Shown piece by piece: positions 1 through 64,000 of a DNA stretch of 64,000 nucleotides. Source of the stretch: an uncultured Alphaproteobacteria bacterium. GTDB lineage: Bacteria; Pseudomonadota; Alphaproteobacteria; Rs-D84. The first letter of the stretch is position 1. Each line of letters begins with the position of its first letter. The notes under the pieces were generated by a model. The model was not told where the DNA came from and made no database searches. It saw only the letters and a program-made list of their open reading frames with translations. The position numbers and the translations under genes were made by a program. The stretch spans positions 103,949-167,948 of the forward strand of contig CAJOGC010000002.1 in NCBI GenBank assembly GCA_905234185.1, given 5' to 3'.

Positions 1-1212
1 GTCCAGGGTGGCGATACAAATATGATTGTTTCTGGGAAATCTGGCAATCAATACATATTTTATTTGCGGGCCGAACCGACTAATTCGTCCGAAATCACCT
101 ATTCCCAGGTAGAGATTATAATGGACGGCAACGCAACTTTGCCTGGTGCGATTGGTACGACCCCGGCACCATCTGGCGGAATGTCATCTGTATTTAAGAA
201 GTCCAGATCTGCTTCCAACACAGTTGGTGTTGATGGTGAAGATTTTGGTTGGATAAAATCTATGAAAATCGACCCATCCGAATTCCGGTTTGATTTGGAT
301 ATATTTGTTCCGAACCCGGACGATTATGTAATTGCCCCGGAACGCGTGTGGCATGATCGCATATTCACATATATTGACTTTGGGGACAAAGTTATCGCGA
401 TGACCCAACGTCCGGTTGTTTCATTACTGGTCGAAGGTGGCGAATCCCCGGTCGGGTTCCGTACCGACGGCCAAGATGGACGTTTGCTGATTGTCGAGGC
501 GGTTGGTGACATGGTTTTGCGCAGTGGTCAACGCATCGTTTGCATTAAAAAACGTGAAAAACCGTTCCTTATCGCCGACACGAACAGTGTTATGGCCCTG
601 GCCGAGGCTAATGTCGCACAATCTATGATGTCGGGTCAATCATTAAACAATATGGCTTATGGCTATGATATGGCGGCGATAAACAGCGCGGGCATAAATT
701 ATACCGGAACGCCGGTTATGGTTGGCAATACAGCCAACACTGCAACCACTGGCTATTACATGCCGGCCGGCTTTATCGCAGGCCAGGCTTATCCACAACC
801 AACACAAAATGTTGGCACATCATCTGGCGCGGTGACAATGATGCCGACCGAACGCGTGACCGCTGGTTCGTATTTGCCCCAATCCAATATTCCAATTATT
901 TCCAGCAACCAAAGCGGTGTTGCCGTTGAATTGAAGTCCGATACTTCGGTAAAGGCGTTGGACGATTACTGGGTTGGATTATTAGCAAAATTTAGTGGTG
1001 AAAATGGCCAAGGATTATTAACCCCATACAAAGACAAAGTGTTCTTTGCGGTTGATGAACAAGGTGTAGGCGATTTGGGTTCCGGCGCAACAACGGCACG
1101 TCTGTATCGTTTGCGTATCGGGCCAATGGCTGATATTGATGCGGCACAAAAATTGTGCGACCAATTGTTAAAATTCAGTGGCGCCAGTTGCAATGTCGTC
1201 AGAATACAGTAA
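1..1212 (+). CDS. virB9: VirB9/TrbG-like type IV secretion core protein (5' end outside window) with C-terminal SPOR-like domain
   Basis: The frame is open from nt 1, with no stop before the ATG at 22. GNQYIFYLRAEP and PERVWHDRIFTYIDF...GRLLIVEAVGDMVLRSGQRIVCIKK fit the beta-rich VirB9/TrbG domains. A TrbI/VirB10-type gene follows directly. The last ~80 aa (YWVGLLAKF...ARLYRLRIGPMADIDAAQKLCDQL...CNVVRIQ) fit the SPOR pattern. Confidence 0.6.
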   Translation, partial: VQGGDTNMIVSGKSGNQYIFYLRAEPTNSSEITYSQVEIIMDGNATLPGAIGTTPAPSGGMSSVFKKSRSASNTVGVDGEDFGWIKSMKIDPSEFRFDLDIFVPNPDDYVIAPERVWHDRIFTYIDFGDKVIAMTQRPVVSLLVEGGESPVGFRTDGQDGRLLIVEAVGDMVLRSGQRIVCIKKREKPFLIADTNSVMALAEANVAQSMMSGQSLNNMAYGYDMAAINSAGINYTGTPVMVGNTANTATTGYYMPAGFIAGQAYPQPTQNVGTSSGAVTMMPTERVTAGSYLPQSNIPIISSNQSGVAVELKSDTSVKALDDYWVGLLAKFSGENGQGLLTPYKDKVFFAVDEQGVGDLGSGATTARLYRLRIGPMADIDAAQKLCDQLLKFSGASCNVVRIQ

Positions 1213-1233
1213 TTATTTTGGGTGCGGATTAAT

Positions 1234-3621
1234 ATGAGTAAACTTGGCGAACAATTTTCAGAACTGCGCAAATCAACACCAAAATATGTCCAGTGGTTAT
1301 TGCTGGCCGCGGCACTTGTTATCGTTTTAATTTTGTTGACTTTGCTTATGACGGGGCCAAAAAATAAAACGGCCCGGTCTGCCCAAAAATCTATGGACGA
1401 AACGCCTATCGAAGTTCGTATGATTACGATAAATGCCGACAACCAAGAAGTTTCTGTTGATAAAATCGATTGGGCCAATGTGATTGTCGGTGAGAAAAAG
1501 AGTACCACGATAACAATCAAAACAAATGCACCGACACGCGTATCTATGACCCAGAACAAGAATATTGTTGGGTTTTCTGCACAAACCACATGTACGGATG
1601 CGACCGTTATAAATGCAAAACTATCATGCAATATATATCTTAAATTCGAACCGACAACCGCCATGTCTCCGGAAACAGTGACATTGTCTGTTTATTGGCG
1701 CGCTGAAAACGACCCCGAAACAATGAATAACACGAAAAAGATTTCTGTCGTTTTGGGTGCCACCGCACCGGTCGTGCGACCTGAACCACAACCAATTGTC
1801 GAACCAGAACCGCTGTTTTCCGACGATTATGACGAACTTGACGATTATGATGAATATGATGACAATGTCGAACCACACCCAACAATTCGTGCGGAAATAG
1901 AATCAATTGCGCCGGCGTTGCCGTTCAATTCCGATATCGTGGAACCCGCACCCGTTGTGGAACGACCATCTGAATCTTGTTCTGATTTTGCCTTTCCGGG
2001 GTATGGTCCAAATGGAAATCAAATTGGCTGGATAAAACCCGAACGCGGCGGATATTATTTTCATCCTTTCTCGGACAAAGATTGTAAAAATGCAACGGGA
2101 ATCTATAACCCGGCAACCGGTGTTATTACCGATATCAGCGGCAATGGAACACGTATCGGAACCGATGCCGAACATATTGGGTATGCGGCCATAAATGATG
2201 GCGCATTGCCGGCACTAAATCCGGCCCCGCGTAGCGCAAGAACCGCATCTAATACCACGGTTTCTTCGACCAATGTTCCTATTGCTGGCATGGGCAAGGT
2301 TATTGTAAAGAAGGAACCAGATGTTGAATTTGCCTCCAGCGGCACAGACACCGTCACAAATACAGTTGCTTACGATCGCACCTTTATATTGCGTCAATAC
2401 AAACCTATTCCGGCGACAATCGTTTCCGATGTTCGTGCCGACCCATCGTTATACAAGCAGGGAAATACACTGCCTGTACGGGCGACGGTTGATCGCAATG
2501 TATATTCCGATAATGGACGCACTGTTATTATCCCGGCGGGGACAATGTTGTTGGGGTATCTGACCGGCACCATGCCCGGACCATATACGGCTATTGGTCG
2601 GATGGAGGTTAATTGGTATCAATTTGTTTTACCAAATGGTGTTGAGTTTAATTTCAGTGGTGCCAATGATCCGTTTTCTGGCGATGCCCAGGGGCGTGTC
2701 GGCGTTCCTGGTCGTGGCAGCACCGATTATTTGGAACAATTTGTTATGCCAATGTTAACGGCAATTGTGCCGGCGGCGGTGAATATGATTGCCCCGGTTG
2801 CCGACAAATTCGTTAATCAAATTGATTTGGACAATAATACAGTTGTACAAAGCGGAACAGTGCGATCGTCTGAATTGGCAAAGAACGAGATTATCACCGC
2901 ATGGAACCAAGTTGCCCAGAAATTATTGGTTGATATGATGGATAACACCGTGCCACCATTTACAATTCCGGCGGGGACCCGTATCACTGTTTATTCACCG
3001 GCTGATTTACAAGTCACGTGTGGCGCCCCAGGTACCAGTAATAAAAAGTGTGCCGTTGCTAAATACAGCGACGCAAAACGCCAATTGTGGAAAAATAGTG
3101 CCGAACCAGATTACTATGACGGTTCATGGGTGGGCCAGGCGCGTTCGTTCAATCTGGAACAATATTGCACAACAGACACTAATAATTTAAGGCGCGCATT
3201 ACCATACAGCGATGTTGGGGCTGAATTACAAAAACTTGGTTATTCATACAGCACGCTTGTTGCGTATTGCCAGGCAAGTAATTACCAGGCGATAAATAAT
3301 GCGCGTCAGGATGCCATTTATCAAAACCAACAAAACCCAAACAACAAAAACAGTGTTGCAAACGCCACCGCCCAGGGGACCAAAACATATAATGAACAGG
3401 TTCTTGGATTGAAATACAATGACGATGGTTCTATTAAGAATCCGTATCAGTCGGAAAAGAAACCAGAATCACAACAACCGACTAATGTCATCACATGTGA
3501 TGATGGTTTGGCACCGGACCAATACGGGTGTTGCACGGGTGAAATATACACAGATATGGGCGAACAGGGTTTCAATTGCTGTCCCCAATCTGGTGGCGAT
3601 TGTTTCCCGCCGATTTTGTGA
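1234..3621 (+). CDS. virB10: VirB10/TrbI-family type IV secretion protein with extra N-terminal Ig-like region and long Cys-rich C-terminal extension
   Basis: It has an N-terminal TM helix (WLLLAAALVIVLILLTLLM) and an acidic, Pro-rich linker (DDYDELDDYDEYDD, PVVRPEPQPIVEPEP). The TrbI/VirB10 core is present (YKPIPATIVSDV...IIPAGTMLLGYL...GRMEVNWYQFVLPNGVEF...DAQGRVGVPG...IPAGTRITVYSP). ATG 1234 is preferred over GTG 1222 from the ORF track. Confidence 0.75.
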   Translation: MSKLGEQFSELRKSTPKYVQWLLLAAALVIVLILLTLLMTGPKNKTARSAQKSMDETPIEVRMITINADNQEVSVDKIDWANVIVGEKKSTTITIKTNAPTRVSMTQNKNIVGFSAQTTCTDATVINAKLSCNIYLKFEPTTAMSPETVTLSVYWRAENDPETMNNTKKISVVLGATAPVVRPEPQPIVEPEPLFSDDYDELDDYDEYDDNVEPHPTIRAEIESIAPALPFNSDIVEPAPVVERPSESCSDFAFPGYGPNGNQIGWIKPERGGYYFHPFSDKDCKNATGIYNPATGVITDISGNGTRIGTDAEHIGYAAINDGALPALNPAPRSARTASNTTVSSTNVPIAGMGKVIVKKEPDVEFASSGTDTVTNTVAYDRTFILRQYKPIPATIVSDVRADPSLYKQGNTLPVRATVDRNVYSDNGRTVIIPAGTMLLGYLTGTMPGPYTAIGRMEVNWYQFVLPNGVEFNFSGANDPFSGDAQGRVGVPGRGSTDYLEQFVMPMLTAIVPAAVNMIAPVADKFVNQIDLDNNTVVQSGTVRSSELAKNEIITAWNQVAQKLLVDMMDNTVPPFTIPAGTRITVYSPADLQVTCGAPGTSNKKCAVAKYSDAKRQLWKNSAEPDYYDGSWVGQARSFNLEQYCTTDTNNLRRALPYSDVGAELQKLGYSYSTLVAYCQASNYQAINNARQDAIYQNQQNPNNKNSVANATAQGTKTYNEQVLGLKYNDDGSIKNPYQSEKKPESQQPTNVITCDDGLAPDQYGCCTGEIYTDMGEQGFNCCPQSGGDCFPPIL

Positions 3622-3644
3622 TATCACAAAAATTATAGAGACAT

Positions 3645-3671
3645 AAAAACCCACATGCGTGGGTTTTTTTT
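3645..3671 (+). terminator. Rho-independent terminator after virB10
   Basis: The hairpin ACCCAC-atgc-GTGGGT is followed by a T9 run, 24 nt after the virB10 stop. Confidence 0.7.
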
Positions 3672-3923
3672 ATCGGAAAAAGAGGTTGAAAATGAACACA
3701 TCTTGAACCATATATGTGTACAACAATACGTGCGTGCTTTTCATGCGCGCATTTTATTTATCGCAAAACAGCATGTTTTTGCGATTCGTACATCAAAAGA
3801 AAAATTATTAAAACGAATCGAAAAACCGATTCGCACTTCAATCAAAAGTTGTAGTGTTTAATATTATTCTTATTAAGCCCTATAACACAATTGTAACCAT
3901 TTTATAAAACAATGGAGAAATAA

Positions 3924-4268
3924 ATGACACAAACACAAACTGCATACACACCCGAAAAATTCCAGAACGCCGAACAACTATGGTTTTGGTTTCTATATTC
4001 TAAATCTGTTCAGAATGACTATACACGCCGGCGCGAAACCGCCACACGCCGAGTATGTGAATTACTTGATGTAGAAGCACTGATAACAAAACTATATCTG
4101 TGCGGCAAAATAACCGATGAACAATTGGTCGTTATGAAAAAGTTTGGCGATCGCCGGCGTGCCCCACATCAATATATCTGGGCTGAAAATCGTGCCGCCG
4201 CTTTATGGCGATGCGCAATGGAAACAATCGAATCAGCCGCACGCGATCGCGGTTGGATTAATAAATAA
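3924..4268 (+). CDS. hypothetical protein, 114 aa, basic and Trp-rich
   Basis: The ORF has an upstream GGAGA RBS (aatGGAGAaataaATG). I recognise no domain. Confidence 0.5.
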   Translation: MTQTQTAYTPEKFQNAEQLWFWFLYSKSVQNDYTRRRETATRRVCELLDVEALITKLYLCGKITDEQLVVMKKFGDRRRAPHQYIWAENRAAALWRCAMETIESAARDRGWINK

Positions 4269-4287
4269 AACAAGATAGAGGTAAAAA

Positions 4288-4629
4288 ATGATTATCATTG
4301 CATTTTCTGGTAAAACATCGAAATTATTACCACAAATATTCTGCAACCATTTTCGCCATTGTGCACCCATAGTACCCCACGGAAACAAATTGATCATGTA
4401 TCAATTTACCACCAGGAATAATATTGCAACAATCGAATTAAAGAATCGCGATATTGCAATATTGCGCGCACACGGTTGGCAATTTGTCTATATTCCGACC
4501 GATATACAACATGATTTCAATCCCGAGCGCGCATATTCATGTGTCGATTTATCAAAACGCGCCATTGGTATTAATAATCTATTTATACAAACACCATATA
4601 TGCTTTATAAATACATTGCACCACAATAA
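4288..4629 (+). CDS. hypothetical protein, possibly a permuted papain-like (YiiX/C92-type) amidase
   Basis: A GAGG RBS lies upstream. A His-containing block (FRHCAPIV) comes before a C-terminal Cys block (YSCVDLSKRAIGI), the order seen in permuted NlpC/P60-like enzymes. The assignment is weak. Confidence 0.4.
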   Translation: MIIIAFSGKTSKLLPQIFCNHFRHCAPIVPHGNKLIMYQFTTRNNIATIELKNRDIAILRAHGWQFVYIPTDIQHDFNPERAYSCVDLSKRAIGINNLFIQTPYMLYKYIAPQ

Positions 4630-4653
4630 AAAATGCCCGAACGGGCATTTTTT
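4628..4653. terminator. bidirectional terminator between the 4288 gene and yidC
   Basis: AAAAAATGCCCGaacGGGCATTTTTT: a perfect hairpin flanked by A and T runs. Confidence 0.7.
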
Positions 4654-6217
4654 ACTTTTCCATTTTATGTTTAATTATGTACATCTGGGCAATACCAAAC
4701 AGATTTGATACCGTCCAATAAAGTACTAACCCCGCCGGCATCCATGCAAACATAATTGTAAATATAATCGGCATCCAACGCATAGCACGTTGGGTCTGGG
4801 CGGCGACATCGTTTTTATCAGTGGATTTTGTTGCACCAGATTGCAAACGTTGTTGCAACCACATACTTGCCCCCATCAGTATTGGCAATATAAAATATGG
4901 GTCCATTACTGCCAAGTCGGAAATCCAAAGGAAGTGCGCATTACGCATCTGGACCGAAATCAATAATGCTTTATACAACGCAAAGAAAATCGGAATCTGA
5001 ATCAGCATCGGCAAACACCCAGACATAGGCGAAGTTTTATGCGTCTGGTACAGTTTCATTATTTCAATCTGCATACGTTGTTTATCATTCGCATAAAGTT
5101 TCTGTATGCGTTGCATTTCCGGCTGCATTTTCTGCATCGCCGCCATTGATGTGTATGATTTGCGCGTTAATGGCCACAGTGCAAGGCGCAACAAGATTGT
5201 CATTATAATGATCGCAACGCCATAATTCATAACAATCGAATTGATTGTATTTATCAGCCATAACATAGGCATTGCCAAGAACCAGAACCATCCATAATCA
5301 ACTGTTTTATCAATCCCTGGAATCTGGCTCGATGCAACTTTCAACACAGAACTGTCACGGGGACCGGCATACAGCAATGTCTTTATGTTTGCCTTTTCGC
5401 CCGCCACCACATTCACCGCGCGCGCATTAACATCAGATTGATACAAATCACCATATTTCTGGGCACGAATCGTTTGATCGGGCGCATCCACATCAACAAC
5501 CGTTTCCCAGTATTGGTCAACAAACCCCATAAAACCGTTTACCGTTGTATATGCACGCGGTTTCTTGGCCAACACGCGCCAGTCATCATGTTCAACATCA
5601 CCGTTGGCATATACAACCAAGCCGGTATAAACACCCGCGGACGACATTGTATTATTTTCACGTTGAATCCGTGCATATGGAGTAAATGAAAAGTCTTTTT
5701 TTGTATTATTTTTAATCTCGTCATCAATGGTTATAACATAATTATCAATCGCAACGGTTCTGTTGAAAATTACACCGTCCGCATTGCGCCAAGTATATTT
5801 ATCGCCATCGGCTTTCCATACCGTATCGGCGGTTGGCGCAGTTGTTCCAACACCAACGACACCTATTTCGGCATATGCATTTTCACCAGACAATAATTTG
5901 ACCGTTTCATTGCTATTGGAATTGGCCTTGAAATCACGCAAATCAATGTCCGATATACGCAATCCTTGGACATTGGCAGTCATTTTATCAGATGATATTT
6001 CATACGATGGAACATTTGATACATCAACGACCGCAACGGGTGCATCATCAACTGTGACCGTTTTAGTTTGCTTGCCAAACATCACACCAATTGCCCACCA
6101 AGCGGCCATAAACACAATGAACCACCACAAAAAACCACCAATACCACCACGTTTTTTAGTTTGATTCGCGTTCCACGCGGCAAACCCTGAATTATTATTG
6201 TCCAGATATTTAACCAT
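4652..6217 (-). CDS. yidC: membrane protein insertase YidC
   Basis: It has an N-terminal TM helix, a large periplasmic domain, and the conserved C-terminal core (MQKMQPEMQRIQKLY...SPMSGCLPMLIQIPIFFALY...DPYFILPILMG). Confidence 0.9.
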   Translation of the reverse strand: MVKYLDNNNSGFAAWNANQTKKRGGIGGFLWWFIVFMAAWWAIGVMFGKQTKTVTVDDAPVAVVDVSNVPSYEISSDKMTANVQGLRISDIDLRDFKANSNSNETVKLLSGENAYAEIGVVGVGTTAPTADTVWKADGDKYTWRNADGVIFNRTVAIDNYVITIDDEIKNNTKKDFSFTPYARIQRENNTMSSAGVYTGLVVYANGDVEHDDWRVLAKKPRAYTTVNGFMGFVDQYWETVVDVDAPDQTIRAQKYGDLYQSDVNARAVNVVAGEKANIKTLLYAGPRDSSVLKVASSQIPGIDKTVDYGWFWFLAMPMLWLINTINSIVMNYGVAIIIMTILLRLALWPLTRKSYTSMAAMQKMQPEMQRIQKLYANDKQRMQIEIMKLYQTHKTSPMSGCLPMLIQIPIFFALYKALLISVQMRNAHFLWISDLAVMDPYFILPILMGASMWLQQRLQSGATKSTDKNDVAAQTQRAMRWMPIIFTIMFAWMPAGLVLYWTVSNLFGIAQMYIIKHKMEK

Positions 6218-6225
6218 TTTTCATC

Positions 6226-6756
6226 CTATTGTTTATTTGCGCGCATACAACGACGACGCGCCAAAATCCAATTCAAAATATATAAACCAACACCGACACA
6301 AATAAATATGTCCGCAACATTAAATGCCGGCCAATGTGCCCCACCAATATGAAAGTCCAAAAAATCCACCACGGCGCCAAAACGCATACGGTCAATTAAA
6401 TTGCCCAATGCCCCACCAACAATGAACGCCAACGGCAATCGTTCATAACTTTGCGCACGATAAAACAAGTAATATGAAATTGCCCCGATTACAAATGCGG
6501 TCAAAACAATTATGATAATCGGCGCGGCTTCGCCCAATGCACGAAACAATGAAAACGAAGTTCCAGGATTCCAAGTAAACACAACATTAAAGAAATCTGT
6601 CACATGCGACATTAAATATGGTACCGGAATTAATTGCCACGCAGGTGCAAACATCGGAACACGACCCGTAATAAGGTTTATCAATACACCCTTGGTTAAC
6701 TGATCCAGCAATATGATTGCTAAAATAATCAACAGATATCTGAAAATCTTTTTCAT
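6226..6756 (-). CDS. lspA: lipoprotein signal peptidase II
   Basis: Motifs [20 protein letters not shown] and [10 protein letters not shown]...VVDFLDF...[11 protein letters not shown] are present. The start is moved to the internal ATG (MKKIFRYLL) at 6756. Confidence 0.9.
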
Positions 6757-6843
6757 TTGCGCCCTTTTCAATTCGATGATTTTCAATATAGCAATCTGGG
6801 CAATTAAAATCAAATAAAATGTCCCATCATCTGGGACATTTTA

Positions 6844-8562
6844 TTATTCAGATAATTTTACGGAATCATCCAAACATGCATAATCATTTTCACGTAATTC
6901 ATTTAACACACTGTGTATTTTTGTATCGGGCATTCCCATATGACGCAACGCCCGACAACCCAATACAGCGGCTGTTTCAATCGTTTCTGGTAATGCATTA
7001 CATGCACCGTACTTACGCAAAGTCTTGCAATCAGCCAGATTACGCGCACGTGCAAATATTTTGACACGCGGCGCAATAGATTTGACAGTCAACAATGCAT
7101 CTTTGGCGGTTTCCGCATTATCCAGCGCGACAATCACCGCCGCTGTTTTACGCGGATGCAAACCAAAATTGCGCAACACATCGGCATTTTTACAATTACC
7201 GAATACAACATTATAACCCTTTTCACGGCCACGCACGATTGCGTTTACATCCATATCAATCGCAACATATGGGACACAGTTTTGTTCCATTAATTTAGAA
7301 ACAATCTGACCGACACGTCCAAATCCCAATACAATAACTTTTGGTGCGATTTCCAAACCAGATCTGTCCAGACTACGTGGACGATATGCGGCAAAAATCC
7401 ACCCACGGCGGCGCAGGAAATCGTACATCGCCAACAACATTGGCGTTGTCATAATAGACAGTATTATGGTTGCCGTTAAAACTTCGGAACTGGTTGCCGG
7501 GATTGCGTTTATTCCCGCAGTTTTCATCGTCTGCAACATCAACAACCCAAATTCGCCCCCCTGGGACAGCATCAACGCCATAAACACCGCGTCCGGCACC
7601 AACATGCCACGCACGCGCGACACCATGAACAGCGCCATGAATTTTATAAATACCAAACCGCCCAAACCAACCAAGATATATTTCCATTTCATTAACAACA
7701 ACGGCACATTTAAGCCCATGCCAAGCGCGATAAAGAAAAATGCCAGGAATAACATCGAATACGGACTTATTTCCGCACTGATTTGATGGCGATAAATTGT
7801 TTCCGACATTAACATACCGGCCAAGAACGCGCCCAGGCCAACCGGCAACCCCATCATATCTAAAACCGTCGCCCAAATAACGATATTCAGCATAACGGTT
7901 AACAATAATGCTTCGCGACTTTTCAATTTCACAACACGTTTTAACAGCGGATTCAATATAAACCGACCAACAATTACAACCGATATAATCAACAGCAACG
8001 ATAACACCGCAACATCGATTGCCGTCGCACCAAAATTAAATGATTTGCCTGCAAACACCGGCAACATGGCTAAAATAGGAATCGACAATAAATCTTGGAA
8101 CAATAAAATAGAAAACGATTGATTTCCGACATTAGTATTTAATTCGTTTCTGTCTGACAATAATTGTAAATCTTCGGATGTACTGGACATCGCCAAAATC
8201 AGCGCAACCATAATACACCCCAACACCGACCAACGCGTAATACCAAACAATATCGGAAATAACATTACCGCAACGGTCAATACCTGGGACGCACCAAGCC
8301 CAAATATCGTTTTGCGCATAGACCACAGGCGGCTCATATTAATTTCCAAACCAATATTGAACCACAAAAACAAAATGCCCATATCACCCAGTAATTGCCA
8401 GGTTTGATTCATTTCAAAAAGGTTTAATCCAAACGGCCCCGACAAAATACCCGCTGCTAAAAACGCAACCAATGCCCCAATACGTGCGGCGCGCAGGAAG
8501 CATACCAACACAAACAAAATCCCAAAAAATATTAAAAACGATAATGGCATATCTCTCTCCAA
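6844..8562 (-). CDS. CPA2-family K+/H+ antiporter (Kef-type) with C-terminal TrkA-N/RCK domain
   Basis: The N-terminal part is polytopic. It is followed by a Rossmann motif (VIVLGFGRVGQIV) typical of KefB/KefC-like proteins. Confidence 0.85.
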   Translation of the reverse strand: MERDMPLSFLIFFGILFVLVCFLRAARIGALVAFLAAGILSGPFGLNLFEMNQTWQLLGDMGILFLWFNIGLEINMSRLWSMRKTIFGLGASQVLTVAVMLFPILFGITRWSVLGCIMVALILAMSSTSEDLQLLSDRNELNTNVGNQSFSILLFQDLLSIPILAMLPVFAGKSFNFGATAIDVAVLSLLLIISVVIVGRFILNPLLKRVVKLKSREALLLTVMLNIVIWATVLDMMGLPVGLGAFLAGMLMSETIYRHQISAEISPYSMLFLAFFFIALGMGLNVPLLLMKWKYILVGLGGLVFIKFMALFMVSRVRGMLVPDAVFMALMLSQGGEFGLLMLQTMKTAGINAIPATSSEVLTATIILSIMTTPMLLAMYDFLRRRGWIFAAYRPRSLDRSGLEIAPKVIVLGFGRVGQIVSKLMEQNCVPYVAIDMDVNAIVRGREKGYNVVFGNCKNADVLRNFGLHPRKTAAVIVALDNAETAKDALLTVKSIAPRVKIFARARNLADCKTLRKYGACNALPETIETAAVLGCRALRHMGMPDTKIHSVLNELRENDYACLDDSVKLSE

Positions 8563-8573
8563 TTATTGATTAA

Positions 8574-9416
8574 TTATACCACACTCTTGGCAATTTTTAC
8601 AAATGTTTCAGGTGTTAATTCCTGGGCTCGTTCGGTTCCCGACAACCCAAATTGCTTCCAATCCATACCCGGCATAATTCCGCGTATCATTTTGCGACGC
8701 TGGCCGAAAAGTTTTGCGGTTATATTTTCTATTTTTGATAAATCGCCAATCTGTTTCATCTTTTCCGCATTCGGAATAATTTGCACAACCGCACTTTCAA
8801 CCTTTGGTCGCGGGACAAAAGCGGTCGACGGCACACCAAACAATATTTTTGCATCCGCAATTAACGATGTTAACACCGACAAGCGACCATATTGCGCGTC
8901 ACCAGGCTTTGCAACAATGCGTTGTGCAACCTCGCGCTGGAACATTAGTGTCATAGAATTTATGATTTCTGATTTATGATTTCTGATTTGTTCATAGGAT
9001 AAGTGCAACCAATTTAATAATAATTCCGTCCCCACATTATATGGCAGGTTCGCGCAAATCGCATATTCCGTCACCCCCAGCGCACCAAAATCTACTTTCA
9101 GCGCATCATCATAAATTACTTCCAAGCGACCATTGGACGCATCAATAACCCGCGACAAAATTGGTGCGGTTGTTTTATCTTTTTCAATCGCAATAACACG
9201 TGGTGCACCCGCCAACAGCAATGCGCGGGTTAACCCCGCGGGGCCTGGTCCAACCTCTATCACTGGAATCTTTTTAATATTCGGCACGCTGCGTGCAATC
9301 CGTCCAGTCAGATTTAAATCAAACAAGAAATTCTGTCCGAATTGCTTTTTCGGTTCCAAACCACATTCGCGCATCATTTCGGATACGGGTGGCAAAGATT
9401 CTATTTTCATCGTCAT
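8574..9416 (-). CDS. rsmA: 16S rRNA (adenine1518/1519-N6)-dimethyltransferase RsmA/KsgA
   Basis: Motifs KKQFGQNFL, VIEVGPGPAGLTRAL, NLPYNVGT and MFQREVAQR are present. The start overlaps the recR stop (ATGA). Confidence 0.9.
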   Translation of the reverse strand: MTMKIESLPPVSEMMRECGLEPKKQFGQNFLFDLNLTGRIARSVPNIKKIPVIEVGPGPAGLTRALLLAGAPRVIAIEKDKTTAPILSRVIDASNGRLEVIYDDALKVDFGALGVTEYAICANLPYNVGTELLLNWLHLSYEQIRNHKSEIINSMTLMFQREVAQRIVAKPGDAQYGRLSVLTSLIADAKILFGVPSTAFVPRPKVESAVVQIIPNAEKMKQIGDLSKIENITAKLFGQRRKMIRGIMPGMDWKQFGLSGTERAQELTPETFVKIAKSVV

Positions 9417-10006
9417 AATGGCCGCCGCCCCCCAAATGCCAATGATAACGTTCCGTCATCGATATAGTCTAAATCACCGCCCAACGGCACACCGGATGCC
9501 AATTCGGAAAACCGAACACCACCACCAATCACCGACATAATATAGTGCTGGGTCGTTTTACCCTCTACCGTATTTGGTAATGCAAAAATAATTTCCGTAA
9601 TATTTTCTTTTTTTATACGGTCGGACAAATTTGCAATATTCAAATCGTCCGGCATTGTCCCCGCCGTTCCGGAAATCAGCCCGCCAATAATATGGTACCG
9701 CCCATGAAACACAGATGATTTTTCCAGTGTCCAAACATCGCCCATATCGCGCACGACACACAGCCCGCCATTGGCACGCGACGTGTCACGACAAAATTCA
9801 CACACACCCACACTTTTATCGGTTAAACAGCCACATATATTGCACGGAACAACATTTTCGGTCGCGTCCAGAATAGCCGCCGCCAGGTTTTCCGCCCGCC
9901 CATCACGCGTCTGTAACAATGACAACACAATTCGCACAGCCGCGCGATTTCCCACGCGCGGCAACTTTGCAAATTGTTTGATTAATTTTTCTATTTTTTG
10001 GTTCAT
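9413..10006 (-). CDS. recR: recombination protein RecR
   Basis: The N-terminal HhH region (LPRVGNRAAVR), the Cys4 zinc finger (CNICGCLTD...CEFC) and a Toprim region are present. Confidence 0.9.
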   Translation of the reverse strand: MNQKIEKLIKQFAKLPRVGNRAAVRIVLSLLQTRDGRAENLAAAILDATENVVPCNICGCLTDKSVGVCEFCRDTSRANGGLCVVRDMGDVWTLEKSSVFHGRYHIIGGLISGTAGTMPDDLNIANLSDRIKKENITEIIFALPNTVEGKTTQHYIMSVIGGGVRFSELASGVPLGGDLDYIDDGTLSLAFGGRRPL

Positions 10007-10016
10007 ACGCTATCCA

Positions 10017-11183
10017 TCAATGAAACACATAGCAATCGATTCCGTTCGCGGTCGCGGTCGCTTTTAACGACTGCGCCGCGCTTTCCGTCAGCCCATATGC
10101 ACGCACACGGAACAGTCCACTTGGCGCAGTTTCGATAATTGGTGTTGCGCCAGTCACACGTTGAACGGTCGCAATCATTTTTGATGCGGCATCGCGCGAT
10201 GAAAACGCCCCGAATTGAACCCCTGGACCACTGTGCGATGCGGTTGGCACATGATTTGTTGCCGCATGATATGCCCCCGCAAAAGTGTTCACCGCTGTTG
10301 CGCTTTCATAATTTTGATTCTGTTGTTGTGGTTTGCTTTCTACTGGTGTTGCCACTGGGGTTTCACGCACAACCATTGCCGGTGCCGGATTTTTTTCAAC
10401 CATTGCGAAACCACGATTCAGCAAATTTGTTGCCACCGCGGCACGTACATCTTTGTTTTCCGCCCCCAAAACAACCGCCATAAGATGTTTATCACCACGT
10501 CGCGCGGTTGCAACCAATGAATATTTTGATTTATTTGTGTATCCGGTTTTCATACCATCACAGCCCGGGAAAGATCCCAACAAACGATTTCCATTGGTAT
10601 ATGTTTTACCACCATACGTCCATGTTTTGATTCCAAAATACTTCCAATATTGCGGGAAATGTTTATACACCGCCATCGACACCAACGCAATATCACGCGC
10701 CGTTGATAAATGGTCATCATCCGGCAGGCCCGAACTGTTTTCAAAATTAGTCCGCGACAGCCCTATTTCGCGTGCGACACGCGTCATCAGGGACGCAAAA
10801 TTGCCCTCTTTGCCACCTTTCAGATTTTCCGCCAACACGCGTGCGATATCGTTCGCACTGTGCACCGCGACCGCCTTGATCGCATCTTCTACTGTAATTT
10901 TGGAACCCGCCGGAATACCAAGTTTTACCGGTTCCGCATTCGCCGCCGCATTGGACACAATCAGATAGTCATCCAAATGCAACCGCCCATGTTCCAACGC
11001 ATCAAACGTCAGATACAGCGTCATAATTTTTGTTAAACTTGCCGGATAGTTCAAATCAGTTGCGTTTTCCGAATACAGAACCCGCCCCGAATCCATATCG
11101 GCGACCATTGCCGCGCGGTAATTTGCCGCGTGTGCAATCGATGCTATAAACAGCATCGGTAAAATAAGAAATCTTCCCTTCAT
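10017..11183 (-). CDS. D-alanyl-D-alanine carboxypeptidase (S11, PBP5/6-like) with C-terminal SPOR domain
   Basis: It has a signal peptide and the SxxK (ASLTK), SxN (SANDIA) and KTG (KTGYT) motifs. The C-terminus (GVQFGAFSSRDAASKMI...LFRVRAYGLTESAAQSL...CYVFH) is SPOR-like. Confidence 0.85.
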   Translation of the reverse strand: MKGRFLILPMLFIASIAHAANYRAAMVADMDSGRVLYSENATDLNYPASLTKIMTLYLTFDALEHGRLHLDDYLIVSNAAANAEPVKLGIPAGSKITVEDAIKAVAVHSANDIARVLAENLKGGKEGNFASLMTRVAREIGLSRTNFENSSGLPDDDHLSTARDIALVSMAVYKHFPQYWKYFGIKTWTYGGKTYTNGNRLLGSFPGCDGMKTGYTNKSKYSLVATARRGDKHLMAVVLGAENKDVRAAVATNLLNRGFAMVEKNPAPAMVVRETPVATPVESKPQQQNQNYESATAVNTFAGAYHAATNHVPTASHSGPGVQFGAFSSRDAASKMIATVQRVTGATPIIETAPSGLFRVRAYGLTESAAQSLKATATANGIDCYVFH

Positions 11184-11278
11184 AGCAATTAAAGTTTAGT
11201 AAAATTTTAGTGCGTGGGTCAATAGAGAAATAGAAAACTTTATTTGATTATTATTGCACAATCCTTATAATTTATGCC

Positions 11279-12961
11279 ATGAAACAAAAGTCATACATTA
11301 TTGACGATAAACAACTGATGTCCGAATGGGACTGGGATGCCAATGTTGGTTTAGATCCGAAAACATTAACCCGTGGATCAAATAAAAAGGCATGGTGGGT
11401 ATGTTCGGTATGTGGGCATAAATGGTGTGCCGATATACATCATAGAGCCGTAAGAAAACAAGGTTGTTTAAACTGCCGATATGTATATAAAAAACAACTT
11501 GCTTCTATTTTGTCTGAAACACATCCAAAAGTCCTTAAATACTGGGATTTTTCAAAAAATAAATTGATAACCCCCGAAATTGTCAGCCAGAATTCGCGTA
11601 AAAGCGTTTGGTGGCATTGTCCAGATTGTGGCCATGAATGGGAAGAAAAAATAAAAAATCAGGTTAAAAAATTAGTTTGGTGCCCACATTGTAAGAAGGG
11701 AATTAAAGATTTGGCTTCTGTGGAACCAGAACTTGCAAAAGAATGGCATAAAACAAAAAATACTGATGCCCCAGAACATATTTCGTATGCTTCTAACAAA
11801 TATGCATGGTGGAAATGCCAAAAGTGTGGTTACGAATGGAAAGCCAGAATAGCCAACAGGTCAATATTGAAACGGGGGTGTCCTTGTTGTTCTGGTGGTG
11901 CGGTTGTCGTCGGAATAAACGATTTAAAAACAAAGTTTCCGCATATAGCAAAAGAATGGCACCCTACAAAAAACGGTGAACTTTTACCAGAACAAGTCAC
12001 TTCTGGTACAAGAAAGAAAGTTTGGTGGCAATGCCCACTGGGACACGAATACCAAGCAACGGTAGGACACAGGACATCACAAAATGGCACAGGGTGTCCA
12101 ATATGTTATTCAGGACGTCAAACATCATTCGCTGAACAGGCTGTATTCTTTTATGTAAAACAATTATATCCCGACGCACTAAGCAGGTATAAGGCAGACT
12201 TTTTGGGAAAATTTGAATTGGATATTTATATCCCATCAATCAAATATGCGATAGAATACGATGGTGAAGCATGGCATAAAGCGAATAAATTAGAACGCGA
12301 AAAACGAAAGTATCAATTGTGCAAACAGAACGGCATCACATTACTCAGATTACGAGAAAAGGAACCAGAACATGATGCTGAAGTGGCAGATGATATAATT
12401 TGTGTGAAAAATCTATACGAACACAGAAATCTTGAAATGGTATTAAGACGGTTATTGGTGAAATTGAACCCGCAATCGGTAATGCCTGACAACTTTGTTA
12501 ATTTGGCCAGGGATAATCATAAAATCTTGGAATATAAAAAATCGGCCATATCAGAATCATTGATGTCCGTCAGACCAGATATTGCGATGGAATGGCATCC
12601 AACAAAAAATGGTAACCTGTTACCAAGTATGTTTAAAGCAGGTTCTGAACATAAAGTATGGTGGATTTGTCCAAAGTGTGCCACCGAATATCAAACAAGT
12701 ATTGCTCATAGAACAGATAAAAAGGTTCCAACAGGATGCCCAAAGTGTGGCAAAGAGCGAAGTGACTTAGCGAAAAGTGTCGCTGTAAATATGTTAGATT
12801 TGAAAACGAAAAAAGTATTAAAAACATTCGTTTCTGTATCAGATGCATCAAGGCAAATGAAAATCAATTTATCTAACATATGTATGGCTTGCAAAGGCCA
12901 ACGCAACCAAGCTGGTGGGTACGGTTGGGAATATAATTTAAAAATATGCAAAAGAAAATAA
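11279..12961 (+). CDS. multi-zinc-ribbon protein with central DUF559/Vsr-like PD-(D/E)XK nuclease core and C-terminal NUMOD1-like HTH (homing-endonuclease-like)
   Basis: There are five repeats of [EW..KN...P + WW.C..CGH.W......R....CP.C]. The central block FELDIYIPSIKYAIEYDGEAWH...GITLLRLRE resembles the DUF559 core. The tail (FVSVSDASRQMKINLSNICMACKG..NQAGGYGWEY) resembles NUMOD1/IENR-type DNA-binding modules. Confidence 0.75.
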   Translation: MKQKSYIIDDKQLMSEWDWDANVGLDPKTLTRGSNKKAWWVCSVCGHKWCADIHHRAVRKQGCLNCRYVYKKQLASILSETHPKVLKYWDFSKNKLITPEIVSQNSRKSVWWHCPDCGHEWEEKIKNQVKKLVWCPHCKKGIKDLASVEPELAKEWHKTKNTDAPEHISYASNKYAWWKCQKCGYEWKARIANRSILKRGCPCCSGGAVVVGINDLKTKFPHIAKEWHPTKNGELLPEQVTSGTRKKVWWQCPLGHEYQATVGHRTSQNGTGCPICYSGRQTSFAEQAVFFYVKQLYPDALSRYKADFLGKFELDIYIPSIKYAIEYDGEAWHKANKLEREKRKYQLCKQNGITLLRLREKEPEHDAEVADDIICVKNLYEHRNLEMVLRRLLVKLNPQSVMPDNFVNLARDNHKILEYKKSAISESLMSVRPDIAMEWHPTKNGNLLPSMFKAGSEHKVWWICPKCATEYQTSIAHRTDKKVPTGCPKCGKERSDLAKSVAVNMLDLKTKKVLKTFVSVSDASRQMKINLSNICMACKGQRNQAGGYGWEYNLKICKRK

Positions 12962-13042
12962 AAAACACCGGTGTTCTTGTCTCGGCGTAGTCGCGGCATC
13001 GCTGTGCGATGACGGACGAAGACGGATGCCGGTGTTTTTTTT
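12961..13042. terminator. bidirectional terminator hairpin carrying a ~55-nt palindromic insert in its loop
   Basis: AAAAACACCGG...CCGGTGTTTTTTTT encloses TGTTCTTGTCTCGGCGTAGTCGCGGCATCGCTGTGCGATGACGGACGAAGACGGATG, which contains the inner hairpin CATCGC-tgt-GCGATG. Confidence 0.5.
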
Positions 13043-13056
13043 GTATTTTTTTACAC

Positions 13057-13467
13057 CTATTCTACCAAATGCGCATCCAGAAACATTGATTGCGACAGGG
13101 CGTTAAAGAAGTTCTGATATGCGGCTGGGGCGGTTATTTCATGCAAACCTGCCGATGCATTGGCACGAACCAACATTTGCTTTTTACCAGATGGACGAAC
13201 CGAAACAGTCATCTTGGAATTATTGGTGAATGATGTCCCGCTGACCGTCCCCAGTGTTTCATCTGCACGATCAATAATGAAACCCAAATCTTGCATTGTG
13301 GAAATCACACTGCGCAGCACCATTTTTTTATCCGATGTGTCAAACATACGCGATTGATAATTGCGCGTCGCCACCTGAGAATTAGCGGTTCCCAAAACAC
13401 TTTGACTGGTTGTCATACAACCGGTTAATAATGTTAACCCGAAAATCGCAATAAATATTTTCTTCAT
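13057..13467 (-). CDS. lipoprotein, paralog of the next gene
   Basis: A lipobox is present (LTLLTGC). The start is moved to MKKIFIAIF (ATG 13467, AGGGGG RBS). It shares the ...QDLGF.(I/L)D...LG... block with the 13478 gene. Confidence 0.7.
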   Translation of the reverse strand: MKKIFIAIFGLTLLTGCMTTSQSVLGTANSQVATRNYQSRMFDTSDKKMVLRSVISTMQDLGFIIDRADETLGTVSGTSFTNNSKMTVSVRPSGKKQMLVRANASAGLHEITAPAAYQNFFNALSQSMFLDAHLVE

Positions 13468-13477
13468 ATATAACCCC

Positions 13478-13993
13478 CTATATTTCATGCGCGGTCAAGA
13501 ATAACGACTGGCTTAACTTATCAAAGAATTCGCGATATGTTTTTTGATCTGTTATCTTTTCGTTACGCGTTTCATGCATATTATTTGTCACCGCGCGTGC
13601 GAAAGTTATGCGGACATTGTATCCTTTGGACTCTTTACTTTTTGTTGATACCAATGTTGTGTAAATCTTTTGTTCGGTATCGTAAACAGGTTGGGTATCA
13701 CTCATTGCCGCCAGCAATATTATTGCCGCCTTGGCACCGGTGGAACTGGCCTCGCGATTTTTATATGCAGTAATAAGGCCCAGTTTTGTTTCTGTTTCGT
13801 CCAGCGTAAAGCCTAAATCTTGCAATACACCGGCGGACGCGGCCAGAATTGTTTCTTCTTTATCCGTTTCAAACCGCATGGTTTCCATTTGACGACGGGC
13901 CAGATAGTCGCTGTCCAATTGATAATAGTTATCATACGACACACAACCAGACAAACCGAATACGCACAAAAAAATCGCGATTAGCCGTTTCAT
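13478..13993 (-). CDS. lipoprotein, paralog of the previous gene
   Basis: A lipobox is present (FGLSGC), and the block ILAASAGVLQDLGFTLDETETKLGLITAY is shared with the neighbouring gene. Confidence 0.7.
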   Translation of the reverse strand: MKRLIAIFLCVFGLSGCVSYDNYYQLDSDYLARRQMETMRFETDKEETILAASAGVLQDLGFTLDETETKLGLITAYKNREASSTGAKAAIILLAAMSDTQPVYDTEQKIYTTLVSTKSKESKGYNVRITFARAVTNNMHETRNEKITDQKTYREFFDKLSQSLFLTAHEI

Positions 13994-14003
13994 TTACGCC
14001 CTA

Positions 14004-14384
14004 TTAAAATGTTGATGTCCGATATGCAAAGTCGCGAACGCGATTGTCTTCGTCAAACTTTACAATAATGGTCAATGTGCGTTGGTTGCTTGATGCTTTG
14101 GCACTTTCCGCGCCCGCTATCAATAACCACACACCGGAACTGGATTTAGAAACATTGCTGGACACGCGGTCATACACCCATGTTTCGCGACGTTTATCGT
14201 CGGTTGTCACCATGTTTGGCGACCCCAGAACCTCAACCACTTCGGCGGATGTCATACCAACCTTTATTTCACGTTGTGCCTTTGCAACCGTCATTTGTTC
14301 TTCGCGAATCGGGTCCGTTCCCGTTGTGCACGCGGTTAATAGTGGTGTGGTTGCTAAACAAATTGCCAATAATACTTTTTTCAT
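14004..14384 (-). CDS. BamE/SmpA-OmlA-like lipoprotein
   Basis: A lipobox is present (LLTAC). IKVGMTSAEVVEVLGSPN...ETWVYD...RTLTIIVKFDEDNRV fits the SmpA/OmlA pattern. Confidence 0.55.
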   Translation of the reverse strand: MKKVLLAICLATTPLLTACTTGTDPIREEQMTVAKAQREIKVGMTSAEVVEVLGSPNMVTTDDKRRETWVYDRVSSNVSKSSSGVWLLIAGAESAKASSNQRTLTIIVKFDEDNRVRDFAYRTSTF

Positions 14385-14438
14385 ATATATCTCCTTTTGT
14401 GTTTTTGATTATATAATTTTAGATAAATAAAGCAAATG

Positions 14439-15824
14439 TTAATCCAGTGTTCTTAAACTTATTTTTTCATCATCGACAATCACCAGTTTACCGGTGTGAA
14501 TACCGAATCGGCGGGCGGAATTAAACCCGTCGCGCATACCAAATAACTGTGTATCAAACAACGATGAAACGCCACGCAATAAACATAATTGATTTGCAAC
14601 CATACTGTCATTACATACCGCGATGATTGGAATATCGGGCTTGCGACAAGAAATCTGAATCGTCGCATCTGTATCACGCGCAAAAACAACAATCGCCGAC
14701 GCATGATTTAAAAACGCCATTGACGACACCGAACGTGACCAATCGTTTTGCGGCACGTTATCAACACGCGACCAATCATATGGATTCGCAATTGTGTCGG
14801 AATCCGAAAAAGTCAAAATGCGCGCCATTGTTTCGACTGTATTAACCGGATTTACACCAACGGTTGTTTCTTCACTGGTCATTGCCGAATCGGCGCGCAG
14901 ATATGCCGTGTTCGCAACATCCGATATTTCCGCACGGGTTGGAAAATCACTTTCCACCATCGATGCCAGCATTTGCGTCGCGATTATTACCGGTTTATTC
15001 ATCATGCGACAAACACGAATTATTTTGCGAGTGATTGCCGGCACTTGCTCATACGGAACCTCTACCGCTAAATCGCCACGCGCAATCATAATACCGTCGG
15101 ACACCGACACAATTTCATCAATGCGTTCCACCGCATTTGGACGTTCAATCTTCGCAATAATTTTTATCGGGTATGCAGTGCGTCGCGCAATGAAGTCACG
15201 CACAAACGCAATGTCGGACGCCCGTTGCACAAACGATATTGCAACATAGTCCGGCCGTTTTGTGATTGCGTATTCTAAATCTTCCCGGTCCTTTGCGGTT
15301 AAAACAGATGTTGTAATTTCCGTATCCGGCAAATTAAATCCGCGTCGCGACCATATTTCCGTTCCACGAACGACGGTTGCAACGACTTTGTGTTTAGAAA
15401 CCGATTCCACACGCATTTCAATCTTGCCATCATTCAACAAAATGCGGTCATCAACATTAAGTGATTTTAGAACATCGTTGTCCGGCAAATAAACACGTTT
15501 TGAATTGCCCGGTGTTGGGTCATCATCAAATGTGAAACGCCCACCAACCTTTAATGGATAATGTTCATCAGTTTCAAAATCACCAATGCGATGTTTTGGT
15601 CCCTGAATATCAACGATTACACCAACTGGTTTTTGTAATTCAGTCGCAACATCACGAATTAAATCAATCTTGTGTCCCTGGACACGTCCGGTATCATGGC
15701 TAAAATTAATACGAAAAACATCGGCACCCGCCACAACCATATCGCGTATGGTTTTGCGTGTGTCGCTGTTTGGTCCAATAGACGCGACTATTTTAGTAAA
15801 ATTATACACTCCCTCAGACGACAT
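14439..15824 (-). CDS. pyk: pyruvate kinase
   Basis: Motifs TKIVASIGP, VFRINFSHD, IIAKIE, MIARGDL and ATQMLASM are present. The true start is ATG 15824 (MSSEGVYNF). The longer track ORF runs through the divergent DUF2312 gene. Confidence 0.9.
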   Translation of the reverse strand: MSSEGVYNFTKIVASIGPNSDTRKTIRDMVVAGADVFRINFSHDTGRVQGHKIDLIRDVATELQKPVGVIVDIQGPKHRIGDFETDEHYPLKVGGRFTFDDDPTPGNSKRVYLPDNDVLKSLNVDDRILLNDGKIEMRVESVSKHKVVATVVRGTEIWSRRGFNLPDTEITTSVLTAKDREDLEYAITKRPDYVAISFVQRASDIAFVRDFIARRTAYPIKIIAKIERPNAVERIDEIVSVSDGIMIARGDLAVEVPYEQVPAITRKIIRVCRMMNKPVIIATQMLASMVESDFPTRAEISDVANTAYLRADSAMTSEETTVGVNPVNTVETMARILTFSDSDTIANPYDWSRVDNVPQNDWSRSVSSMAFLNHASAIVVFARDTDATIQISCRKPDIPIIAVCNDSMVANQLCLLRGVSSLFDTQLFGMRDGFNSARRFGIHTGKLVIVDDEKISLRTLD

Positions 15825-15897
15825 TGATTTTTCTTTGTCTTGATTTTTCGATTTTATGATATAACATATTGCCATAACATAACAAGGGGAAAAATAC

Positions 15898-16146
15898 ATG
15901 AAAAACGCAAACCATGGTGCAATTGATAACGCACAGTTAATCAGCATTATCGAACGAATCGAAAAATTAAACGAAGAAACCGCCGCAATCGCCGCCGATA
16001 TCAAGGAAGTGTACAGCGAGGCCAAGTCCGCCGGTTTCGATCCAAAATATATTCGCCAAATGATACGTTTGCGTAAAATGGATCCAGACGAACTGGACGA
16101 AGCGGACGAATTAACACAAATGTATCGTTCTGCATTGGGGTTATAA
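15898..16146 (+). CDS. DUF2312/GapR-family nucleoid-associated protein
   Basis: QLISIIERIEKLNEE...IKEVYSEAKSAGFDPKYIRQMIRLRKMD is the characteristic DUF2312 sequence. Confidence 0.85.
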   Translation: MKNANHGAIDNAQLISIIERIEKLNEETAAIAADIKEVYSEAKSAGFDPKYIRQMIRLRKMDPDELDEADELTQMYRSALGL

Positions 16147-16460
16147 TGAAACGTTTTACAAAACGTGTTGAAGATTTTACATGCGCACATTGTGGCGCAA
16201 ATGTTTCGGGCAATGGATACACAAACCATTGCCCGAAATGCTTATATTCACGTCATGTTGATAATACACCGGGCGACCGCGCGTCGAATTGCGGTGGAAT
16301 GATGGCACCAATAAGTATTGAAAAGTCGGGAAACGATTTTATCATTACGCACCGCTGTGAAAAATGTGGCAAAACAATTCGCCAACACACCGCCGAAAAT
16401 GACGACATGGACACAATAATTTCCATTTCCACCAACGATTCGTTTGTGTTTGGAAAATAA
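16146..16460 (+). CDS. RNHCP domain-containing zinc-ribbon protein
   Basis: FTCAHCG...GYTNHCPKCLYSRHVD...NCGGMM...HRCEKCG is present. The start overlaps the stop of the DUF2312 gene by 1 nt. Confidence 0.8.
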   Translation: MKRFTKRVEDFTCAHCGANVSGNGYTNHCPKCLYSRHVDNTPGDRASNCGGMMAPISIEKSGNDFIITHRCEKCGKTIRQHTAENDDMDTIISISTNDSFVFGK

Positions 16461-16472
16461 GCACAATTTTCT

Positions 16473-16506
16473 AAAAAAAAACACCGGCAAACGCCGGTGT
16501 TTTTTT
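16473..16506. terminator. bidirectional terminator
   Basis: A9-CACCGGCaaaCGCCGGTG-T7. Confidence 0.7.
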
Positions 16507-16897
16507 ATTCCCAATAGTCATCATAATAATCCGTTTTGGTTGTTTTTTTCTTCATAACAGGGGTTGTTTTTTGTTTCGTTTTCTTCTTTTTTTCCGTATA
16601 TGCAAATTTCCATTGTTTATAACTTAATGGTGTTTTTCCTTGTTTATCACAATTTACTAAATATTTTCTGTATTTTTCTCGTTGATTTTTACGCTTTTTG
16701 TTTTCTTGTTTTCCATATTCTATACCAATAGATAGCATTGTTATTGCGAATATTACCGCAATATAACCAATAGATAATATTATCCAAAACAAAGAACGAA
16801 TGACAACATCATCTAAACTGGCAAAAGCAGGAAAAGAGCAAGTTAAAAATAAAGACACAAAAAAGATGATTTTTTTCATTTTCTTTTCCTCTTTCAT
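16505..16897 (-). CDS. small membrane protein with Lys-rich tail
   Basis: It has a signal-like N-terminus (MKKIIFFVSLFLTCSFPAFA), one further TM helix, and a strongly basic tail (KKRKNQREKYRK...KKKKTKQK...KKK). It overlaps the upstream gene by 4 nt. Confidence 0.55.
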   Translation of the reverse strand: MKEEKKMKKIIFFVSLFLTCSFPAFASLDDVVIRSLFWIILSIGYIAVIFAITMLSIGIEYGKQENKKRKNQREKYRKYLVNCDKQGKTPLSYKQWKFAYTEKKKKTKQKTTPVMKKKTTKTDYYDDYWE

Positions 16898-17169
16898 TCA
16901 TCTAATAGATCATTTAAAATCTCTATCGCCATTTTTCCGAATCTGGCGCCATTGAAAGAAACTTTATTACTTAATACATTTGCTTGCAGTTGATGTCTTA
17001 GAGCTCTGATACTGTCCTTGCTTGGGATAGTATTAAAATAATTGTTTATTATATAATTAAAGAATTCTTGACTTTGGGCATGTGTTATTTGGTTTGCCAC
17101 AAACCGTACGTTTGATTTACCGCCCATAGAAAAATAAATCCCTTTTACGATATCATCTAGTATGAACAT
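16894..17169 (-). CDS. hypothetical protein, 91 aa
   Basis: The start is moved to ATG 17169 (MFILDDIV), which has an AAGGGG RBS. The track start TTG 17214 lies inside the upstream terminator hairpin. Confidence 0.5.
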   Translation of the reverse strand: MFILDDIVKGIYFSMGGKSNVRFVANQITHAQSQEFFNYIINNYFNTIPSKDSIRALRHQLQANVLSNKVSFNGARFGKMAIEILNDLLDE

Positions 17170-17195
17170 TATCAGCCCCTTGGTGTATATTTTAT

Positions 17196-17403
17196 AAAAA
17201 ACAAAACCGCCCAAGAAAGAGCGGTCGGGGAGTTAGAAAATCAGTTAAGTATGACTCCGCGGTCTTTAGATATACACACGCGGCTCCCCAACCATAGGTC
17301 AGGGATGATTACGGTGCAAAAACACCGAAACATCATTTTAACGATGCTTTCGCACCGACTTAACAGGACTTTCTACAGCCCGAACCCAATCTCTTGGATT
17401 CAT
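17196..17403 (-). ncRNA. candidate structured leader/attenuator RNA, copy A (unclassified)
   Basis: It starts downstream of a TTGCAA-16-TATAAT promoter and ends in a hairpin plus U-run just 5' of the RBS of the 16894 gene. It shares ordered conserved blocks and covarying helices with copy B at 26766..26982. Confidence 0.55.
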
Positions 17404-17408
17404 TTCTT

Positions 17409-17436
17409 ATTATACCTTATTTATGCCTAATTGCAA
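17409..17436 (-). promoter_or_regulatory. sigma70-like promoter of leader RNA A
   Basis: On the minus strand: TTGCAA (17436..17431), a 16-nt spacer, then TATAAT (17414..17409). Confidence 0.6.
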
Positions 17437-17449
17437 ACAGATTGATTTA

Positions 17450-17483
17450 TCATTGCGAGGGAGCATAGCGACCGCGGCAATCC
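17450..17483. repeat. short palindromic repeat (CATTGCGA...CAATCC type)
   Basis: tCATTGCGAGGGAGCATAGCGACCGCGGCAATCC. A related unit lies at 24971..25002. Confidence 0.6.
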
Positions 17484-17489
17484 ATAAAA

Positions 17490-17616
17490 ACTACCCCGCC
17501 ACTTCGTGACACCCCTTCGCTCGCGAAGGGGATTTTACTTTCTGGAATCATAGCATAAATCCCCTTCACTGTGTGAAGGGGTGGATTGCGAACGTTAGTG
17601 AGAAAGACGGGGTAGT
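17490..17616 (+). repeat. PAL-A palindromic element, copy 1 (~127 bp)
   Basis: The terminal inverted repeats are CTACCCCG...CGGGGTAG. The internal hairpins are CCCCTTC..GAAGGGG x2 and a central CTGGAATCAT. Related copies lie at 25701..25835 and 27027..27100. Confidence 0.8.
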
Positions 17617-17618
17617 CC

Positions 17619-17686
17619 CCTGCCCCCTTGTGGGGCGGGATAGATTTATTTACGAACAAAGTGAGTTAATAAATCTTGGGTGGGGG
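17619..17686 (+). repeat. PAL-B element arm (CCTGCCCCC...CTTGGGTGGGGG)
   Basis: It has the same conserved ends as 39430..39501. It forms an inverted pair with 17707..17786 across a 20-nt spacer. Confidence 0.8.
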
Positions 17687-17706
17687 AATTATAGGCGTTC
17701 TGTTTG

Positions 17707-17786
17707 CCCCCACCCAAGAGTCGCTAGTTCACATACGTTCACAAGCCGACTCTGTCCCGCCCCGCACGCTTTGCGCGGGGGCAGGT
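17707..17786 (-). repeat. PAL-B element arm, inverted orientation
   Basis: CCCCCACCCAAGAGTCGC...GACTCTGTCCCGCCCC...GCGCGGGGGCAGG. Its reverse complement aligns along nearly its whole length with 39430..39501. It abuts the pyrG stop codon. Confidence 0.8.
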
Positions 17787-17789
17787 CAA

Positions 17790-19364
17790 TTAATGCTTGT
17801 GTTTCTTTGCTGCGGCGATGAATGCGTTAAACATCGGGTGGCCGGTGTATGGGCTGCTTTGGAACTCTGGATGGAATTGTCCGGCAATAAAGAACGGATG
17901 GTTTTTCAATTCCACTATTTCCGGCAGGCGTCCGTCGGGACTGCGTCCCGAAATTATCATGCCCGCGTCCGCGAATTGCTTTTCGTATTCTATATTCATC
18001 TCGTACCGATGACGGTGCCGTTCCGAAATATGTTCCGCGCCCCAAATACTGTGCGCCAGTGTCCCCGGCGTAATGTCGCACGGATACGCGCCCAATCGCA
18101 ATGTTCCCCCCATATTTTTCGAATCGTGATCTGCCATAATGCCAATCACTGGGGTGCAATTCTTGTTAAACTCGGTCGAATCGGCATCCGCAATGCCCAA
18201 AACATTACGCGCAAATTCAATGACGGCAACCTGCATCCCCAGGCATATACCCATATATGGCACGCCGTTTTCACGCGCATAACCCGCCGCGGCAATTTTA
18301 CCCGCGACCCCGCGCGAACCGAACCCGCCGGGCACCAAGATTCCGTCAACATCGCTACACGTTTCCGGTGTGAATTCTTCGGCATTTATCTTTTTAATCT
18401 TTACATGCACATTGTTTTGGATGCCGGCGTGAAACAGTGCCTCGTTCAGCGATTTATACGCATCCGGCACATGAAAGTATTTTCCCACCATGCCGATTGT
18501 GACCGTCGGCAAATCCGCATCCAGGTAATGTTCAATCCGCCGAAACCTGTCCATATTGCCCGCGGCGTTTGGCAAACCAAAATGGTCGGCAATTATATCA
18601 AAGACATGTTGTGCGTCATATGCCAATGGAATCTTGTAAATATTATCAACATCAATGCCACTAATTACATTCTGCGCCGGCAAATTACAGAACATACCGA
18701 TTTTTGCGCGTTCATCCGGTTCCAACATGCGCGGTGTTCGCACGATTAGCATATCTGCCTGAATCCCGTTTTCAAGTAAGTTCCGCACCGACATTTGTGT
18801 TGGTTTTGTCTTTAATTCGCCACTTTTTTCCAAATATGGTGCCAATGTTAAATGAATAAACATAACATTGCGGCGACCAACATCGTTCGCAAATTGACGG
18901 ATTGATTCCAAAAATATCTTGCCCTCGATATCGCCCACCGTTCCGCCGATTTCACAGACAACGAAATCAGTATCGGTTGGTGCGGAAATATATTCTTTTA
19001 TCTTATTACTGACGTGCGGAATCATTTGCACTGTCGCGCCCAGATAATCGCCGCGTCGTTCCGCATTTAGAACATCCCAATATATGCGCCCACCAGACAC
19101 AGAATCGGCGCGACCCAATTTTGCACCCAAAAACCGTTCGTAATATCCCAGATCCAAGTCCGTTTCAAAACCGTCGTTTGTCACATAAACCTCGCCATGC
19201 TGAAACGGGGACATTGTGCCCGGGTCTATATTCAAATAAGGGTCAAATTTTCGCGCATGAACGGTATATCCGCGCGATTGTAAAAGGGCGCCACAACTTG
19301 CCGCCGCGACGCCCTTGCCTAAACTGGAAACCACACCACCGGTAATGAATATATATTTCGCCAT
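17790..19364 (-). CDS. pyrG: CTP synthase
   Basis: MAKYIFITGGVVSSLGKG and a C-terminal glutamine amidotransferase domain (GICLGMQ, HRHRYE) are present. Confidence 0.95.
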   Translation of the reverse strand: MAKYIFITGGVVSSLGKGVAAASCGALLQSRGYTVHARKFDPYLNIDPGTMSPFQHGEVYVTNDGFETDLDLGYYERFLGAKLGRADSVSGGRIYWDVLNAERRGDYLGATVQMIPHVSNKIKEYISAPTDTDFVVCEIGGTVGDIEGKIFLESIRQFANDVGRRNVMFIHLTLAPYLEKSGELKTKPTQMSVRNLLENGIQADMLIVRTPRMLEPDERAKIGMFCNLPAQNVISGIDVDNIYKIPLAYDAQHVFDIIADHFGLPNAAGNMDRFRRIEHYLDADLPTVTIGMVGKYFHVPDAYKSLNEALFHAGIQNNVHVKIKKINAEEFTPETCSDVDGILVPGGFGSRGVAGKIAAAGYARENGVPYMGICLGMQVAVIEFARNVLGIADADSTEFNKNCTPVIGIMADHDSKNMGGTLRLGAYPCDITPGTLAHSIWGAEHISERHRHRYEMNIEYEKQFADAGMIISGRSPDGRLPEIVELKNHPFFIAGQFHPEFQSSPYTGHPMFNAFIAAAKKHKH

Positions 19365-19444
19365 AAGAACACCTTTCCTTATGGACTTTTATCATAGGAA
19401 AAATATCGTTGCGATGCAATCAAATAAAATCCTATACTGGAACT

Positions 19445-21376
19445 ATGAATGAAACATTGGAAAATCAACGGCCTAATCTGTTTTTGTGGGTGCCATTTGT
19501 AATGGCGGCGGGGGCGGCGTTATATTTTTCGTGTTCGCATGAACCGAAACTGCCGTTTTGTTGGTTGTTTGCTATTATTACATTTTGCGCCGCGGCGTTT
19601 TTGCGCACGCCAATCATTATTCGCGGAATATTACTTTTTGTTTTTGGTTTTTGTTATGCGAACGCTTACACAAATATGCTTGATACACCAATTATGCCAC
19701 GCGACATGCACGATATAAGTATTACTGGTCGCATTACGGCAATTGACCATACACCCGACAAAGCCAGAATTTTTATTCGTGTGCCAAACCCAGTCCTTAA
19801 TATAAAAGCGAATGGCGATTCAATTGTTCGTGTTTCTGTTGAACTGGATACTGTTCCGAAACCAGGCGACATAATATCAACAACCGCGACACTGTTCACG
19901 CCAACCCCACCAGACATATATGGCGGGTTCGACTTTGCACGATGGGCATATTTCAACGGAATTACCGCGACGGGATATGCGGACAATATAACAATATCAT
20001 CGAACGGCACAACAAATAATATTCGTGATTGGTTGCACAATAAATCAGATTCCATATTAGTGGACAGTTTAGTACTGGGGTATAAAAACACTTTACCAAA
20101 GGCGGAACGCGCAACTTGGGTGTCCGCCGGTGTCGGACACATTTGGTCAATAAGTGGTTTTCATATGACATTAATCGGTGGTTGGCTGTTTGCGATTTTC
20201 TATTTTATATTTCGTTGCATACCGTCCGTTGTTCGTCGCATACCGGCACGACACATTGCGGCAATATTCGCATGGATTGGCGTTATGATTTATTTATTCG
20301 TATCAGGCATGGGGGTTGCAACAATTCGCGCCTTTTTAATGGCAACGTTATTAATGGTCGCCGCGATTATGGGACGGTCCGCTTTTTCATTACGCAATGT
20401 ATGCTTGGTGTTTTGTTTAATATTTTTGATAAACCCATATTATGTGATGACCGCCGGTTTTCAATTATCGTTTTCCGCAATATTCGGATTGGTATGGTTT
20501 TGGACCGTGGTTAACCCAAAACTGCCTGAAAATAGAATATTGCGCACATTGTGCACCGCTGTTTTGACAGCGACAATCGCATCACTTTTTACTGCACCAT
20601 TTGTCGCATTGCATTTTTATTCGGTACCATTATACAGCATTATTGGCAACCTGGTCTTGTTACCAATATTTTCATTTGTAATAATGCCGCTGGTAATAAT
20701 TGGATCACTGCTTGCATTATTTAATGTTTATTTTCCATTACATATCGCGGATTATGCTTACCATTGGGCGCTGGACATTGCGAATCACATATCACATTTG
20801 CCGTTTGCAACAATGACACCGGCACATGTTTCCAACACTGCAATTTGTTTTATCGTTTTTGGCATGATGTGCATCGTTTTTGTTCGCCCGGTCCGGCTAA
20901 AGATTAATTATATTCTAGGTGCAATTTTTATCTTAATCGGCACAATTATTGTTGCCGCAACCCCACGACCTGTTTTCTTTGCGACACCGGATCACGAACT
21001 GGTTGGTGTTGTACAAAATGGTGAAATATTATTTAACAAATCACGCGCATCAAACCACTATTTTGCATTTGATATATGGAAACATTTAACCAACAGCGAT
21101 ATAAATACACAAAACAATCGTGCAAAACATAATCGCGGATTGTATATCTTTGAAACGCCGAAATATAAAATTGCATATATACAGAAATTCACAGCATTAC
21201 AAAATAACATCGCTAAACTTTGCGACGATGAAAATATAGATTTTATAGTTTCATATCTGGAAATAAATGGCGACCGTTGTGCAAACAAGATTTTGCATGG
21301 TGGTTTTACAATTTATGAAAACGGGAAAATTATTTATGTACCGACATCTCGTCGTTGGAATAATCTGCACCAATAA
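19445..21376 (+). CDS. comEC: ComEC/Rec2-family DNA internalization channel protein (no recognisable metallo-beta-lactamase motif)
   Basis: The protein is polytopic and has a competence-domain block (VGHIWSISGFHMTLIGG). ATG 19445 (MNETLENQRPNLFLW) is preferred over TTG 19409. I see no HxHxDH motif in the C-terminal part. Confidence 0.8.
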   Translation: MNETLENQRPNLFLWVPFVMAAGAALYFSCSHEPKLPFCWLFAIITFCAAAFLRTPIIIRGILLFVFGFCYANAYTNMLDTPIMPRDMHDISITGRITAIDHTPDKARIFIRVPNPVLNIKANGDSIVRVSVELDTVPKPGDIISTTATLFTPTPPDIYGGFDFARWAYFNGITATGYADNITISSNGTTNNIRDWLHNKSDSILVDSLVLGYKNTLPKAERATWVSAGVGHIWSISGFHMTLIGGWLFAIFYFIFRCIPSVVRRIPARHIAAIFAWIGVMIYLFVSGMGVATIRAFLMATLLMVAAIMGRSAFSLRNVCLVFCLIFLINPYYVMTAGFQLSFSAIFGLVWFWTVVNPKLPENRILRTLCTAVLTATIASLFTAPFVALHFYSVPLYSIIGNLVLLPIFSFVIMPLVIIGSLLALFNVYFPLHIADYAYHWALDIANHISHLPFATMTPAHVSNTAICFIVFGMMCIVFVRPVRLKINYILGAIFILIGTIIVAATPRPVFFATPDHELVGVVQNGEILFNKSRASNHYFAFDIWKHLTNSDINTQNNRAKHNRGLYIFETPKYKIAYIQKFTALQNNIAKLCDDENIDFIVSYLEINGDRCANKILHGGFTIYENGKIIYVPTSRRWNNLHQ

Positions 21377-22088
21377 AATACAGACCCGATGCCGGTGCGG
21401 TCGGTCCCGCCGCACTACGATTTTTCGCTTTCAGAACCTTTTCAATATCATATGGTTTACCAATACCAATTTCAACCAGTGTTCCAACCATATTACGAAC
21501 CATGTGATGCAAAAATGACCGCGCAGAAAATTCAAAAATAATTTCATCGCCACGACGCGTGATTTTACATTCGTCCAATGTTTTTATTGGGGACTTTGCC
21601 TGACACTCCGATGCGCGAAAACTTGAAAAATCATGTTTACCAATTAACTTTGCGCCCGCGCGTTTCATTGCCGCAACATTTAATTTACGTGGCACCCACC
21701 AAACACGATTTTTATCCAGCACCGGCATTGCCGAACGATTCAGCACGATATAAATGTAATGTCGTTTGATACAATCAAACCGTGCATTAAAATTGTTTGC
21801 AGCAACTTCACAATCCAAAACCGACACCGGCTTATTCACCAAGTAGAAGTTCAAAGCACGCATAACCGTATTCGCGTCCCGCTTACCTTTTAAATCAAAG
21901 TGCGCAACCATTGCAATCGCATGAACCCCTGCATCGGTCCGCCCCGCGCCAACAATATCGGGGCGTTCACCACAAAATGCAAAAATTGCATCGGACAGAA
22001 TTGATTGCACAGACGGCCCCTGGCGGTTTTCCTGCCACCCTATTAAATCTGTACCATCGTATTCCAAGATTACTTTATATCGTGTCAT
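21330..22088 (-). CDS. truA: tRNA pseudouridine(38-40) synthase TruA
   Basis: RYKVILEYDGTDLIGWQ and GAGRTDAGVHA are present. The 3' end overlaps the convergent comEC gene by 47 nt. Confidence 0.9.
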   Translation of the reverse strand: MTRYKVILEYDGTDLIGWQENRQGPSVQSILSDAIFAFCGERPDIVGAGRTDAGVHAIAMVAHFDLKGKRDANTVMRALNFYLVNKPVSVLDCEVAANNFNARFDCIKRHYIYIVLNRSAMPVLDKNRVWWVPRKLNVAAMKRAGAKLIGKHDFSSFRASECQAKSPIKTLDECKITRRGDEIIFEFSARSFLHHMVRNMVGTLVEIGIGKPYDIEKVLKAKNRSAAGPTAPASGLYFIGADYSNDEMSVHK

Positions 22089-22312
22089 CTTTGGCCATTA
22101 TAGTATTCGCATTTACTGCACCTCATTCGTTGCAGAAATTTTAGATCTATCTGATACTTAGCAGACAACTTGTATATATCACATGTTGAACATTTGTCGC
22201 CAAAACATGATAGACACGGACAAATAGCACCATTTGAACCATTTAATAAATTTGCGTATTCTTCCGCTGTTGCATTGCGACAAAACTGCAAACAATCAAA
22301 ACTTTTTGACAT
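22085..22312 (-). CDS. small Cys-rich protein, 75 aa
   Basis: It has ten Cys residues, including CPCLSCFGDKCSTC and CSKC. Its stop overlaps the truA start (ATGA). Confidence 0.5.
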   Translation of the reverse strand: MSKSFDCLQFCRNATAEEYANLLNGSNGAICPCLSCFGDKCSTCDIYKLSAKYQIDLKFLQRMRCSKCEYYNGQR

Positions 22313-22329
22313 TCTTAATTCCCGCGGCT

Positions 22330-22611
22330 TTATCTTAATTTACCATTCTTTTTATATTGCGCCATACATTTAACACACCTGTCGCCACCGCCATATATCA
22401 GCCAATCTGGGTAATCACAATTTTTACAAAGAATTTTACTTGTTGCACCACAAGTAAGACATTTACACGCACCCGTGCCATATGCGATATAGGCTTCCCC
22501 ATTTTGTGGTTCATGATAAAATGGTTTTAGTGGGTCACCATTAAATTCAGATTCACAGACCCATTTCCCTTGATACGCACACCAAAAATCACGTCCTATG
22601 TCCAAACTCAT
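22330..22611 (-). CDS. small Cys-rich protein, 93 aa
   Basis: CKCLTCG...CKNC...CVKC are zinc-ribbon-like Cys pairs. The gene starts 3 nt after the fmt stop. Confidence 0.55.
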   Translation of the reverse strand: MSLDIGRDFWCAYQGKWVCESEFNGDPLKPFYHEPQNGEAYIAYGTGACKCLTCGATSKILCKNCDYPDWLIYGGGDRCVKCMAQYKKNGKLR

Positions 22612-22614
22612 TTT

Positions 22615-23451
22615 TTATTCCCCTATCTTTACTTCTGCGCCATGCAGACCATTTACAAAACTTTTCCAATCCATCGGTTTTTTACCGGCTGGCTGGACGG
22701 TTAATATTCTCAACTCGCCATTATCTACTTTGGTTTCCAAAATCTTGGCATCGATGCCGTTTATCTTTGTCCGACCGGCCCCCAGTGCACGAATCTGGTT
22801 GTGAATTGCACGCGCGTCGCGCGACCAATCAATAATTTCATCGTCACCCGTAAATTTACGCGTAAATGTTGCATCGCCTGTCTGTGCCACTGGTTTATAT
22901 TTTTCCGGCGTGTCCAGGTATTCAACCAACATTTTTGCGCCGATTTCCGAAACGCGTTTTTCCACTGTTTCGTTGGTGTCGTTTTCATCGATTTCAAATG
23001 GGGTTCGCATAAGGATTGGTCCCGCATCCATTTCCGCGACCAGTTGCATTAAACACACCGCACTTTCCGTATCGCCATTATAAATCGCCGTGCGTATTGG
23101 TGACGGGCCACGATATTTTGGTAAATCACTTGGGTGAATATTAATAATTGGTGCGGAATTTAATACATTATCACAAAGAATCACGCCATAGGAAACAACC
23201 ACAACCATATCTATTTTTGATTTCTGATTTTCGATTTCTGATTGTAATTCATCATATTGTTTTATTGATGTAAAAACACGCAACCCATGTTCGTTTGCCC
23301 ATAAATGCACTGGCGACGGGGTTAATACCTGTTTGCGTCCAACTGGTTTTGGCGCGCGCGTAAATACCGCGACAATTTCATGCCCCGATAAACACACCGC
23401 TTCAAAGATTGGAACAACAAAATCATTTGTTCCCATTAATATCAGTTTCAT
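22615..23451 (-). CDS. fmt: methionyl-tRNA formyltransferase
   Basis: MKLILMGTNDFVVPIFE and NIHPSDLPKYRGPSPI are present. It overlaps the def stop. Confidence 0.9.
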   Translation of the reverse strand: MKLILMGTNDFVVPIFEAVCLSGHEIVAVFTRAPKPVGRKQVLTPSPVHLWANEHGLRVFTSIKQYDELQSEIENQKSKIDMVVVVSYGVILCDNVLNSAPIINIHPSDLPKYRGPSPIRTAIYNGDTESAVCLMQLVAEMDAGPILMRTPFEIDENDTNETVEKRVSEIGAKMLVEYLDTPEKYKPVAQTGDATFTRKFTGDDEIIDWSRDARAIHNQIRALGAGRTKINGIDAKILETKVDNGELRILTVQPAGKKPMDWKSFVNGLHGAEVKIGE

Positions 23452-23951
23452 TTTTTATGCTTCCGTACCTTGCGCATAACCATTTCGCGTTTTACCGGCG
23501 AAAGGTAATCTATAAATAGTATCCCGTCCAAATGATCCGTTTCATGTTGCACGATTCGTGCGGGCAACCCCGACATATGTGCCGCCATTTGTTTCCCATT
23601 TTCGTCCATCCATTCAACATCCACAGACGATGGTCGCGTCACATCGGCAAAGACCGGCAAATCATCGGGGCCCAATACCGACAGACACCCTTCCTCCATA
23701 GAAACGACATCATCACTTTTCATAACAATTTTTGGATTAATCATTTTGAATATTTCTTCGGTATCTGGGTTCATCATAACCAGGAATCTTTTTGTAATAT
23801 TAACCTGGGGCGCGGCAAGTCCAACGCCATTTTGTTCGCGCATCATTTGTACCATTTCGTCCATGGCACGCAAAATATCGGGGGTTATTTCACCCACGGG
23901 CGCGCATTTTTCACGCAGAACCAAATCGCCACAAAGTTTCATTTGCAACAT
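23448..23951 (-). CDS. def: peptide deformylase
   Basis: The GVGLAAPQ, EGCLSV and HETDHLDG motifs are present. Confidence 0.9.
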   Translation of the reverse strand: MLQMKLCGDLVLREKCAPVGEITPDILRAMDEMVQMMREQNGVGLAAPQVNITKRFLVMMNPDTEEIFKMINPKIVMKSDDVVSMEEGCLSVLGPDDLPVFADVTRPSSVDVEWMDENGKQMAAHMSGLPARIVQHETDHLDGILFIDYLSPVKREMVMRKVRKHKK

Positions 23952-23972
23952 TTATAAAACCTCTTATAATGA

Positions 23973-24863
23973 ATGATAGCAAAGGATTACCAAATGACAA
24001 CCTATATTTTAATATTGCTTGGATTAATTGTAATTATGCTGCTTATCCTGCTTTTTCGCCGTCCAACGGTGGATATTTCGGGTCTGCGCGAAGACAATGC
24101 CCGTCTGCGTGAACGCTTGGCGGAACGCCTGGGCGCACTGTCGCAAAACGCAATTGAATTAAAGAACATCAGTGCCGATATCGCGAATTTCAAAAATATA
24201 CTTATGGGCAACAAACAGGCGCGTGGAACATTTGGTGAACGTCAGTTGGCGGATATTGTGACCGACATTATGCCACCAGAAACCTATGATTTTCAGCACG
24301 TTTTGCCAACCGGCGTTCGTCCCGATTGCATTATTCGCCTGCCGTATCCGCCGGGGGATATGATTATTGACAGCAAGTTTCCACTGGAATCATACAACCG
24401 CATGGTCGCGGGCGATGACGGTGCCAAGAAGCAATTTGAATTAGATGTTCGTAAGCATATTGATGCAATTGGCGAAAAATACATTATTTCCGGCACAACT
24501 GCGGAATCGGCGATGATGTTTATTGCATCGGAATCTATATTTGAATCATTGCACCGCGATTTTCCGGCGACGATTGACTATGCCGCGCGTCGTAAAGTAT
24601 TCATTGTTTCGCCATCAACATTATGGGCGACATTGAACACAATTCGTGCGGTATTATCCGACATAAAAATCAAACGCGTTGCCGCCCAGATAAAAAAAGA
24701 ATTGGAATACTTGATTGCTGATCTGGACCGTCTGTCTAAACGCGCGGGGGCAATTGATCAACATTTCGCATCGGCGCAAAAAGACCTTGATGAATTACAA
24801 ACATCTATTGGAAAAATTGCACCGCGCGCCGAAAAGATTCGCGAACTTGATTTCGGGGAATAA
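23973..24863 (+). CDS. rmuC: DNA recombination protein RmuC (short form)
   Basis: It has an N-terminal TM helix and the conserved RmuC nuclease-like core (RPDCIIRLP...MIIDSKFPLESY...FIASESIF). Confidence 0.85.
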   Translation: MIAKDYQMTTYILILLGLIVIMLLILLFRRPTVDISGLREDNARLRERLAERLGALSQNAIELKNISADIANFKNILMGNKQARGTFGERQLADIVTDIMPPETYDFQHVLPTGVRPDCIIRLPYPPGDMIIDSKFPLESYNRMVAGDDGAKKQFELDVRKHIDAIGEKYIISGTTAESAMMFIASESIFESLHRDFPATIDYAARRKVFIVSPSTLWATLNTIRAVLSDIKIKRVAAQIKKELEYLIADLDRLSKRAGAIDQHFASAQKDLDELQTSIGKIAPRAEKIRELDFGE

Positions 24864-24871
24864 CCGCAATG

Positions 24872-25002
24872 TCATCCCCGCGCAGGCGGGGATCCACTGC
24901 GCCGCAGGCACTATAAATTTGTCACTGCGCGGCAATGGATACCGGCCTTCGCCGGTATGACCCAAAGAGTGGATTGTCATTGCGAACAATGCGAAACAAT
25001 CC
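24872..25002. repeat. cluster of short palindromic repeats
   Basis: Three hairpin units are present: GTCATCCCCGCGCAGGCGGGGATCC, ATACCGGCCTTCGCCGGTAT and GGATTGTCATTGCGAACAATGCGAAACAATCC. They are related to units at 17450 and 27105. Confidence 0.7.
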
Positions 25003-25009
25003 AGTATTT

Positions 25010-25621
25010 TTATTTCTCAATTCGACAACCAGTTTTTCGGTCAATCCACACCTGTTCACCGGCCAATTTCATTATCGGCATATCGGACGAACTGTCGGAA
25101 TAGGAACGCACCACAACCGGCGCAACTTTATTTTTCTGGGCCCATTTGTTTAATGCAACAACTTTATTTTTGTTATAGCACAGAAAATGATATTTCCATG
25201 GGTATTTCGCATACATTTCGGAACAAATAACATCGTCAAATTCCATGTCCGCCACCAATGGCCGCAACAGGTAATTTGGCGATGCCGAAATTAATAAAAC
25301 AATGTTTCCCGCCGCGCGTTCTGCGGCAACCCTTTCCGCCGCCCACCCAAAGCGATTTAATTTGTGTTGTTTGATGAAACCGGGGCCCAGGCGTTTAACC
25401 ATTTTTGCATTGATAAAACGACGTCCTATCTCTCGCCACCACTTTGCGTTTGGTGCAAAATGCCGAAACGACATTCCGAACGCGGTCAATGGCAAAAACA
25501 GCCACGCACGAAAACTGTGCCGAAAACAGTATTTACCAAATTCATAATTTGCATCGTGCGCCGACAACGTCCCATCAAAGTCAAAAATAACAACATTAAC
25601 TTTCTTTGCTTTACTTGGCAT
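25010..25621 (-). CDS. HAD-superfamily hydrolase (subfamily IB-like)
   Basis: The start is moved to ATG 25621 (MPSKAKKVNVVIFDFDGTLS). The DxDGT motif I and a late SDSSSD motif are present. Confidence 0.75.
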   Translation of the reverse strand: MPSKAKKVNVVIFDFDGTLSAHDANYEFGKYCFRHSFRAWLFLPLTAFGMSFRHFAPNAKWWREIGRRFINAKMVKRLGPGFIKQHKLNRFGWAAERVAAERAAGNIVLLISASPNYLLRPLVADMEFDDVICSEMYAKYPWKYHFLCYNKNKVVALNKWAQKNKVAPVVVRSYSDSSSDMPIMKLAGEQVWIDRKTGCRIEK

Positions 25622-25700
25622 TTCGTGCTCCTTTACTTCTACGATTATAACAATATTTCGCACAACAGCAAATCTAAAAAACACCGACGCCCGCCGTCAC

Positions 25701-25835
25701 CACTACCCCGCCTCGTTCCACTCGGCACCCTTTCACTGGAGTGAAGGGGAATTAAATTATCTGGAATCATATACCAGGTAATAAAAAATCCCCTTCATTG
25801 TATGAAGGGGTGGACGCGTAGCGGACGGGGTAGTG
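25701..25835 (+). repeat. PAL-A palindromic element, copy 2
   Basis: CACTACCCCG...CGGGGTAGTG termini with internal CCCTTTCACTGGAGTGAAGGGG and CCCCTTCATTGTATGAAGGGG hairpins. Confidence 0.8.
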
Positions 25836-25883
25836 ATGAACCAGAGTGTAGCATTCCCCCTTTAACGAATACAACAAATTGGA

Positions 25884-26747
25884 TTATTCATCCACACCGT
25901 AAATAAAATCGCCTGTGCCGGAATTACCATAAAACTTCTGTCCAACAACATCCCACATGCCATTTGCCGGAACCGTATAATTACCAATCACCATACCGGC
26001 GGGGACCGGAATAAAGTGTCCCAACAAAGTATCACCATTATATATCACAACATCATACCAATTCATCGTTCGTGACCAATATTCATCCCACCACGAACCA
26101 AAAACAATTGTATCTTCACCAGTTGCGACATAATTAATATCAAATGTTTGTTTAGTTCGTTCTTTGAATTGTGCACATGTTAAATCAGGAAAAACACGTA
26201 ATAATCTTGGGGCCCTATTATTCAACGACACTATACCACTGCTATAAGTTATGTAATTTGTCCCCAAAACGTTAGGGAAGGCACTACTACTGGCAAAAAA
26301 CATTGCGCGGTCTTCATAGCCTCTTGGTGGCGTTTCTATGTGTCTGTATCCAACTGTAAAAACGACCCTGCTGGAATCCAACCAATTTACACCTGTATCT
26401 ATATTATTTAAATACCCGTTTGTTACATCGTTTTGTATTTTCAAATACACATCGTCGTCCGCACCAACCAGACAATCACCAACAAACCAATGATGCCCCA
26501 CGTGTGTCTTGGTGCCAATGCATGCACTGTATACAGCATTATCATACATAACATGCAATGTATTTGTCAGATTTTTTCGAACCATTGGTATATGATAAAC
26601 ACTGCCGTTATCGGTCATTATATTAAAAGATGGCATTCCGAACTTTTCAGCATGTGCCGGTATGGACGCATTACCAATGCGCAATGCATAGCCCCAACAA
26701 ATTGTTGGTGCCAATATCAATAAAAATATTACTAATATTTTTCTCAA
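25884..26747 (-). CDS. secreted hypothetical protein (~287 aa)
   Basis: A signal peptide is present (RKILVIFLLILAPTICWGYA). The start is uncertain: TTG 26747 is preferred because TTG 26768 lies in the U-run of the upstream terminator. The C-terminus ...GQKFYGNSGTGDFIYGVDE recalls beta-sandwich tail-fibre or lectin-like proteins, but only weakly. Confidence 0.6.
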   Translation of the reverse strand: MRKILVIFLLILAPTICWGYALRIGNASIPAHAEKFGMPSFNIMTDNGSVYHIPMVRKNLTNTLHVMYDNAVYSACIGTKTHVGHHWFVGDCLVGADDDVYLKIQNDVTNGYLNNIDTGVNWLDSSRVVFTVGYRHIETPPRGYEDRAMFFASSSAFPNVLGTNYITYSSGIVSLNNRAPRLLRVFPDLTCAQFKERTKQTFDINYVATGEDTIVFGSWWDEYWSRTMNWYDVVIYNGDTLLGHFIPVPAGMVIGNYTVPANGMWDVVGQKFYGNSGTGDFIYGVDE

Positions 26748-26765
26748 CCCCGAATTCCCCAACCG

Positions 26766-26982
26766 CAAAAAATAACCGTCAATCTGTGGACTGACGGTCG
26801 GGGTGTTCGAAAATCATATACAACAATGACCCTGTGATTTTTACACCACAGCACCCCGACCTTTTATATCGGGGTTTGGTAACGACACAAATGCGTATGA
26901 TTTCTTAAGCGATTACGGACGCACTTGCACCGGTTGTATATGGGCTTTCGACGGCCCCGAACCTGTGCCACCACAGATTCAT
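26766..26982 (-). ncRNA. candidate structured leader/attenuator RNA, copy B (unclassified)
   Basis: It lies downstream of a TTGCAT-18-TATAAT promoter. It ends in CCGTCA-gtccacagat-TGACGG + TTATTTTTT immediately 5' of the 25884 gene. Its blocks are conserved and its helices covary with copy A. Confidence 0.55.
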
Positions 26983-26987
26983 TTCTT

Positions 26988-27017
26988 ATTATAAAACATT
27001 TGGTATATTTTATGCAA
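26988..27017 (-). promoter_or_regulatory. sigma70-like promoter of leader RNA B
   Basis: On the minus strand: TTGCAT (27017..27012), an 18-nt spacer, then TATAAT (26993..26988). The 18 nt from the -10 box onward (TATAATAAGAAATGAATC) are identical to copy A. Confidence 0.6.
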
Positions 27018-27026
27018 TATTAAAAA

Positions 27027-27100
27027 CACTACCCCGTCACTTCGTGACACCCCTTCGCACGGCAAAGGGGATTTTTAGTATCTGGAATATGATTCCATAG
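27027..27100 (+). repeat. PAL-A element, truncated copy 3 (left half)
   Basis: CACTACCCCGTCACTTCGTGACACCCCTTCGCACGGCAAAGGGGATTTTTAGTATCTGGAAT... matches the left half of copies 1 and 2. Confidence 0.7.
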
Positions 27101-27104
27101 AACT

Positions 27105-27129
27105 GTCATCCCTGCGATGGATGGGAATT
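27105..27129. repeat. short palindromic repeat (GTCATCCC...GGGAAT type)
   Basis: GTCATCCCTGCGATGGATGGGAATT, related to 24872..24896. Confidence 0.6.
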
Positions 27130-27130
27130 A

Positions 27131-27176
27131 TTACTTTTTCAATTTATCGGTTATTTTATTACGCAGGATTCCCCAT
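27131..27176 (-). repeat. relic copy of the 3' end of the RND pump gene
   Basis: The minus strand reads ATGGGGAATCCTGCGTAATAAAATAACCGATAAATTGAAAAAGTAA. The true RND 3' end (27750..27712) reads ATGGAAAACCTGCGTAATAAAATAACAGGAAAGAAATAA, with an identical 18-nt core. Confidence 0.65.
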
Positions 27177-27251
27177 ACTGTTTGATAGATCTTGTGTAAG
27201 AGTATATGATGAATAACCCCATAAAAAATACCAGCATTTGCCGGTATTTTT

Positions 27252-27710
27252 TTATTTTTGTAATTCACGGCGGATGGCCATCAGGGTTTTTCCGATTCTG
27301 TTTTCGCCACTGCCGATTCCAAACCCACATTTATAGCAAACTGGGCATGCTTTTATCAAAATCGCATCGCCGGTACTTTTTAACAATTCTGCCGCGTCTG
27401 CATTTTGTTGAAACTTTGCATGCAATGCGTTTTCCATAATTTCAAATTTACGTTTATCAAAGTCCGCGCGACGATTGACTTTATATTCCGGTGTTTTTGT
27501 TATCAGACGGGCATCATCGGCATTTTTCATATTCAAAATCACATCAAAACGCGGGTCCGATGCGTAAAACTTCATTGCCTGGTAATAATGTTCCGCGGAC
27601 GGAAATACAAAATCGCGTCCATCAACATTCATTTTTATTGGGAACGATGCCAACGGTGATAAAAACCAGTATTCGCCCACTGGCGCACAAAATCGTATTT
27701 CCGTTGCCAT
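27252..27710 (-). CDS. NADAR (DUF1768/YbiA-like) family protein
   Basis: YWFLSPLASFP...FPSAEHYYQAMKF...KFEIMENALHAKFQQN...LLKSTGDAILI...GFGIGSGENRIGKTLMAIR fits the NADAR pattern. It starts 1 nt after the RND stop. Confidence 0.8.
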   Translation of the reverse strand: MATEIRFCAPVGEYWFLSPLASFPIKMNVDGRDFVFPSAEHYYQAMKFYASDPRFDVILNMKNADDARLITKTPEYKVNRRADFDKRKFEIMENALHAKFQQNADAAELLKSTGDAILIKACPVCYKCGFGIGSGENRIGKTLMAIRRELQK

Positions 27711-27711
27711 A

Positions 27712-30700
27712 TTATTTCTTTCCTGTTATTTTATTACGCAGGTTTTCCATCACCACGAATAATGCCGGGGTTAATGTAAATGTCCAAACCATGGATGCCA
27801 ACATACCGCCAATCAAAACCGCCGCCATTGCGATTTTCATATCGTCACCACCGAACAACTGGGGTGCCATACCGGCCGCGACAGCGATTGATGTCATCAA
27901 AACCATATTCTTGCGTCCGGTTAATTCGGTCCACAGTGCTTCGGCAACCGACGCACCGGCACGAATACGATTAATCGCCGGTTCCAACACCAAAATACTG
28001 TTATTAACCACTAAACCCACCAACATAACAAACGCCAACATAGCCCCAACATTCATTGATGCGCCCGAAATAAACAACATTAAAAACACACCCGCAAAAC
28101 TGGTTATAATTGCCGTTGAAATGGTTAACGGATGAATCAGCGAATTTAAAATCGCCGCCAATAACATAAATGTTAATAGCGCAGCAAGTAAGAATGCCTG
28201 GCCTATTTCACTGGTCGAATCGCTTTGGGTTTCCGACATCCCGCCAAATTCATATGTGTACCCCGGTTGCCAATCCATATTTTTCAATACTTTTTCAATT
28301 TTTGCCTGGACCGGTCCCAAAGTGGATTTGCCAAGGTTAATATCGATTTCGGTAATTCTGTTTTTATCCAAACGACGAATATCCGGTGTTGCGGGTGCTA
28401 TTTCACGACGCCCCAGTTGCGACAGTGCAACCATACCTTTGTTTGAATTAACGTATACAACATCAAATAAATTTTGTGTTTTAAACGGTTTTGCAAATTC
28501 CAAAATTATCGGATATTCGTTCCCGTGTTCTTTATACTTATATGTATCATTTCCATACAGCGCATAACGCAACACGGTTCCTGCATACGAATTTTTTACG
28601 CCCCAAAAGTCCATTTTATCGGCATCGGGTATAAAACGAACCTCGTTTGCGGGTTTCTGTTGCGCAAGTACCGCCGATTGAATTTCCTCTATTTTATTTA
28701 TTTCCGCAATGATTTGATTTGCATAGTCTTCACGAATGTCATCGTTTTCACCATAGACATTTAATACAATATCGCTGGATATACTGGACATAGACATACC
28801 CGCACGAATTTGTATTTCCGCATCAACAATATCTTTCAGCATTGGCAACATTTCCTGGGCCAATTTTTTATCGGATTTGAAACGTTTTGATTTATCAATT
28901 AATTCGACACGCATGGTTATGTTCTGCAGCCCTTGGTCGCCAATTTTTGCGGTTAATGATTTTACCTCTGGCAAATCGGATAACCGTTGTTCAATCGCAT
29001 TTGTGATTTCCAGCGACTTTTCATATGTCGCCCCCATTGGGGCACGCGCGGTAATTGTAATTTCATTTACATCAGTTGCCGGCGAAAATTCGTTTCCAAC
29101 AAATCGCATCAAAAATGTCGATGCAATCAATACTAAAAACGCAAGTCCAACAACACGTCCCGCGTGCGCCATTTGATATTCAAACCACCGGCGCAACCAT
29201 GACGATTTTCGTTCTGTCTTTTTAGCGGCCGCTTCTTTGCGTGCAATTTCGCGTTTGTTTTCATCGGTTAATCGCAGGAATTTTGCAATCATCATTGGGG
29301 TTAATGTAAAACTAAATATCAACGACAGTACGGTTAAATACACAACTGTCAAACCAAACTGAATCATAAATTTACCAACAATACCGCCCATAAATGCCAA
29401 CGGTAAAAACACCACAACATTCGTCCCAACCCCAGCCAGAACGGATACAGCAACATTTTTCGTACCGTCGATTGCGGCAGTTTCTGAATCTTTGCCGGCA
29501 CGCATTTCTTGCAATGCGGATTCAATCAAAATAATGGCGTTTGATACCAGTGTCCCCAATGCCGACGAATATGCCAACAATGTCATCGCATTGATTGTAA
29601 AACCACTGGCATACATAAATTCAAACCCCGCAAACAATGATGCCGGAATTACAACACCCGCGATAACGGTGGAACGCCAATTTCGCGTAAACGCCAACAA
29701 CACCAAAATTGTGAATACAACACCAAGAATAATTCCGTTAATCGTGTCGTTTGTATCGTTTAAAATCTCGGTCGAGGCATCGGAAATAATTTCCATCTCT
29801 GCATTTTCATTTGGGAAATGCACCGCAAAATCCGCATTTAATTCCGGCAATTTTTTACGCAGTGCACGGGAAATTTTGATCGCATTACCATCATTCGCTT
29901 TTTCCACAGAAGCAATAACCACATCTGTATTATTATAGCGCGCGCCCTTTTCAATATCGCGCGCCGCATCGGTGACGGATGCAACATCTGACAATCTGAA
30001 ACGGATGCCTTCGTTTGTCGTTATTGGCAAATCTGCGATTTCATCAACAGATGAAAATTCACCGATAAAGCGCACATTTTGTGATGTCGCGCTGTATTCG
30101 ATTTTACCACCCGGCACATTTAAATTTTTATTCCCCAGCGCCGTTAAAACATCCATTATCGTGACACCATGCGCCGCCAACAAATCAGGATCCATCGCGA
30201 CACGAATTGCACGTTCACGACCACCAAATGTAGAAACCTTGGCCACACCATCAATCGCGGTAATTTTGTTCGCCAAAACATCATCAATGTATTGATTAAT
30301 ATCCGTCGCCGATGGGCCACGCAAAACTATATCAACCACCGCCTGTTGCAATGGGTTCATTTTTTCCACAACCGGCTGTTTCAAGTCATCTGGAAATTCA
30401 GACGCCAAAGCGTCTATTTTCGTTTTAACTTCGGCTGCTTTATCATTTGCATCAACCCCCAGGTTGAATTCGGTCATGATATAACCGCCGTTTTCAAAAA
30501 TACGCGAAGTAATATGTTTTATACCCGGCACTTCGGATATGGCATCTTCGGCGCGTTTAATAACCTGGGACTCTATTTCATCACTTGACGCACCGGGATA
30601 CACAAATGTTGCCGTAACCATCGGAAAATCCAGCGACGGCGTACGTTCAATGTTCATTTTAGGATATGCAACCACCCCCAGCAACACCCAAACCAAAACG

Positions 30701-30744
30701 AACATCAATGTGGTAATCGGACGACGAACAAAGAACTTTAACAT
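27712..30744 (-). CDS. RND-family efflux transporter, inner-membrane pump (AcrB-like)
   Basis: At 1010 aa it has the 12-TM architecture with two large periplasmic loops and a typical N-terminus (FFVRRPITTLMFVLVWVLLG). Confidence 0.9.
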   Translation of the reverse strand: MLKFFVRRPITTLMFVLVWVLLGVVAYPKMNIERTPSLDFPMVTATFVYPGASSDEIESQVIKRAEDAISEVPGIKHITSRIFENGGYIMTEFNLGVDANDKAAEVKTKIDALASEFPDDLKQPVVEKMNPLQQAVVDIVLRGPSATDINQYIDDVLANKITAIDGVAKVSTFGGRERAIRVAMDPDLLAAHGVTIMDVLTALGNKNLNVPGGKIEYSATSQNVRFIGEFSSVDEIADLPITTNEGIRFRLSDVASVTDAARDIEKGARYNNTDVVIASVEKANDGNAIKISRALRKKLPELNADFAVHFPNENAEMEIISDASTEILNDTNDTINGIILGVVFTILVLLAFTRNWRSTVIAGVVIPASLFAGFEFMYASGFTINAMTLLAYSSALGTLVSNAIILIESALQEMRAGKDSETAAIDGTKNVAVSVLAGVGTNVVVFLPLAFMGGIVGKFMIQFGLTVVYLTVLSLIFSFTLTPMMIAKFLRLTDENKREIARKEAAAKKTERKSSWLRRWFEYQMAHAGRVVGLAFLVLIASTFLMRFVGNEFSPATDVNEITITARAPMGATYEKSLEITNAIEQRLSDLPEVKSLTAKIGDQGLQNITMRVELIDKSKRFKSDKKLAQEMLPMLKDIVDAEIQIRAGMSMSSISSDIVLNVYGENDDIREDYANQIIAEINKIEEIQSAVLAQQKPANEVRFIPDADKMDFWGVKNSYAGTVLRYALYGNDTYKYKEHGNEYPIILEFAKPFKTQNLFDVVYVNSNKGMVALSQLGRREIAPATPDIRRLDKNRITEIDINLGKSTLGPVQAKIEKVLKNMDWQPGYTYEFGGMSETQSDSTSEIGQAFLLAALLTFMLLAAILNSLIHPLTISTAIITSFAGVFLMLFISGASMNVGAMLAFVMLVGLVVNNSILVLEPAINRIRAGASVAEALWTELTGRKNMVLMTSIAVAAGMAPQLFGGDDMKIAMAAVLIGGMLASMVWTFTLTPALFVVMENLRNKITGKK

Positions 30745-30753
30745 TTTTTACCC

Positions 30754-31371
30754 TTACTTTATAACCCTTACTAAATCACCATCGGCAATGTGCGATGTAA
30801 TAATAATGTCACCATCGGACACACCCGTTATCATTGTGTGTTCACCATCGCCGCGCACAATATCAATTGAAACAGCATGCGCCACCCCATCGCGCACAAC
30901 GAACACTGTCCCATTTTTAACCGCATCCGTCGGAATATAAAAACCATTTTCGCGAATCTCGACAGTATGCGCGCCATTTGTTGCACCACGTGTACGCACA
31001 ATATGCATACCCGTATCCAGATCCAGCGATGTCGACACAGATACTACTTCGCCGCCACCTGTAATTTTTTGGCCTGGTTTAAACCGTGCGACACGCATGC
31101 CGGAAACATAGCCCCGATTATCATTCACAAATAATGGTTCGTAAATAATACCATCTGACTTTTGGGCGCTCATAACACTTACCGGCACACCATGCAGTTC
31201 CGAATCGCGTGCCATATTGAATACGGATTTATAATGCTCTACGCCGAACGCAACGAAGCGATATATTACCAATATTATAAACATCGCGCCACCAATCTGC
31301 ATCACGATATGATTACGACGATGCGAGTCCATATTCTTAATTTTTACTATTAACTTTTTCATATTATTCAC
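30754..31371 (-). CDS. short periplasmic adaptor (MFP)-like protein of the efflux operon
   Basis: It has an N-terminal TM anchor followed by beta-barrel and membrane-proximal-like sequence. It sits between the OMF and RND genes. At 205 aa it lacks room for the usual lipoyl and coiled-coil hairpin. Confidence 0.6.
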   Translation of the reverse strand: MNNMKKLIVKIKNMDSHRRNHIVMQIGGAMFIILVIYRFVAFGVEHYKSVFNMARDSELHGVPVSVMSAQKSDGIIYEPLFVNDNRGYVSGMRVARFKPGQKITGGGEVVSVSTSLDLDTGMHIVRTRGATNGAHTVEIRENGFYIPTDAVKNGTVFVVRDGVAHAVSIDIVRGDGEHTMITGVSDGDIIITSHIADGDLVRVIK

Positions 31372-32707
31372 CCAATTTTTTCACGGATTCTGCCGCCATT
31401 AAAATTTGATATTTAGAGTTAAGCAATGCTATATCTAATTGATACAGACCGGACGAAGCTTCGGCTAATTCAATAGCGGATGTTTGACCGGCGATAAAAC
31501 GTTGACGCGAAAAATCGTATGCACGCGCCGCCAAATCACGCGCATTTTGCAATGTTGTCAAATTACTGCGCAAATGGTCATATTGTAAAACAGCAGTATT
31601 ATATTTTTCGGTTGTGATTTTTTTCGACTTGTCTAAATCTTGGCGCACAGCTTCGGCATTCATGGCATCGACCGTGGCGTTTGCCCGATTCAGCCCACCG
31701 GAAAAAATCGGAACCTGTAATGCCAGCCCCCAATACGCCGACTGATTACCCTTTTTATCAAACAATTCACTGCTGGCATTTCCAATACTGGTATAACTGT
31801 ACGATGCGGTGGCCGCCAGTGTCGGCAACGCACCATCGCGTTTAGACCGCGCAGATTTTTCATACATACGAATTTGCTGATTCAGAATGTCCCATTCGGG
31901 GGTATTTGTTAATGGTTTTGCATTTAAATTCGCGAAATCTTTTGGGAATTCCGTGGTAAGATTTATTTCCGCATCCGCATCGATTCCCGCCAAAATTTTA
32001 AGCATACGATACGCCGTATCACGATTGAATTGCGCATTTGACAGTTGTATTTCTTTGGTTGCAATATCAGATTCAATTTTTACCAAGTTTCCACGACTGG
32101 CGCGCCCCGCCGATGCCAAATTACGACGCGCATCACGTGCAGACTTTAAGTCTTGTTCGGAAATTTTCACAATTTCATCGGTCATTTTCGCGGTCCAATA
32201 CAGGTCAACCGCGCTATATTTAACCTCTCGACGGACCAATTCGCGGTTTGTTTCGGACATTTTAACGGCACTGCGAACAGATTCAACCGCGTTACCAATT
32301 TTACCGAATGTATAAATAGGCTGTGTTAATGTTAAACCCGCCATTAAAATATTATCGGGCATTTCAATTTGTGTGACCGGACCTTCTGCCTGCATCAATT
32401 GTCCAACCAACCCGCCCAATTGTGGGGGCAATTGCATATTCATAGAACCACTGAACGGATGCGCAACATCAACAAGGTTCATGTATGTCGCCGACCCCTC
32501 TAATGTAAACCAACGATTGGCATTCGCAGCATCCAACGAAGCCTGGGCTTTCTTAATATTTGCGTCGGCCTTTTTAACATCTTGGGATTCCGCCAAAATT
32601 TTAGCAACCACATCGTCCAACGACAATTCTGTTGCAAGGACCGGCGTTCCGGTCATAGCCAACAATACGGCAAATAAAACATGCGTAAATTTTCGCATTT
32701 TATGCAA
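31364..32707 (-). CDS. TolC-like outer-membrane efflux protein
   Basis: It has a signal peptide and the duplicated OEP repeat architecture with coiled-coil-rich sequence. Confidence 0.85.
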   Translation of the reverse strand: MHKMRKFTHVLFAVLLAMTGTPVLATELSLDDVVAKILAESQDVKKADANIKKAQASLDAANANRWFTLEGSATYMNLVDVAHPFSGSMNMQLPPQLGGLVGQLMQAEGPVTQIEMPDNILMAGLTLTQPIYTFGKIGNAVESVRSAVKMSETNRELVRREVKYSAVDLYWTAKMTDEIVKISEQDLKSARDARRNLASAGRASRGNLVKIESDIATKEIQLSNAQFNRDTAYRMLKILAGIDADAEINLTTEFPKDFANLNAKPLTNTPEWDILNQQIRMYEKSARSKRDGALPTLAATASYSYTSIGNASSELFDKKGNQSAYWGLALQVPIFSGGLNRANATVDAMNAEAVRQDLDKSKKITTEKYNTAVLQYDHLRSNLTTLQNARDLAARAYDFSRQRFIAGQTSAIELAEASSGLYQLDIALLNSKYQILMAAESVKKLGE

Positions 32708-33143
32708 CCTCCATATTCGATAAAACCTTGTTGATTGTCGTCATGGCATCGGTTAATTTCTTTTCGTCTTCGCGGGAAAGTTTTGCGAAAACCGTGCTGA
32801 TATTATTCTCGAAATCGGCAATCATATTACGCGCAACATCGGCACCAGCGGGGGTGACGCTGTACCAAGTATTGCGGCGATCTTTTGCATCCACCTCGCG
32901 CAGGACCAAACCTTTGGCCTCCAGGTTTTTGAATGTTGCACACAAATTTGGTGTGGTTGTAAATTCGCGATATGCAATATCTTTCAACAGTGCGCGTCCC
33001 CCAAGGTAAAGCCGCACCAAAACACTCATTTGCGAACGCGTATATTCCATATTTTTTATCATTTTGGACTTCATACGGTCCATCAACCGATCCATTATCG
33101 TCATATTTTCTTCGATTAAACGAATAAATTCTTTGCGCGCCAT
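32700..33143 (-). CDS. MarR-family transcriptional regulator
   Basis: The start is moved to ATG 33143 (MARKEFIRL). The winged HTH is present (MSVLVRLYLGG...LKDIAY...NLEAKGLVLREVDAKDRRNTWYSVTPAG). Confidence 0.8.
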   Translation of the reverse strand: MARKEFIRLIEENMTIMDRLMDRMKSKMIKNMEYTRSQMSVLVRLYLGGRALLKDIAYREFTTTPNLCATFKNLEAKGLVLREVDAKDRRNTWYSVTPAGADVARNMIADFENNISTVFAKLSREDEKKLTDAMTTINKVLSNMEVA

Positions 33144-33274
33144 TTTATCCCCCTTTTTATCAAAAAACACCGGTAAATGATTTAAATCGCCAATCATTAT
33201 ATGTTTTAACAAAATTATTTCAAGCCCTATTTTTGAAAAAATTCGCATTTTTTGAGCCGGACGGAAAAATATTA

Positions 33275-33302
33275 TTGCAAAACGAACAAAGAATATTATA
33301 AT
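33275..33302 (+). promoter_or_regulatory. sigma70-like promoter upstream of the tRNA-Gln unit
   Basis: TTGCAA (33275..33280), a 16-nt spacer, then TATAAT (33297..33302). It lies 13 nt upstream of the 11-nt tRNA 5' fragment, not of the intact tRNA. Confidence 0.55.
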
Positions 33303-33314
33303 TTGCAATACCTT

Positions 33315-33400
33315 TGGGGTGTCGTTCCGTTTCCTCGGCTAACGCCTCGCCCGGAATGACAACGACTATGTCATGTGGATATAGTTCGTTCCAAGTTCAC
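33315..33400 (+). repeat. copy of tRNA-Gln nt 1-11 followed by PAL-C palindromic element
   Basis: TGGGGTGTCGT is identical to the first 11 nt of the tRNA. It is followed by TCCGTTTCCTCGGCTAACGCCTCGCCCGGAATGACAACGAC and 34 nt of spacer. Confidence 0.75.
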
Positions 33401-33474
33401 TGGGGTGTCGTCTAATGGTAGGACAAGAGATTTTGGTTCTCTTTATCATGGTTCGAATCCGTGCGCCCCAACCA
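33401..33474 (+). tRNA. tRNA-Gln (anticodon TTG)
   Basis: Manual cloverleaf: acceptor TGGGGTG/CGCCCCA, D arm GTCT-AATGGTA-GGAC, anticodon arm AGAGA-TTTTGGT-TCTCT, T arm CATGG-TTCGAAT-CCGTG, and an encoded ACCA. Confidence 0.9.
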
Positions 33475-33697
33475 AAAATTCAACCGGCATTTTTGCCGGT
33501 TTAATTTTTGATCGCGCACGGATCGGTCAGAGTGCCAACGGCACGCATGACCAATACGAGAATACACAATTAGAAAAATCTTAAAAAATCGACGGATGGA
33601 GATTTTTTTGATTTTGATTATTGCGTATCGAGGCAGCGGCGCCCCAACCAAAAATTAAAACCGCCCATCTGGGCGGTTTATTTTATTGTGTCGACAA

Positions 33698-34261
33698 TTA
33701 TAACCATTCACCTGCCCAGGTTTTCAATTCTTCGACGGGTACATGAATATCGAAGCGAGCACCATTCACAACATTGGCATTCGGTATAATTTCATGAATA
33801 CTTGTTGCGGCTTCGTCGGTTGTTGGGGTGCTGCCCGATGTTGCGAACGGAACAATCGTTTTACCTGTGAAATCATAACTTTCCACGAATGTATCGATTA
33901 TGGACGGTTCACGACCCCACCAAATTGGAAAGCCCAGGAATATAACATCGTATTGTTCAATATTATCGATTGTGTTTGCGATTGCGGGACGGCTGCCGCG
34001 ATCAGCCATTTCAACAGATGCACGGCTTTCTTTGTTGCGATAATCCAAATCTGCTTCTGTATATACTGTTTCTGGTTCAATCGCGAACACATCGGCATTA
34101 ATCGCGTTTGCTAAACGGTCGGCAACCGCCGCGGTATTGCCAGTCGCACTGAAATACGCAACCAGTACTTTATTTTGTGTCGCGTTTGATTTTCCCGAAA
34201 ACACCCAGATTATCGCAAAAATCGCCACAACCGCCGATACTATATATAAAAGTTTTTTCAT
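33698..34261 (-). CDS. flavodoxin-family protein with N-terminal hydrophobic anchor/signal
   Basis: VLVAYFSATGNTAAVADRLA is the FMN-binding loop, and ...IFLGFPIWWG... is also present. The N-terminus is MKKLLYIVSAVVAIFAIIWVF. Confidence 0.8.
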   Translation of the reverse strand: MKKLLYIVSAVVAIFAIIWVFSGKSNATQNKVLVAYFSATGNTAAVADRLANAINADVFAIEPETVYTEADLDYRNKESRASVEMADRGSRPAIANTIDNIEQYDVIFLGFPIWWGREPSIIDTFVESYDFTGKTIVPFATSGSTPTTDEAATSIHEIIPNANVVNGARFDIHVPVEELKTWAGEWL

Positions 34262-34329
34262 TGTTTCTCCTTTTGTTTTTGTTCAATTTGTTTATAGCAA
34301 ATAAATCATAACCCATACAAGAAAAAACA

Positions 34330-34358
34330 TTGCAACCAGTAATAATTATGTCTAGAAT
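34330..34358 (+). promoter_or_regulatory. sigma70-like promoter upstream of the tRNA-Glu unit
   Basis: TTGCAA (34330..34335), a 17-nt spacer, then TAGAAT (34353..34358). The first 11-nt tRNA fragment begins 11 nt downstream. Confidence 0.55.
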
Positions 34359-34368
34359 ATTGCCACAC

Positions 34369-34498
34369 GGTCCCATCGTTCCGTTCCCTCGCTCCGCTCG
34401 CCCGGAATGACAACGACGACGGGACGATAGACGGTCCCATCGTTCCGTTCCCTCGCTCCGCTCGCCCGGAATGACAACGACGACGGGACGACATAGAC
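34369..34498 (+). repeat. tandem 64/66-bp units: tRNA-Glu nt 1-11 + PAL-C palindromic element, x2
   Basis: Each unit is GGTCCCATCGT + TCCGTTCCCTCGCTCCGCTCGCCCGGAATGACAACGACGACGGGACG(A/ACA)TAGAC, at 34369..34432 and 34433..34498. The intact tRNA follows directly. Confidence 0.85.
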
Positions 34499-34573
34499 GG
34501 TCCCATCGTCTAGCGGTTAGGACATCGGATTCTCATTCCGGTAACATGGGTTCGATTCCCATTGGGACTGCCA
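34499..34573 (+). tRNA. tRNA-Glu (anticodon CTC)
   Basis: Manual cloverleaf: acceptor GGTCCCA/TGGGACT (G1-U72 wobble), D arm GTCT-AGCGGTTA-GGAC, anticodon arm TCGGA-TTCTCAT-TCCGG, T arm ATGGG-TTCGATT-CCCAT, and an encoded GCCA. Confidence 0.9.
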
Positions 34574-34664
34574 AATTTTGTTATTATGCACAATTAAGAA
34601 ATTTGAATATCATATTTTTGTAATGTAATTTTTATAAAAAACACCGGTAAAAGCCGGCGTTTTT

Positions 34665-35228
34665 TTACCTTTTTGGCGTTACAAAATAAATATCCGCTAC
34701 ACGTGGCGGGATTTCGATATTTTTTGAATCATAAATATACTTTTCCCCGGCTTTTTTTATCGCTATTTCACCAATACCGACTCCGGTTTCATTTTTACCA
34801 CGACTATCGTTTTGATGTGGATAACGCGTACTGTCAATAACACGCATTTGAAAACTATCCATATCACAACGCATAATTTTATCAACAAACATACAGTGCC
34901 CATTACCATCGGGAAACACCACAACTAAAATACAATTTTCTGTGGGTTGATTGGTGAATTGCCAATACTTAAAATCATCTGCGTGTTCATGTATAAACGC
35001 AAAGTCTTTACAAAACAGGCGATTTATCTTTATAAAATTATGTTTTCGCAGAAACGCACGCACTTCGACCAATGCGCGTTTATACCCCGATTGTTCAAGA
35101 CACCAATAAACAAAACCACTGCAATCCATATAAAAAAATCGTCGATCATCAATCAAATCTATTCGATTATCATGACTGTATTCAGATTGAAAATCATTGG
35201 TCAAAAATTTTTTGATAAAATCGTTCAT
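34665..35228 (-). CDS. NlpC/P60-like cysteine peptidase-fold protein without signal peptide
   Basis: A catalytic-type block (FYMDCSGFVYWCLEQSG) and a later His block (GNGHCMFV) are present. The start is moved to ATG 35228 (MNDFIKKF) because the track N-terminus translates the flanking terminator hairpin. Confidence 0.6.
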   Translation of the reverse strand: MNDFIKKFLTNDFQSEYSHDNRIDLIDDRRFFYMDCSGFVYWCLEQSGYKRALVEVRAFLRKHNFIKINRLFCKDFAFIHEHADDFKYWQFTNQPTENCILVVVFPDGNGHCMFVDKIMRCDMDSFQMRVIDSTRYPHQNDSRGKNETGVGIGEIAIKKAGEKYIYDSKNIEIPPRVADIYFVTPKR

Positions 35229-35276
35229 TTTATATTCCCAAAAAAACACCGGTAAAAGCCGGCGTTTTTTCATTTA

Positions 35277-35663
35277 TTATTCCAGAATCGCTTTTGCCTG
35301 TTGCAAATAACTTATTGCGACCGCAATTGCGTCTGTATCGATATTGGCACCCGACCGTATTGGTTCCGCCGGTGCAACGGGCTTTGGTTTAACCGCGCGA
35401 ACTTCGGCACTTAATTCGCCGTCATGTATCATTTTTTTTACGCCATTGATTGTCATACCGCGGTCATACAATAGCGATTTTATTGTTTCCAACTTGGTAA
35501 CCGTTTCTGGCCGATAATAACGACGGCCACCCGCGCCCGTTGTTGGACGAATTGCGGTTGGAAATTGCTTTTCCCAATAGCGCAGGGTATGTGCCGGCAC
35601 AGACAGACGTTTTGCAACTTCATTTATCGAAACAAAATATTCTTTGTCCATGTCGGCCCCCAT
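35277..35663 (-). CDS. MerR-family transcriptional regulator
   Basis: The HTH is present (FVSINEVAKRLSVPAHTLRYWEKQF...GGRRYYRPETV). The alternative start is MDKEYF at 35651. Confidence 0.8.
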   Translation of the reverse strand: MGADMDKEYFVSINEVAKRLSVPAHTLRYWEKQFPTAIRPTTGAGGRRYYRPETVTKLETIKSLLYDRGMTINGVKKMIHDGELSAEVRAVKPKPVAPAEPIRSGANIDTDAIAVAISYLQQAKAILE

Positions 35664-35666
35664 ATG

Positions 35667-38414
35667 TTATTCTGCAACTGGTTCACTTGGTGCATCCGCT
35701 GTGGCTTCGTCTGTCGATTCTTCTTCGTGTTCGATTGAAATCGCAGACATAACCCGTTCATTTTCCGCCGTACGGAACAGTGTCACGCCCGCCGTTGCGC
35801 GGCCCGCAATACGAACATCCGCAACCGGGGTACGAATAATCTTGCCGCCGTCCGTCACCATGATTATGTCGTGATTATCGTCAACCGGGAACGAACCCGC
35901 CACCGCGGTATTTTTACCCCCCAGTTTAATGTTCGCAAATCCCGAACCGCCACGGTGCGTAATACGATATTCATATGACGATGTACGTTTTCCAAATCCA
36001 TTTTCAGAAATCGTCAAAATGAATTGTTCGTTTGCCGCCAGCTCGGCCATCTTGGCATCGTCCAGCACCAAATCTGTTGTCTCTTCTTCGGCATCTGCTT
36101 CTTCTTCGATACCGGTTGCGGCACGACGTGCGGCACGACTCTGTTTAATATATGCGGCACGCACTGCGGAATCTGTTTCACCATGGTTCAGCATTGCCAT
36201 ACCGATAATACGATCATCCTTGGCCAATGTTAATCCACGAACACCCGTTGAATTACGTCCCGCAAAGATACGAATTTCGTTCACCGGGAATCGAATGCAG
36301 CGCCCACGATATGTCGCCAAGAACACATCTTGGTCTTCGGTGCACGGCAGAACGGAAATCAAACTTTCGCCGTCGTCCAATTTCATTGCAATCTTTCCGT
36401 TTGCACGGATTGAATCAAAGTCCGACATACGATTACGACGCACCGTCCCGGACGAAGTCGCAAACATAAGGAAGTGCTCTTTACCGCTTTCGGCAACACG
36501 TTGCACTTCTTCTTCGGAAACAGGCAAAATTGCGGTAATTGTTTCGCCCGCCTCTAACGGCAACAGGTTCACCAACGGACGCCCCTTGGCCGCCGCCGCG
36601 GCTTCGGGTAATTTATATGTTTTCAATTTATAGCATAAGCCCTTGGAACTAAAGAACAACAACGGTGTGTGTGTATTTGCAACGAACACCTGGACCACAT
36701 AGTCGTCGTCCTTGGTCGTCATGGCATTGCGTCCCTTGCCCCCGCGTTTTTGTGCACGATATGTATCCAGCGCAACACGTTTGATATAGCCTGTATTCGA
36801 CACTGTCACAACCATATCTTCGCGTGCAATCAAATCTTCCATATCAATGTCGATTTCCGCATCAGAAATTTCGGTTCTGCGCTTTGATGACCAGTTATCA
36901 CGTTCGTCTATCGTCTCTTCGCGAATAATTTGAACGATACGCGCATGACTGCCCAAAATATCTAACAAATCTTTAATCTGGGCACCCAAGTCAACCAAGT
37001 CACTGTGAATCTTGTCGCGTTCCAAACCGGTCAAACGGTGTAATTGCAATTCCAGAATTGCGCGCGCCTGATCTTCGGACATGCGGAACATACCGTTTTC
37101 ATATTCGGTATTTGGATCATCAATTAACTTAATATAACTTTCGATATCCGCCGCGTGCCAAGTACGAGAAACCAACTGTTCACGGGCAACATCGGGATTT
37201 GGACTTGATTTAATAAGTTCGATAACTTCGTCCAGATTGCCAACCGCAACGGTTAAACCCAACAAAGTGTGTGCACGATTACGCGCCTTGTTCAAATCGA
37301 AAATAGTTCTACGACGAATAACCTCTATACGAAAATCAATGAACGCATCCAACACGCCACGAATATTGAACAACATCGGGCGACCACGATTCAACGCCAT
37401 TAAATTCACTGGGAAATTCGTCTGCATTTCAGTGTATTGGAACAACTGATTCAGCACGACATCCGGAATTGCGTCGCGTTTTAATTCGATAACAACACGC
37501 AGACCTTCCTTGGACGATTCATCACGAATTTCGGCAATACCCTCTATTCTTTTATCCTTGGCCAGTTCCGCAATTTTGATAATCATTTGCGATTTATTAA
37601 CCTGGTACGGAATTTCATCAACAACAATCGCCGGATGATCGTGGAAAGTTTCCATATGTGTTTTTGCACGAACGATAATTGATCCACGACCCGTTGTGTG
37701 CGCCTTGTACGCGCCGCTGCGCCCCATAATAACAGCACCAGTCGGGAAGTCCGGTCCTGGAATAATTTCAAACAATTCATCATCGGAAATATTCGAGTTA
37801 TCCAAAATTGCTAAAATACCATTACACAATTCGCCCAAATTGTATGTCGGAACATTTGTCGCCATACCAACGGCAATACCAGAACCACCGTTTACCAAGA
37901 AGTTTGGAAACTTGGTCGGCAAAACAACCGGTTCTTGTAAAGTGCCGTCAAAGTTCGGTTGCCAATCAACGGTATCTTTATCTAAATCGTCCATCATTGA
38001 CGCGCCAAGTTTTGACAGGCGCGCTTCGGTATAACGCATGGCCGCCGCTTTATCCCCGTCGCGCGAACCGAAATTACCCTGACCCTGGACCAGCATTTCA
38101 CCCATGGAAAAATCCTGACCCATACGGACCATAGCCTCGTATATAGAACTGTCGCCATGCGGGTGATATTTACCCATAACATCACCGACAATACGTGCCG
38201 ATTTAACCGTTGCACGTGTCGCCGGCGCAACATCATTCATAACATACAAAATGCGGCGATGCACCGGTTTACAGCCGTCGCGAACATCCGGCAACGCACG
38301 ATCAACAATAACCGACATTGCGTAATCCAGAAAACTTGTTCGCATTTCATGTTCCAATGAAGATTGTGGAACTTTTATTTCGTTTATTTCGTTTGTTTCG
38401 ATAATTTCAGACAT
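35667..38414 (-). CDS. gyrA: DNA gyrase subunit A
   Basis: [34 protein letters not shown], the active-site region [10 protein letters not shown], and C-terminal beta-pinwheel repeats are present. The start is moved to ATG 38414 (MSEIIETN). Confidence 0.95.
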
Positions 38415-38553
38415 CCTTAGATTCCCTTGTTTTTTAGCATATAAAGCATAGCAAAATTTTGTCGCACGGGTCAAGACATAAAGCCTAAAAATTACATTGA
38501 CAAACCACATTTTTGTAATACAATAAACCGCAGAATTCAGGGAAAAACATAAA

Positions 38554-38667
38554 ATGAATGCAACAAAAAGTTTATTTTTACCGTTGTGGCAGTTTTTTGC
38601 CGCGGTTTTTGTGTATTATTTAATACTGGAAGCGTTAAAGAAAGTTGGATTAATAAAATCTAAATAA
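38554..38667 (+). CDS. possible 37-aa small membrane protein
   Basis: It is not in the ORF track because it is under 60 aa. It reads [37 protein letters not shown] and is preceded by TTGACA-16-TACAAT and an AGGGAAAA RBS. This is speculative. Confidence 0.25.
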
Positions 38668-38723
38668 AAAGGTTGCGTTTTATAAAAACCTGTGATTAAA
38701 TAGGTGCGCAAAAGGATTTAGTT

Positions 38724-38876
38724 ATGGCAACAAAAAGAACATATCAACCGTCAAAAACACGCCGTGTAAAGACACACGGGTTCCGTGAAAAAATGGCAAC
38801 GAAAAGCGGCCGCGATGTTTTGAATCGTCGTCGGGCGAAGGGTCGCGCACGCATTGCCGTTTCCGCGGTTAACTAA
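38724..38876 (+). CDS. rpmH: 50S ribosomal protein L34
   Basis: It is not in the ORF track (50 aa). The translation [50 protein letters not shown] is the canonical L34 sequence. Confidence 0.9.
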
Positions 38877-38979
38877 TACGGTAAAACCCAAAACGGTTTT
38901 TATAAAAAATCCGGCAATCGCCGGTTTTTTATTTATAATAAAATCTTAAAATAAATGGGGCAAATGCCCCATTTCCAAT

Positions 38980-39309
38980 TTATTTCTGATTTTTCTCACC
39001 AGCCAACAAAGCCAGTGTTTTTTTATCTTGCGCACTCAGCTGTTTACTAACCTTGTTGCTTCCATCGCAGCGAACACGCAACGCTGTAGCGATTTCATCA
39101 AAATCTTTATCTCCCACCGCGATTTCTTCGCCACCAATTTTCAACCAACGTCCATAGCCACTGTCCCAATCATTAAAAATTTCTATCATAACACGGCCCG
39201 TCGGCGATGTCAGAGTCATCTCTTCATCCCCCATACGCGCGAATCTCTTGGGTGTGTTTTCCGGATTTTTTATTTCGGTAATAATCTGCCCTTTTACATA
39301 TGGATTCAT
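38980..39309 (-). CDS. hypothetical protein, 109 aa
   Basis: The start is moved to ATG 39309 (MNPYVKGQ), which has an AAAGGAG RBS. I recognise no domain. Confidence 0.5.
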   Translation of the reverse strand: MNPYVKGQIITEIKNPENTPKRFARMGDEEMTLTSPTGRVMIEIFNDWDSGYGRWLKIGGEEIAVGDKDFDEIATALRVRCDGSNKVSKQLSAQDKKTLALLAGEKNQK

Positions 39310-39429
39310 AATAAAACTCCTTTGATAATTCACTATATTTACGGAAATAATTGTATCACAAAAAACATAATAATCAAACAAAAACGGATAGGGTTGTTGG
39401 CAGGTATAAAAAAACGCGTAGCGTTTTCG

Positions 39430-39501
39430 CCTGCCCCCATTTTGTGGGGCGGGACAGAGTCGGCTTATGAACGCAGTGAATTAGCGACTCTTGGGTGGGG
39501 G
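39430..39501 (+). repeat. PAL-B element arm flanking the DUF559 gene (left)
   Basis: CCTGCCCCCATTTTGTGGGGCGGGACAGAGTCGGCTTATGAACGCAGTGAATTAGCGACTCTTGGGTGGGGG. It ends 2 nt before the DUF559 stop codon. Confidence 0.8.
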
Positions 39502-39503
39502 CA

Positions 39504-39890
39504 TTATTTTCCCCATCGCGACACAAAAAATTCATTAAAATCCAAATGTTCGTTTATACACATGTGCAATGTATCAACAACCGTTTTCATACCTTGTTTC
39601 GTTAATTCTGCATTTGCAACACGAATAACTTTATAGCCCTGTGATTCTATAAACTCTGTGCGCTTGTTGTCGTATTCAATATTTTCTGCGTGTTGGTTGC
39701 CATCAAGTTCAATAACCAATTTCAATTCATTACACACAAAATCAACATAATATGGACCAAACGGTTGTTGCCGGCGGAACTTTACCCCCAGTTTGTTATT
39801 ATTAATTTGATACCAGAATTTGCGTTCTGGGTCAGACATATTTTTACGCAGGTTTTTTGCACGAATAATGTTTGCTGGGTGATTTGTCAT
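39504..39890 (-). CDS. DUF559 (Vsr-like PD-(D/E)XK) endonuclease-domain protein
   Basis: AKNLRKNMSDPERKFWYQI...KFRRQQPFGPYYVDFVCNELKLVIELDGNQH...YDNKRTEFIESQGYKVIRV is the typical DUF559 sequence. Confidence 0.8.
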   Translation of the reverse strand: MTNHPANIIRAKNLRKNMSDPERKFWYQINNNKLGVKFRRQQPFGPYYVDFVCNELKLVIELDGNQHAENIEYDNKRTEFIESQGYKVIRVANAELTKQGMKTVVDTLHMCINEHLDFNEFFVSRWGK

Positions 39891-39902
39891 AATACAATTT
39901 TA

Positions 39903-39985
39903 CCCCCACCCAAGATTTTCATCAACATTAAAAATGTTGTGAAAATCTGTCCCGCCCCACACGCACAATGTGCGCGGGGGCAGGT
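39903..39985 (-). repeat. PAL-B element arm flanking the DUF559 gene (right, inverted)
   Basis: CCCCCACCCAAGATTTTCATCAACATTAAAAATGTTGTGAAAATCTGTCCCGCCCCACACGCACAATGTGCGCGGGGGCAGG. It starts 12 nt upstream of the DUF559 ATG. On the minus strand it supplies TTGATG-17-TAAAAT. Confidence 0.8.
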
Positions 39986-40010
39986 GAAAAATGCACCAAA
40001 CGGCGCATTT

Positions 40011-40742
40011 TTATTCCCTTTTTGCCCAACGACAAATTACAATCGCGTGGTCGGCGGAATCGGTGCGGATTTTGTGATAAGATGTATTGCCGTCTATTTT
40101 AACATCAACAAATACTTCCGGGGTTTCTGGATTTATTTCTTTCTTATAGTTTAATTCAATACCACACAATTTATGTTCATTGCGATATACATACCCAACA
40201 CTTTCCGTTGCCCATACCGCATAAACCGCATTGTTAATATGCTGATTCACATCGATATCATCGAAACGGCATTTCATAATATGTGTCTTTTCCGCATCAA
40301 AATCGGGAAACTTATCAAATGTCCGATTAAACGCGCGTTCGTTCACCAAAATATCCGCCGGCAATTTATCTTCCAATAACACAGGACGCCGACGTTCCAT
40401 ATCAATCAAAACCCACTGGGACGTCGCGCGAACCATTAACCGATTATCAGACCCACGAATTTCAAAATCGCGCACCGTACGCAAAGCGTCCGATATCGAC
40501 GGCCATGTGGTAAATTGTAATTCCTCGTTCTCGTGTGGCAATTCAACGATATCCACCAAATAATGCGTCACCACCCACGCCAAATTGTTTTCCAACAAGA
40601 ATGTGCGCCCAACGCCTAACAATTCCGCATGCGTGTCCGCCATTGATTGCAATTCGTTCATCAAAATAAGTGGACGAACATTGCCATAGCGGTCACATTG
40701 ATACGCCTGCAACTTTCTAATCTCGGTGTATTTGTCCGCCAT
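40011..40742 (-). CDS. acyl-ACP thioesterase-family protein
   Basis: It shows a double hot-dog pattern (RYGNVRPLILMNELQSMADTHAELLGVG...LAWVVTHY and ...DIDVNQHINNAVY). It overlaps the valS stop by 1 nt. Confidence 0.7.
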   Translation of the reverse strand: MADKYTEIRKLQAYQCDRYGNVRPLILMNELQSMADTHAELLGVGRTFLLENNLAWVVTHYLVDIVELPHENEELQFTTWPSISDALRTVRDFEIRGSDNRLMVRATSQWVLIDMERRRPVLLEDKLPADILVNERAFNRTFDKFPDFDAEKTHIMKCRFDDIDVNQHINNAVYAVWATESVGYVYRNEHKLCGIELNYKKEINPETPEVFVDVKIDGNTSYHKIRTDSADHAIVICRWAKRE

Positions 40743-43147
40743 TATTTTTCCCCGTTATTTTCGGCAACAACAAAATCAACAGAATCGCCCAAAACAATTT
40801 CATTCGCACGCGCGGCGGATTTAATTACACCATGCAAGACAGACGGCGTGTCACTTGGAATCGTCAATGTTTCCAACTTTGCACCGTTACCAACCTTGCG
40901 TTCTGTGCGCAGGCCACGCACCGTTTTCAGAATATCCAGTGCAATCTGCATTTCAGAAACGTCCGTTTCACGTGCCGCGTCCACTTCCGGATACGCGGTT
41001 AAGTGTAATGTTTCGCCACCTTCGACATCTTTGTAAATTTTTTGCCATAATTCCTCGGTAATGAACGGTATGAACGGTGCATACAAACCAATTATGCTGC
41101 GCAACACTTCCCACAATGTCCACTGTGCTGCTAATTTCGATTCCGCACTGTATTTTTCCGGCGACCAAAATCTATCTTTGATAAACTCCAGATACTGATC
41201 ACAGAATATATCCCAGAAGAATGTATCAATCGCCACCCGGGAATTATAGTTATCATATTTATCAAGATTCCGACGCGTTTCCACAATCGTCTTATTCAAT
41301 TCAGACAACACCCAACGATCTTCAACGAAACGATTTTCAATTTCGATTTTCTGTGACGCACGCGGATCAAAATCTTCCAAATTCATCAAAACATAGCGCG
41401 ACGCATTCCACAACTTGGTTAACAATTTAGAACCACGTTTTACTTCATCATCACTGTATCTTAAATCGGTTCCAATTGGCGCGGTTGCAACCCAATAACG
41501 CAACGCATCAGTTCCGAATTTTTCAACCGTCGTTAATGGGTCAACACCGTTGCCCTTGGTCTTGGACATCTTTTGTCCCTTGGAATCACGAACAAGCCCA
41601 TGAAAATTCACTGTTTTGAACGGCACATCGCCCATAACATAGATACCCATCATAATCATACGCGCAACCCAAAAGAAAATAATATCGGCCGCGGTGTACA
41701 ATAAATCGGTTGGATAATATTTCTTTAATTCGGGTGTCACATCTGGCCAACCCAATGTTGAAAATGGCCACAGTCCAGACGAAAACCATGTATCCAAAAC
41801 ATCTGGATCGCGGTTCAGTTTTTTACCGCCTGATTGTTTAATCGCCTCTTCTTCGGTTTCGGCGACATACACATTACCATCCGCATCATACCAGGCCGGT
41901 ATATGGTGTCCCCACCACAATTGCCGCGATATTGCCCATGGACGAATTTCACGCATCCATGCCATAAACAGGTTGTAACGATGTTCTGGCATAAACTTTA
42001 TCTTGCCCTCTTCTACCGCTTTGATAGCAGGCTTGGCTAACTTTTCTGCATCAACGAACCATTGATCCGACAACCACGGTTCAACAACCACCCCGCCACG
42101 TTCGGAATATGGTGTTGGAATAATTTTATCTTCGACCTTGACCAACAATCCAGCCGCTTCAATATCCGCCATAACCGCCGCGCGCGCATCGTATCTATCC
42201 ATACCCCAATATTTTTCGGGGACCGGCGCGCTTGACACCATTTTCGCGGTTGGTGTTAAAATACAAACCGGGGTCAAATTGTGACGCAGGCCAACCTCAT
42301 AGTCATCAAAGTCGTGCGCCGGTGTAATTTTCACCGCACCGGTTCCTTTTTCCGGGTCGGCATGAACATCACCGATAATCGGAATTTCTATATCGGTCAG
42401 CGGAATAATCGCCCGCTTCCCGATTAAATGTTTCAATTTTTCATTTTCTGGATGAACCGCAATTGCCTGATCACCAAAAAGTGTTTCCGGGCGCGTTGTT
42501 GCAATTTCAACAAAGCCACCGTCAACCAATGGATAGTTGAAATAATAAAACTTGCCGTGTTCTTCGCGCGTTTCAACCTCTAAATCAGAAACCGATGTTT
42601 GTTGTTTCGGGCACCAATTCACCATGCGTTTTGCACGATAAATTAACCCCTCAGAATACATTTGGACGAACAGTTTTGTGACCGCACGCGACAACCCATC
42701 GTCCATTGTAAACCGTTCGCGTTTCCACACCGGCGTCACACCCAAAATATGCAACTGATTTATAATCTGGCCACCCTTGTCATTTTTCCATTTCCACGCA
42801 ATATCTAATTTTTCATCGACCGATAAACTGTGTGGGTTAATGCCGCGCTTGGACAAATCGCGTTCCACCAATAACTGTGTTGCAATTGATGCATGGTCGG
42901 TTCCGGGTTGCCATAAAACATCATATCCGCACATACGTTTATAGCGGCAAACTATATCGCTCAAAACATTATCCAGCGCATGCCCCATATGCAGATTTCC
43001 CGTCACATTTGGTGGCGGCATCATCATACAGAACGACTTTTTAGCCGATTTCACATCATTTGCCCAAAAATCGTTGCTATCCCAGAATTCCTGGATTCTG
43101 GTTTCAATTTCGCGCGGACTGATATTTTTACCCAATTCTATTTTCAT
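40742..43147 (-). CDS. valS: valyl-tRNA synthetase (short, 801 aa)
   Basis: The HIGH-type motif (PPPNVTGNLHMGHA), the KMSKS motif (KMSKTKGN) and the editing-domain region are present. No long C-terminal coiled coil is visible. Confidence 0.95.
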   Translation of the reverse strand: MKIELGKNISPREIETRIQEFWDSNDFWANDVKSAKKSFCMMMPPPNVTGNLHMGHALDNVLSDIVCRYKRMCGYDVLWQPGTDHASIATQLLVERDLSKRGINPHSLSVDEKLDIAWKWKNDKGGQIINQLHILGVTPVWKRERFTMDDGLSRAVTKLFVQMYSEGLIYRAKRMVNWCPKQQTSVSDLEVETREEHGKFYYFNYPLVDGGFVEIATTRPETLFGDQAIAVHPENEKLKHLIGKRAIIPLTDIEIPIIGDVHADPEKGTGAVKITPAHDFDDYEVGLRHNLTPVCILTPTAKMVSSAPVPEKYWGMDRYDARAAVMADIEAAGLLVKVEDKIIPTPYSERGGVVVEPWLSDQWFVDAEKLAKPAIKAVEEGKIKFMPEHRYNLFMAWMREIRPWAISRQLWWGHHIPAWYDADGNVYVAETEEEAIKQSGGKKLNRDPDVLDTWFSSGLWPFSTLGWPDVTPELKKYYPTDLLYTAADIIFFWVARMIMMGIYVMGDVPFKTVNFHGLVRDSKGQKMSKTKGNGVDPLTTVEKFGTDALRYWVATAPIGTDLRYSDDEVKRGSKLLTKLWNASRYVLMNLEDFDPRASQKIEIENRFVEDRWVLSELNKTIVETRRNLDKYDNYNSRVAIDTFFWDIFCDQYLEFIKDRFWSPEKYSAESKLAAQWTLWEVLRSIIGLYAPFIPFITEELWQKIYKDVEGGETLHLTAYPEVDAARETDVSEMQIALDILKTVRGLRTERKVGNGAKLETLTIPSDTPSVLHGVIKSAARANEIVLGDSVDFVVAENNGEK

Positions 43148-43276
43148 GTTTTGACCCCGATATTGCGATACACTTAACCGCCCAATCTTAGCATATTAAA
43201 ATCAGATTTCAAGCATACAAAATACGCCCCAAACAAACCATTGACAAAGTATAATTATGTGTCAAAATTGCTTTTA

Positions 43277-43693
43277 ATGACATCGAATGATATTATTTTG
43301 CTAAAATATTTTGCGACAACGGAAAACATTTCCGTGCATTATTTTGATGGTGGCAAGTATTATGAAATTCCTGTGGCCGCCTGTTTGTTTGATGACGGGG
43401 ATAATCCATCGGATGACTTTGACGACTGTATTGATATGATTGTTGCTTGTTGGTATGTAATGCAAATGGGAATACCCTTTATTCGTTGTGAAATAGGATC
43501 CAAAACATCTAATTCAACCATAGAGCAAATTTACATTCCATTGGATCCGGCCCGTCGTGATAAACATCAACGCGAAATAATGTCATTGTTAAACGCATGT
43601 TCTAAACGCGTCATAGCGATGGAAATGGCACGTAATAAATACGCAATTACAACCGCATTGGAATCTGCAAACGCAAACAAACAATACAGCTAG
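43277..43693 (+). CDS. hypothetical protein, paralog of the 44146 gene
   Basis: The start is uncertain. The track start TTG 43241 is part of a TTGACA hexamer, and ATG 43277 gives MTSNDIILL. The C-terminal block LLNACSKRVIAMEMARNKY parallels LMRKCSDKIIAQEQAAQKY in the third gene. Confidence 0.5.
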   Translation: MTSNDIILLKYFATTENISVHYFDGGKYYEIPVAACLFDDGDNPSDDFDDCIDMIVACWYVMQMGIPFIRCEIGSKTSNSTIEQIYIPLDPARRDKHQREIMSLLNACSKRVIAMEMARNKYAITTALESANANKQYS

Positions 43694-43706
43694 AAAAGGT
43701 CCCCGA

Positions 43707-44129
43707 ATGAGAAAAATTGTATATCAAAACATTATGAAACTTATCAAAGAAAACCATTCGTCTGCTAGACAAACGCTACATGGTACAAGATATGTATTGC
43801 GTGGCGAATATGGCACCACGATTCTTAGTTTATATCGCGACCCCTATAAAATTAAATTATTTATAAATGATGTTTTATTTGCATCTGAATCATTGAAAAA
43901 GCGCGTAATGCCGTTTGATCAAACATATGAGCATCTTCAACAACTATACAAAATTGAACGTGCATTAAAAGGTGAACCAACACAATATGCGATTGCACCC
44001 AACTTTTCTGCCAAATGTCGTGCTCGTTGTGGTGCGACCCCAAAACAAACCGGTGAATTACACCTTGCATGGTCTAAATCATGCAAAATAAACTATGTAA
44101 TGTATGACGCACTGGGCAACAGCCGTTAA
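43707..44129 (+). CDS. hypothetical protein, 140 aa
   Basis: The ORF lies between the two paralogs. I recognise no domain. Confidence 0.5.
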   Translation: MRKIVYQNIMKLIKENHSSARQTLHGTRYVLRGEYGTTILSLYRDPYKIKLFINDVLFASESLKKRVMPFDQTYEHLQQLYKIERALKGEPTQYAIAPNFSAKCRARCGATPKQTGELHLAWSKSCKINYVMYDALGNSR

Positions 44130-44145
44130 TAAAAAAGCATCCGTT

Positions 44146-44652
44146 ATGAACAAACCATTAAAAAACTATTTACAAAGAATAATAAAAAACGAATATGTTT
44201 CTGTATATCATGACTATGATGGTCAAAAAACTACATATTCTATTCCATATAACGCATCGCTTGCACCACGATCGGTAAGGTTGACATTGATTCGCGCGCT
44301 GGGGTTGGACTATGACGATGATTTTGATGAAAACAATCCGCAAGACATAGACAAAATGTCATACAACCTGATTGCGGACGAAACCCCATTGTTTTCGTTA
44401 ACATCCGATCATTATATAAACAATCGTGGCACTCTTATGACCCACTATATTTTGGACTTTGATGGTCAGGTACTTACCGAAAAATCCTATAAGTCGGATA
44501 AATTAAGCGGGAAAAATCCGCTAATCCAATTAATGCGCAAATGTTCCGACAAAATAATAGCCCAGGAACAGGCCGCCCAAAAATACAAAATGGAAAAAAT
44601 GTTTGTATCAACAAATATATTTACACAGAATGTGCAACACGACAGAATGTGA
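44146..44652 (+). CDS. hypothetical protein, paralog of the 43277 gene
   Basis: The start is moved to ATG 44146 (MNKPLKNYL) to avoid overlap with the previous gene. It shares an acidic DDDFD(E/D) patch and the C-terminal helix with the first gene. Its 3' end overlaps the convergent comF gene by 32 nt. Confidence 0.5.
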   Translation: MNKPLKNYLQRIIKNEYVSVYHDYDGQKTTYSIPYNASLAPRSVRLTLIRALGLDYDDDFDENNPQDIDKMSYNLIADETPLFSLTSDHYINNRGTLMTHYILDFDGQVLTEKSYKSDKLSGKNPLIQLMRKCSDKIIAQEQAAQKYKMEKMFVSTNIFTQNVQHDRM

Positions 44653-45352
44653 CCCCATATACCGCAACTGCGCCCGCATCCACCAACACACGTCGCAATT
44701 CGTTAAATGTCGCACCCGTTGTCATAACATCATCAACCAATAAAATTTTCTTGCCCTGGATTTTATCGGGTTTACACACGGTAAAAACATTACGAATATT
44801 TCGTGCGCGTTGGGCACTGGTTTTATGTCCCATATTTTCACGATATTCGCGCGACACAGAATCTAAATCCATTTTTACACCAAACACATGTGCAATTGGG
44901 CGCGCCAGTAATGTCGCCTGGTTATATCCACGTTGGAACAATCTGCGCCGTGCAAGTGGAACCGGCATAACTATATCAGGTTCTATATCGACATCACGCA
45001 ACGCCCAAATCATCGCACGCGACATAAAACGTGCATACTGAATGTGTCCCGCATGTTTATATGGCAACATCGCCGCACGTGATGCATCATCATATACACA
45101 TGCCGACCGAATTAAATCCAATTCACATTTTCCAGACGCGCATGTTGGACACATCATATTTGGCCCCATATCAAAACTGGACGCAAACGGGAAACCACAA
45201 TGAATACATTTTGCACCATCAATCCAATTAAACGATGCCCAACAATCAACACATAATTCACCATGCGTTTCGACATGCGCATTACACAACGGACACGATG
45301 GTGGAAAAATAAAATCTATTAAATCCTGCAAATACCGGCGCCCAGATTTCAT
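44621..45352 (-). CDS. comF: ComF-family phosphoribosyltransferase-domain protein
   Basis: The N-terminal Cys clusters (PPSCPLCNA...CVDCW...CIHCG...CPTC) and the PRTase loop (ILLVDDVMTTGAT) are present. The start is moved to ATG 45352. Confidence 0.8.
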   Translation of the reverse strand: MKSGRRYLQDLIDFIFPPSCPLCNAHVETHGELCVDCWASFNWIDGAKCIHCGFPFASSFDMGPNMMCPTCASGKCELDLIRSACVYDDASRAAMLPYKHAGHIQYARFMSRAMIWALRDVDIEPDIVMPVPLARRRLFQRGYNQATLLARPIAHVFGVKMDLDSVSREYRENMGHKTSAQRARNIRNVFTVCKPDKIQGKKILLVDDVMTTGATFNELRRVLVDAGAVAVYGVTFCRVAHSV

Positions 45353-45359
45353 CGCGCAA

Positions 45360-46661
45360 TCACCAAGACATATTTTTATATGTTTTTCTGTTAACACTGT
45401 CGCCGAACATATTGCGTTGCTGTTGTGTCATTGATTCAAACTGCTCATTCGAAATAATCCGCAATACAAACGCATCTTCACTGCGTGACGACAACACCGG
45501 CAGCACCCGATGTTCTGCGACACCCGTATCGCGTAATACTTGTTCGATAATTGCCAATCTGCGTGCCGCCAACTTGCGGGCATCGGCATTGTTTGTCACA
45601 CTTTCTGGAATTGCAACCTGAATTGCGCGTTTCGGATTACTGACCACAATGGATGCATATTCGGTTAACAAAGTATAATTATCGCGTGACAACGCAGAGT
45701 CTTCATTACGGAAATGTATTTTTATTTCCAACGGACGAATACCACCCGATTCAGACAAATCACGAACGGCGGTAAATCCTTCTATATTTCTGGACATGTC
45801 ACTTGCCACATCGAAACGATCATCTATTTGGAAAGTTGAAAGATGTTTGTTTTCCGACAAAAATGTCTTACGAAATGCGCGACGCAATTCGGATGGTGAC
45901 ATTTTTGTCATATCATTACGAACCGAACTTATCGTCGGCGAAGTGTTTTTTTCGACGCTGCGCACAATAACATCGTTATTGTCCATCGGCACAACCAGGC
46001 GCGACAACTTTACCGGTGTACTCTGTACATTTTCTTTGCGCGATTCTTGGGCAATCGTATTATCATTTACAACCGGCATCATGGGTTCGGCAACAATCTG
46101 GGACGGACGCGCAATGATACTTTCATCGGCCCTGCGTTGTAATTCGGCAATCCGTGCAATTTGATTATCAAATTCACTTAAATTCCCATGCACAGCACCA
46201 GATTCATCATCACGCACCGCAACGGTGCGAACCGACATATTCATATCAAGGTTTTCTTCGGGTAAATCAAATTCTGGTGTTAACACCGAAAACTCTTCGG
46301 GGCTTGGCATACGCAACGGCATATCACTTTTTACCCACAAATCAGAACTGGGGCGATGCGGAATCAACACATCGGCAACATTTGCGATTTTTTCGCCCGC
46401 ATCAACAGATGGGCGCGTTGTACTTGCCGTGCGTGACGCAATATTTCGTGTATTTGTTTTTTGTGACGCCACGGCGGTCCGCCTTGTCACGGGGGCAACA
46501 GTGACGTTTGGCGCAACAGAAACGGGACCGTATCCCGATTCCCCAAACGCAGCACGTGCCGACACAGCAGTCGAAGCAACATTAACAACCGGTAAACGGG
46601 CATCCCCCCATGCGGGAATTACCACAAAAACCGCCAACAAAGACGCAGTAATTCGATGCAT
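45360..46661 (-). CDS. secreted hypothetical protein with degenerate OmpA/MotB-like C-terminal region
   Basis: A signal peptide is present (LLAVFVVIPAWG). The C-terminus (IKIHFRNEDSALSRDNYTLL...LAARRLAIIEQVLRDTGV) loosely fits the OmpA_C pattern. Confidence 0.55.
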   Translation of the reverse strand: MHRITASLLAVFVVIPAWGDARLPVVNVASTAVSARAAFGESGYGPVSVAPNVTVAPVTRRTAVASQKTNTRNIASRTASTTRPSVDAGEKIANVADVLIPHRPSSDLWVKSDMPLRMPSPEEFSVLTPEFDLPEENLDMNMSVRTVAVRDDESGAVHGNLSEFDNQIARIAELQRRADESIIARPSQIVAEPMMPVVNDNTIAQESRKENVQSTPVKLSRLVVPMDNNDVIVRSVEKNTSPTISSVRNDMTKMSPSELRRAFRKTFLSENKHLSTFQIDDRFDVASDMSRNIEGFTAVRDLSESGGIRPLEIKIHFRNEDSALSRDNYTLLTEYASIVVSNPKRAIQVAIPESVTNNADARKLAARRLAIIEQVLRDTGVAEHRVLPVLSSRSEDAFVLRIISNEQFESMTQQQRNMFGDSVNRKTYKNMSW

Positions 46662-46733
46662 ATTCCTTTCCTTCCGATAATATCATAGAACAAATGACGA
46701 ATCGGGGGCAAGCACAAAATGCATCACTTTAAT

Positions 46734-47780
46734 TTATTTTTCGACCGCATCCGAAATTAATTCAACGGCCATGTTTTCCACACGCGATTTTTCCGCCATT
46801 TTCTTTAACCGTGACGGATTATCAAATAATTCGTCTAATGTGGCCGTTAACCATTTCTGCGTAAACTTGGACTGTTCTATTGCGAAACCACCGCCCAGGC
46901 GCGCGTATGACGCGGCATTTGCGGCCTGGTCCGGATTAATTCCCAATGGAACAATTATCGCCGGACGACCAATTGTTTCCAATTCAATAACGGTGCTGGC
47001 GCCACCACGCGAAATTACTAAATCAGAATCCGTGATTACACCCGCCATATCACGAATAAAAGACAAAACATTTGCGTGAATTTTATGTTTGGCATAAAAC
47101 ATCTGTAATTTTTCAACGTTTTCTGGCCGCGTCTGGTGCGTGACAAAAACCTTTTTATTTTTCATTGCGGCAACCGCGATTGGCACCACTTCATCTAATA
47201 TTTGTGCACCCAGCGAACCGCCGGTCACCAACAAATGCGACTTACCTGGCAATTTTGCGCCTGCACGTTCAATAAAATCACGGCGGACCGGCAAACCGGT
47301 ATAAATTATTTTTGCCGATGATTTTTTCGGCATACCGTCAACGGTCGGAAAACTGGTCATCAATGTTTTAACCCAACGCATAGTAAACTTATTCGCGCGA
47401 CCGATTGCCGCATTCTGTTCATGCAAAAATGTCGGAATATGCCAAACATGTGCGGCAAACACCGCCGGCACAGATGCATACCCACCGAACGCAACAACGC
47501 GACTGGGGCGCGAAAATATAAAACGCAATGTTAATGCAAATGCCGACACCGCGATTTTAAACAAAGCGAACATCTGTTGTGCTTTACTTTTTGCGCCAAC
47601 ACCCGATGCCCAGATATGAATTTTTTTTGCACCCGCCGGCATACCTTCACGCACCATTTTATCAACACGACCATCACACGAAATCGCAATTTTATGTCCA
47701 CGCGATGCTAATTCGCTGGCAACCGCTAACGCTGGATACACATGTCCACCCGTTCCACCCGTTGCAATAAGTATTTTCAT
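46734..47780 (-). CDS. murG: UDP-N-acetylglucosamine--N-acetylmuramyl-(pentapeptide) pyrophosphoryl-undecaprenol GlcNAc transferase
   Basis: MKILIATGGTGGHVYPALAVA and ...GGSLGA... are present. The gene sits in a dcw context. Confidence 0.9.
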   Translation of the reverse strand: MKILIATGGTGGHVYPALAVASELASRGHKIAISCDGRVDKMVREGMPAGAKKIHIWASGVGAKSKAQQMFALFKIAVSAFALTLRFIFSRPSRVVAFGGYASVPAVFAAHVWHIPTFLHEQNAAIGRANKFTMRWVKTLMTSFPTVDGMPKKSSAKIIYTGLPVRRDFIERAGAKLPGKSHLLVTGGSLGAQILDEVVPIAVAAMKNKKVFVTHQTRPENVEKLQMFYAKHKIHANVLSFIRDMAGVITDSDLVISRGGASTVIELETIGRPAIIVPLGINPDQAANAASYARLGGGFAIEQSKFTQKWLTATLDELFDNPSRLKKMAEKSRVENMAVELISDAVEK

Positions 47781-47798
47781 ATTCGTCTCCTGATATAT

Positions 47799-48968
47799 CT
47801 ATTTCCATTTATCTTCACGAATCAATGCCATCACCATACCAAACAGTAAACAATATGCAACAAACGAACTGCCCCCGTGTGATATGAATGGCAAAGTCAT
47901 CCCCTTGGCCGGCATAATACGCAAAGTCGATGCCAGGTTGATGCACACTTGGATACCAAACATCGCGGCCGTTCCAACAATTGCATTGGTGGTAAAATCG
48001 TCATGCGAATATTTCGATTGATGCAAAAGTCGCCAAAACACAAACCACAACAGAACAATAAGCCCGCAAGACAAAATTGCACCAAAGTTCTCGCATATTA
48101 CGGACAAAACAAAATCGCTTTCTGCCATCGGCAGATTTTCGACCACATGAGCCTTGTCCCCTGCGCCGGTCAGACCCCCATTACGAATCGCCCGCAACGC
48201 AAAACCTATTTGGCTGTGCGGATCAACCGGCGCAAAAAGTGCAAAGGTTCTTGACCGAACGTGTGGCAAAAACGCAACGCCCAATGCAAACAGTCCGCCA
48301 CCAATACCAATCATCGACGCAATCCATTTTCCGGGCAACCCCGCCAGAATTAACATCACAAATACCGTCCCCAGATAAAGCACCAGTGTACCAAAATCCG
48401 GATGCCAGAATTGAATTGCTAATATTACAATCAGTGGTGCTAAATACCATGCCCACGACCATGTTTTTACCTGGAACAATGTGCGCTTCAAGTTGAACAT
48501 GTCGCCCTTATACACCGAACGCATTTTTGCAATGAACCATGCGGTTATCATAACAAAACCGGGTTTCATTAAATCAGATGGCATAATATGTTGTGGCACA
48601 CCGGGCAACACAAACCAACGATAAGAATTATTTAGTTTATGCGGGAATAAAACAGTTCCTATTAACAATACAAAGAATACTATCAAATCCCCCCACGCCC
48701 ATCGCATAACATTTTTTTTATTGGTCATACTTATACCGATCATCATTGTAATGCCGACCAGATAATACGGAATCATACGAACAAAAAATTCATACCACTT
48801 TACTTTATGCGTCATATTTATTGTTCTTACGAACATCGCAGAACCACTGGATATAGCCATAATCATTGCGACCAATATCAATCCAAAAACCATAATCAGT
48901 AATTTACGGTCTATTTCGAAATACCAACTGGTTAATTTGCTTTCTTCGGTTCTGTTTATTCTGAACAT
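47799..48968 (-). CDS. ftsW: SEDS-family peptidoglycan polymerase FtsW
   Basis: It is a polytopic FtsW/RodA/SpoVE-type protein (PESHTDF-like ...MAESDFVLSVICE..., GMTLPFISHGGSS) located between mraY and murG. Confidence 0.85.
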   Translation of the reverse strand: MFRINRTEESKLTSWYFEIDRKLLIMVFGLILVAMIMAISSGSAMFVRTINMTHKVKWYEFFVRMIPYYLVGITMMIGISMTNKKNVMRWAWGDLIVFFVLLIGTVLFPHKLNNSYRWFVLPGVPQHIMPSDLMKPGFVMITAWFIAKMRSVYKGDMFNLKRTLFQVKTWSWAWYLAPLIVILAIQFWHPDFGTLVLYLGTVFVMLILAGLPGKWIASMIGIGGGLFALGVAFLPHVRSRTFALFAPVDPHSQIGFALRAIRNGGLTGAGDKAHVVENLPMAESDFVLSVICENFGAILSCGLIVLLWFVFWRLLHQSKYSHDDFTTNAIVGTAAMFGIQVCINLASTLRIMPAKGMTLPFISHGGSSFVAYCLLFGMVMALIREDKWK

Positions 48969-48987
48969 AACATTGTCCCATTATGAT

Positions 48988-50076
48988 TTATGCGAATTTC
49001 AATATTACCAACGCCAGACCAGCGAACATCACAGACAGGATAAAAAACCTGTCTACAATTTTTGTTTCGGTCCAACCCAGTTCTTCGAAATGGTGATGCA
49101 ATGGCGCACGACGAAATACCCGGCGCCCGGTTCCCGTGGCGATACGCGTTGCCTTGAACACCATAGTTTGTATAAACGATGACAGCAATATTAAAACCAT
49201 CATTCCCGCAGCAACCCCCATGATGATTTCAGATTTCAATAACATGGCGACCGTCCCCATAAAACCACCCAGGGCAAGCGAACCAACATCGCCCATGAAT
49301 ATAGACGCGGGTTTTGCATTAAACCACAAAAATCCCAAAACCGCGCCAAAGGTTGCCCCCAAGACAGCATACAAACCACTTGCTTCGGGCAAGAATATTA
49401 CCGTATCCATAAATCCGATTCGTGTTGCACCATATAACGCGACAACCAGAACAATTAATACCGGCATATAGAGTTTTGACAACATTCCATCCAACCCGTC
49501 GGTAATATTTGTTGCATTTGCGGAACCACAGATCACAAAATATGCGAACACATAATAAAGCAAACCCAACGGCCACGCAATCCACGAACCAAACGTCAAT
49601 GATAAATCGGGAACATATGCCGGCATCGTTTTATTTATAAGATACGCCAATATCACAACAAACACACCTTCGACAAACAATCGTGTCGATGGTTTAAGGC
49701 CATTTGCGGCCTTTACCGATTGCGAAGTGACCTTTTTATAATCATCGATAAAACCCAATGTTGCGAACATCACCAACGCCAACAATGCAACCCACCCAGT
49801 AGGATTATTCATGGGCATAAAAAGCACACTTGCAACTACTATTGCCAGCACGATTAGAATTCCGCCCATTGTCGGGGTTCCCGCCTTGGCCCGATGAGAT
49901 TCTGGGACATTTTCACTTATTGGCTGACCTTTCTTTTGCCATGTATGCATTGTGCGTATAAACGGGCGTCCGAACAACAACAATATCAAAAACGCCAGCC
50001 CAAAACCGCATGCAAATTGGGTCCAACCACTGGCAAAAAACATTGCGCCCCGCGCCAGAAAAAAATCAGTCAGCAT
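48988..50076 (-). CDS. mraY: phospho-N-acetylmuramoyl-pentapeptide transferase
   Basis: KAGTPTMGG, NATNITDGLDG, GDVGSLALGG and APLHHHFE are present. The start is moved to ATG 50076, which has an AAGGAG RBS. Confidence 0.9.
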   Translation of the reverse strand: MLTDFFLARGAMFFASGWTQFACGFGLAFLILLLFGRPFIRTMHTWQKKGQPISENVPESHRAKAGTPTMGGILIVLAIVVASVLFMPMNNPTGWVALLALVMFATLGFIDDYKKVTSQSVKAANGLKPSTRLFVEGVFVVILAYLINKTMPAYVPDLSLTFGSWIAWPLGLLYYVFAYFVICGSANATNITDGLDGMLSKLYMPVLIVLVVALYGATRIGFMDTVIFLPEASGLYAVLGATFGAVLGFLWFNAKPASIFMGDVGSLALGGFMGTVAMLLKSEIIMGVAAGMMVLILLSSFIQTMVFKATRIATGTGRRVFRRAPLHHHFEELGWTETKIVDRFFILSVMFAGLALVILKFA

Positions 50077-50130
50077 AAAAATCTCCTTTCTATGCTGACA
50101 TTTTATCACAAAGTTTGTGGAAAATAAATC

Positions 50131-50430
50131 TTATTTACCACTACATTCGATAATTGTGTCATCGTCCAGAATCAGAGTCCAGTTTTCACCACGATTCCAC
50201 AAAACGACCACTGTATCATTTAATATTCCAGCAAATTTAGCACCAGACGCCGCAACAACATTGGATAATTCCAATTCATCACCGTTTATATTGGCCGTCA
50301 TCGTGTCACCATTTTCAGAAAACTGCATTTTAACATCGTATCCACCACACGTTTGGTGTTCGTCGCCGTTTCCACGATTGCATGCAACCAACATAAATGC
50401 ACACATGACACAAATTAGTATTTTTTTCAT
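50131..50430 (-). CDS. MliC-like lipoprotein (lysozyme-inhibitor family)
   Basis: A lipobox is present (FMLVAC). ...AASGAKFAG...VVLWNRGENWTL....IIEC resembles the MliC pattern. The start is moved to ATG 50430. Confidence 0.55.
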   Translation of the reverse strand: MKKILICVMCAFMLVACNRGNGDEHQTCGGYDVKMQFSENGDTMTANINGDELELSNVVAASGAKFAGILNDTVVVLWNRGENWTLILDDDTIIECSGK

Positions 50431-50489
50431 AAAACCACCCCTTGAATCACTTTCTGGGGTATTATAGCACATTTTTTTGGAATATTAAA

Positions 50490-52529
50490 TTAAAATACAC
50501 CACCGACAACGGGACTGGTATCCATGGTGCCGCGATTTGGGGCCGGGTTTGGTTTCTGGCCGACTTTGAACGCTTCGGTAATGATGGTTCCATCTGGGTC
50601 AACGGATGCAGATGCCCCACTGCGTCGATTAACACGAACAAAACTTAATCCATCCGGCACAGGGAACGGCTGATTTTTTTCGTTTTCCAGCGCAACCCGC
50701 ATAAAGTCCGCGAACACACGTGCGGCCATATGGCTGCCAGCCCCCTTACCCAGCGGGGTTGGTGTATCATATCCCAGGTAAACCCCGGCAATCATGTTTT
50801 TGGAAAAACCGATAAACCATACATCTTTGACTTCGTTGGTGGTTCCGGTTTTGCCGGCAATAGTATGACCTTCGACACGCGCCTGGCGACCCGTTCCCCG
50901 TTCGACCGCGCCCTGTAATATTGAAACAATTTGATAAAGACTCTGGGCATCCGCCAATGGTTCAGATTCCGTATCGGTCTCTGGGGGCAACAAATCTGGC
51001 GACCATTCGACAATTTCGGTTTTGGTTCCATCAACGGTGCGCCCGTACCTGTCTTGGATATAATCCACCATTTGTGGCTTTATTTGATGTCCACCATTTA
51101 CAAATGCCGCATATCCCAGAACAAGTTTTTCCAGCGTTGTTTCGCCCGCGCCCAATGCCATTGCGATATTTACATTTTTCATGTTTTGTGGATAAACGCC
51201 GAATCGCTGGGCCATTTCGATGGCGTTTTCCGGACCAATTTGCTGGGCCAGACGCACAGTCGGTACATTACGCGATGTTTCCAACGACAACCGCAATGGA
51301 ATATCCCCAAGAAATTTCTTGTCATAATTTTCGGGTTTCCATTCCATACCACTTTCACGAATTCCTACAATTGGCGCGTCCAACAATAATGCTTCGGGCG
51401 ACATACCGCGCTCCAACGCGGCCAGATATACAAATGGTTTAATAGTACTGCCTATTTGGCGATACGCCTGGGTTGCACGATTAAATGAACTTTCGGCAAA
51501 GTTGCGGCCACCAGTCATGGCCAAGACGCGCCCTGTGTGTGGATTCATCGCTATAATAGCCCCCTGGATTTTATCGGTGCGTCCGGCATTATAAGCATCC
51601 AGTTCTTTGTTCAGTGCTTCGGCTGCGGCGCGTTGTAGTTTTGGGTCGATTGTTGTTTTTATGTATAATCCCTGGTTATACAGCACTTCACGCCCCAATT
51701 TATTTAACAATTGTCGCCGCACATCTTCGGCAAAATACTGGAATTCTGGGGCCATTTGTTCGGTAAACCCACTATTAATATTTAACTCTTCGGCAATGGC
51801 GGCATCGGCCTGGGGCTGGGTAATATATCCCTCCTCCAGCATACGGCGGATAACATAATTCCGGCGTTCAACCGCACGGTTGCGATCATTTGGTGCCTTT
51901 GGCAAAGATGCCAAAAACGCGCATTCCGCCAGCGATAATTCCGCCACCGGCTTGTTGAAATACATTAACGCCGCCGAACCGACACCATATGCGCGCGCGC
52001 CAAGGAATATTTCATTCATATACAATGTCAAAATATGTTTTTTGGAAAAAGTGCGTTCCAAACGTAATGCTAATATCGCCTCTTTTATTTTACGCGACAA
52101 ACTGCGTTCCGAAGTCAGGAAGAAATTTTTTGCCACCTGTTGCGTAATGGTTGATGCGCCCGAGAAATTCGTATTAAATCCCAACATGCGCGCCCCATTA
52201 TTAACGATCGCGCGGATTATCCCCTGGGCATCGATACCGGGGTGGGTCCAGAAATTCTGATCTTCGGCCGCGACAAACGCATTGACCAATTGAGACGGCA
52301 TATCATCAAAATCGATGAACACACGACGTTCTTCGGCATATTCTATTAACAACGAACCATCGGCCGCATAAAGCCGTGTTGCCACCGGTGGCGCATATGT
52401 CGCCAATTTGCGATAATCCGGCAAATCATTTCCATAAACAAATATCAGTGCTGCCAACGCAGCGATTCCAGCCGTAAAAGACCAAAATACAACATGCAAT
52501 AAAATACGCAGAATTTTTCTGAATTTCAT
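50490..52529 (-). CDS. mrcA: class A penicillin-binding protein (PBP1A-type transglycosylase/transpeptidase)
   Basis: The GT51 motifs (AAEDQNFWTHPGID, RKIKEAILALRLE) and the transpeptidase motifs STIKP, SRN and KTGTT are present. Confidence 0.9.
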   Translation of the reverse strand: MKFRKILRILLHVVFWSFTAGIAALAALIFVYGNDLPDYRKLATYAPPVATRLYAADGSLLIEYAEERRVFIDFDDMPSQLVNAFVAAEDQNFWTHPGIDAQGIIRAIVNNGARMLGFNTNFSGASTITQQVAKNFFLTSERSLSRKIKEAILALRLERTFSKKHILTLYMNEIFLGARAYGVGSAALMYFNKPVAELSLAECAFLASLPKAPNDRNRAVERRNYVIRRMLEEGYITQPQADAAIAEELNINSGFTEQMAPEFQYFAEDVRRQLLNKLGREVLYNQGLYIKTTIDPKLQRAAAEALNKELDAYNAGRTDKIQGAIIAMNPHTGRVLAMTGGRNFAESSFNRATQAYRQIGSTIKPFVYLAALERGMSPEALLLDAPIVGIRESGMEWKPENYDKKFLGDIPLRLSLETSRNVPTVRLAQQIGPENAIEMAQRFGVYPQNMKNVNIAMALGAGETTLEKLVLGYAAFVNGGHQIKPQMVDYIQDRYGRTVDGTKTEIVEWSPDLLPPETDTESEPLADAQSLYQIVSILQGAVERGTGRQARVEGHTIAGKTGTTNEVKDVWFIGFSKNMIAGVYLGYDTPTPLGKGAGSHMAARVFADFMRVALENEKNQPFPVPDGLSFVRVNRRSGASASVDPDGTIITEAFKVGQKPNPAPNRGTMDTSPVVGGVF

Positions 52530-52574
52530 AACGAAATAATTTTAATACAACTAATTATGTATTGCAAATAAAAA

Positions 52575-52601
52575 CAAAAAAACGCCCAAACGGGCGATTT
52601 T
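52575..52601 (-). terminator. Rho-independent terminator after the IMPase-like gene
   Basis: The minus strand reads AAAATCGCCCGtttGGGCGTTTTTTT. Confidence 0.65.
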
Positions 52602-52625
52602 ACAAGCCACTTCAATAACAACAGC

Positions 52626-53342
52626 CTATAATTCAAAACGACCGTTCGTCGCGATTAAATCCGCACCCATTTCTATTTTACCGCCCGCTTCATGCACCAT
52701 TAACTCACCGGCGGCGATTTCCGCAAAATCCAGCGGTTCAGACACAAAACCATCAAACTTGCCCGATGCAACCCACGCCAAATCTAATGCCGGGCATCCC
52801 GTCCGACGAACATCACCAACCGTTTTGCGGTTATCGGTCGTGTTATACGCGACCGTCAAATCCGATTCGTCTGCAATATTTGACACACGAACACGCGATG
52901 AATGAAACGCCGAAAACGCATACGCACCATGGCCGCGTTCGGCATAATACAGCCGTTCATCTATTGGTGAATAAATCAATGCAATCTGGGTTTCGTCATT
53001 TGTCCGCAACGCCAAAGAGATTGCAAAATGTGGATTTGCACGAACAAAATTCGCCGCACCAGACAAAGCCAAAACAAATTCGTCACGACCATCACCGGCA
53101 TGCGACACATTAGGGGTAAGCAAACCCGCACTTGGGCGAACCAACATCAAATCAGACAAGATACTTTCTTCGATTCGCGCTTCTGCCTTGGCCACAAAAT
53201 CACGCGCCCCGCGCAACGATTGTTGCAAATTTTCCACTTCGCCAAAATCATGGCGCAAACCGGTTGCCGTGCGTTGCAACGCCATAAACATTTTGTTTAA
53301 TTCCGTTGAACCCTTAATCAGCAATTCCATTTGCGCCCCCAT
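52626..53342 (-). CDS. inositol monophosphatase/SuhB-family protein with degenerate metal-binding motifs
   Basis: Family blocks NFVRANPHFAISLAL, ALIYSPIDERLYYAERGHGAY, CPALDLAWVASGKFDGF and AAGELMVHEAGG are present. The position of the DPxDGT motif reads LALSGA. Confidence 0.7.
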   Translation of the reverse strand: MGAQMELLIKGSTELNKMFMALQRTATGLRHDFGEVENLQQSLRGARDFVAKAEARIEESILSDLMLVRPSAGLLTPNVSHAGDGRDEFVLALSGAANFVRANPHFAISLALRTNDETQIALIYSPIDERLYYAERGHGAYAFSAFHSSRVRVSNIADESDLTVAYNTTDNRKTVGDVRRTGCPALDLAWVASGKFDGFVSEPLDFAEIAAGELMVHEAGGKIEMGADLIATNGRFEL

Positions 53343-53353
53343 AACCGGTTGGT

Positions 53354-53566
53354 TTAGAAATTAAATCCGGCAAATTTGCTCTTGAATTCCGCCGCGCGCT
53401 GACCCTTATCCCCGGCATTTGCACGTTGTCCGGTCCACGCAGAATGGTTCAAGTTATCGGTTGACAAAACCAAATCCTTCTTAACCGAAGAATACATTTT
53501 AACCGTTTTACCATCAGTCATTGTGACATTGATTTCATGGTATTCTGGATGAATTCCTTTTTTCAT
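53354..53566 (-). CDS. rpmE: 50S ribosomal protein L31
   Basis: MKKGIHPEYHEINVTMTDG... Confidence 0.9.
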   Translation of the reverse strand: MKKGIHPEYHEINVTMTDGKTVKMYSSVKKDLVLSTDNLNHSAWTGQRANAGDKGQRAAEFKSKFAGFNF

Positions 53567-53639
53567 ATTATAACCCTTTTGATTTTTTAGCCCCGTGATT
53601 ATACAAGGATTTTTCGATAAATCAAGCGATATTCGCTAA

Positions 53640-54149
53640 TTAATAGCGTCCGATACACCCTAAATAAGAATTACCGGTCGATTCGAGAATATTTATAAAC
53701 TGATTCTGATTTTTACCGGAAAACAGTGCCAAAATAGTTCCGGCATCTGTGGCCAGCATATCCGCCACCGTTGCGATGGACGAATTCATTTTCTTGAAAA
53801 ATCCACTGGCTGGGTATATTTCCGCGGCAAACAATTGATGACCACCACGCGTATTTGCGGAATTTTCCGCGCGGATAACCATCAGTTGACATTCCGGTGA
53901 AATAATAACTTTGTCCGTCACGACGGCACCGCCACCAAGCAATTCGCCCCACCAGCCCGTCGATTCGCAAAACACGGGATAGTACACGATCGCATCTGGG
54001 TTTGATTCGAATATAGAAGGCAAATCCAAATCCGTTGATATAACATCCGGCATTTCGCCCGTTGCGGTATTTATAACCTTGCGTGCCAACTGATATGTTG
54101 CATCACCATTTGTTTTGCGTGGCCAATAAAGAATCGGAAACTGCTTCAT
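53640..54149 (-). CDS. hypothetical protein, 169 aa, no signal peptide
   Basis: The ORF lies 68 nt downstream of the divergent VirB6-like gene on the same strand. I recognise no domain. Confidence 0.5.
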   Translation of the reverse strand: MKQFPILYWPRKTNGDATYQLARKVINTATGEMPDVISTDLDLPSIFESNPDAIVYYPVFCESTGWWGELLGGGAVVTDKVIISPECQLMVIRAENSANTRGGHQLFAAEIYPASGFFKKMNSSIATVADMLATDAGTILALFSGKNQNQFINILESTGNSYLGCIGRY

Positions 54150-54217
54150 TGATGTGAATTATATCAGATTCGGAACACATAAAAAAGGGGCATATGTAAA
54201 ATAAAGCACTTGATTTT

Positions 54218-55504
54218 TTATTTTTTTATAACTTTCCAGAGTTTCTGCAGGTTTGCCCACGTCACTTCCAGGTTCTTTTTTGTCGTCTGATAGAATTTAT
54301 CCGATATTTTTACATTGAACAATGTTTCGATAAGTGCGGGAATAGATGTCATAAACATAGCGATAAATATCCCCATAAGGATGATTGTCACAATGCTGTC
54401 ATTACGCATCATCAATCCATCCATAAGAATTGTCGAATCGTTCTGTGCAAGTGCCGTCACTAATGCATTCGCCCCGCCCCAATCACCAAACATCGCGTCC
54501 AAGAACATTATTGCAAATGTCACAAATATACCAGTCAATGCCAGTCCCAATGTCCCCTTGACCACATCATCGATAATCGATTCGATATTTTTTCCACCAC
54601 CCGGCAATATTTTCCACCCATTAAATATCCATGCCAATAAGTTTAATGGCAACATTATCAAATCCAGTGATAAATTTATGAATATTTCCAAGAAAAAGAT
54701 GGGTATCGGCAATAATGCCGCAAAAAACAAAACCAGTATTAGTAATCCGCTAAAAAATATTAATACATTCGGGAAAATCGGAATATCCAGAATAATTTTG
54801 TGCATATACTTTTCATTAAATGCCATATTCAGCATCGTCCATCCCACCGCCATCCCAAGCCCGGTCATTTGATGAACAACCCCTAATTCACATGCCAGAT
54901 TATGACGCAACTTTGGTGAAAATGCCCCGCGCGACGCCGCATCCACAGACACAGATGCCGGATCCGCAATTGCGGTCGCAATGATACAATTATTAAATTC
55001 ATCATCGCCAACAACGATATGATTCATTGACATGCCTACATTAAATATCGGTTCTATTGCTATATCATTTATCATTCGTGGCAATGGCGCGACCAATAGC
55101 CCACAAACAACCGCTAATTTTATAACACGCACGCCAAAATCACCGGACAATGACCATGGTTCAATATTTTTTGCATTCATATAATTTGAAAGTAATTGCC
55201 ACGCAAACCAAATTGCCAAAAATGCCGCTGCAAACGGGATAATTACCGCACCAATCGCACTGTACACCCCCGGCAAAATATCAGACATCGTTCCAATTAC
55301 ATCCGAAAACATCTGGCACGACCAACATGTCGAAAAGAAATTAAGCGCGTCACTCATGTTAACCGGAACGGCCGTACGGTATATTGCAAACCCGGCTAAA
55401 ACGCCAACCCCTGCGATTGCGCCGACGACCCATGGTGCCACCGCCCCCGCCGCAAATGGCAAGAACGATAAAAACACTATCCAAAACTTTCTAAACCTAT
55501 TCAT
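54218..55504 (-). CDS. VirB6/TrbL-like polytopic membrane protein, paralog 1 (divergent)
   Basis: It has multiple TM helices and an N-terminal CWSCQMF motif. The central loop carries a Cys pair. The late block IMLPLNLLAWIFNGW resembles the VirB6/TrbL ...PL....Y.F....W region. The tail is Lys-rich. Confidence 0.5.
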   Translation of the reverse strand: MNRFRKFWIVFLSFLPFAAGAVAPWVVGAIAGVGVLAGFAIYRTAVPVNMSDALNFFSTCWSCQMFSDVIGTMSDILPGVYSAIGAVIIPFAAAFLAIWFAWQLLSNYMNAKNIEPWSLSGDFGVRVIKLAVVCGLLVAPLPRMINDIAIEPIFNVGMSMNHIVVGDDEFNNCIIATAIADPASVSVDAASRGAFSPKLRHNLACELGVVHQMTGLGMAVGWTMLNMAFNEKYMHKIILDIPIFPNVLIFFSGLLILVLFFAALLPIPIFFLEIFINLSLDLIMLPLNLLAWIFNGWKILPGGGKNIESIIDDVVKGTLGLALTGIFVTFAIMFLDAMFGDWGGANALVTALAQNDSTILMDGLMMRNDSIVTIILMGIFIAMFMTSIPALIETLFNVKISDKFYQTTKKNLEVTWANLQKLWKVIKK

Positions 55505-55515
55505 ATCATAATAAG

Positions 55516-55545
55516 TATATCACATTTTGTCCCAAATGTGATATA
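55516..55545. promoter_or_regulatory. perfect 12-6-12 palindrome in divergent promoter region (putative operator)
   Basis: TATATCACATTT-tgtccc-AAATGTGATATA. The right arm overlaps a TATAAT hexamer (55542..55547). The left arm overlaps TATACT on the opposite strand. Confidence 0.5.
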
Positions 55546-55578
55546 ATTGAAAAGATAAAAATGTAAACACGAGAGAGA

Positions 55579-56817
55579 ATGAATATCATCCGGCGGATTT
55601 TACCGTGCATATTTTTGGCGGCAATGTTTGTTGTGCCCATGCCTGCATTGGCCGAATGGGGTGTTGTTGACCGATTAAATCTTGCGCCGTTTATACCACT
55701 GGTATTGGACGCAATGATGGCAATTGCATCCGGCGGATATGAATTCTTTGTTGGGAATGGCGACGGTATTATTTATCTTTTGGTATGGGGATTTTTAGCG
55801 ATAACGATTGCATTATACCTTGTAAAATTATATTTACCAAAAAATTGGTCGGGAATATTTGGTTTTTCTGGTGGTGGCGAAATGGCGGACGGAAAAATCG
55901 GGGTCCAAACCATCATTTACAATGTCCTTAAGCCATGTATGCGTGGAATAATCGCGGCCGCAATTCTATTACAAATTCGCCCGGTTATGTTGACCGAAGT
56001 GCTTGTTAACCCGTTTTTACAGTTTGGCGCACTGTATACCCATGCCATTACGGAAACCATTAATGACACCGGTGTTAATACGCAAAAAATCAAATGTCCT
56101 GAATCCATAGTGCAAAAAGAATGGATTTCGGAATCTTCGTGCAATTTTCTGATTCAATCAGTATCTGATTTGTCGGCGGCAAACAATACCATTATTAAGC
56201 GCGGCTTCGAATACATTACATCTGGATTTGCCGGATTAATGACAATATTTCCGCGTGGCGAACACGCATTTCTGAATATTATTACCGGTGTAATTTTAGT
56301 TGCGACTTTTTTCAGCAGCAATCTTTTCATGGCATTGCTGATTATAGAGGCAATATTTAGATTTGGTATGGCATTGGTGTTATATCCATTTCATGTTTTA
56401 TCATATGTTGCAAAGCCTAATGATAAATGGCTGGACATATGGCCTGCATTCGCCGGTATTACCAAAGAATTGCAAAGACTGGTTATCACAATGATTATGT
56501 GTTCATTTATGCTGTGCATAAACATTGCAATTATACGGGCACTGTTCACATGGAACACATCCATATTTACGGTTGCGTCCGATGGTGTCGTACCCGGCGG
56601 ATTCGGATCACATTCTATATTGTGGCTGTCATCGATATTAACATTTTATCTGATGTTCAAATTATTTAACATGACACAAAGACAACTGGAAACATATGTC
56701 GGTGGTCGCGGTGAATTGTATGACCAAGTGATTGGCGACACAAAAACACTTTGGTCACGAATCAAAGATACAACAAAAACAATCGGCATGTCCGCTGGAT
56801 GGATTAAAAAGAAATGA
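55579..56817 (+). CDS. VirB6/TrbL-like polytopic membrane protein, paralog 2
   Basis: It has a signal peptide (FVVPMPALA), multiple TM helices, a central-loop Cys pair (KCPES...SSCNF), the block LVLYPFHVLSYVAKPNDKW, and a KKK tail. Confidence 0.5.
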   Translation: MNIIRRILPCIFLAAMFVVPMPALAEWGVVDRLNLAPFIPLVLDAMMAIASGGYEFFVGNGDGIIYLLVWGFLAITIALYLVKLYLPKNWSGIFGFSGGGEMADGKIGVQTIIYNVLKPCMRGIIAAAILLQIRPVMLTEVLVNPFLQFGALYTHAITETINDTGVNTQKIKCPESIVQKEWISESSCNFLIQSVSDLSAANNTIIKRGFEYITSGFAGLMTIFPRGEHAFLNIITGVILVATFFSSNLFMALLIIEAIFRFGMALVLYPFHVLSYVAKPNDKWLDIWPAFAGITKELQRLVITMIMCSFMLCINIAIIRALFTWNTSIFTVASDGVVPGGFGSHSILWLSSILTFYLMFKLFNMTQRQLETYVGGRGELYDQVIGDTKTLWSRIKDTTKTIGMSAGWIKKK

Positions 56818-58025
56818 ACAATATCGCAGGCAATTTTATCGATGGCGTTGTGCAGTGCTATGGCTGTCCGATATTTGATCGGCTTTTCCAGATTGTATCC
56901 AGCGCCGCCGCCGCGGTTTATAATAAAATGGCATTTTTGGCCACATTGATATTCTGTGTATTGTTTGCATTTTTTGTAGTCAATGCGGTGTGGCAAAACA
57001 TTAAAAAAGATATTCCCGATCCGTGGTACCAAAAATCCGTACGACCGGTTATAATTAACTCTTTGGTGGCGCTGACATTTTTATGGATGGGTGTCGGATT
57101 GCCACGGCTTATCACCACAGCAACATTTGAACCCGTCGCCCAGATATCATTAATCTATACACAAAGCATGCTTAATATCGACGAAAAAATTGTTAATGAG
57201 CGCGTCACATATCAACCCATCCAGATGAATGACGATGGTTTTTTCACAGTCGGTTTACGCGACAAAGTAATTATGCTTATGAAAACAACAATAACGCAAT
57301 TCCAGTCTTATATGAAACTGGGCATCGCGGTTATGGATACCGCATTCTCTTGGCGCGCATTGCTGGGGGTTGGTGCATTAATTAAGCATATAATTTTGTT
57401 CTTTATCGGATTGTATATTTTTTGGGCATTTTTTAGATTGTTTTTCAGATTCTGTTGTTATTTTGCAGATATAATTGTCGCGATGGCCATGTTTGCATTT
57501 TTCTTTCCTTTATCATTAGTGCTTATCGCGTTTCGTGGCGCAGATAGTGTTCCGTCTTGGATATCGGGGTTGGGCAAAGATGTTGGTCTAAATCAATTGA
57601 AAAATCTTGTTAATGCAATCATCGCATTATCTGCCGCGGTTATAACATATACGGTTGTCATGGTAATCATCGCAAAGTTTTTTGCATCCCCAGATGCGTC
57701 CGTCAACGATATTATGAATGCAATTACAACGGGGAATATATTCGACCTGGATTTATCGGATGACAACCTGGCAATGCTTAGTGTTACGGGAACGCTTGTG
57801 CTGGTTTATGTTGTGAATTTTATAACAAGCAAAAAACAAATATCCGAAGTCACTAAAATGATATTATCTGCATTTAATGTAAGCACCAAAAATGATGTTA
57901 GCGAACAATTAGCAAATGATGCAATGCAATTAACATCGGCGGCATTAAAAACCGCGAAACAAATTGGCACAACCATCATATCCGGTGGTGATAAAAAGGA
58001 TGACAAAGCACCAGATAAAAAATGA
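56814..58025 (+). CDS. VirB6/TrbL-like polytopic membrane protein, paralog 3
   Basis: The start overlaps the previous stop (ATGA). It has an N-terminal CYGCPIF motif, the block FFFPLSLVLIAFRG, and a Lys/Asp-rich tail. Confidence 0.5.
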   Translation: MNNIAGNFIDGVVQCYGCPIFDRLFQIVSSAAAAVYNKMAFLATLIFCVLFAFFVVNAVWQNIKKDIPDPWYQKSVRPVIINSLVALTFLWMGVGLPRLITTATFEPVAQISLIYTQSMLNIDEKIVNERVTYQPIQMNDDGFFTVGLRDKVIMLMKTTITQFQSYMKLGIAVMDTAFSWRALLGVGALIKHIILFFIGLYIFWAFFRLFFRFCCYFADIIVAMAMFAFFFPLSLVLIAFRGADSVPSWISGLGKDVGLNQLKNLVNAIIALSAAVITYTVVMVIIAKFFASPDASVNDIMNAITTGNIFDLDLSDDNLAMLSVTGTLVLVYVVNFITSKKQISEVTKMILSAFNVSTKNDVSEQLANDAMQLTSAALKTAKQIGTTIISGGDKKDDKAPDKK

Positions 58026-59458
58026 AAGCACAGGTAATATTAATTCTTGTTCGTTTTATTATGGGCGCAATCGCGTTGGGACTGGGCATTTGGTATCTGT
58101 CGTCATCCATTAGCGGTGATTCGATAACATACACCAGTATGGACAACTTTCTGAATGCTATTGGTGCAGGTGACGATATTGCCAACGCAAACGGTTGCTT
58201 TATGTGCAAATACATTACCGAATTATTTGGGGTATTGGGACGTGCAACGGAATTATTCTGGAATGCGATTGTGGGTCATCTTTGGTTATTAATGGCATTG
58301 GGATTTGGTGTGTTTTTGGTTGTATACACGGGACGCTATATTTTCGATGCGGCCAAAAAGACTGCGACATTGGACACATCTGAAAAGAAAATAGAAATCA
58401 TGACATGGTTCAACCGTGTATGGCGCCAAGGTGTACGTGTTTTAATTGCCGGCGCGTTTCTTGGCGTATTTGGCATGGGTGGCACAACCGCACTAAAATA
58501 TGTGACAAAAATCACCGTGACTCCGGTGATGTTTGTCGGGGCTGAATTAGGGATGGTGGCATCCGGCGTATCAAGTGCAACCCAGTGTGGCGCAATGGGA
58601 ACCGTTGCTGATTCGGATGATATACTTAATCCTGTATTACAGCCGTTTATGTGTTCGATTGGAAACCTGAATGCCGTGATGCTTGCGGGTGCCGGTGGCG
58701 GTTTTTCATTAATGAATTATGCGTGGTTGGGTATGGGCGGCGGTGCGATTACCTGGGTCGCGGGGCTTGCACTGGTCATTATGTTTTTGATTATCGGATT
58801 TGATTTATTTTTTCAGGTATTAAGTATCGTTATGAAATTAATATTCATTATTATATTCATGCCGTTATTTATCGCGGCATATGCGTTTGAACCCGTATGG
58901 AAAGCCATGTCAAATTTGACATCCCGTGCATTAGACATGCTGGTATCATCCGCTGTAAAAATTGTCGGCATATCATTAAAGGTCGTGATTTTATATGCAA
59001 CCGTATCATATTCTGCTGATGCGTTTTTCCCGGGACCCGTTGATGGGTTTAGTACTATTTTACCGCCAATGATGGGTCAAACGGTTGAAAATCCAGATGC
59101 ACAAACACTTTCTGTAATAAATACATTCCGTGAATGCGAACATGTTGCATTGGTTAATGGTGAAATGGATAAAGATTTATTCAAAAATTGCTTTACTGCG
59201 CACCGCGCAACCGTAGAGCGCAAATATCCCGGTGCTTTTGACTTTATGGGCGACGGGTGGGGATTTATGATGCTGATGATTGGTCTGTTTGCGTTGTATT
59301 ATTGGGTCGTTTCGCCAAAAATCGATGCTATACTAACACCCACAAAGGGAACAGAATCATTCGATTTCGGCACTAATATAAAGCAACTTGGTAAAAACAT
59401 TTGGAAATCTCCCATCCAAATAACGGAAAAAATAATATCTGTATTCGGCAAAAAATGA
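58022..59458 (+). CDS. VirB6/TrbL-like polytopic membrane protein, paralog 4
   Basis: The start overlaps the previous stop (ATGA). It has a CFMCKYI motif, a loop Cys pair (QCGAM...FMCSIG), and IIFMPLFIAAYAFEPVWKAM, which is close to the VirB6 ...GPLILTGYIFDRT...W pattern. Confidence 0.55.
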   Translation: MKAQVILILVRFIMGAIALGLGIWYLSSSISGDSITYTSMDNFLNAIGAGDDIANANGCFMCKYITELFGVLGRATELFWNAIVGHLWLLMALGFGVFLVVYTGRYIFDAAKKTATLDTSEKKIEIMTWFNRVWRQGVRVLIAGAFLGVFGMGGTTALKYVTKITVTPVMFVGAELGMVASGVSSATQCGAMGTVADSDDILNPVLQPFMCSIGNLNAVMLAGAGGGFSLMNYAWLGMGGGAITWVAGLALVIMFLIIGFDLFFQVLSIVMKLIFIIIFMPLFIAAYAFEPVWKAMSNLTSRALDMLVSSAVKIVGISLKVVILYATVSYSADAFFPGPVDGFSTILPPMMGQTVENPDAQTLSVINTFRECEHVALVNGEMDKDLFKNCFTAHRATVERKYPGAFDFMGDGWGFMMLMIGLFALYYWVVSPKIDAILTPTKGTESFDFGTNIKQLGKNIWKSPIQITEKIISVFGKK

Positions 59459-60765
59459 TGAAATATATTAAACAATTTTTATCAAAAATGCTTATCGCGA
59501 TTATGTGCATATCGCTGTCGTTTTCTGCGATTGCTGCATCGGATACACCATCTGGGGACATGGGCGAACACGAAACATTCGTGACCGAACACAGCATAAC
59601 AATGTTTAATAGTTCATTGACCGATGACGTCACGCAATTCCAAGACGGTTTCCAGAAACAACTTGTTCGTGATTATGTCCCAATCGAAGCACGTGTTGGC
59701 ATCGCCATGATGAATGGGTTAACACATGTTGCAAAAATATTGGATACTTCTCTTGTCCATTTTATGGTTATTTTCATAATCGTAATGTATCTGTTCTGGA
59801 TAATGTTCGAAGGATACAATTTTGTCCAAAAAGGCGATGGTAATATTAAAAAGTTAATTATGGACATCGGTAAAAAAGCAATATGGATTATCATTTGGGT
59901 TTCTGTTCTTGAATTCGGACCAGCACGTTTATTCATGTGGGCGATGGGTCCAATTGTTTCGATTGGAACAGCATTGTCGGATTTTATACTAAACGCGGTT
60001 GCATCTGTATCTGGTGCAATTTTACCGGACACATGTGGGGCAATTCGCGAATATGCCGTGGCAAACACGGCCCCGGACATGCTTATTGACGCAACCGCCG
60101 CGGCCGATTTAATGTGTGTTCCATCGCGCTTATCTGGATTCTTTACAACTGGTATTGTTGCGGGTTGGAAATGGATGATTGCCGGTATTGGCCACAGCGC
60201 ATTTAGTTTTACCATGGGCGCAATATTTATAATAGTCTTTGCATGGAACGCATGGAAATTCGCATTAATGGCACTGGGGGTTATAATGGATTTGTTTTTA
60301 GGGGTATTGTTGCTGCCATTTACGGCGTTTGCTGAAACAATAACCCCGACATCGTACAAGGGGCTGGCCGGGAATATATTTAATGGATTTCTTAAACTAT
60401 TTAATCCAGGATCGGTTAAATTGGACGCGCAAATAAATCGTTTTATAAATGCAGCGATTTATTTTGTATCATTGTCGATTGTAATCGCTGTTTGTGCGGC
60501 GTTGCTTTATGGCGTAATTGGGTCAGATTTATCGGCCACGGTTCCAACGCTTGAAAACGATGGTTTTATTCCGACATTGCTTACCGGGTTATTAGTCGGA
60601 TATTTTGCAAATATGGCCGGCGACATTGCCAAGAATGTTGGCGGTGGTGCGTCTGTTGACGCCACATTTGGCAACAATTTTGGCGAAGATGTAAAAACAT
60701 TAGCAAAAGATACATATAAAGTCGCCAAAGACTGGGCCAAAGCCATCGCAGAAAGCAAGAAATAA
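59455..60765 (+). CDS. VirB6/TrbL-like polytopic membrane protein, paralog 5
   Basis: The start is moved to ATG 59455 (MMKYIKQF..., signal peptide SFSAIAA), overlapping the previous stop. It has a loop Cys pair (DTCGAI...LMCVPS), the block LLLPFTAFAE, and a Lys-rich tail. Confidence 0.5.
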   Translation: MMKYIKQFLSKMLIAIMCISLSFSAIAASDTPSGDMGEHETFVTEHSITMFNSSLTDDVTQFQDGFQKQLVRDYVPIEARVGIAMMNGLTHVAKILDTSLVHFMVIFIIVMYLFWIMFEGYNFVQKGDGNIKKLIMDIGKKAIWIIIWVSVLEFGPARLFMWAMGPIVSIGTALSDFILNAVASVSGAILPDTCGAIREYAVANTAPDMLIDATAAADLMCVPSRLSGFFTTGIVAGWKWMIAGIGHSAFSFTMGAIFIIVFAWNAWKFALMALGVIMDLFLGVLLLPFTAFAETITPTSYKGLAGNIFNGFLKLFNPGSVKLDAQINRFINAAIYFVSLSIVIAVCAALLYGVIGSDLSATVPTLENDGFIPTLLTGLLVGYFANMAGDIAKNVGGGASVDATFGNNFGEDVKTLAKDTYKVAKDWAKAIAESKK

Positions 60766-60767
60766 TT

Positions 60768-62831
60768 TTATAAAACCGTTACGAAAGATTTCATAACATT
60801 TTTCATACCGTGTCGTCCAAATGCAACGGTCAACACATCGCCGTTTTCGGCAATTACCGTTCCATGCCCCAACTCTTTATGTTCCACCAACTTACCAACC
60901 ATTGTTGTCGGCATGACACGCGGTGTGACACTACGTGGCATCGATGCATACGAAGTACGCGTTGGACGGGCACCACCCTGGAAATCCAGATATCGTCCGT
61001 CCATTTCCGCAATAAACCGCGAAGGAGAATTATATTGACGCGACCCAAAAACCATTCGCGACATGGCATTCGAAATCACCGCACGTCGACGTGCGCGCGT
61101 AATCGCAACATATGCCAACCGGCGTTCTTCTTCCAATCCACCTTCGTCTATGGACTTTTCATTTGGGAATGCCCCCTCTTCCCACGCGGGCAAAAATACA
61201 GAATCAAACTCTAGCCCTTTGGCCGCGTGTATAGTCATAATACTGACAGCGTTTTTATCGGCCATGATTTTATCGTCTTCGTCATCATCGGTCGTCATTA
61301 ATGCCGCCTGCTCTAAAAACTCTGGCAAAGTGTCATATTTTGCAATTACATCTGTGATAAGTTCACGCACATTGTCCAAACGTTCGGCACTATCAGAATC
61401 CTTGGAATCGCGCCACATTTGTAAATATCCAGATTTTTCCAAAATATTCTGGGCGGCGTCACGCGGGGACATATCCATCCAGTCGAAATTAAATGCATCT
61501 AGAAAAGCGTCTGCATTTTCGCGTTGTTTAGCACTAAGTTGCGCAATCCTTAATGCCGCCATTAAATTTGGACCCGCCACCCGCAATTTATCGATTGCGG
61601 ATGCACCGAATCCGCGTCGTGGTTTTCCGATAACGCGTTGAAACGAAATATCATCAAATGGGTATACCAACAAACGCAGATATGCAATCGCATCACGTAT
61701 TTCCATCCGGTCATAGAATTTAGTCGCCCCGATTAAACGGTATGGAATGCCACGACGCGTAAATTCTTCTTCAAAAAGACGGCTAAAGCTACCTGCGCGA
61801 ATTAATATTGCATTTCTGGAAAAATCCCCTTCGCGCATAATTGCATCTGCAATAACACGCACTTCATCTAAATCTGATGGCACGGTTAAAACATATACCG
61901 GTTCACCCGATACATCTGAATGGACACTGCGTAAATCTTTGCCCAAACGCCCATTATTGTGACGAATTAAAGAGTTTGCCGCCCCAAGAATATTTTGTGT
62001 GCTGCGATAATTTGTTTCCAGTCGAATAATTTTGGCCTTTGGATAAGACTTATCAAATTCAAGAATATTTTTTATCTCGGCCCCGCGCCAAGAGTATATC
62101 GATTGGTCATCATCACCGACACAGCAAATATTCGGACTATCTGTCCCCCGGGTTAACATTTTCAGCAATTGCATTTGCGCGGCATTGGTATCTTGGAACT
62201 CATCGACCAAGATATACCTAAATTGATGTTCATAACGCGCCAAAATTTCGGGCTGGGCGTTAAAAAGTTGCAACACGCGCAAGATTATATCACCGAAATC
62301 AATCGCCCCCAAACGAGCCAATTCTGCATTATATGCAACAAACATCTTGTCAGTATTATCAAGCGCGCCCAATCCCCGGTCTTTAATAGCCGAGAATTGT
62401 TCGACATAGTCAGCGGGTGTTTTGGTTGTCTTTCCCATGTCCACCAAAAGCGACTTTACGACCGCCTTTTGATCATCTTCACCAAAGATAATAAAATCCT
62501 GACGCAGTCCAGCGGCGGCGGCATTGGCACGCAAAATGCGCAAGCATATCGAGTGAAATGTTCCGCACCATAAATCGCGCGCATTCCACCCCGCACCACT
62601 TTCCGCCAGCGCGACAATACGATTTTTCATTTCATTTGCGGCCTTGTTGGTAAAAGTTAACGCCAACACCTGCCATGGTTTGGCCAGACCACTGTTCAGA
62701 ATGTATGCAACGCGTGTTGTTAAAACGCGTGTTTTTCCAGTTCCGGCCCCAGACAGCACTAAAACCGGTCCTTCGGTCGTTGTGACCGCATCTAATTGCT
62801 CTGCATTAAGATTTGCTAGCATTGATTCCAT
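60768..62831 (-). CDS. uvrD: UvrD/Rep-family ATP-dependent DNA helicase
   Basis: Walker A (GAGTGKT), DEFQDTN, the YRS.Q.I block, and the C-terminal ...VAITRARR... are present. Confidence 0.9.
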   Translation of the reverse strand: MESMLANLNAEQLDAVTTTEGPVLVLSGAGTGKTRVLTTRVAYILNSGLAKPWQVLALTFTNKAANEMKNRIVALAESGAGWNARDLWCGTFHSICLRILRANAAAAGLRQDFIIFGEDDQKAVVKSLLVDMGKTTKTPADYVEQFSAIKDRGLGALDNTDKMFVAYNAELARLGAIDFGDIILRVLQLFNAQPEILARYEHQFRYILVDEFQDTNAAQMQLLKMLTRGTDSPNICCVGDDDQSIYSWRGAEIKNILEFDKSYPKAKIIRLETNYRSTQNILGAANSLIRHNNGRLGKDLRSVHSDVSGEPVYVLTVPSDLDEVRVIADAIMREGDFSRNAILIRAGSFSRLFEEEFTRRGIPYRLIGATKFYDRMEIRDAIAYLRLLVYPFDDISFQRVIGKPRRGFGASAIDKLRVAGPNLMAALRIAQLSAKQRENADAFLDAFNFDWMDMSPRDAAQNILEKSGYLQMWRDSKDSDSAERLDNVRELITDVIAKYDTLPEFLEQAALMTTDDDEDDKIMADKNAVSIMTIHAAKGLEFDSVFLPAWEEGAFPNEKSIDEGGLEEERRLAYVAITRARRRAVISNAMSRMVFGSRQYNSPSRFIAEMDGRYLDFQGGARPTRTSYASMPRSVTPRVMPTTMVGKLVEHKELGHGTVIAENGDVLTVAFGRHGMKNVMKSFVTVL

Positions 62832-62896
62832 CTTTTATTTATAATAGACTAAACTTTACGGAAAGACAATTCAACACATCTTTTTATGAGCGGATT

Positions 62897-63574
62897 ATGA
62901 AAAGAATCATTTGTTTTGATATTGAAACAACAGGGCTGGAATACATGCGCGGCGACCGCTGCATTGAAATTGGCGCGGTTGAAATTGCGGACGGAAAAAT
63001 TACAGAAAACACTTTCCATGAATATATAAATCCAGACGGGAAAATTATTCCACCCGATTCGTACATGGTTCATAAAATTTCTAATGCGTTTCTAGAAGAC
63101 AAACCAAAAATGTCGGTAATCGCACCGCGATTTCTTGAATTTATTGGTGACGCGCCGATTGTCGCACATAACGGATTGGATTTTGACTTTAAATTTATGA
63201 ATCATGAACTGGAAATGCTTGGGTTGCCAATAATCCCACGACAACAACAACTAGATTCCATTGTAATCGCGCGCAATCGTGTATTTGGCCCCAAAAGTTA
63301 TTCGCTGGACGCCCTTGCGAAATGGTATGGGATTTCACTAACTGCCCGCGCAGATGCGCACGGCGCCCTTATTGATGCCGAAATTTTAGCCAAGGTGTTT
63401 TTGGAACTTGAAAACACCGCCCCCGCACCGGATATAAACGATATAATTGCGGACCAGCATGCGGCTTTTTTATCGCACCCTAAAATAGGTGCTGATTTCC
63501 CACGTCGCACATTTGCCGTTCACGATGAAGAAATGGCTAACCACAACGCACTTATGGCAAAAATAGCTGGCTAA
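62897..63574 (+). CDS. dnaQ: DNA polymerase III subunit epsilon (3'-5' exonuclease)
   Basis: Exo I (ICFDIETTGL), Exo II (VAHNGLDFDFKF) and Exo III (HGALIDAEILA) are present. The start is moved to ATG 62897. Confidence 0.9.
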   Translation: MKRIICFDIETTGLEYMRGDRCIEIGAVEIADGKITENTFHEYINPDGKIIPPDSYMVHKISNAFLEDKPKMSVIAPRFLEFIGDAPIVAHNGLDFDFKFMNHELEMLGLPIIPRQQQLDSIVIARNRVFGPKSYSLDALAKWYGISLTARADAHGALIDAEILAKVFLELENTAPAPDINDIIADQHAAFLSHPKIGADFPRRTFAVHDEEMANHNALMAKIAG

Positions 63575-63584
63575 ATAAGTTCAA

Positions 63585-63610
63585 TAAAAAATCCCGCGTT
63601 TGCGGGATTT
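63585..63610. terminator. bidirectional terminator between dnaQ and rpmA
   Basis: AAAAAATCCCGCgtttGCGGGATTT. Confidence 0.7.
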
Positions 63611-63612
63611 AA

Positions 63613-63879
63613 TTATTTAGATTCCTGTTCCGGTTCAACCGATACAGTTTTTCGATCGCCCAGACCGCGTTTGAACTTCACAATTCCCGCGATTTTCGCG
63701 AAAATGGTGTGATCTTTACCCATACCAACATTCAACCCCGGGTGCACCGCGGTACCGCGTTGACGAATGATGATATTACCTGGGATAACGTGGCTGCCGC
63801 CAGACTTCTTAATACCAAGTCTGCGTCCGGCTGAATCGCGTCCGTTACTGGTTGACGTACCTGCTTTCTTATGTGCCAT
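63613..63879 (-). CDS. rpmA: 50S ribosomal protein L27
   Basis: [25 protein letters not shown]... Confidence 0.95.
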
Positions 63880-63891
63880 AGTTCAAACTCC

Positions 63892-64000
63892 TTAGCCCTT
63901 GATATCCGTTATTTTCAGAACAGTAATGAACTGACGATGCCCCCGTGTCCGACGATAGTTTTGACGACGTTTTTTCTTGAACACCAAAACCTTATCAGCG
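63892..64000 (-). CDS. rplU: 50S ribosomal protein L21 (3' part; 5' end outside window)
   Basis: Manual translation of the minus strand gives ...[35 protein letters not shown]. This is a typical L21 C-terminus, and the gene lies upstream of rpmA. Confidence 0.85.

Follow-up and report, generated by a model that had tools for sequence, protein, structure and literature searches.

A gene at the left of the window, the 64,000-nucleotide stretch of DNA analysed here, encodes a protein in which tandem zinc ribbons surround an internal nuclease domain, and we judge it, with confidence slightly above even, to be a free-standing, homing-type (selfish) cassette for a site-specific DNA endonuclease. 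The overall interpretation given in an earlier note on this DNA, that of a selfish or defence-type nuclease rather than a core gene, is supported. The open reading frame is real (560 aa, ATG start, TAA stop), and the locus carries the following features.

11239..12959 (+), inserted segment of promoter plus ORF, ~1.72 kb, from alignments of filled (window, L001) and empty (L011, L016) alleles
11244..11271 (+), sigma-70-type promoter TTGATT-16-TATAAT, 10/12 matches, kept in copies elsewhere
11279..12961 (+), CDS of 560 aa, predicted multi-zinc-ribbon Vsr/EDxHD-like endonuclease, from the ORF call and profile matches
11303..11488 (+), DUF4379 module 1, aa 9-70, ligands C42, C45, C63 and C66, from Pfam and module HMM
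11516..11704 (+), DUF4379 module 2, aa 80-142, ligands C114, C117, C135 and C138, from Pfam and module HMM
11717..11902 (+), DUF4379 module 3, aa 147-208, ligands C180, C183, C201 and C204, from Pfam and module HMM
11930..12118 (+), DUF4379 module 4, aa 218-280, ligands C252, H256, C273 and C276, from Pfam and module HMM
12119..12493 (+), Vsr-like / EDxHD-like PD-(D/E)XK nuclease domain, aa 281-405
12566..12760 (+), DUF4379 module 5, aa 430-494, ligands C464, C467, C487 and C490, from Pfam, module HMM and phmmer
12785..12934 (+), NUMOD1 / I-HmuI-like helix-turn-helix tail, aa 503-552, from profiles, AF2 and Foldseek
12960..13042 (no strand assigned), bidirectional intrinsic terminator, pre-existing and common to the gene and the convergent lipoprotein gene, from alignment and fold

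The zinc-ribbon array comprises five stretches that Pfam assigns to DUF4379, a 'probable treble clef zinc finger' (E 2.2e-90). An HMM built from the modules puts four of them on the N-terminal side of the central block and the fifth on the C-terminal side, as the earlier note had counted them, and extends the proposed unit of ~45 aa to ~62 aa. Four modules follow a CxxC...CxxC pattern and the first knuckle of module 4 is C-x3-H; the C...GHEW form is the majority among 1086 modules. The zinc ligands of all modules are invariant in 16 orthologues, and each module combines a conserved scaffold with about a dozen hypervariable surface positions. Weak DUF723 matches are also on record for the protein. 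Across the best 120 homologues the number of modules ranges from 5 to 12, with 0-7 of them after the nuclease, so that the placement of the nuclease varies in the family. Module 5 directly matches the DUF4379 mitoribosomal factor 6SGA_Fd in phmmer, and the same module recurs in kinetoplastid mitoribosomal proteins (mS66, mt-SAF33; 6YXX, 6SGA, 7AOR) at phmmer E 2e-12 to 4e-8 and Foldseek E 8e-14. These proteins have no nuclease and reside within ribonucleoprotein complexes, and they prove only that the fold is real and used beside nucleic acid. In the window protein the modules probably bind DNA.

The nuclease domain is a Vsr-like variant of the PD-(D/E)XK fold. The catalytic residues on which the earlier reading of this block hinged are in place: E286, E313, D315, E326, D328, G329, H333, K344 and R357 are invariant in the domain, and across 27 diverse homologues E286, E313, D315, E326, D328 and H333 are likewise invariant, with E360 at least 90% conserved. 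Judged from sequence, the active site may be equivalent to that of Vsr residue by residue. At the family level, DUF2726 (PF10881) matches above its gathering threshold (29.4 bits vs 24.7, E 7.5e-7, aa 320-373) and DUF559 (PF04480) below (14.4 bits vs 20.6); with I-Bth0305I as the nearest solved structure, the DUF559-type core first proposed holds at the superfamily level only. The likeness once noticed between the central block and the product of ORF 39504..39890 (-), a bona fide DUF559 protein (E 2.9e-34), was recovered by hhalign against the central-block family profile (E 1.4e-4, probability 53%), and the motif residues line up between the two.

A single-sequence search of the PDB returned DUF4379 mitoribosomal proteins only, and nuclease relatives surfaced only with the family profile, whose sole sequence relative there was the homing endonuclease I-Bth0305I (3R3P); E326..H333 aligns with its AIEVNGVYW(H) segment. 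PHROG families annotated as homing or HNH endonucleases were matched as well (phrog_559, 4e-42; phrog_3339, 1e-14), and the nuclease profile finds 6,875 clusters at 50% identity with E<=1e-10. An alignment of 16 close orthologues gave a full-length AF2 model that was poor in the nuclease (pLDDT 24-46), and this model was used for the zinc modules and the tail only; the nuclease domain was modelled separately from a more diverse alignment.

The C-terminus bears out the NUMOD1-like module that had been suspected there. In isolation it matches I-HmuI_NUMOD-like (E 1.6e-5) and NUMOD1 (E 3.6e-4), just below the thresholds of PF22083 and PF07453 (24.8 of the required 27 bits and 21.1 of the required 22.8 bits, respectively), and among homologous tails at E<=0.01 these families are found in 21/23 and 16/23, with best values of 7.7e-9 and 3.1e-8. 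The AF2 model of the tail (pLDDT 81-88) has a beta-beta-alpha-alpha-beta order, and Foldseek relates it to I-HmuI (1U3E, E 4.6e-3) and to the DNA-binding sCTP (8B6E, TM 0.74), the latter also being the meaningful match of the tail profile in the PDB (E 1e-6). Designed Tako8 repeat proteins, the top PDB matches of that profile, were set aside as artefacts of summed weak repeats.

This domain composition places the gene beside several known systems, of which the 'EDxHD' Vsr-like homing endonucleases typified by I-Bth0305I (Dassa 2009, PMC2677866; Taylor 2011, PMC3239194; PDB 3R3P) are closest in the nuclease. The Vsr-like PD-(D/E)XK fold is shared, together with the Glu, the metal-binding Asp, the extra acidic residue, the general-base His and a further acidic residue, whereas the arrangement of N-terminal NUMOD2-type HTH and C-terminal nuclease is absent from the window protein. 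I-Bth0305I is an intron-encoded protein of 266 aa with two N-terminal NUMOD2-type HTH, a C-terminal nuclease and no zinc ribbons; the window protein, by contrast, holds an internal nuclease amid 4+1 DUF4379 modules, ends in a NUMOD1-type HTH and is encoded by a free-standing chromosomal gene. Merk et al. 2025 (PMC12350094) described, bioinformatically, homing endonuclease genes of phage group I/II introns that join CapR/DUF4379/DUF723 repeats to an EDxHD/Vsr nuclease, and called them a large "unrecognized outgroup of EDxHD/Vsr HEGs". Those genes and the window gene share several ~60 aa zinc ribbons (three to five in the phage genes) joined to a Vsr/EDxHD-like nuclease, and both families have thousands of unannotated relatives. 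The phage genes are intron-borne with a nuclease domain of ~100 aa at the C-terminus, whereas the window gene is intergenic on a bacterial chromosome, has no intron, carries module 5 and the NUMOD1 tail after the nuclease, and has a demonstrable empty site.

Immediately upstream of the ORF stands a promoter whose -10 hexamer is separated from the ATG by 7 nt, with no Shine-Dalgarno motif, in agreement with the spacing described earlier. It is kept in copies from six different genomic contexts, was also found in L099-L102, L164, L123 and L141, and marks the edge of the cassette, as inter-copy homology starts at the -35 hexamer. That homology begins exactly at a conserved promoter so close to the ATG implies a leaderless transcript, and a leaderless mRNA is the predicted product. 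The earlier note had listed this arrangement among its pointers to a selfish or defence-type nuclease; as a sign of foreignness we dropped it after a whole-window control: ~7/44 crude gene calls in the window look alike, so such promoters are common in this genome. Among metagenome loci, 15/78 appear leaderless, a figure that is indicative only, as the automatic start finder misplaces starts in repeat-rich homologues. No second copy of the gene was found in the window.

The gene lies where it had been placed, between a D-Ala-D-Ala carboxypeptidase gene (dac) and lipoprotein genes. Besides the carboxypeptidase, which carries a SPOR domain, the neighbours are RecR and RsmA/KsgA together with two lipoprotein-like ORFs and one BamE-like ORF. 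The host is a gut alphaproteobacterium, and the insertion is precise and intergenic. By blastn, 1764 bp in the filled allele of L001 correspond to 11 bp in the empty one of L016, with boundaries ambiguous by a few A-rich bases. On the right the insert abuts the shared terminator (fold -40.1 kcal/mol, z -4.8), which is a simple palindrome, CACCGGC-GTTT-GCCGGTG, in empty alleles; its loop is expanded by ~52 nt in the window allele and by 24 nt in L001, the other filled allele. Sister copies keep the gene's own terminator. Here the ancestral 3' end of the cassette, 14-16 codons and that terminator, has been lost and the host terminator is now used.

Carriage by a transposon, integrative element or prophage, with the gene as recombinase-moved cargo or remnant, would draw on the surroundings of some sister copies, which lie near an integrase and an excisionase-type HTH (L092), lysozyme-like genes (L093) or phage-like nucleotide-metabolism genes (L091). 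The window locus argues against it: no transposase, integrase or recombinase stands beside the gene, no adjoining tRNA or att-like site was found, and the insert consists of promoter plus ORF only. A search of the insert found no terminal inverted repeats and no convincing target-site duplication; the terminator hairpin was the only flanking inverted repeat, and the junctions showed A-rich microhomology only. We therefore hold recombinase-driven movement to be highly improbable. An Rfam scan for introns across the window matched only two tRNAs.

The gene is not syntenic among relatives. A search within 7 kb of dac found a homologue in none of 80 related species genomes (0/80), the nearest relatives L011 and L016 show clean empty sites, and the same site is filled in one other, non-sister lineage only (L001). 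Together with copies in several other contexts, this agrees with the earlier judgement that the gene is not a core gene, for which conservation in synteny had been named as the critical check. A DAC+RecR tree groups the window with the empty L011 as its sister, and the filled L001 is 97% identical to the empty L016. L001 and L016 are 96-100% identical up to the left junction, fall to 63-89% over ~1.4 kb to the right of the gene and then return to 91-98%; on these sequences the ~1.4 kb diverged tract is a candidate co-conversion tract.

The same comparisons also bear on a domesticated or passive accessory gene, either a host DNA-binding, nicking or repair protein or a gene shuffled by ordinary homologous recombination. 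The gene differs between the window and L001 to about the same degree as its flanks do (dS 1.5 vs 1.2-1.5), and because of this similarity the gene may long have been inherited vertically at this site and precisely lost in sisters, rather than having homed recently. The junction is moreover a hot spot of gene-content variation, with Stealth-like genes there in L017 and L012 and a lipoprotein operon that is itself variable and wholly spanned by the diverged tract. Since the junction is such a hot spot and the putative lipoprotein genes may vary for reasons of their own, ordinary recombination could explain the pattern. Loss of the 3' codons and terminator fits domestication too, and Vsr itself is a repair nickase. 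Against these points, even very diverse homologues keep the catalytic residues unchanged, absence from almost all relatives speaks against a core function, and close copies are scattered over unrelated loci, always with their own promoter. We consider domestication or passive shuffling quite unlikely and return to a selfish homing cassette as the preferred reading.

Copies 71-75% identical to the window gene occupy at least five other neighbourhoods. Clustering 79 loci by context gave 52 clusters and no conserved partner gene, the cluster count being inflated by short contigs and taxonomic distance and showing only the lack of such a partner. Two divergent copies (L003, 72% identity; L150/L151, 47%) adjoin an SF1 helicase-DUF2726 protein that partially matches MkoA, MkoC and Hhe; a helicase-nuclease partnership was considered and rejected, as it occurs in two context groups only and not in the window. 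Another copy lies near a C5-methyltransferase. In phages, relatives with the same zinc-ribbon plus Vsr-like make-up stand free between essential genes, one in Salmonella phage Vi II-E1 and one, the Hef-like gp011, in Campylobacter phage PC14. The latter aligns to aa 102-360 at ~26% identity and has zinc-ribbon matches and an MTES_1575/Vsr-like domain. A scan of viral contigs by chosen peptide patterns gave 4 loci, which shows only that viral-contig relatives exist.

These contexts, with the hot-spot location, could also suit a stand-alone defence or restriction-like nuclease whose zinc array and HTH recognise foreign DNA (e.g. phage or modified) for cutting by the Vsr-like domain, the gene being kept by selection and transferred horizontally between variable or defence islands. 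The dN/dS of the gene is ~0.1 (range 0.06-0.15 vs six homologues, approximate values with dS saturated at >1), similar to that of the housekeeping flanks, and purifying selection of this strength would also suit a chromosomal gene that benefits its host. The helicase-DUF2726 neighbour of the two divergent copies resembles defence proteins, and the methyltransferase near another copy points the same way, as do giant-virus homologues with 4 DUF4379 domains that share the repeat-plus-nuclease plan and are annotated as 'putative restriction endonucleases' (PMC5513546). The protein itself, however, gave no defence-system match in PADLOC 2.0, where the sole hit was a weak 'HEase' (homing endonuclease) match on the tail (E 4e-4), and neither a conserved partner nor a cognate methyltransferase accompanies the gene across the 79 loci or in the window. 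Phages themselves carry free-standing homologues between essential genes, and the NUMOD1 tail and the closest characterised relatives, I-Bth0305I and Hef, belong to homing enzymes. A defence role is thus unlikely in our assessment.

For a homing cassette, free-standing phage genes offer the nearest parallels. Hef and Hef-like enzymes of T4-like and Campylobacter phages are, like the window gene, intergenic between conserved genes; endonuclease activity has been reported for Hef, as cited in PMC3322345, and Taylor 2011 (PMC3239194) linked it to the Vsr-like family. The PC14 Hef-like protein scores below the DUF4379 model and is phage-borne, whereas the window gene is chromosomal. As a working analogy, T4 Seg/Mob and I-TevI / I-HmuI share the plan of a promoter-plus-ORF cassette between conserved genes, a NUMOD1-type C-terminal HTH and an expectation of co-converted flanks; they use GIY-YIG or HNH folds and lack a tandem zinc-ribbon array, whereas the window protein is Vsr-like.

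On this model, the zinc modules and the NUMOD1-type HTH would read a long DNA site, and for cutting, D315 and E326 would bind Mg2+ while H333 would serve as the general base, following Vsr and I-Bth0305I; the enzyme is possibly dimeric. The mobile unit would be the promoter and ORF only, with its own terminator in sister copies, and would be expressed from a leaderless mRNA. Spread would begin where DNA of a gene-bearing allele comes together with an empty one. The enzyme would cleave the unoccupied dac-lipoprotein junction or a position close to it, and recombinational repair would copy the gene with the adjoining flank, that is, by co-conversion. The specificity of cutting, the target position and the homing step are all proposals. 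The literature searched gives no instance of cleavage or homing by a DUF4379-bearing member. A bolder extension, which we regard as speculative and unlikely, is that the tandem DUF4379 array acts as a modular DNA reader with an embedded cutter, a natural 'zinc-finger nuclease', that homes into the terminator palindrome of the empty allele, filled alleles being self-protected by the 24-52 nt loop expansion that separates the half-sites.

The architecture has already been described bioinformatically, in phage introns in 2025 and earlier in giant viruses, and the window gene joins this known class. The literature searched contains no biochemical characterisation of a protein that unites DUF4379 repeats and a Vsr/EDxHD-type nuclease. 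What the locus adds is an unusually clean natural experiment, with filled and empty alleles of one intergenic site in close relatives (97% flank protein identity). Its defined cassette edges and candidate co-conversion tract provide substrates for questions of homing, cut site and zinc-module reading. Should the modules turn out to form a recognition code, nuclease engineers might take an interest in the family; if the array reading is true, the family would offer a very large stock of long-site and possibly re-programmable nucleases, so far untouched by biochemistry, that spread among bacterial chromosomes as well as phages. For annotation, genes with this architecture that are now labelled 'zinc-ribbon domain-containing / hypothetical' are better regarded as mobile nuclease genes than as core genes.

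The open reading frame is intact over 560 aa, and Pfam assigns five stretches of it to DUF4379, a "probable treble clef zinc finger" (E 2.2e-90), bearing out the zinc-ribbon repeats described in the earlier note. DUF2726 also scores above threshold (aa 320–373), while MTES_1575, DUF559, I-HmuI_NUMOD-like and NUMOD1 fall below it. With module boundaries from a module-built HMM, the locus is organized as follows:

11244–11271, promoter of the nuclease gene
11279–12961 (+), nuclease gene, 560 aa
aa 9–70, 80–142, 147–208, 218–280 and 430–494, DUF4379 modules 1–5
aa 281–405, Vsr/EDxHD-like nuclease core
aa 503–552, C-terminal NUMOD1/I-HmuI-like tail
12960–13042, bidirectional terminator common to the nuclease gene and the lipoprotein-like gene lip1

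The zinc ligands of all five modules are invariant in 16 orthologues. The first knuckle of module 4 reads C-x3-H, which is the commoner form: among 1086 modules from 120 homologues, the second Cys occurs in only 40% and the His of GHEW in 81%. The otherwise conserved module contains hypervariable columns (17, 21, 22, 25, 28, 36, 45, 47, 48, 51, 52 and 54), which are candidate specificity determinants. Structures of the DUF4379 fold are available from kinetoplastid mitoribosomal proteins, and the window protein matches these by sequence and Foldseek.

The catalytic residues, singled out beforehand as the point at which a nuclease assignment could fail, are in place. In an alignment of the central domain from 27 diverse homologues (31–57% identity to the window copy), E286, E313, D315, E326, D328, G329, H333, K344 and R357 show no variation, and E360 is conserved in at least 90%. 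The PDB table for the core lists 1XMX (VC1899, hypothetical protein; 9.3), 3HRL (NGO0050, DUF559 protein; 9.2), 3R3P (I-Bth0305I; 9.1) and 1CW0 (Vsr; 8.9), followed by type II restriction enzymes and Can2-type nucleases. The label "DUF559-type" holds at the superfamily level, because the ORF at 39504–39890 (−), a true stand-alone DUF559 protein (128 aa, Pfam E 2.9e-34), aligns to the core family profile so that its E, D, ExDG and H motifs line up (hhalign E 1.4e-4, probability 53%); the closest relatives of the core are, however, EDxHD/Vsr-like homing enzymes (Taylor et al., PMC3239194). That ORF is a second, unrelated small Vsr-superfamily gene within the window.

The proposed NUMOD1-like tail was compared with those of its relatives. 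Isolated, the 66-aa window tail scores just under the Pfam thresholds for I-HmuI_NUMOD-like (24.8 versus 27 bits) and NUMOD1 (21.1 versus 22.8 bits); 21 of 23 homologous family tails match the former (best E 7.7e-9) and 16 of 23 the latter (best E 3.1e-8). The full-length model predicts the tail well (pLDDT 81–88), as beta-beta-alpha-alpha-beta. Foldseek links it to I-HmuI (1U3E, E 4.6e-3) and also, with a TM of 0.74, to the DNA-binding short chromatophore-targeted protein 8B6E, which the tail profile hits as well (E 1e-6). About one-third of the 120 best homologues carry the tail, which is therefore an optional module. Their architecture varies further, with 5–12 modules, 0–9 counted before the nuclease and 0–7 after.

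Flanking genes identify the host, an uncultured gut or rumen alphaproteobacterium, as close to Candidatus Enterousia. Synteny, also raised earlier as a possible refutation, was compared at dac, the D-Ala-D-Ala carboxypeptidase gene, across 80 species-representative genomes; none (80/80) encodes a homologue within 7 kb of it. L011 and L016, the closest relatives, have the lip1 terminator ~100 bp from dac. Against these empty sites the insert measures ~1.72 kb (~11239–12959) and comprises promoter and ORF and nothing more. The gene has a G+C of 0.37–0.40 versus 0.45–0.52 for dac, and searches at the window gene for terminal inverted repeats, recombinase genes, introns and adjacent tRNAs found none. 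That it is cargo of a larger element we consider very unlikely.

The gene occupies the dac site in just one other genome, L001/L099 (protein 79% identical). The two filled genomes do not pair with each other: a DAC+RecR tree groups the window with empty L011 (91%) and L001 with empty L016 (97%). L001 and L016 are 96–100% identical as far as the left junction, only 63–89% across the ~1.4-kb tract of lip1, lip2 and the BamE-like ORF right of the gene, and again 91–98% in pyruvate kinase. Such a pattern is expected where a gene is gained or lost through recombination with a diverged allele; the diverged tract resembles the flank co-conversion of free-standing homing genes but falls short of proof.

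Gene content varies across the clade at the junction upstream of dac (window 11184–11278 and 12962–13056), which is a general hot spot. One Stealth-like gene (DLVYMWVDG...) occupies it in locus L017 and two replace the lipoprotein operon in L012. In L015, as in most Ca. Enterousia genomes, dac and pyruvate kinase are direct neighbours; most Enterousia lack the lipoprotein operon. The lip1-lip2-BamE operon occurs only in the window, L001, L016 and L017; the contig of L011 runs out after lip1 and the end of lip2. A 373-aa ORF inserted between dac and recR in L016 (8185–9306) is a second presence/absence polymorphism of this locus, recR likewise lying ~1.1 kb from dac in L015, L018 and L079. Within the window, 16250–17250 drops to a G+C of 0.28–0.35 (~0.45 around) and could be another foreign insert; its 130-aa ORF (16505–16897, −) gave no Pfam match.

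Proteins 71–75% identical to the window copy recur in five or more unrelated neighbourhoods: between dinB and an SF1 helicase-DUF2726 gene; beside dCMP deaminase, NADAR and NrdDG; beside an excisionase-type HTH and an integrase; beside a lysozyme-like gene downstream of a murG/ftsW cluster; and near a C5-methyltransferase. Together with the absence near dac and the empty sites, these copies agree with the earlier view that this is not a core gene. Homology between copies from different contexts begins at the −35 hexamer, and all compared copies keep TTG(A/T)TT-16/17-TATAAT-6/7-ATG without a Shine–Dalgarno motif, so the promoter travels with the gene; a leaderless mRNA from this cassette promoter is predicted, in line with the near-leaderless transcript first proposed. 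Such an arrangement is host-typical rather than exotic, since ~7 of 44 crude gene calls in the window have a −10-like hexamer 4–10 nt before ATG and only ~13 of 44 an SD-like motif; leaderless initiation may be frequent in this organism. In L164 (~1140–1190; also L100, ~3640–3685), whose protein is only 41% identical, the promoter TTTGATTATT-N-TATAAT-N6-ATG is almost the same and is thus better conserved than the coding sequence. Sister copies are 14–16 codons longer and have their own terminator; the window/L001 lineage has lost this ancestral 3′ end and uses the host terminator instead.

A defence nuclease is a possible but rather unlikely alternative. It would fit the hot-spot location and purifying selection (dN/dS 0.06–0.15 versus six homologues, much as in the flanks, with dS saturated), and two divergent copies, at L003 9913–12429 (−) and L150/L151 2209–4917 (+) (72% and 47% identical), each adjoin an SF1 helicase. 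These helicases, 35% identical over 805 aa, show partial Mokosh- and Hhe-like matches in PADLOC (MkoA, MkoC and Hhe), and that of L003 also has a C-terminal DUF2726 nuclease domain; the adjacency may reflect defence-island co-residence or functional pairing. However, PADLOC gives the nuclease itself no defence match, and among 79 loci with usable flanks (52 context clusters) no partner gene is conserved. That the gene is domesticated or passively carried seems improbable. In L103 (5001–6659), one in-frame stop codon takes the place of the conserved Trp of the KEWH motif in a homologue 56% identical to the window protein. The gene could be a pseudogene, the stop could be a sequencing error, or the host or phage could use a recoded stop.

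A free-standing homing-type endonuclease is the best-supported reading, and we hold it, with modest confidence, as probable: intact core residues, filled and empty alleles and scattered copies all favour the interpretation first put forward. A long DNA site would be recognized by the zinc modules and HTH and cut by the Vsr-like domain; repair by recombination, with a filled allele as template, would then copy the cassette and adjoining flank. Both empty alleles carry a simple terminator hairpin, CACCGGC-GTTT-GCCGGTG, whose loop is expanded in both filled alleles (~52 nt in the window, ~24 nt in L001 at 9690–9760; the expansions are partly alike); the window terminator still folds strongly (−40 kcal/mol, z −4.8). 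Speculatively, the target would include this palindrome, which is interrupted in filled alleles; the homodimeric I-Bth0305I prefers a pseudopalindrome (PMC3239194).

The core profile retrieves 28,492, 6,875 and 777 50%-identity clusters at E ≤ 1e-3, 1e-10 and 1e-30, with the nuclease domain starting anywhere from residue 3 to 567. In PHROGs the window protein groups with families whose annotation is homing or HNH endonuclease. Phage relatives of the same make-up are free-standing genes between essential phage genes, among them the Hef-like gp011 of Campylobacter phage PC14 and a gene between tail genes of Salmonella phage Vi II-E1. Phage group I and II introns carry homing endonuclease genes (Merk et al., PMC12350094), and Lausannevirus encodes a "putative restriction endonuclease" with four DUF4379 domains (PMC5513546). 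The literature searched contained no biochemical study of a DUF4379-bearing nuclease; the window gene belongs to a known, recently recognized kind that is, as far as this literature shows, biochemically uncharacterized. The particular value of the locus is its clean pair of filled and empty alleles.

Follow-up and report, generated by a model that had tools for sequence, protein, structure and literature searches.

A multi-copy structured leader RNA with two exclusive folds, a candidate conditional terminator in gut and rumen Alphaproteobacteria

The question raised by this locus is what is made between a promoter and an intrinsic terminator that lie together just upstream of a two-gene unit, and whether that product governs the genes behind it. 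The original prediction, made on the window (the whole 64,000-nt stretch analysed), described a structured promoter-to-terminator unit present as a pair of copies and read it as an attenuator or riboswitch-like leader; the observation is confirmed, and the reading is supported by comparison across 99 family members, drawn from many species, found in metagenome-assembled genomes (MAGs) of gut and rumen Alphaproteobacteria, namely Ca. Enterousia/Rs-D84 and relatives. These hosts are uncultured symbionts of the animal gut; their genomes are smaller than 1 Mb, and standard sugar, amino-acid and peptide transporters are missing (PMC12306168). Judged from its sequences, the family very likely represents an undescribed on/off switch, and the element is probably a cis-acting conditional transcription terminator in the 5' leader of the downstream gene or genes, with a riboswitch-like OFF switch as its most likely form.

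The unit runs in the order sigma-70 promoter, structured RNA of ~190 nt, intrinsic terminator and, ~25–40 nt further on, Shine–Dalgarno (SD) sequence and start codon; with the terminator included it measures ~205–210 nt. In copy A, on the minus strand, the promoter occupies 17409..17436, with a -35 box TTGCAA (17436..17431), a 16-nt spacer and a -10 box TATAAT (17414..17409), and the near-consensus character claimed for it is borne out by 10 of 12 matches. Transcription would start at ~17402-17401. Across the family the -10-like hexamer has a mean of 4.9 matches out of 6 and keeps a constant spacing to the first paired base, starting at -13/-12 from the first base of hairpin P0 in 55 of 94 members. 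The intrinsic terminator (17196..17226, minus strand) consists of the stem-loop GACCGCUC-UUUCUU-GGGCGGUU (17226..17205) and the tract UUUGUUUUUU, which ends at 17196, and it does lie just 5' of the ribosome-binding site and ATG (17169), as predicted; a U-tract is present in 92 of 94 members, the upper stem covaries, and the pairs at the stem base, A:U, C:G and C:G (ACC/GGU), are invariant across the family. The two-gene unit taken to be controlled (16505..17179, minus strand) begins with the SD GGGG at 17179..17176; its first gene, a called gene of 91 aa (17169..16894), and its second, which overlaps the first and encodes a 130-aa membrane protein with a Lys-rich tail (16897..16505), have no Pfam family. 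The statement that no plausible ORF follows the promoter requires one correction, a 21-codon ORF from ATG 17403 in copy A, and stands for the family, in which neither an ORF nor translation of the region is conserved. The complementarity once noted between the transcription start region and the terminator loop proves to be a chance match, the mean longest run being 3.29 against 3.21 for mismatched partners.

Two members lie in the window, copy A at 17413..17191 and copy B at 26992..26760, each on the minus strand. A covariance model recovers these two and no other, with scores of 184 and 157 bits, and both fold much better than shuffled sequence (z -8.2 and -7.1). The ordered blocks said to be common to the two copies are exact and have only two occurrences in the window (≤0.2 expected). 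A weak model match at 33574..33692 was rejected as a third copy, being a duplicated tRNA 3' end plus terminator. Copy B, taken with its -10 box TATAAT (26993..26988), spans 26760..26993 on the minus strand, and its -35 box is weaker than that of copy A (TTGCAT, 18-nt spacer). Its P0 lies at 26980..26959, the 5' strand of P1 at 26951..26933, P2 at 26932..26883, C1 at 26874..26868, G2 at 26860..26852, P4 at 26851..26832, the 3' strand of P1 at 26824..26807, C2 at 26805..26796 and the terminator at 26799..26774. A further ~70-nt block is shared 5' of both promoters (17550..17480 and 27100..27025) and is absent at every other family locus. A metagenome scan with a 16-mer from the 5' core returned mostly chance matches and added ~5 true members, and in full-text literature searches, which included sRNA-Xcc1, Enterousia and Rs-D84, the RNA is nowhere described.

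Throughout the family, a same-orientation gene with SD and start codon follows within a few tens of nucleotides in 93 of 99 members, the ORF starting at a median of 15 nt past the model end. Signal-peptide or transmembrane-like N-termini are found in 71 of 93 downstream genes, and others encode glycosyltransferases and DNA methylases of restriction–modification (R-M) systems. Behind copy B stands a secreted protein of ~287–294 aa (25884..26768, minus strand). It falls in the largest cluster of downstream proteins (23 of 93) and gave zero matches in Pfam, NCBIfam, PHROG and PDB; for the downstream proteins as a whole, Pfam, NCBIfam, PHROGs and PDB sequences supplied names only for the minority of glycosyltransferases and methylases. 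The controlled genes are functionally heterogeneous, most of them having no assigned function, and the regulon suggests no obvious ligand. This arrangement bears on whether the terminated ~205-nt transcript could itself be the product, a stand-alone and possibly trans-acting sRNA, with the gene expressed by incidental read-through only. Such a product would be expected to have its own promoter, a strong terminator and a very stable fold once the terminator has formed, as is the case here, and a sub-threshold likeness to sRNA-Xcc1, an 88-nt sRNA detected by Northern blot (PMC2996969), points the same way; but the regular placement of a gene start behind the element, the failure of a minus-strand promoter search between the terminator and the ATG of copy A to find any, and the occurrence of many diverged copies per genome, each preceding a different gene, all speak against it, and the exclusive pairings at the terminator base would be left without an obvious role. 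A stand-alone product is thus considered improbable, and the element is treated below as a leader.

The predicted structure of this leader can be described along copy A, all coordinates being on the minus strand. The 5' terminal hairpin P0, GAAUCCAA-GAGA-UUGGGUUC (17382..17401), shows compensatory change at 9 of 9 pairs, with 96% of cells paired. It is followed by G1, GGG at 17381..17379, which forms part of the local hairpin H5 (GGGCU-GUAGAA-AGUCC, 17366..17381), whose pairs are 92–100% paired with a few compensatory changes and which cannot form together with G1:C2 or P1a. P1 is a long-range helix of 17375..17358 with 17250..17234, made up of 7 conserved and 8 hypervariable bp; its 5' strand (17358..17375) comprises P1a, UAGAAAG at 17375..17369, and the hypervariable P1b at 17365..17358. 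P2, a long variable hairpin (17312..17357), is closed by CGGUGC/GCACCG with 6 of 6 bp compensatory. In P3 (17284..17304), C1, CCCUGAC at 17304..17298, pairs with G2, GGUUGGGGAG at 17293..17284; this CCCUGAC:GGUCGGGG pairing, proposed as the upstream alternative for the G-rich strand, holds family-wide. P3 would be the anti-antiterminator; G2 can pair with C2 instead. P4 (CCGCG...CGCGG, 17257..17283) is compensatory at 7 of 7 pairs. The segment 17234..17256, with AGUCA at 17256..17252, the 3' strand of P1b at 17250..17243 and UGAUUUUCUA at 17243..17234, is either folded locally into hairpin HK (AGUCA/UGAUU) or used as the 3' strand of P1. Finally, C2, CUCCCCGACC at 17223..17232, has G1 as partner in one fold, named fold B, and G2 in the other, fold A, where the G2:C2 pairing constitutes helix II; its last bases, ACC, double as the base of the terminator stem. 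Helix II has the form GGUCGGGGNG/CN'CCCCGACC, also GGUYGGGGNG/CN'CCCCGACC, and is 98% paired, and the N:N' pair occurs as A:U 31, U:A 28, G:U 22 and G:C 5 times. Of the helices named in the original prediction, the 5' hairpin (P0), GGGC..GYCC (H5), helix II and the nested hairpin (P4) hold family-wide, while the main long-range helix P1 and P2 (17357..17312) had been missed.

Both helix sets are found in the aligned members, and they are mutually exclusive. In the model-fitted alignment A4, pairing in fold B reaches 94.4% (shuffled controls, 76.4%), many homologs contributing compensatory change at 50 of 56 pairs, and fold B has a covariation score of 0.485, compared with 0.172 after shuffling and ≤0.074 after sliding; on the structure-blind MAFFT alignment A2 it is 91.6% paired, with a covariation score of 0.397 against 0.170. 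The variable position of P1a is C:G in 66, A:U in 20, G:C in 7 and U:A in 1 member and unpaired in 0; its covariation on A2 arises partly by construction, owing to the selection filter, and it likewise covaries on A4, built without that filter, with 0 unpaired cells. For P1b, whose sequence differs from copy to copy within one genome, the longest helix averages 8.09 bp, a value reached in 0 of 200 permutations; mismatched partners average 4.32 bp. The helices of fold A are 95.9% paired, with compensatory change at 11 of 20 pairs and a covariation score of 0.338 against 0.168 on A2; outside the variant members, the N:N' pair supplies most of this covariation, the remaining positions being nearly invariant. 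In the variant members the segments C1, G2 and C2, and in part G1, vary in concert, for example as CUCCAAC/GUUGGAG/CUCCAAC in 4, and C1 usually carries a wobble (CCCUGAC), while C2 is perfect (CCCCGAC). The proposed 1:2 / 2:3 / 3:4 competition, now C1:G2, G2:C2 and C2-ACC:terminator, is supported by these concerted changes and agrees with the invariant ACC/GGU; the long-range P1 together with G1:C2 adds a further tier to it.

A quite different view of so repetitive a sequence would be that it acts as DNA, as a repeated mobile element or promoter cassette of the MITE or Correia type, an inverton or an attC-like recombination site, with no RNA function. Its multiple copies ahead of accessory-type genes (surface proteins, glycosyltransferases, R-M methylases), the conserved 10-bp inverted repeat GGTCGGGGNG/CNCCCCGACC and the pre-promoter block shared by the window copies would be compatible with this; but pairs in the helices show a strong strand asymmetry, with G:U 662 against A:C 78, and this excess supports an RNA rather than a DNA function. 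MITE or Correia-like copies would be near-identical within a genome, while the intra-genome copies here are diverged, with compensatory changes, copies A and B being 62% identical. In 93 of 99 members the element keeps one orientation with respect to promoter, terminator and gene; an inverton would show its segment in both orientations, while P1b is in the complementary orientation in 69 of 69 members tested and the locus is identical between two independent assemblies. Phage, plasmid and viral collections gave zero matches to the element. A function at the DNA level is accordingly regarded as very improbable.

For the RNA leader, the following mechanism is proposed. A transcript starting at ~17401 would have two exclusive folds open to it. 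In fold B, P1 (P1a and P1b), extended by G1:C2, would close a four-way junction whose other arms are P2, P3 (C1:G2) and P4; neither strand of helix II would therefore be free, the full terminator (ACCG...CGGU plus U-tract) would form, and transcription would stop ahead of the gene. In fold A, the 5' half would fold locally as H5 and the 3' half as HK, and the freed C2 would oust its weaker look-alike C1 from G2 to form helix II, the antiterminator; helix II would capture the invariant ACC from the bottom of the terminator stem, adjoining the U-tract, so that RNA polymerase would read into the gene. We infer that this overlap controls termination, and the polarity of the switch and the nature of its effector are offered on the same footing. 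Antiterminator and terminator share only 2–3 nt, A553/C554 (and C555), and with so small an overlap the two could partly coexist. The balance would most likely be set by direct sensing, a small molecule or ion bound at the P1-closed four-way junction turning the gene OFF. It is tentatively suggested, as a possibility somewhat short of even, that the family is a new riboswitch class, or protein-free RNA switch, through which one physiological or partner-derived signal coordinates, by at least six copies per sub-1-Mb genome, the whole variable surface repertoire (secreted proteins, glycosyltransferases, R-M methylases) of Rs-D84/RF32 gut symbionts. A second, translational layer may exist, with the G-rich SD as a third competitor for the two C-tracts of the leader; in equilibrium ensembles the SD seldom pairs with C1 or C2 (probability 0.015 and 0.086 per nucleotide), since both C-tracts are taken up in fold B.

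The same RNA could also be governed in trans, an antiterminator protein or sRNA stabilising the 3' three-way junction (helix II–P4–HK) or keeping P1 open, so that a leader OFF by default is turned ON. Energy calculations are consistent with such a default: the median advantage of fold B over fold A is 10.5 kcal/mol, falls to 7.3 when the terminator is left out and is 3.9 at the stage before C2 has been transcribed. For 88 of 95 members the ground state is predicted to be fold B plus terminator, and fold B stays preferred when the terminator is omitted. With ~19 bp, P1 exceeds the usual length of a ligand-dependent riboswitch P1; a ligand-stabilised OFF switch would account for this no better than a default-OFF leader that needs an active antitermination factor. 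In P1a, HK and helix II the sequence itself is conserved beyond pairing, as sequence-specific recognition predicts, but two partners per strand would also explain this conservation. The resemblance of the 3' domain to the free-standing, experimentally detected sRNA fold RF02221 (PMC2996969) also favours a trans-acting factor; against it, the targets of RAT, ANTAR, PyrR and TRAP systems are far smaller than a ~190-nt multi-junction RNA, no candidate protein has been identified, and the host genomes are below 1 Mb (PMC12306168). Control in trans is held to be rather unlikely, less so than a stand-alone product, and direct sensing by the leader itself is kept as the preferred reading.

Each of two MAGs carries six or more copies of a ~200-nt RNA, nearly always before secreted or surface-modifying genes, and this copy number and gene context point to a central regulatory signal for the presentation of the cell to its host or partner. 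With 99 examples, both folds defined and the switching strands named by concerted changes, the family also offers a testable orphan switch.

Among known systems, an Rfam 15 scan of the window at gathering score gave two tRNAs only, in agreement with the expectation that the unit matches no described family, and when both copies and 13 other loci were scanned by E-value, sub-threshold RF02221 was the only consistent match. This family, sRNA-Xcc1, was described from Xanthomonas integron cassettes, upstream of symE. It scores 28.8 and 26.9 bits on the window copies and at best 34.7 bits among the 13 other loci (range 27–35), short of the gathering score of 53, and aligns at full length (positions 1–87) to 7 members, with helix II, P4 and HK in matching places. 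Both RNAs have a 3' domain in which a 9–10 bp G/C-rich outer helix (GGNCGGGGNG/CNCCCCGNCC) encloses two hairpins, with a UUNGA-like single strand after it, and both lie 5' of a gene in an accessory context. Unlike sRNA-Xcc1, the RNA described here is ~120 nt longer at the 5' end (P0, P1, P2, P3) and has a separate terminator and an alternative fold, and its hosts are gut Alphaproteobacteria, while sRNA-Xcc1 occurs in integron cassettes of beta- and gammaproteobacteria; nor does it lie in integron cassettes or beside symE, the genes here encoding secreted proteins, glycosyltransferases and methylases. By analogy, the likeness suggests that sRNA-Xcc1 may also be a leader-type element.

The leader-peptide attenuators of trp, his and thr operons share with the present RNA successive exclusive segments (1:2, 2:3, 3:4) ending in a terminator, but this RNA is much larger and more structured and is without a conserved leader ORF or regulatory codons. 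A leader peptide was rejected, a start-like triplet being found at the place of the copy A ATG (17403) in 40 of 95 members, with ORFs of 2–81 codons and no SD. In LicT/SacY RAT, ANTAR and PyrR leaders the antiterminator likewise overlaps the 5' foot of the terminator and the ground state is terminated by default, but the targets are single or double small hairpins, none of which was detected here by Rfam. T-box leaders resemble the element in their ~200-nt length, multiple copies per genome and terminator control, and differ in that no Rfam T-box match was obtained and the genes here are not aminoacyl-tRNA or amino-acid genes. Terminating riboswitches offer a further comparison: a conserved, covariation-supported multi-helix RNA extends through the 5' leader from promoter to intrinsic terminator, P1 closes a junction, and antiterminator and terminator pairings compete and exclude each other. 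It differs from them in matching no Rfam riboswitch by sequence or structure, in a P1 of such length, in the three-tier competition (G1/C1/G2/C2) and in the narrow antiterminator–terminator overlap. The regulons of the c-di-GMP-I (GEMM) riboswitch, one of the multi-copy second-messenger classes, likewise comprise many copies per genome ahead of heterogeneous genes for surface and secreted proteins, as is the case here.

The promoter of copy A on the minus strand (TTGCAA, 17436..17431; 16-nt spacer; TATAAT, 17414..17409; a 10/12 match) and its terminator enclose a leader of about 190 nt; the terminator-like stem-loop GACCGCUC-UUUCUU-GGGCGGUU (17226..17205), followed by UUGUUUUUU, precedes the Shine-Dalgarno sequence (SD) GGGG (17179..17176) and the ATG at 17169, which opens a 91-aa gene overlapped by that of a 130-aa membrane protein with a Lys-rich tail. 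The copy B terminator (26799..26774, minus strand) stands upstream of the gene for a secreted protein of about 290 aa. The exact blocks shared by the two leaders, which are 62% identical, occur at these two sites only in the window (chance expectation ≤0.2), and both copies adopt the same shape, with fold stabilities of z = −8.2 and −7.1 against dinucleotide shuffles. Layout, blocks and z-scores thus confirm the originally predicted structured unit, running from promoter to terminator and present twice. Compared with the 183-kb scaffold_50 of ENA ERZ28573687, pyrG and the copy A intergenic stretch (17160..17789) are identical, and this stretch is also identical in an independent Logan assembly. 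For pyruvate kinase, the longest ORF (14439..16229, minus strand; 596 aa) begins with a Cys/Ser-rich extension that is implausible as an N-terminus; gene calling on the source contig predicts 461 aa, which places the true start within the ORF.

Upstream of the leaders, a block of about 70 nt is common to both copies (17480..17550 and 27025..27100, minus strand; UUCCAGA..AAAAUCCCCUUYGC...GCGAAGGGGUGUCACGAAGUGRCGGGGUAGU). Within it lie a CCCCUUCG/CGAAGGGG hairpin, which scores as a plus-strand terminator, and a CAC-GAA-GUG mini-hairpin; copy A carries another similar hairpin at 17581..17561. None of the 101 related loci has this block, which is therefore specific to this genome; it could serve as an insulating terminator or be a piece of a duplicated unit.

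These loci came from scanning one genome per species for exact matches to the 3' block GATTTTCNAACNCCCCGACC, and about 85 of the 101 are clear homologs. The hosts are rumen and gut Alphaproteobacteria MAGs, namely Ca. Enterousia and entries named 'uncultured Azospirillum', 'Rickettsiales' or 'Rhodospirillales'; Ca. Enterousia is a member of GTDB order Rs-D84, in which genomes measure about 0.7–1 Mb (PMC12306168). A covariance model built from 69 of the homologs gives exactly two matches in the window (184 and 157 bits), 99 in the fetched loci, including additional copies without the exact 20-mer, situated a few kb from another copy, and 5 more among 100 metagenome loci whose 16-mer match was otherwise chance. 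The MAGs RGIG3039 and RGIG6362 each carry at least six copies. Leader-gene units are often paired in one locus, 1–6 kb apart (for example L016, 1239-1499 and 7483-7758; L043, 3934-4192 and 5353-5610; L050, 201-459 and 3846-4107), building small arrays whose cassettes run promoter-leader-terminator-gene, in many cases with a terminator immediately 5' of the promoter. A weak model match at 33574..33692, in the stretch 33401..33692 (plus strand), was rejected as spurious, being caused by a repeated tRNA 3' end: the end of the tRNA at 33401..33471, GCGCCCCAACCAAAAATT, recurs about 180 nt downstream (about 33640), each time followed by a terminator-like hairpin, a pattern resembling the scar left by an element's integration at the tRNA gene or its excision from it.

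The layout is conserved across the family. A same-strand ORF follows 93 of the 99 copies, starting at a median of 15 nt past the model end, that is, a few tens of nucleotides after the U-tract, which follows the last stem in 92/94 members. Since the −10-like hexamer (mean 4.9/6 matches) stands at −13/−12 relative to the base that begins the 5' hairpin in 55/94, transcription would start at or adjoining that base. A leader peptide was ruled out, because a start-codon-like triplet at the position of the copy A ATG at 17403 occurs in only 40/95 members and opens ORFs of anywhere from 2 to 81 codons; the absence of a conserved leader ORF agrees with the original view of the leader as untranslated. 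That the element is a stand-alone sRNA is unlikely, because a gene invariably stands behind it and copy A has no promoter between terminator and ATG.

Two folds can be drawn, a terminated fold B and a putatively antiterminated fold A; P0 (the 5' hairpin), P4 and P2, a hairpin that is long and variable, are present in both. Fold B further comprises the long-range helix P1, the 4-bp extension G1:C2 (GGGG:CCCC), P3 (C1 CCCUGAC with G2 GUCGGGG) and the full terminator T. P1 consists of P1a (UCGAAAG:UUUUCGA), one position of which is C:G in 66 members, A:U in 20, G:C in 7, U:A in 1 and unpaired in none, and the hypervariable 8-bp P1b. In the model-fitted alignment, 94.4% of fold B cells are paired (76.4% shuffled), 50/56 pairs show compensatory change and the covariation score is 0.485 (0.172 shuffled, ≤0.074 slid); the structure-blind MAFFT alignment gives 91.6% (78.7% shuffled), 37/56 and 0.397 (0.170 shuffled, ≤0.083 slid). 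In an independent test of P1b, the mean longest helix is 8.09 bp, against 4.32 bp with partners from other members (maximum 4.65 bp over 200 permutations). In almost all members P1b (17365..17358 with 17250..17243 in copy A) is 8 bp long or very nearly so (range 6–11), and it is distinct in sequence in essentially every copy, while the flanking paired segments are nearly invariant; it resembles a per-copy barcode, which may tune the switching threshold of each gene or may simply drift under a pairing constraint.

In fold A, the place of P1, G1:C2 and P3 is taken by H5 (a local 5' hairpin, GGGCU/AGCCY), HK (a local 3' hairpin, AAUCA/UGAUU, with the P1b 3' strand as its loop) and helix II (GGUCGGGGNG/CN'CCCCGACC; N:N' is A:U in 31, U:A in 28, G:U in 22 and G:C in 5). 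These three helices are 95.9% paired, with compensatory change in 11/20 pairs, and the whole of fold A scores 0.338 on the MAFFT alignment against 0.168 for shuffles. Unconstrained RNAalifold returns fold A elements, and single-sequence MFE prediction returns fold B. Over all helices, G:U pairs number 662 and A:C 78, so selection acts on the sense-strand RNA and not on duplex DNA; this strand asymmetry, the divergence of the copies (62% identity in the window) and their fixed orientation make a mobile or DNA-level element unlikely.

Fold A and fold B are true alternatives. In fold B, G2 is paired with C1, and C2 with G1, whereas fold A pairs G2 and C2 with each other; H5 of fold A takes up A92/G93 of P1a; and UGAUU enters either HK or P1. 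Where these near-invariant strands differ between members, they vary in concert: four members carry C1 CUCCAAC, G2 GUUGGAG and C2 CUCCAAC, and one carries C1 UCCUGAC, G2 GUCGGGA, C2 UCCCGAC and G1 GGGA. The ACC used by helix II, often with the preceding G, forms the bottom three pairs of T, which are invariant (A:U 95, C:G 95, C:G 96) while upper T covaries freely. C1 usually bears a wobble (CCCUGAC) whereas C2 is perfect (CCCCGAC), and helix II is therefore expected to prevail when C2 becomes available. With the helices of each fold enforced, fold B is lower in energy in 88/95 members, by a median of 10.5 kcal/mol for the full leader with terminator, 7.3 kcal/mol without the terminator and 3.9 kcal/mol when C2 has yet to be transcribed. 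The predicted ground state is thus the terminated one, and fold A would need a kinetic route through its local helices or stabilisation by something.

Clustering divides the 93 downstream proteins into 38 groups, the largest of which (n = 23) contains the copy B gene product, and 71 of the 93 have a signal-peptide- or transmembrane-like N-terminus by a simple hydrophobicity rule. In a scan of 69 of them against Pfam, NCBIfam and PHROGs, a minority could be named: six GT2, two GT8, one GT9, one Stealth, one sulfatase-type protein, two DNA methylases and three with Listeria-Bacteroides repeats; comparison with PDB sequences was uninformative. The N-termini and named families therefore suggest a regulon of secreted and surface proteins together with surface-glycan and restriction-modification genes. 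The SDs of the leader-controlled genes in loci L001-L101 (22 nt upstream of start codons) are unusually G-rich, as in copy A: 49% of them contain GGGG and 31% GGGGG, whereas for the remaining genes of these loci the figures are 16% and 3%. These G-runs are complementary to the leader C-tracts, and altered C-tracts have a matching SD (CUCC with GGAG twice, UCCC with GGGA once); such pairing is absent from equilibrium folding. The SD is a possible third competitor for C1/C2, which would constitute a translational layer.

An undescribed family of structured leaders with an explicit conformational switch is strongly supported, and the attenuator logic originally proposed holds in essentials. The leader is probably a cis-acting terminator/antiterminator switch, in which P3 and G1:C2, locked by P1, would serve as the anti-antiterminator tier, helix II as the antiterminator tier and T as the terminator tier. 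As to the signal, our first, tentative choice is direct sensing by the RNA, with a ligand on the P1-closed fold making an OFF switch, because the four-way junction is large and conserved and the surface regulon is heterogeneous and served by multiple copies. A factor-dependent ON switch fits almost as well, given that P1 is long, the ground state stable and the helices conserved in sequence.

As for known RNAs, Rfam 15 at gathering thresholds finds two tRNAs and nothing else in the whole window, as anticipated by the original failure to place the element in a known class; the phage and plasmid collections (blastn) and viral contigs (pattern scan) gave no match to the leader, and full-text literature searches turned up no account of an RNA of this kind from these bacteria. 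At permissive thresholds, the sole consistent match, in the 3' third of the element, is sRNA-Xcc1 (RF02221), with 28.8 and 26.9 bits for the window copies and at best 34.7 bits in 13 other leader loci, against a gathering score of 53. sRNA-Xcc1, 88 nt long, was detected in Xanthomonas by Northern blotting (PMC2996969), and it has been reported upstream of symE in integron cassettes (bioRxiv 10.1101/2025.06.18.660453). All of the RF02221 model can be aligned to the leader 3' domain (helix II-P4-HK and the UUCNAA strand), at scores well below its threshold, which speaks for a resemblance, or possibly distant kinship, but not for membership.

Follow-up and report, generated by a model that had tools for sequence, protein, structure and literature searches.

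Repeats of the BoxC/PIT/TM type, familiar from E. coli since the 1990s and present in hundreds of genomes, were found to form the two ends of a unit that carries a small nuclease gene, both in the 64-kb stretch of DNA analysed here (the window) and at related loci, and gene-less copies of this unit come and go between close relatives. Judged by its sequence, the repeat family in question, PAL-B, is a family of BoxC/PIT/TM-type potential intrastrand-triplex repeats in which a long hairpin replaces the short second loop. The interpretation favoured here, and considered somewhat probable, is that paired but gene-less PAL-B arms (doublets) are non-autonomous units comparable to REPINs or MITEs and that a unit carrying a DUF559 gene is their full form, whose nuclease would drive their spread by acting on the arms. 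These observations suggest a candidate function for the very large 'domain of unknown function' family DUF559, could account for the genome instability that has been described at BoxC/PIT/TM repeats, and yield a hypothesis that can be tested in a model organism, namely that YcjD binds or cuts BoxC.

The window contains exactly four PAL-B arms, which are arranged as two convergent pairs at 17619-17785 and 39430-39984. A covariance model search of the window with filters off recovered these four arms with scores of 62.7-76.3 bits (E values of 4e-13 to 3e-16), the next-best match reaching 9 bits, and the motifs TCTTGGGTGGGGG and CCTGCCCCC each occur four times, only in the arms, against expected counts of 0.88 and 0.22. 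The first pair lies directly 3' of pyrG, the CTP synthase gene on the reverse strand (17790-19364; Pfam CTP_synth_N, E=2.6e-111, plus GATase). It consists of a left arm on the forward strand (17619-17686; 74.7 bits and an nhmmer match), a 20-nt spacer (AATTATAGGCGTTCTGTTTG, 17687-17706) and a right arm on the reverse strand (17707-17785; 62.7 bits), which is of the type found downstream of the DUF559 gene and stops 4 nt from the pyrG stop codon.

In this lineage, 17619-17785 is a gene-less doublet beside older repeats of two separate families: PAL-A, represented by a 127-bp element (17490-17616), and a short palindromic unit on the forward strand, CATTGCGA...CAATCC (17450-17483). PAL-A has inverted termini, ACTACCCCG / CGGGGTAGT, encloses two CCCCTTC..GAAGGGG hairpins, and has other copies in the window at 25702-25834 and 27028 to about 27100; a 294-aa ORF without a Pfam match is also flanked by PAL-A. 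The short unit is found once in the window and recurs in related genomes, for example after PAL-A at the pyrG site of L137 and near a DUF559 element in L099. An earlier note on this DNA had described four nested repeat types at this place. The short unit, PAL-A and both PAL-B pairs do lie where that note had located them, but only three repeat families are nested here.

The second pair brackets a 128-aa gene on the reverse strand (39504-39890), the product of which, by profile threshold and catalytic-type residues, is a Vsr-like PD-(D/E)XK nuclease of the YcjD type. The ORF matched Pfam DUF559 (PF04480) with E=3e-34 and 117.6 bits, against a cut-off of 20.6, the protein matched PDB 3HRL with E=1e-20, and D50, E61, D63, H67, R90 and N93 are invariant across 29 homologues; from these matches and the invariant acidic and His residues the protein is predicted to be nuclease-competent. 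Its clade, which is associated with PAL-B arms, shares a C-terminal extension, CIxxxxDxxxxFxSxW, that is absent from distant homologues. The stop codon lies 2 nt from the downstream arm (39430-39501, forward strand; 76.3 bits). The upstream arm (39903-39984, reverse strand; 63.9 bits) has a hairpin 2 formed by AGATTTTCA...TGAAAATCT and an additional GCGCAC..GTGCG hairpin in its first loop, and an arm of the same type precedes an 80%-identical DUF559 gene in L003. Promoter-like boxes, TTGATG-17 nt-TAAAAT (39897-39925, reverse strand), which agree with the consensus at 9/12 positions and are a consensus match only, lie partly within the upstream arm and partly just beyond it, and the gene appears to be expressed from them; because the boxes end 6 nt before the ATG, its mRNA may be leaderless. 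This is the one DUF559 gene in the window. Searches of its product for a transposase returned only DUF559 and MTES_1575 REase in Pfam and nothing transposase-like in NCBIfam or PADLOC, and no methyltransferase partner was seen adjoining the gene. We know of no transposase that is a 128-aa single-domain nuclease.

Each PAL-B arm is composed of a conserved C-block/G-block hairpin (hairpin 1), an 8-bp hairpin 2 and an invariant GGGTGGGGG block, which is the mirror of the G-block. Read as a potential triplex, an arm offers the pyrimidine block CCTGCCCC, the purine block GGGGCGGG as its Watson-Crick complement and, as third strand, the mirror block GGGTGGGG, also of purines; when this third block is reversed it aligns G.G throughout, with its T facing a C:G inversion. 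Arms begin with CCTGCCCCC. In the left arm at 17.6 kb, the order is CCTGCCCC(C)-TTGT-GGGGCGGG, hairpin 2 (AGATTTAT...ATAAATCT) and TGGGTGGGGG, and this arm was accepted by a triplex-motif scan once a long second loop was allowed, its own being 38 nt. The second loop of PAL-B generally spans 35-60 nt and forms the covarying 8-bp hairpin, while the first loop of some arms is 14-19 nt long with a hairpin of its own inside, GCGC..GCGTG in the case of the right arm at 17.6 kb. An alignment of 46 non-redundant arms (A2) showed all three blocks, including hairpin 1, to be invariant, a conservation that is partly built in because the conserved blocks were fixed in the search pattern. Of the 15 arms outside the exact search pattern, 13-14 retain the T.G pair found at position 3 of hairpin 1. 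Hairpin 2 exhibits compensatory double changes at seven of its eight pairs in the same alignment; its cells are paired in 98% of cases versus 83.5% in shuffles (0/500 of which reach 98%), and pairing with slid partners amounts to 38-59%. A G-quadruplex built from the four G-tracts is possible, and triplex logic better fits the block-by-block mirror covariation that is seen across families.

The earlier note had also taken the two loci to carry the same arm pair, which they do not; only one arm of the 17.6-kb doublet closely matches the resident full copy. The right arm at 17.6 kb and the arm downstream of the DUF559 gene are 82% identical overall and 93-96% identical over the part with hairpin 2 and the G-block, whereas the left arm shares 68% identity with the gene-upstream arm and has a different, compensated stem. 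An extended first hairpin was considered as the mark that tells left from right arms and was found to be wrong: the extension is carried by the gene-upstream arm at 39 kb but by the other arm type at 17.6 kb. The T.G mismatch in hairpin 1 was likewise considered as a Vsr-like recognition feature. It is conserved in PAL-B but not in the motifs beside distant DUF559 genes, where perfect pairing or a G.A in its place is common, and such a role is retained here as speculation.

This arm architecture resembles that of the BoxC/PIT/TM (TM_ECO) intrastrand triplex motifs (Bachellier, 1990s; Hoyne and Maher, 2000; Holder et al., 2015, PMC4666352), for which the E. coli TM consensus and inverted pairs are given in the last of these studies. 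Both consist of three blocks, the first C-rich, the second its G-rich complement and the third a G-rich mirror. Both are multi-copy, intergenic and frequently organised as convergent inverted pairs, in which two arm subtypes are separated by some tens of nt (16-27 nt in E. coli, from the Table 1 coordinates of PMC4666352), and both have one conserved duplex mismatch, G.A in the E. coli 'A mm' type and T.G in PAL-B, and a tie to local genome variability. PAL-B differs in that the covarying hairpin takes the place of a 3-nt second loop; because the loops of TM_ECO are N3-6 and N3 and the ITxF search used loops of 1-6 nt (PMC4666352), the long second loop of PAL-B would have been missed by published searches. 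Furthermore, the C:G inversion in its purine block, matched by T in the third block, is a difference from the published motifs, as is the DUF559 gene that its arms bracket, since the main survey reported no associated gene and stated that no mobility function had ever been found near BoxC/PIT/TM repeats (PMC4666352). PAL-B therefore shares with these repeats the three blocks and the multi-copy inverted pairs but not the short loops.

A census of PAL-B was conducted in fragments of gut and termite Alphaproteobacteria MAGs, using a pattern that fixes the conserved blocks; its counts refer to the matches listed. At least 165 arms were listed, among which neighbouring arms formed 52 convergent, 22 tandem and 5 divergent pairs, and about 37% of the listed arms were single or in same-direction arrays. 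Spacers of 12-48 nt without an ORF separated the arms in 44 of the 52 listed convergent pairs, while in the remaining eight the spacers were 177-421 nt long and every one held a DUF559 gene, in one case truncated. The earlier note had named single, randomly placed arms with no preference for DUF559 as the finding that would speak against it; among the matches listed, the excess of convergent over divergent and tandem pairs and the DUF559 gene in all eight long spacers are the opposite of this. Genome-scan matches in GC-rich genomes (Streptomyces, Azospirillum and others), together with a single viral match, were set aside as chance, because the arm HMM does not recover them.

The short-spacer doublets form multi-copy families, and spacer families are conserved within a genome. 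In L031 and L091, the 45-46-nt spacer equals the 5' plus the 3' junction of the full element L028, and in L127 a 5'-truncated DUF559 gene is still found between arms. The spacer comparison and the truncated gene agree with the description of the gene-less unit as an autonomous element minus its internal part, and together with the short-spacer families and the exclusive occupation of long spacers by DUF559 they bear out the proposal of the earlier note that the 17.6-kb locus is an empty, MITE-like member of the DUF559-carrying family. The layout of full elements varies between loci, and some DUF559 genes have a degenerate upstream arm.

Comparison of the pyrG 3' flank in two relatives, L136 and L137, in which pyrG is 93% and 95% identical, revealed no PAL-B at this site. 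In both, PAL-A directly follows the pyrG stop codon, as a half copy in L136 and a full copy in L137. Because these relatives possess PAL-A but not PAL-B, the doublet was either gained or lost as a block of 167 bp. The empty junction reads TAA-TATG-ACTACC and the filled junction TAA-TTGA-[167 bp]-GG-ACTACC, with no clean duplication visible; at other element copies the inverted symmetry continues into the flanks. Exact-protein look-ups of pyrG and the thioesterase returned matches in the same strain only. The end of the window (63.6 kb) was examined as an empty site of the L003 insertion and rejected: its flanks fail to align with those of L003, and only 11 nt of the L003 contig lie beyond the arm.

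According to the favoured interpretation, two convergent arms with their mirror blocks facing inward would together make up about 165 bp and be copied as one piece, and the full form would be the same two arms around the 128-aa gene for a YcjD-type DUF559 PD-(D/E)XK protein. We infer that folded arms are the recognition target of this endonuclease, in DNA and probably in its single-stranded form; DNA is the presumed substrate because purine-motif triplexes have been reported not to form in RNA (PMC4666352). Binding would be followed by nicking at or near the arms, and the nick would start copying or recombination, by which full and gene-less units may reach new intergenic sites; the cutting of arms, the drive of mobility and the chemistry of the move are all conjectural steps of this scheme. 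The interpretation draws on the convergent pairing, the restriction of long spacers to DUF559, the differing presence of the doublet in close relatives, the near-identical full elements of the MAG SIG46, the truncated gene of L127 and the wide association of DUF559 with TM-type motifs. Against it weigh the non-uniform layout, the arms that are single or in same-direction arrays, the unlikeness of the protein to known transposases, a target-site duplication that could not be defined, and the E. coli genomes that have TM repeats but no ycjD.

A close precedent for such an arrangement is the REPIN-RAYT system (Bertels and Rainey, 2011, PMC3116915; Nunvar et al.), in which two inverted palindromic repeats and a short spacer form a non-autonomous replicating unit, the repeats are intergenic near gene 3' ends, and the same repeats flank a small nuclease-type gene. 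However, the PAL-B gene encodes a PD-(D/E)XK DUF559 protein instead of a Y1/HUH transposase, the arms lack a GTAG/CGTC tag (GTAG is confined to the termini of the adjacent PAL-A), and the DUF559 gene can sit inside the doublet, be multi-copy, as in the MAG SIG46, and be non-syntenic between related species. With MITEs, PAL-B shares terminal inverted arms, small size, multiple copies, a gene-less spacer made of the two junctions of the full element and a partly deleted intermediate; it differs in having no recognised transposase family, in the strong structure of its arms and their conservation between hosts that are only very distantly related, and in that a target-site duplication could not be defined. 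The nuclease itself belongs to the same Pfam family and fold class as the Vsr/DUF559 endonucleases, including E. coli YcjD, N. gonorrhoeae 3HRL, Caulobacter VsrA and the catalytic domain of I-Bth0305I, with conserved catalytic-type residues, and is set apart from them by the C-terminal extension and by the lack of an adjoining methyltransferase.

An alternative that is unlikely, but the least so of those considered, is that of a free-standing homing endonuclease gene, DUF559, whose product cleaves empty doublets at their centre, the 17.6-kb doublet being an unoccupied target rather than a derivative. The doublets, as pre-existing repeats, would then spread by some other process, and repair would copy the gene in with the arms as homology. 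The position of the gene at the doublet centre, between inward-facing G-blocks, fits this scheme, as does the membership of a known group I intron homing endonuclease in the Vsr/DUF559 clade (PMC3424549, table), and an empty spacer consisting of the left and right junctions of the full element is as compatible with insertion as with deletion. Mosaic arms suggest gene conversion, an example being L070, an otherwise identical element with a downstream-type hairpin in its upstream arm, and the truncated genes of L127 and L087 could represent the decay phase of a homing cycle. Homing nevertheless leaves the arrival of gene-less doublets at new sites, such as the pyrG 3' end, unexplained. It is also at odds with the full elements of SIG46, which are present in at least four copies of about 720-760 bp, identical at nearly every aligned position, and which have in common an extra inverted repeat of about 45 nt outside the arms, implying that they were copied as larger units. 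Finally, in L109, L116 and L056 the DUF559 gene lies between two complete doublets.

It is rather improbable that the arms are structural DNA kept by the host, for instance to punctuate replication or transcription, to terminate transcripts or to stabilise mRNA, that DUF559 is a repair nuclease processing the triplexes or hairpins that they form, with its gene placed among them for autoregulation or through chance accretion, and that neither is mobile in its own right. The doublet 4 nt after the pyrG stop codon has a very stable predicted fold (-93.5 kcal/mol, z=-8.5), and elements adjoin intrinsic terminators. TM motifs act as obstacles to polymerases in vitro and, in E. coli, mark loci that are unstable (PMC4666352). 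Long vertical residence is suggested by L190, L193 and L168, in which a DUF559+TM unit lies between the same two conserved genes, and TM repeats must persist without ycjD in E. coli, since they are present in 5426/5426 genomes and ycjD in 3378/5426. Against a fixed host signal, the doublet is present or absent between close relatives, full elements occur in near-identical copies at different loci, DUF559 genes of 65-80% identity are found in unrelated, non-syntenic neighbourhoods of relatives, and spacer families are conserved, all of which point to copying. PIT elements, moreover, had no promoter or terminator activity in earlier tests (cited in PMC4666352).

The earlier note had offered, as a second possibility, a footprint left after loss of the gene. 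That a DUF559 gene once lay between the 17.6-kb arms and was deleted in place is very unlikely: internal deletion is known in the family (L127), but relatives with 93-95% identical pyrG have no PAL-B there, the left arm is not of the promoter-bearing upstream type, and doublets with 12-48-nt spacers are multi-copy elsewhere. Least credible of all is that the arms act as structured RNA, either as small RNAs or by regulating in cis or stabilising the transcripts that flank them, for although hairpin 2 covaries strongly, the predicted fold is stable on both strands and hairpin 1 has a U.G pair on its G-rich strand, neither locus gave an Rfam match for the arms at gathering thresholds or even at E<=10, the covariation is almost wholly Watson-Crick (hairpin 2 has two G.U cells), both orientations as well as inverted pairs of arms are seen regardless of neighbouring gene direction, and the mirror-block logic fits a purine-motif DNA triplex, a structure reported not to form in RNA (PMC4666352).

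Motif counts indicate that the link between arms and DUF559 extends far beyond this genome. A TM-type motif was present within about 200 nt of the ORF ends in 67 of 79 distant metagenome DUF559 genes, and the density of such motifs, 5.0 per kb near DUF559 versus 0.17 per kb further off, corresponds to a 29-fold local enrichment. The usual layout is a '+' TM motif before the start and a '-' TM motif at the stop. Flanking inverted repeats with z>5 were found at 14/57 distant DUF559 genes versus 0/93 control positions. No report of a DUF559-TM association was found in the literature. More tentatively, YcjD-type DUF559 proteins may be dedicated partner enzymes of BoxC/PIT/TM repeats across bacteria, which would make the two a second repeat-plus-nuclease system, independent of RAYT, and a new class of small mobile element with gene-less doublets as its non-autonomous progeny; as part of the same reading, the ends of such elements would be DNA able to form triplexes or hairpins, which a PD-(D/E)XK nuclease would recognise. 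If true, this would explain the origin of the E. coli BoxC elements. In E. coli itself, TM_ECO no. 9 lies about 170 nt downstream of ycjD, accompanied by remnants.

The best-supported reading of the PAL-B palindromic repeats in the window is that they are a hairpin-bearing variant of the BoxC/TM class (potential intrastrand triplex motifs, also called PIT), of which the convergent pair of arms, or doublet, is a non-autonomous unit and arm-DUF559-arm the full form. The pieces described between 17450 and 17786 in the earlier note were all present in the sequence, but as three families rather than four nested repeat types. These comprise a CATTGCGA...CAATCC unit (17450-17483), with one copy only within the window, a 127-bp PAL-A element (17490-17616) with ends ACTACCCCG / CGGGGTAGT, of which further copies lie at 25702-25834 and ~27028-27100, and a gene-less PAL-B doublet. 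The left (17L, 17619-17686, plus strand) and right (17R, 17707-17785, minus strand) arms of this doublet are convergent and 20 nt apart, and 4 nt lie between 17R and the pyrG stop codon (gene at 17790-19364, minus strand). A second convergent pair, 39L (39430-39501, plus strand) and 39R (39903-39984, minus strand), encloses a DUF559 ORF of 128 aa (39504-39890, minus strand; Pfam E=3e-34). Arm motifs were confined to these four sites, well above shuffled expectation, and a covariance model run with filters off recovered the four arms and no others across the 64 kb. The two loci had been described as carrying the same arm pair; they are related, 17R and 39L being 82% identical across their length and 93-96% in the inner part, but not identical, as 17L, whose stem differs but is compensated, shares only 68% identity with 39R, the arm upstream of the gene.

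Comparison of pyrG 3' flanks among relatives weighed against one proposed origin of the gene-less pair, a footprint after loss of the gene. The window reads TAA-TTGA, the 167-bp doublet, GG and PAL-A, whereas two relatives (L136 and L137, pyrG 93% and 95% identical) have TATG after the stop codon, with PAL-A next and PAL-B missing, and a third (L138, pyrG 89% identical) has neither PAL-A nor PAL-B at this site. The doublet is present or absent as a unit among close relatives, which argues against a local footprint and leaves that origin disfavored. DUF559 genes 65-80% identical to that of the window occupy unrelated gene neighborhoods, yet have the same flanking arms. Furthermore, MAG SIG46 contains at least four copies of a full element of ~720-760 bp, each at its own locus; the copies agree at nearly every aligned position, and their inverted symmetry extends ~45 nt outside the arms. 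In a copy from another MAG (L127), the first 81 codons of DUF559 are missing. No target-site duplication was definable at the pyrG site or at the other copies compared. In SIG46, one unique flank lies at the 3' side of the element in L096 (5188-5299) and at the 5' side in L098 (4100-4240), which could reflect an inversion polymorphism across the long inverted ends or a repeat assembly artifact.

Scanned against species-representative genomes, the pattern CCTGCCCCCN{3,30}GGGCGGGN{30,60}GGGTGGGGG, in which the conserved blocks are fixed, matched at least 118 loci. Of these, an arm HMM recovered only those from gut and termite Alphaproteobacteria; matches in GC-rich genomes were rejected by the HMM as chance. 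Candidatus Enterousia and termite-gut 'Rickettsiales' MAGs are among the genomes that carry arms, and the DUF559 and pyrG homologues are recorded as 'MAG: Alphaproteobacteria bacterium'; the window itself belongs to a metagenome scaffold of 183 kb. The arm pattern was absent from viral contigs except for one chance match. The census set, made up of MAG fragments in which arms of one genome are non-independent samples, held at least 165 near-full arms; among the matches listed, neighbors within 1.5 kb were convergent in 52 cases, tandem in 22 and divergent in 5. Convergent spacers, again among the matches listed, formed a short class without an ORF (44 pairs, 12-48 nt) and a long class (8 pairs, 177-421 nt) that held DUF559 in 8/8, seven genes being full length and one, that of L127, a C-terminal fragment. 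Arms favor convergent pairs and long spacers hold DUF559, so that the earlier note's idea of the 17.6-kb pair as a gene-less version of the DUF559 element was not refuted by the census it had proposed and is supported in the form of a non-autonomous doublet beside a full form. Because short spacers are conserved families within one genome (19-, 25- and 47-nt classes in MAG Gx485_bin8), the whole doublet is the copied unit; in MAG Gsp477_bin73, a 45-46-nt spacer corresponds to the 5' and 3' junctions of full element L028 joined together. Alternative layouts were also found, in which the gene is flanked by two complete doublets (L109, L116, L056), the upstream arm is degenerate with its TTGACC box retained (L005, L108, L045), or arms form same-direction arrays (L018, L045, L090). 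These arrays, of up to five gene-downstream-type arms spaced 3-6 nt or ~200 nt apart (L045 2422-3400; L018 1710-2314; L090 6934-7369), are unexplained by every model considered here.

PAL-B arms consist, in order, of CCTGCCCC(C), a short loop that sometimes bears a small extra hairpin, GGGGCGGG, A-Y-A-G, a hairpin of ~8 bp with a variable top, and (C)TTGGGTGGGGG. Across 46 aligned non-redundant arms, drawn from many genomes, hairpin 1 is invariant, with a T.G pair kept at position 3, and hairpin 2 shows compensatory double changes in 7/8 pairs (for example, UA 14, GC 13, CG 12 and AU 6 at one pair). Paired cells in hairpin 2 amounted to 98%, vs 83.5% in column shuffles (0/500 attained the observed value) and 38-59% with slid partners, and G.U pairs were nearly absent. 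The complete gene-less doublet has a predicted fold of -93.5 kcal/mol (z=-8.5) and no match in Rfam.

The link to BoxC/TM repeats emerged from 79 distant DUF559 genes in metagenomes of soil, sediment and other sources (36-55% identity), none of which has PAL-B arms. Among the 57 whose flanks sufficed, 14 show significant flank-to-flank inverted repeats, vs 0/93 control positions, and these repeats obey PAL-B logic, as in CCCTCTCCC-ACT-GGGAGAGGG-TTA-GGGTGAGGG and CCTTCCCCC-TCT-GGGGGAAGG-CT-GGGATGGGGG; at L147, a hairpin separates the G-blocks. In E. coli K-12, CCCTCGCCCCTCTGGGGAGAGGGTTAGGGTGAGGGG lies ~170 nt downstream of ycjD. The gene also has remnants of the motif at the stop codon and a second copy of a fragment of its 3' end, an arrangement that resembles an arm-gene-arm unit in decay. 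The duplicated end (ggagacggtgctggagaatattc...) lies between the stop-codon BoxC remnant and an intact BoxC/TM no. 9 (NC_000913.3 1351200-1351420). CCCTCGCCCCTCTGGGGAGAGGGTTAGGGTGAGGGG, present in a median of 19 copies per E. coli genome, is listed as TM_ECO no. 9 by Holder et al. 2015 (PMC4666352, Table 1), who describe BoxC/PIT repeats as intrastrand triplex motifs with three blocks (pyrimidine, complementary purine and mirror purine). In PAL-B, likewise, GGGTGGGG is the mirror of GGGGCGGG, a T facing the C:G inversion, and E. coli TM inverted pairs are convergent, as are PAL-B doublets, with spacers of 16-27 nt (Table 1 coordinates, PMC4666352). In contrast to TMs, the second loop of PAL-B is a long hairpin, and the published search, limited to loops of 1-6 nt (PMC4666352), would therefore miss this variant.

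A simple, home-made triplex-motif scanner placed TM-type motifs within ~200 nt of ORF ends in 67/79 distant loci, at 5.0 per kb near these ends vs 0.17 per kb farther off, usually with one directly upstream of the start and one at the stop on the other strand. In three different GC-rich metagenome organisms (L190 440-930, L193 1400-1900, L168 1420-1880), a shared pair of conserved genes flanks TM-DUF559-TM, the upstream one ending ...GKPVRN* and the downstream one beginning MS(K/S)(Q/K)(Q/V/L)(I/Q)..AYIV, which suggests site-specific insertion or long vertical residence. Mobility functions were never found near TMs by Holder et al. (PMC4666352), in whose paper the words 'endonuclease' and 'ycjD' are absent. 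A full-text search of incomplete coverage returned no paper linking DUF559/YcjD to intrastrand triplex repeats, and a prior description is possible.

Matches to the DUF559 protein were 3HRL, an 'endonuclease-like protein' of N. gonorrhoeae (E=1e-20), and, below the equivalog cut-off, the E. coli YcjD model. D50, E61, D63, H67, R90 and N93 are invariant among 29 homologues, and a C-terminal extension sets the arm-associated clade apart from distant homologues. A promoter-like TTGATG-17-TAAAAT, by consensus match only, is present in the upstream arm, with 6 nt between its end and the ATG. DUF559 has been grouped with Vsr and the catalytic domain of a group I intron homing endonuclease (PMC3424549), and Caulobacter VsrA (DUF559) causes a DNA-damage (SOS) response upon deletion of its cognate methyltransferase (PMC12907096). 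Most likely, the nuclease would act on folded arms at the DNA level; DNA is preferred over RNA as the target because hairpin-2 covariation is Watson-Crick-only and because purine-motif triplexes reportedly do not form in RNA (PMC4666352). Its role may lie in transposition of the unit, homing into empty doublets, or processing of structures on behalf of the host. Against a simple story stand the varied layouts of arms and gene, the lack of an evident target-site duplication, and the occurrence of TM repeats in 5426/5426 complete E. coli genomes but of ycjD in only 3378/5426. To our knowledge, moreover, no transposase-like chemistry is known for the DUF559 fold acting alone.

The pyrG-RNHCP interval is a hot spot, at which the window has ~1.28 kb extra relative to L136 and L138 (window 16505-17450; L136 4076-4126; L138 4079-4118); in L137 (4076-5260), different cargo lies between the same repeats. 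The extra segment holds ORFs 16894-17214 and 16505-16897 (minus strand; no Pfam match) and a leader of ~200 nt, all preceded by a promoter-like site (17437-17409). Similar leader-like regions at 17216-17400 and 26780-27000, upstream of ORFs 16894-17214 and 25884-26768 (no Pfam match), are each preceded by a PAL-A copy and share gattcatttcttattata, gacggtcgggg and cccgaac; Rfam gave only a weak sRNA-Xcc1 match at 17216-17292 (minus strand; 28.8 bits vs a gathering score of 53). Full (25702-25834) and half (27028-27100) PAL-A copies flank the second leader and its 294-aa ORF (minus strand), an arrangement that parallels PAL-B around DUF559. A perfect 61-nt tandem direct repeat with 64-nt spacing (34367-34491) lies just upstream of a tRNA gene (34499-34570), and a 21-nt piece of it (33346-33366) lies upstream of another (33401-33471). 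Finally, a near-identical family of bidirectional terminator-like hairpins (AAAAACACCGGC...GCCGGTGTTTTT) occurs at gene ends across the window (16469-16507, 27216-27254, 34629-34667, 35234-35272 and 38896-38934).
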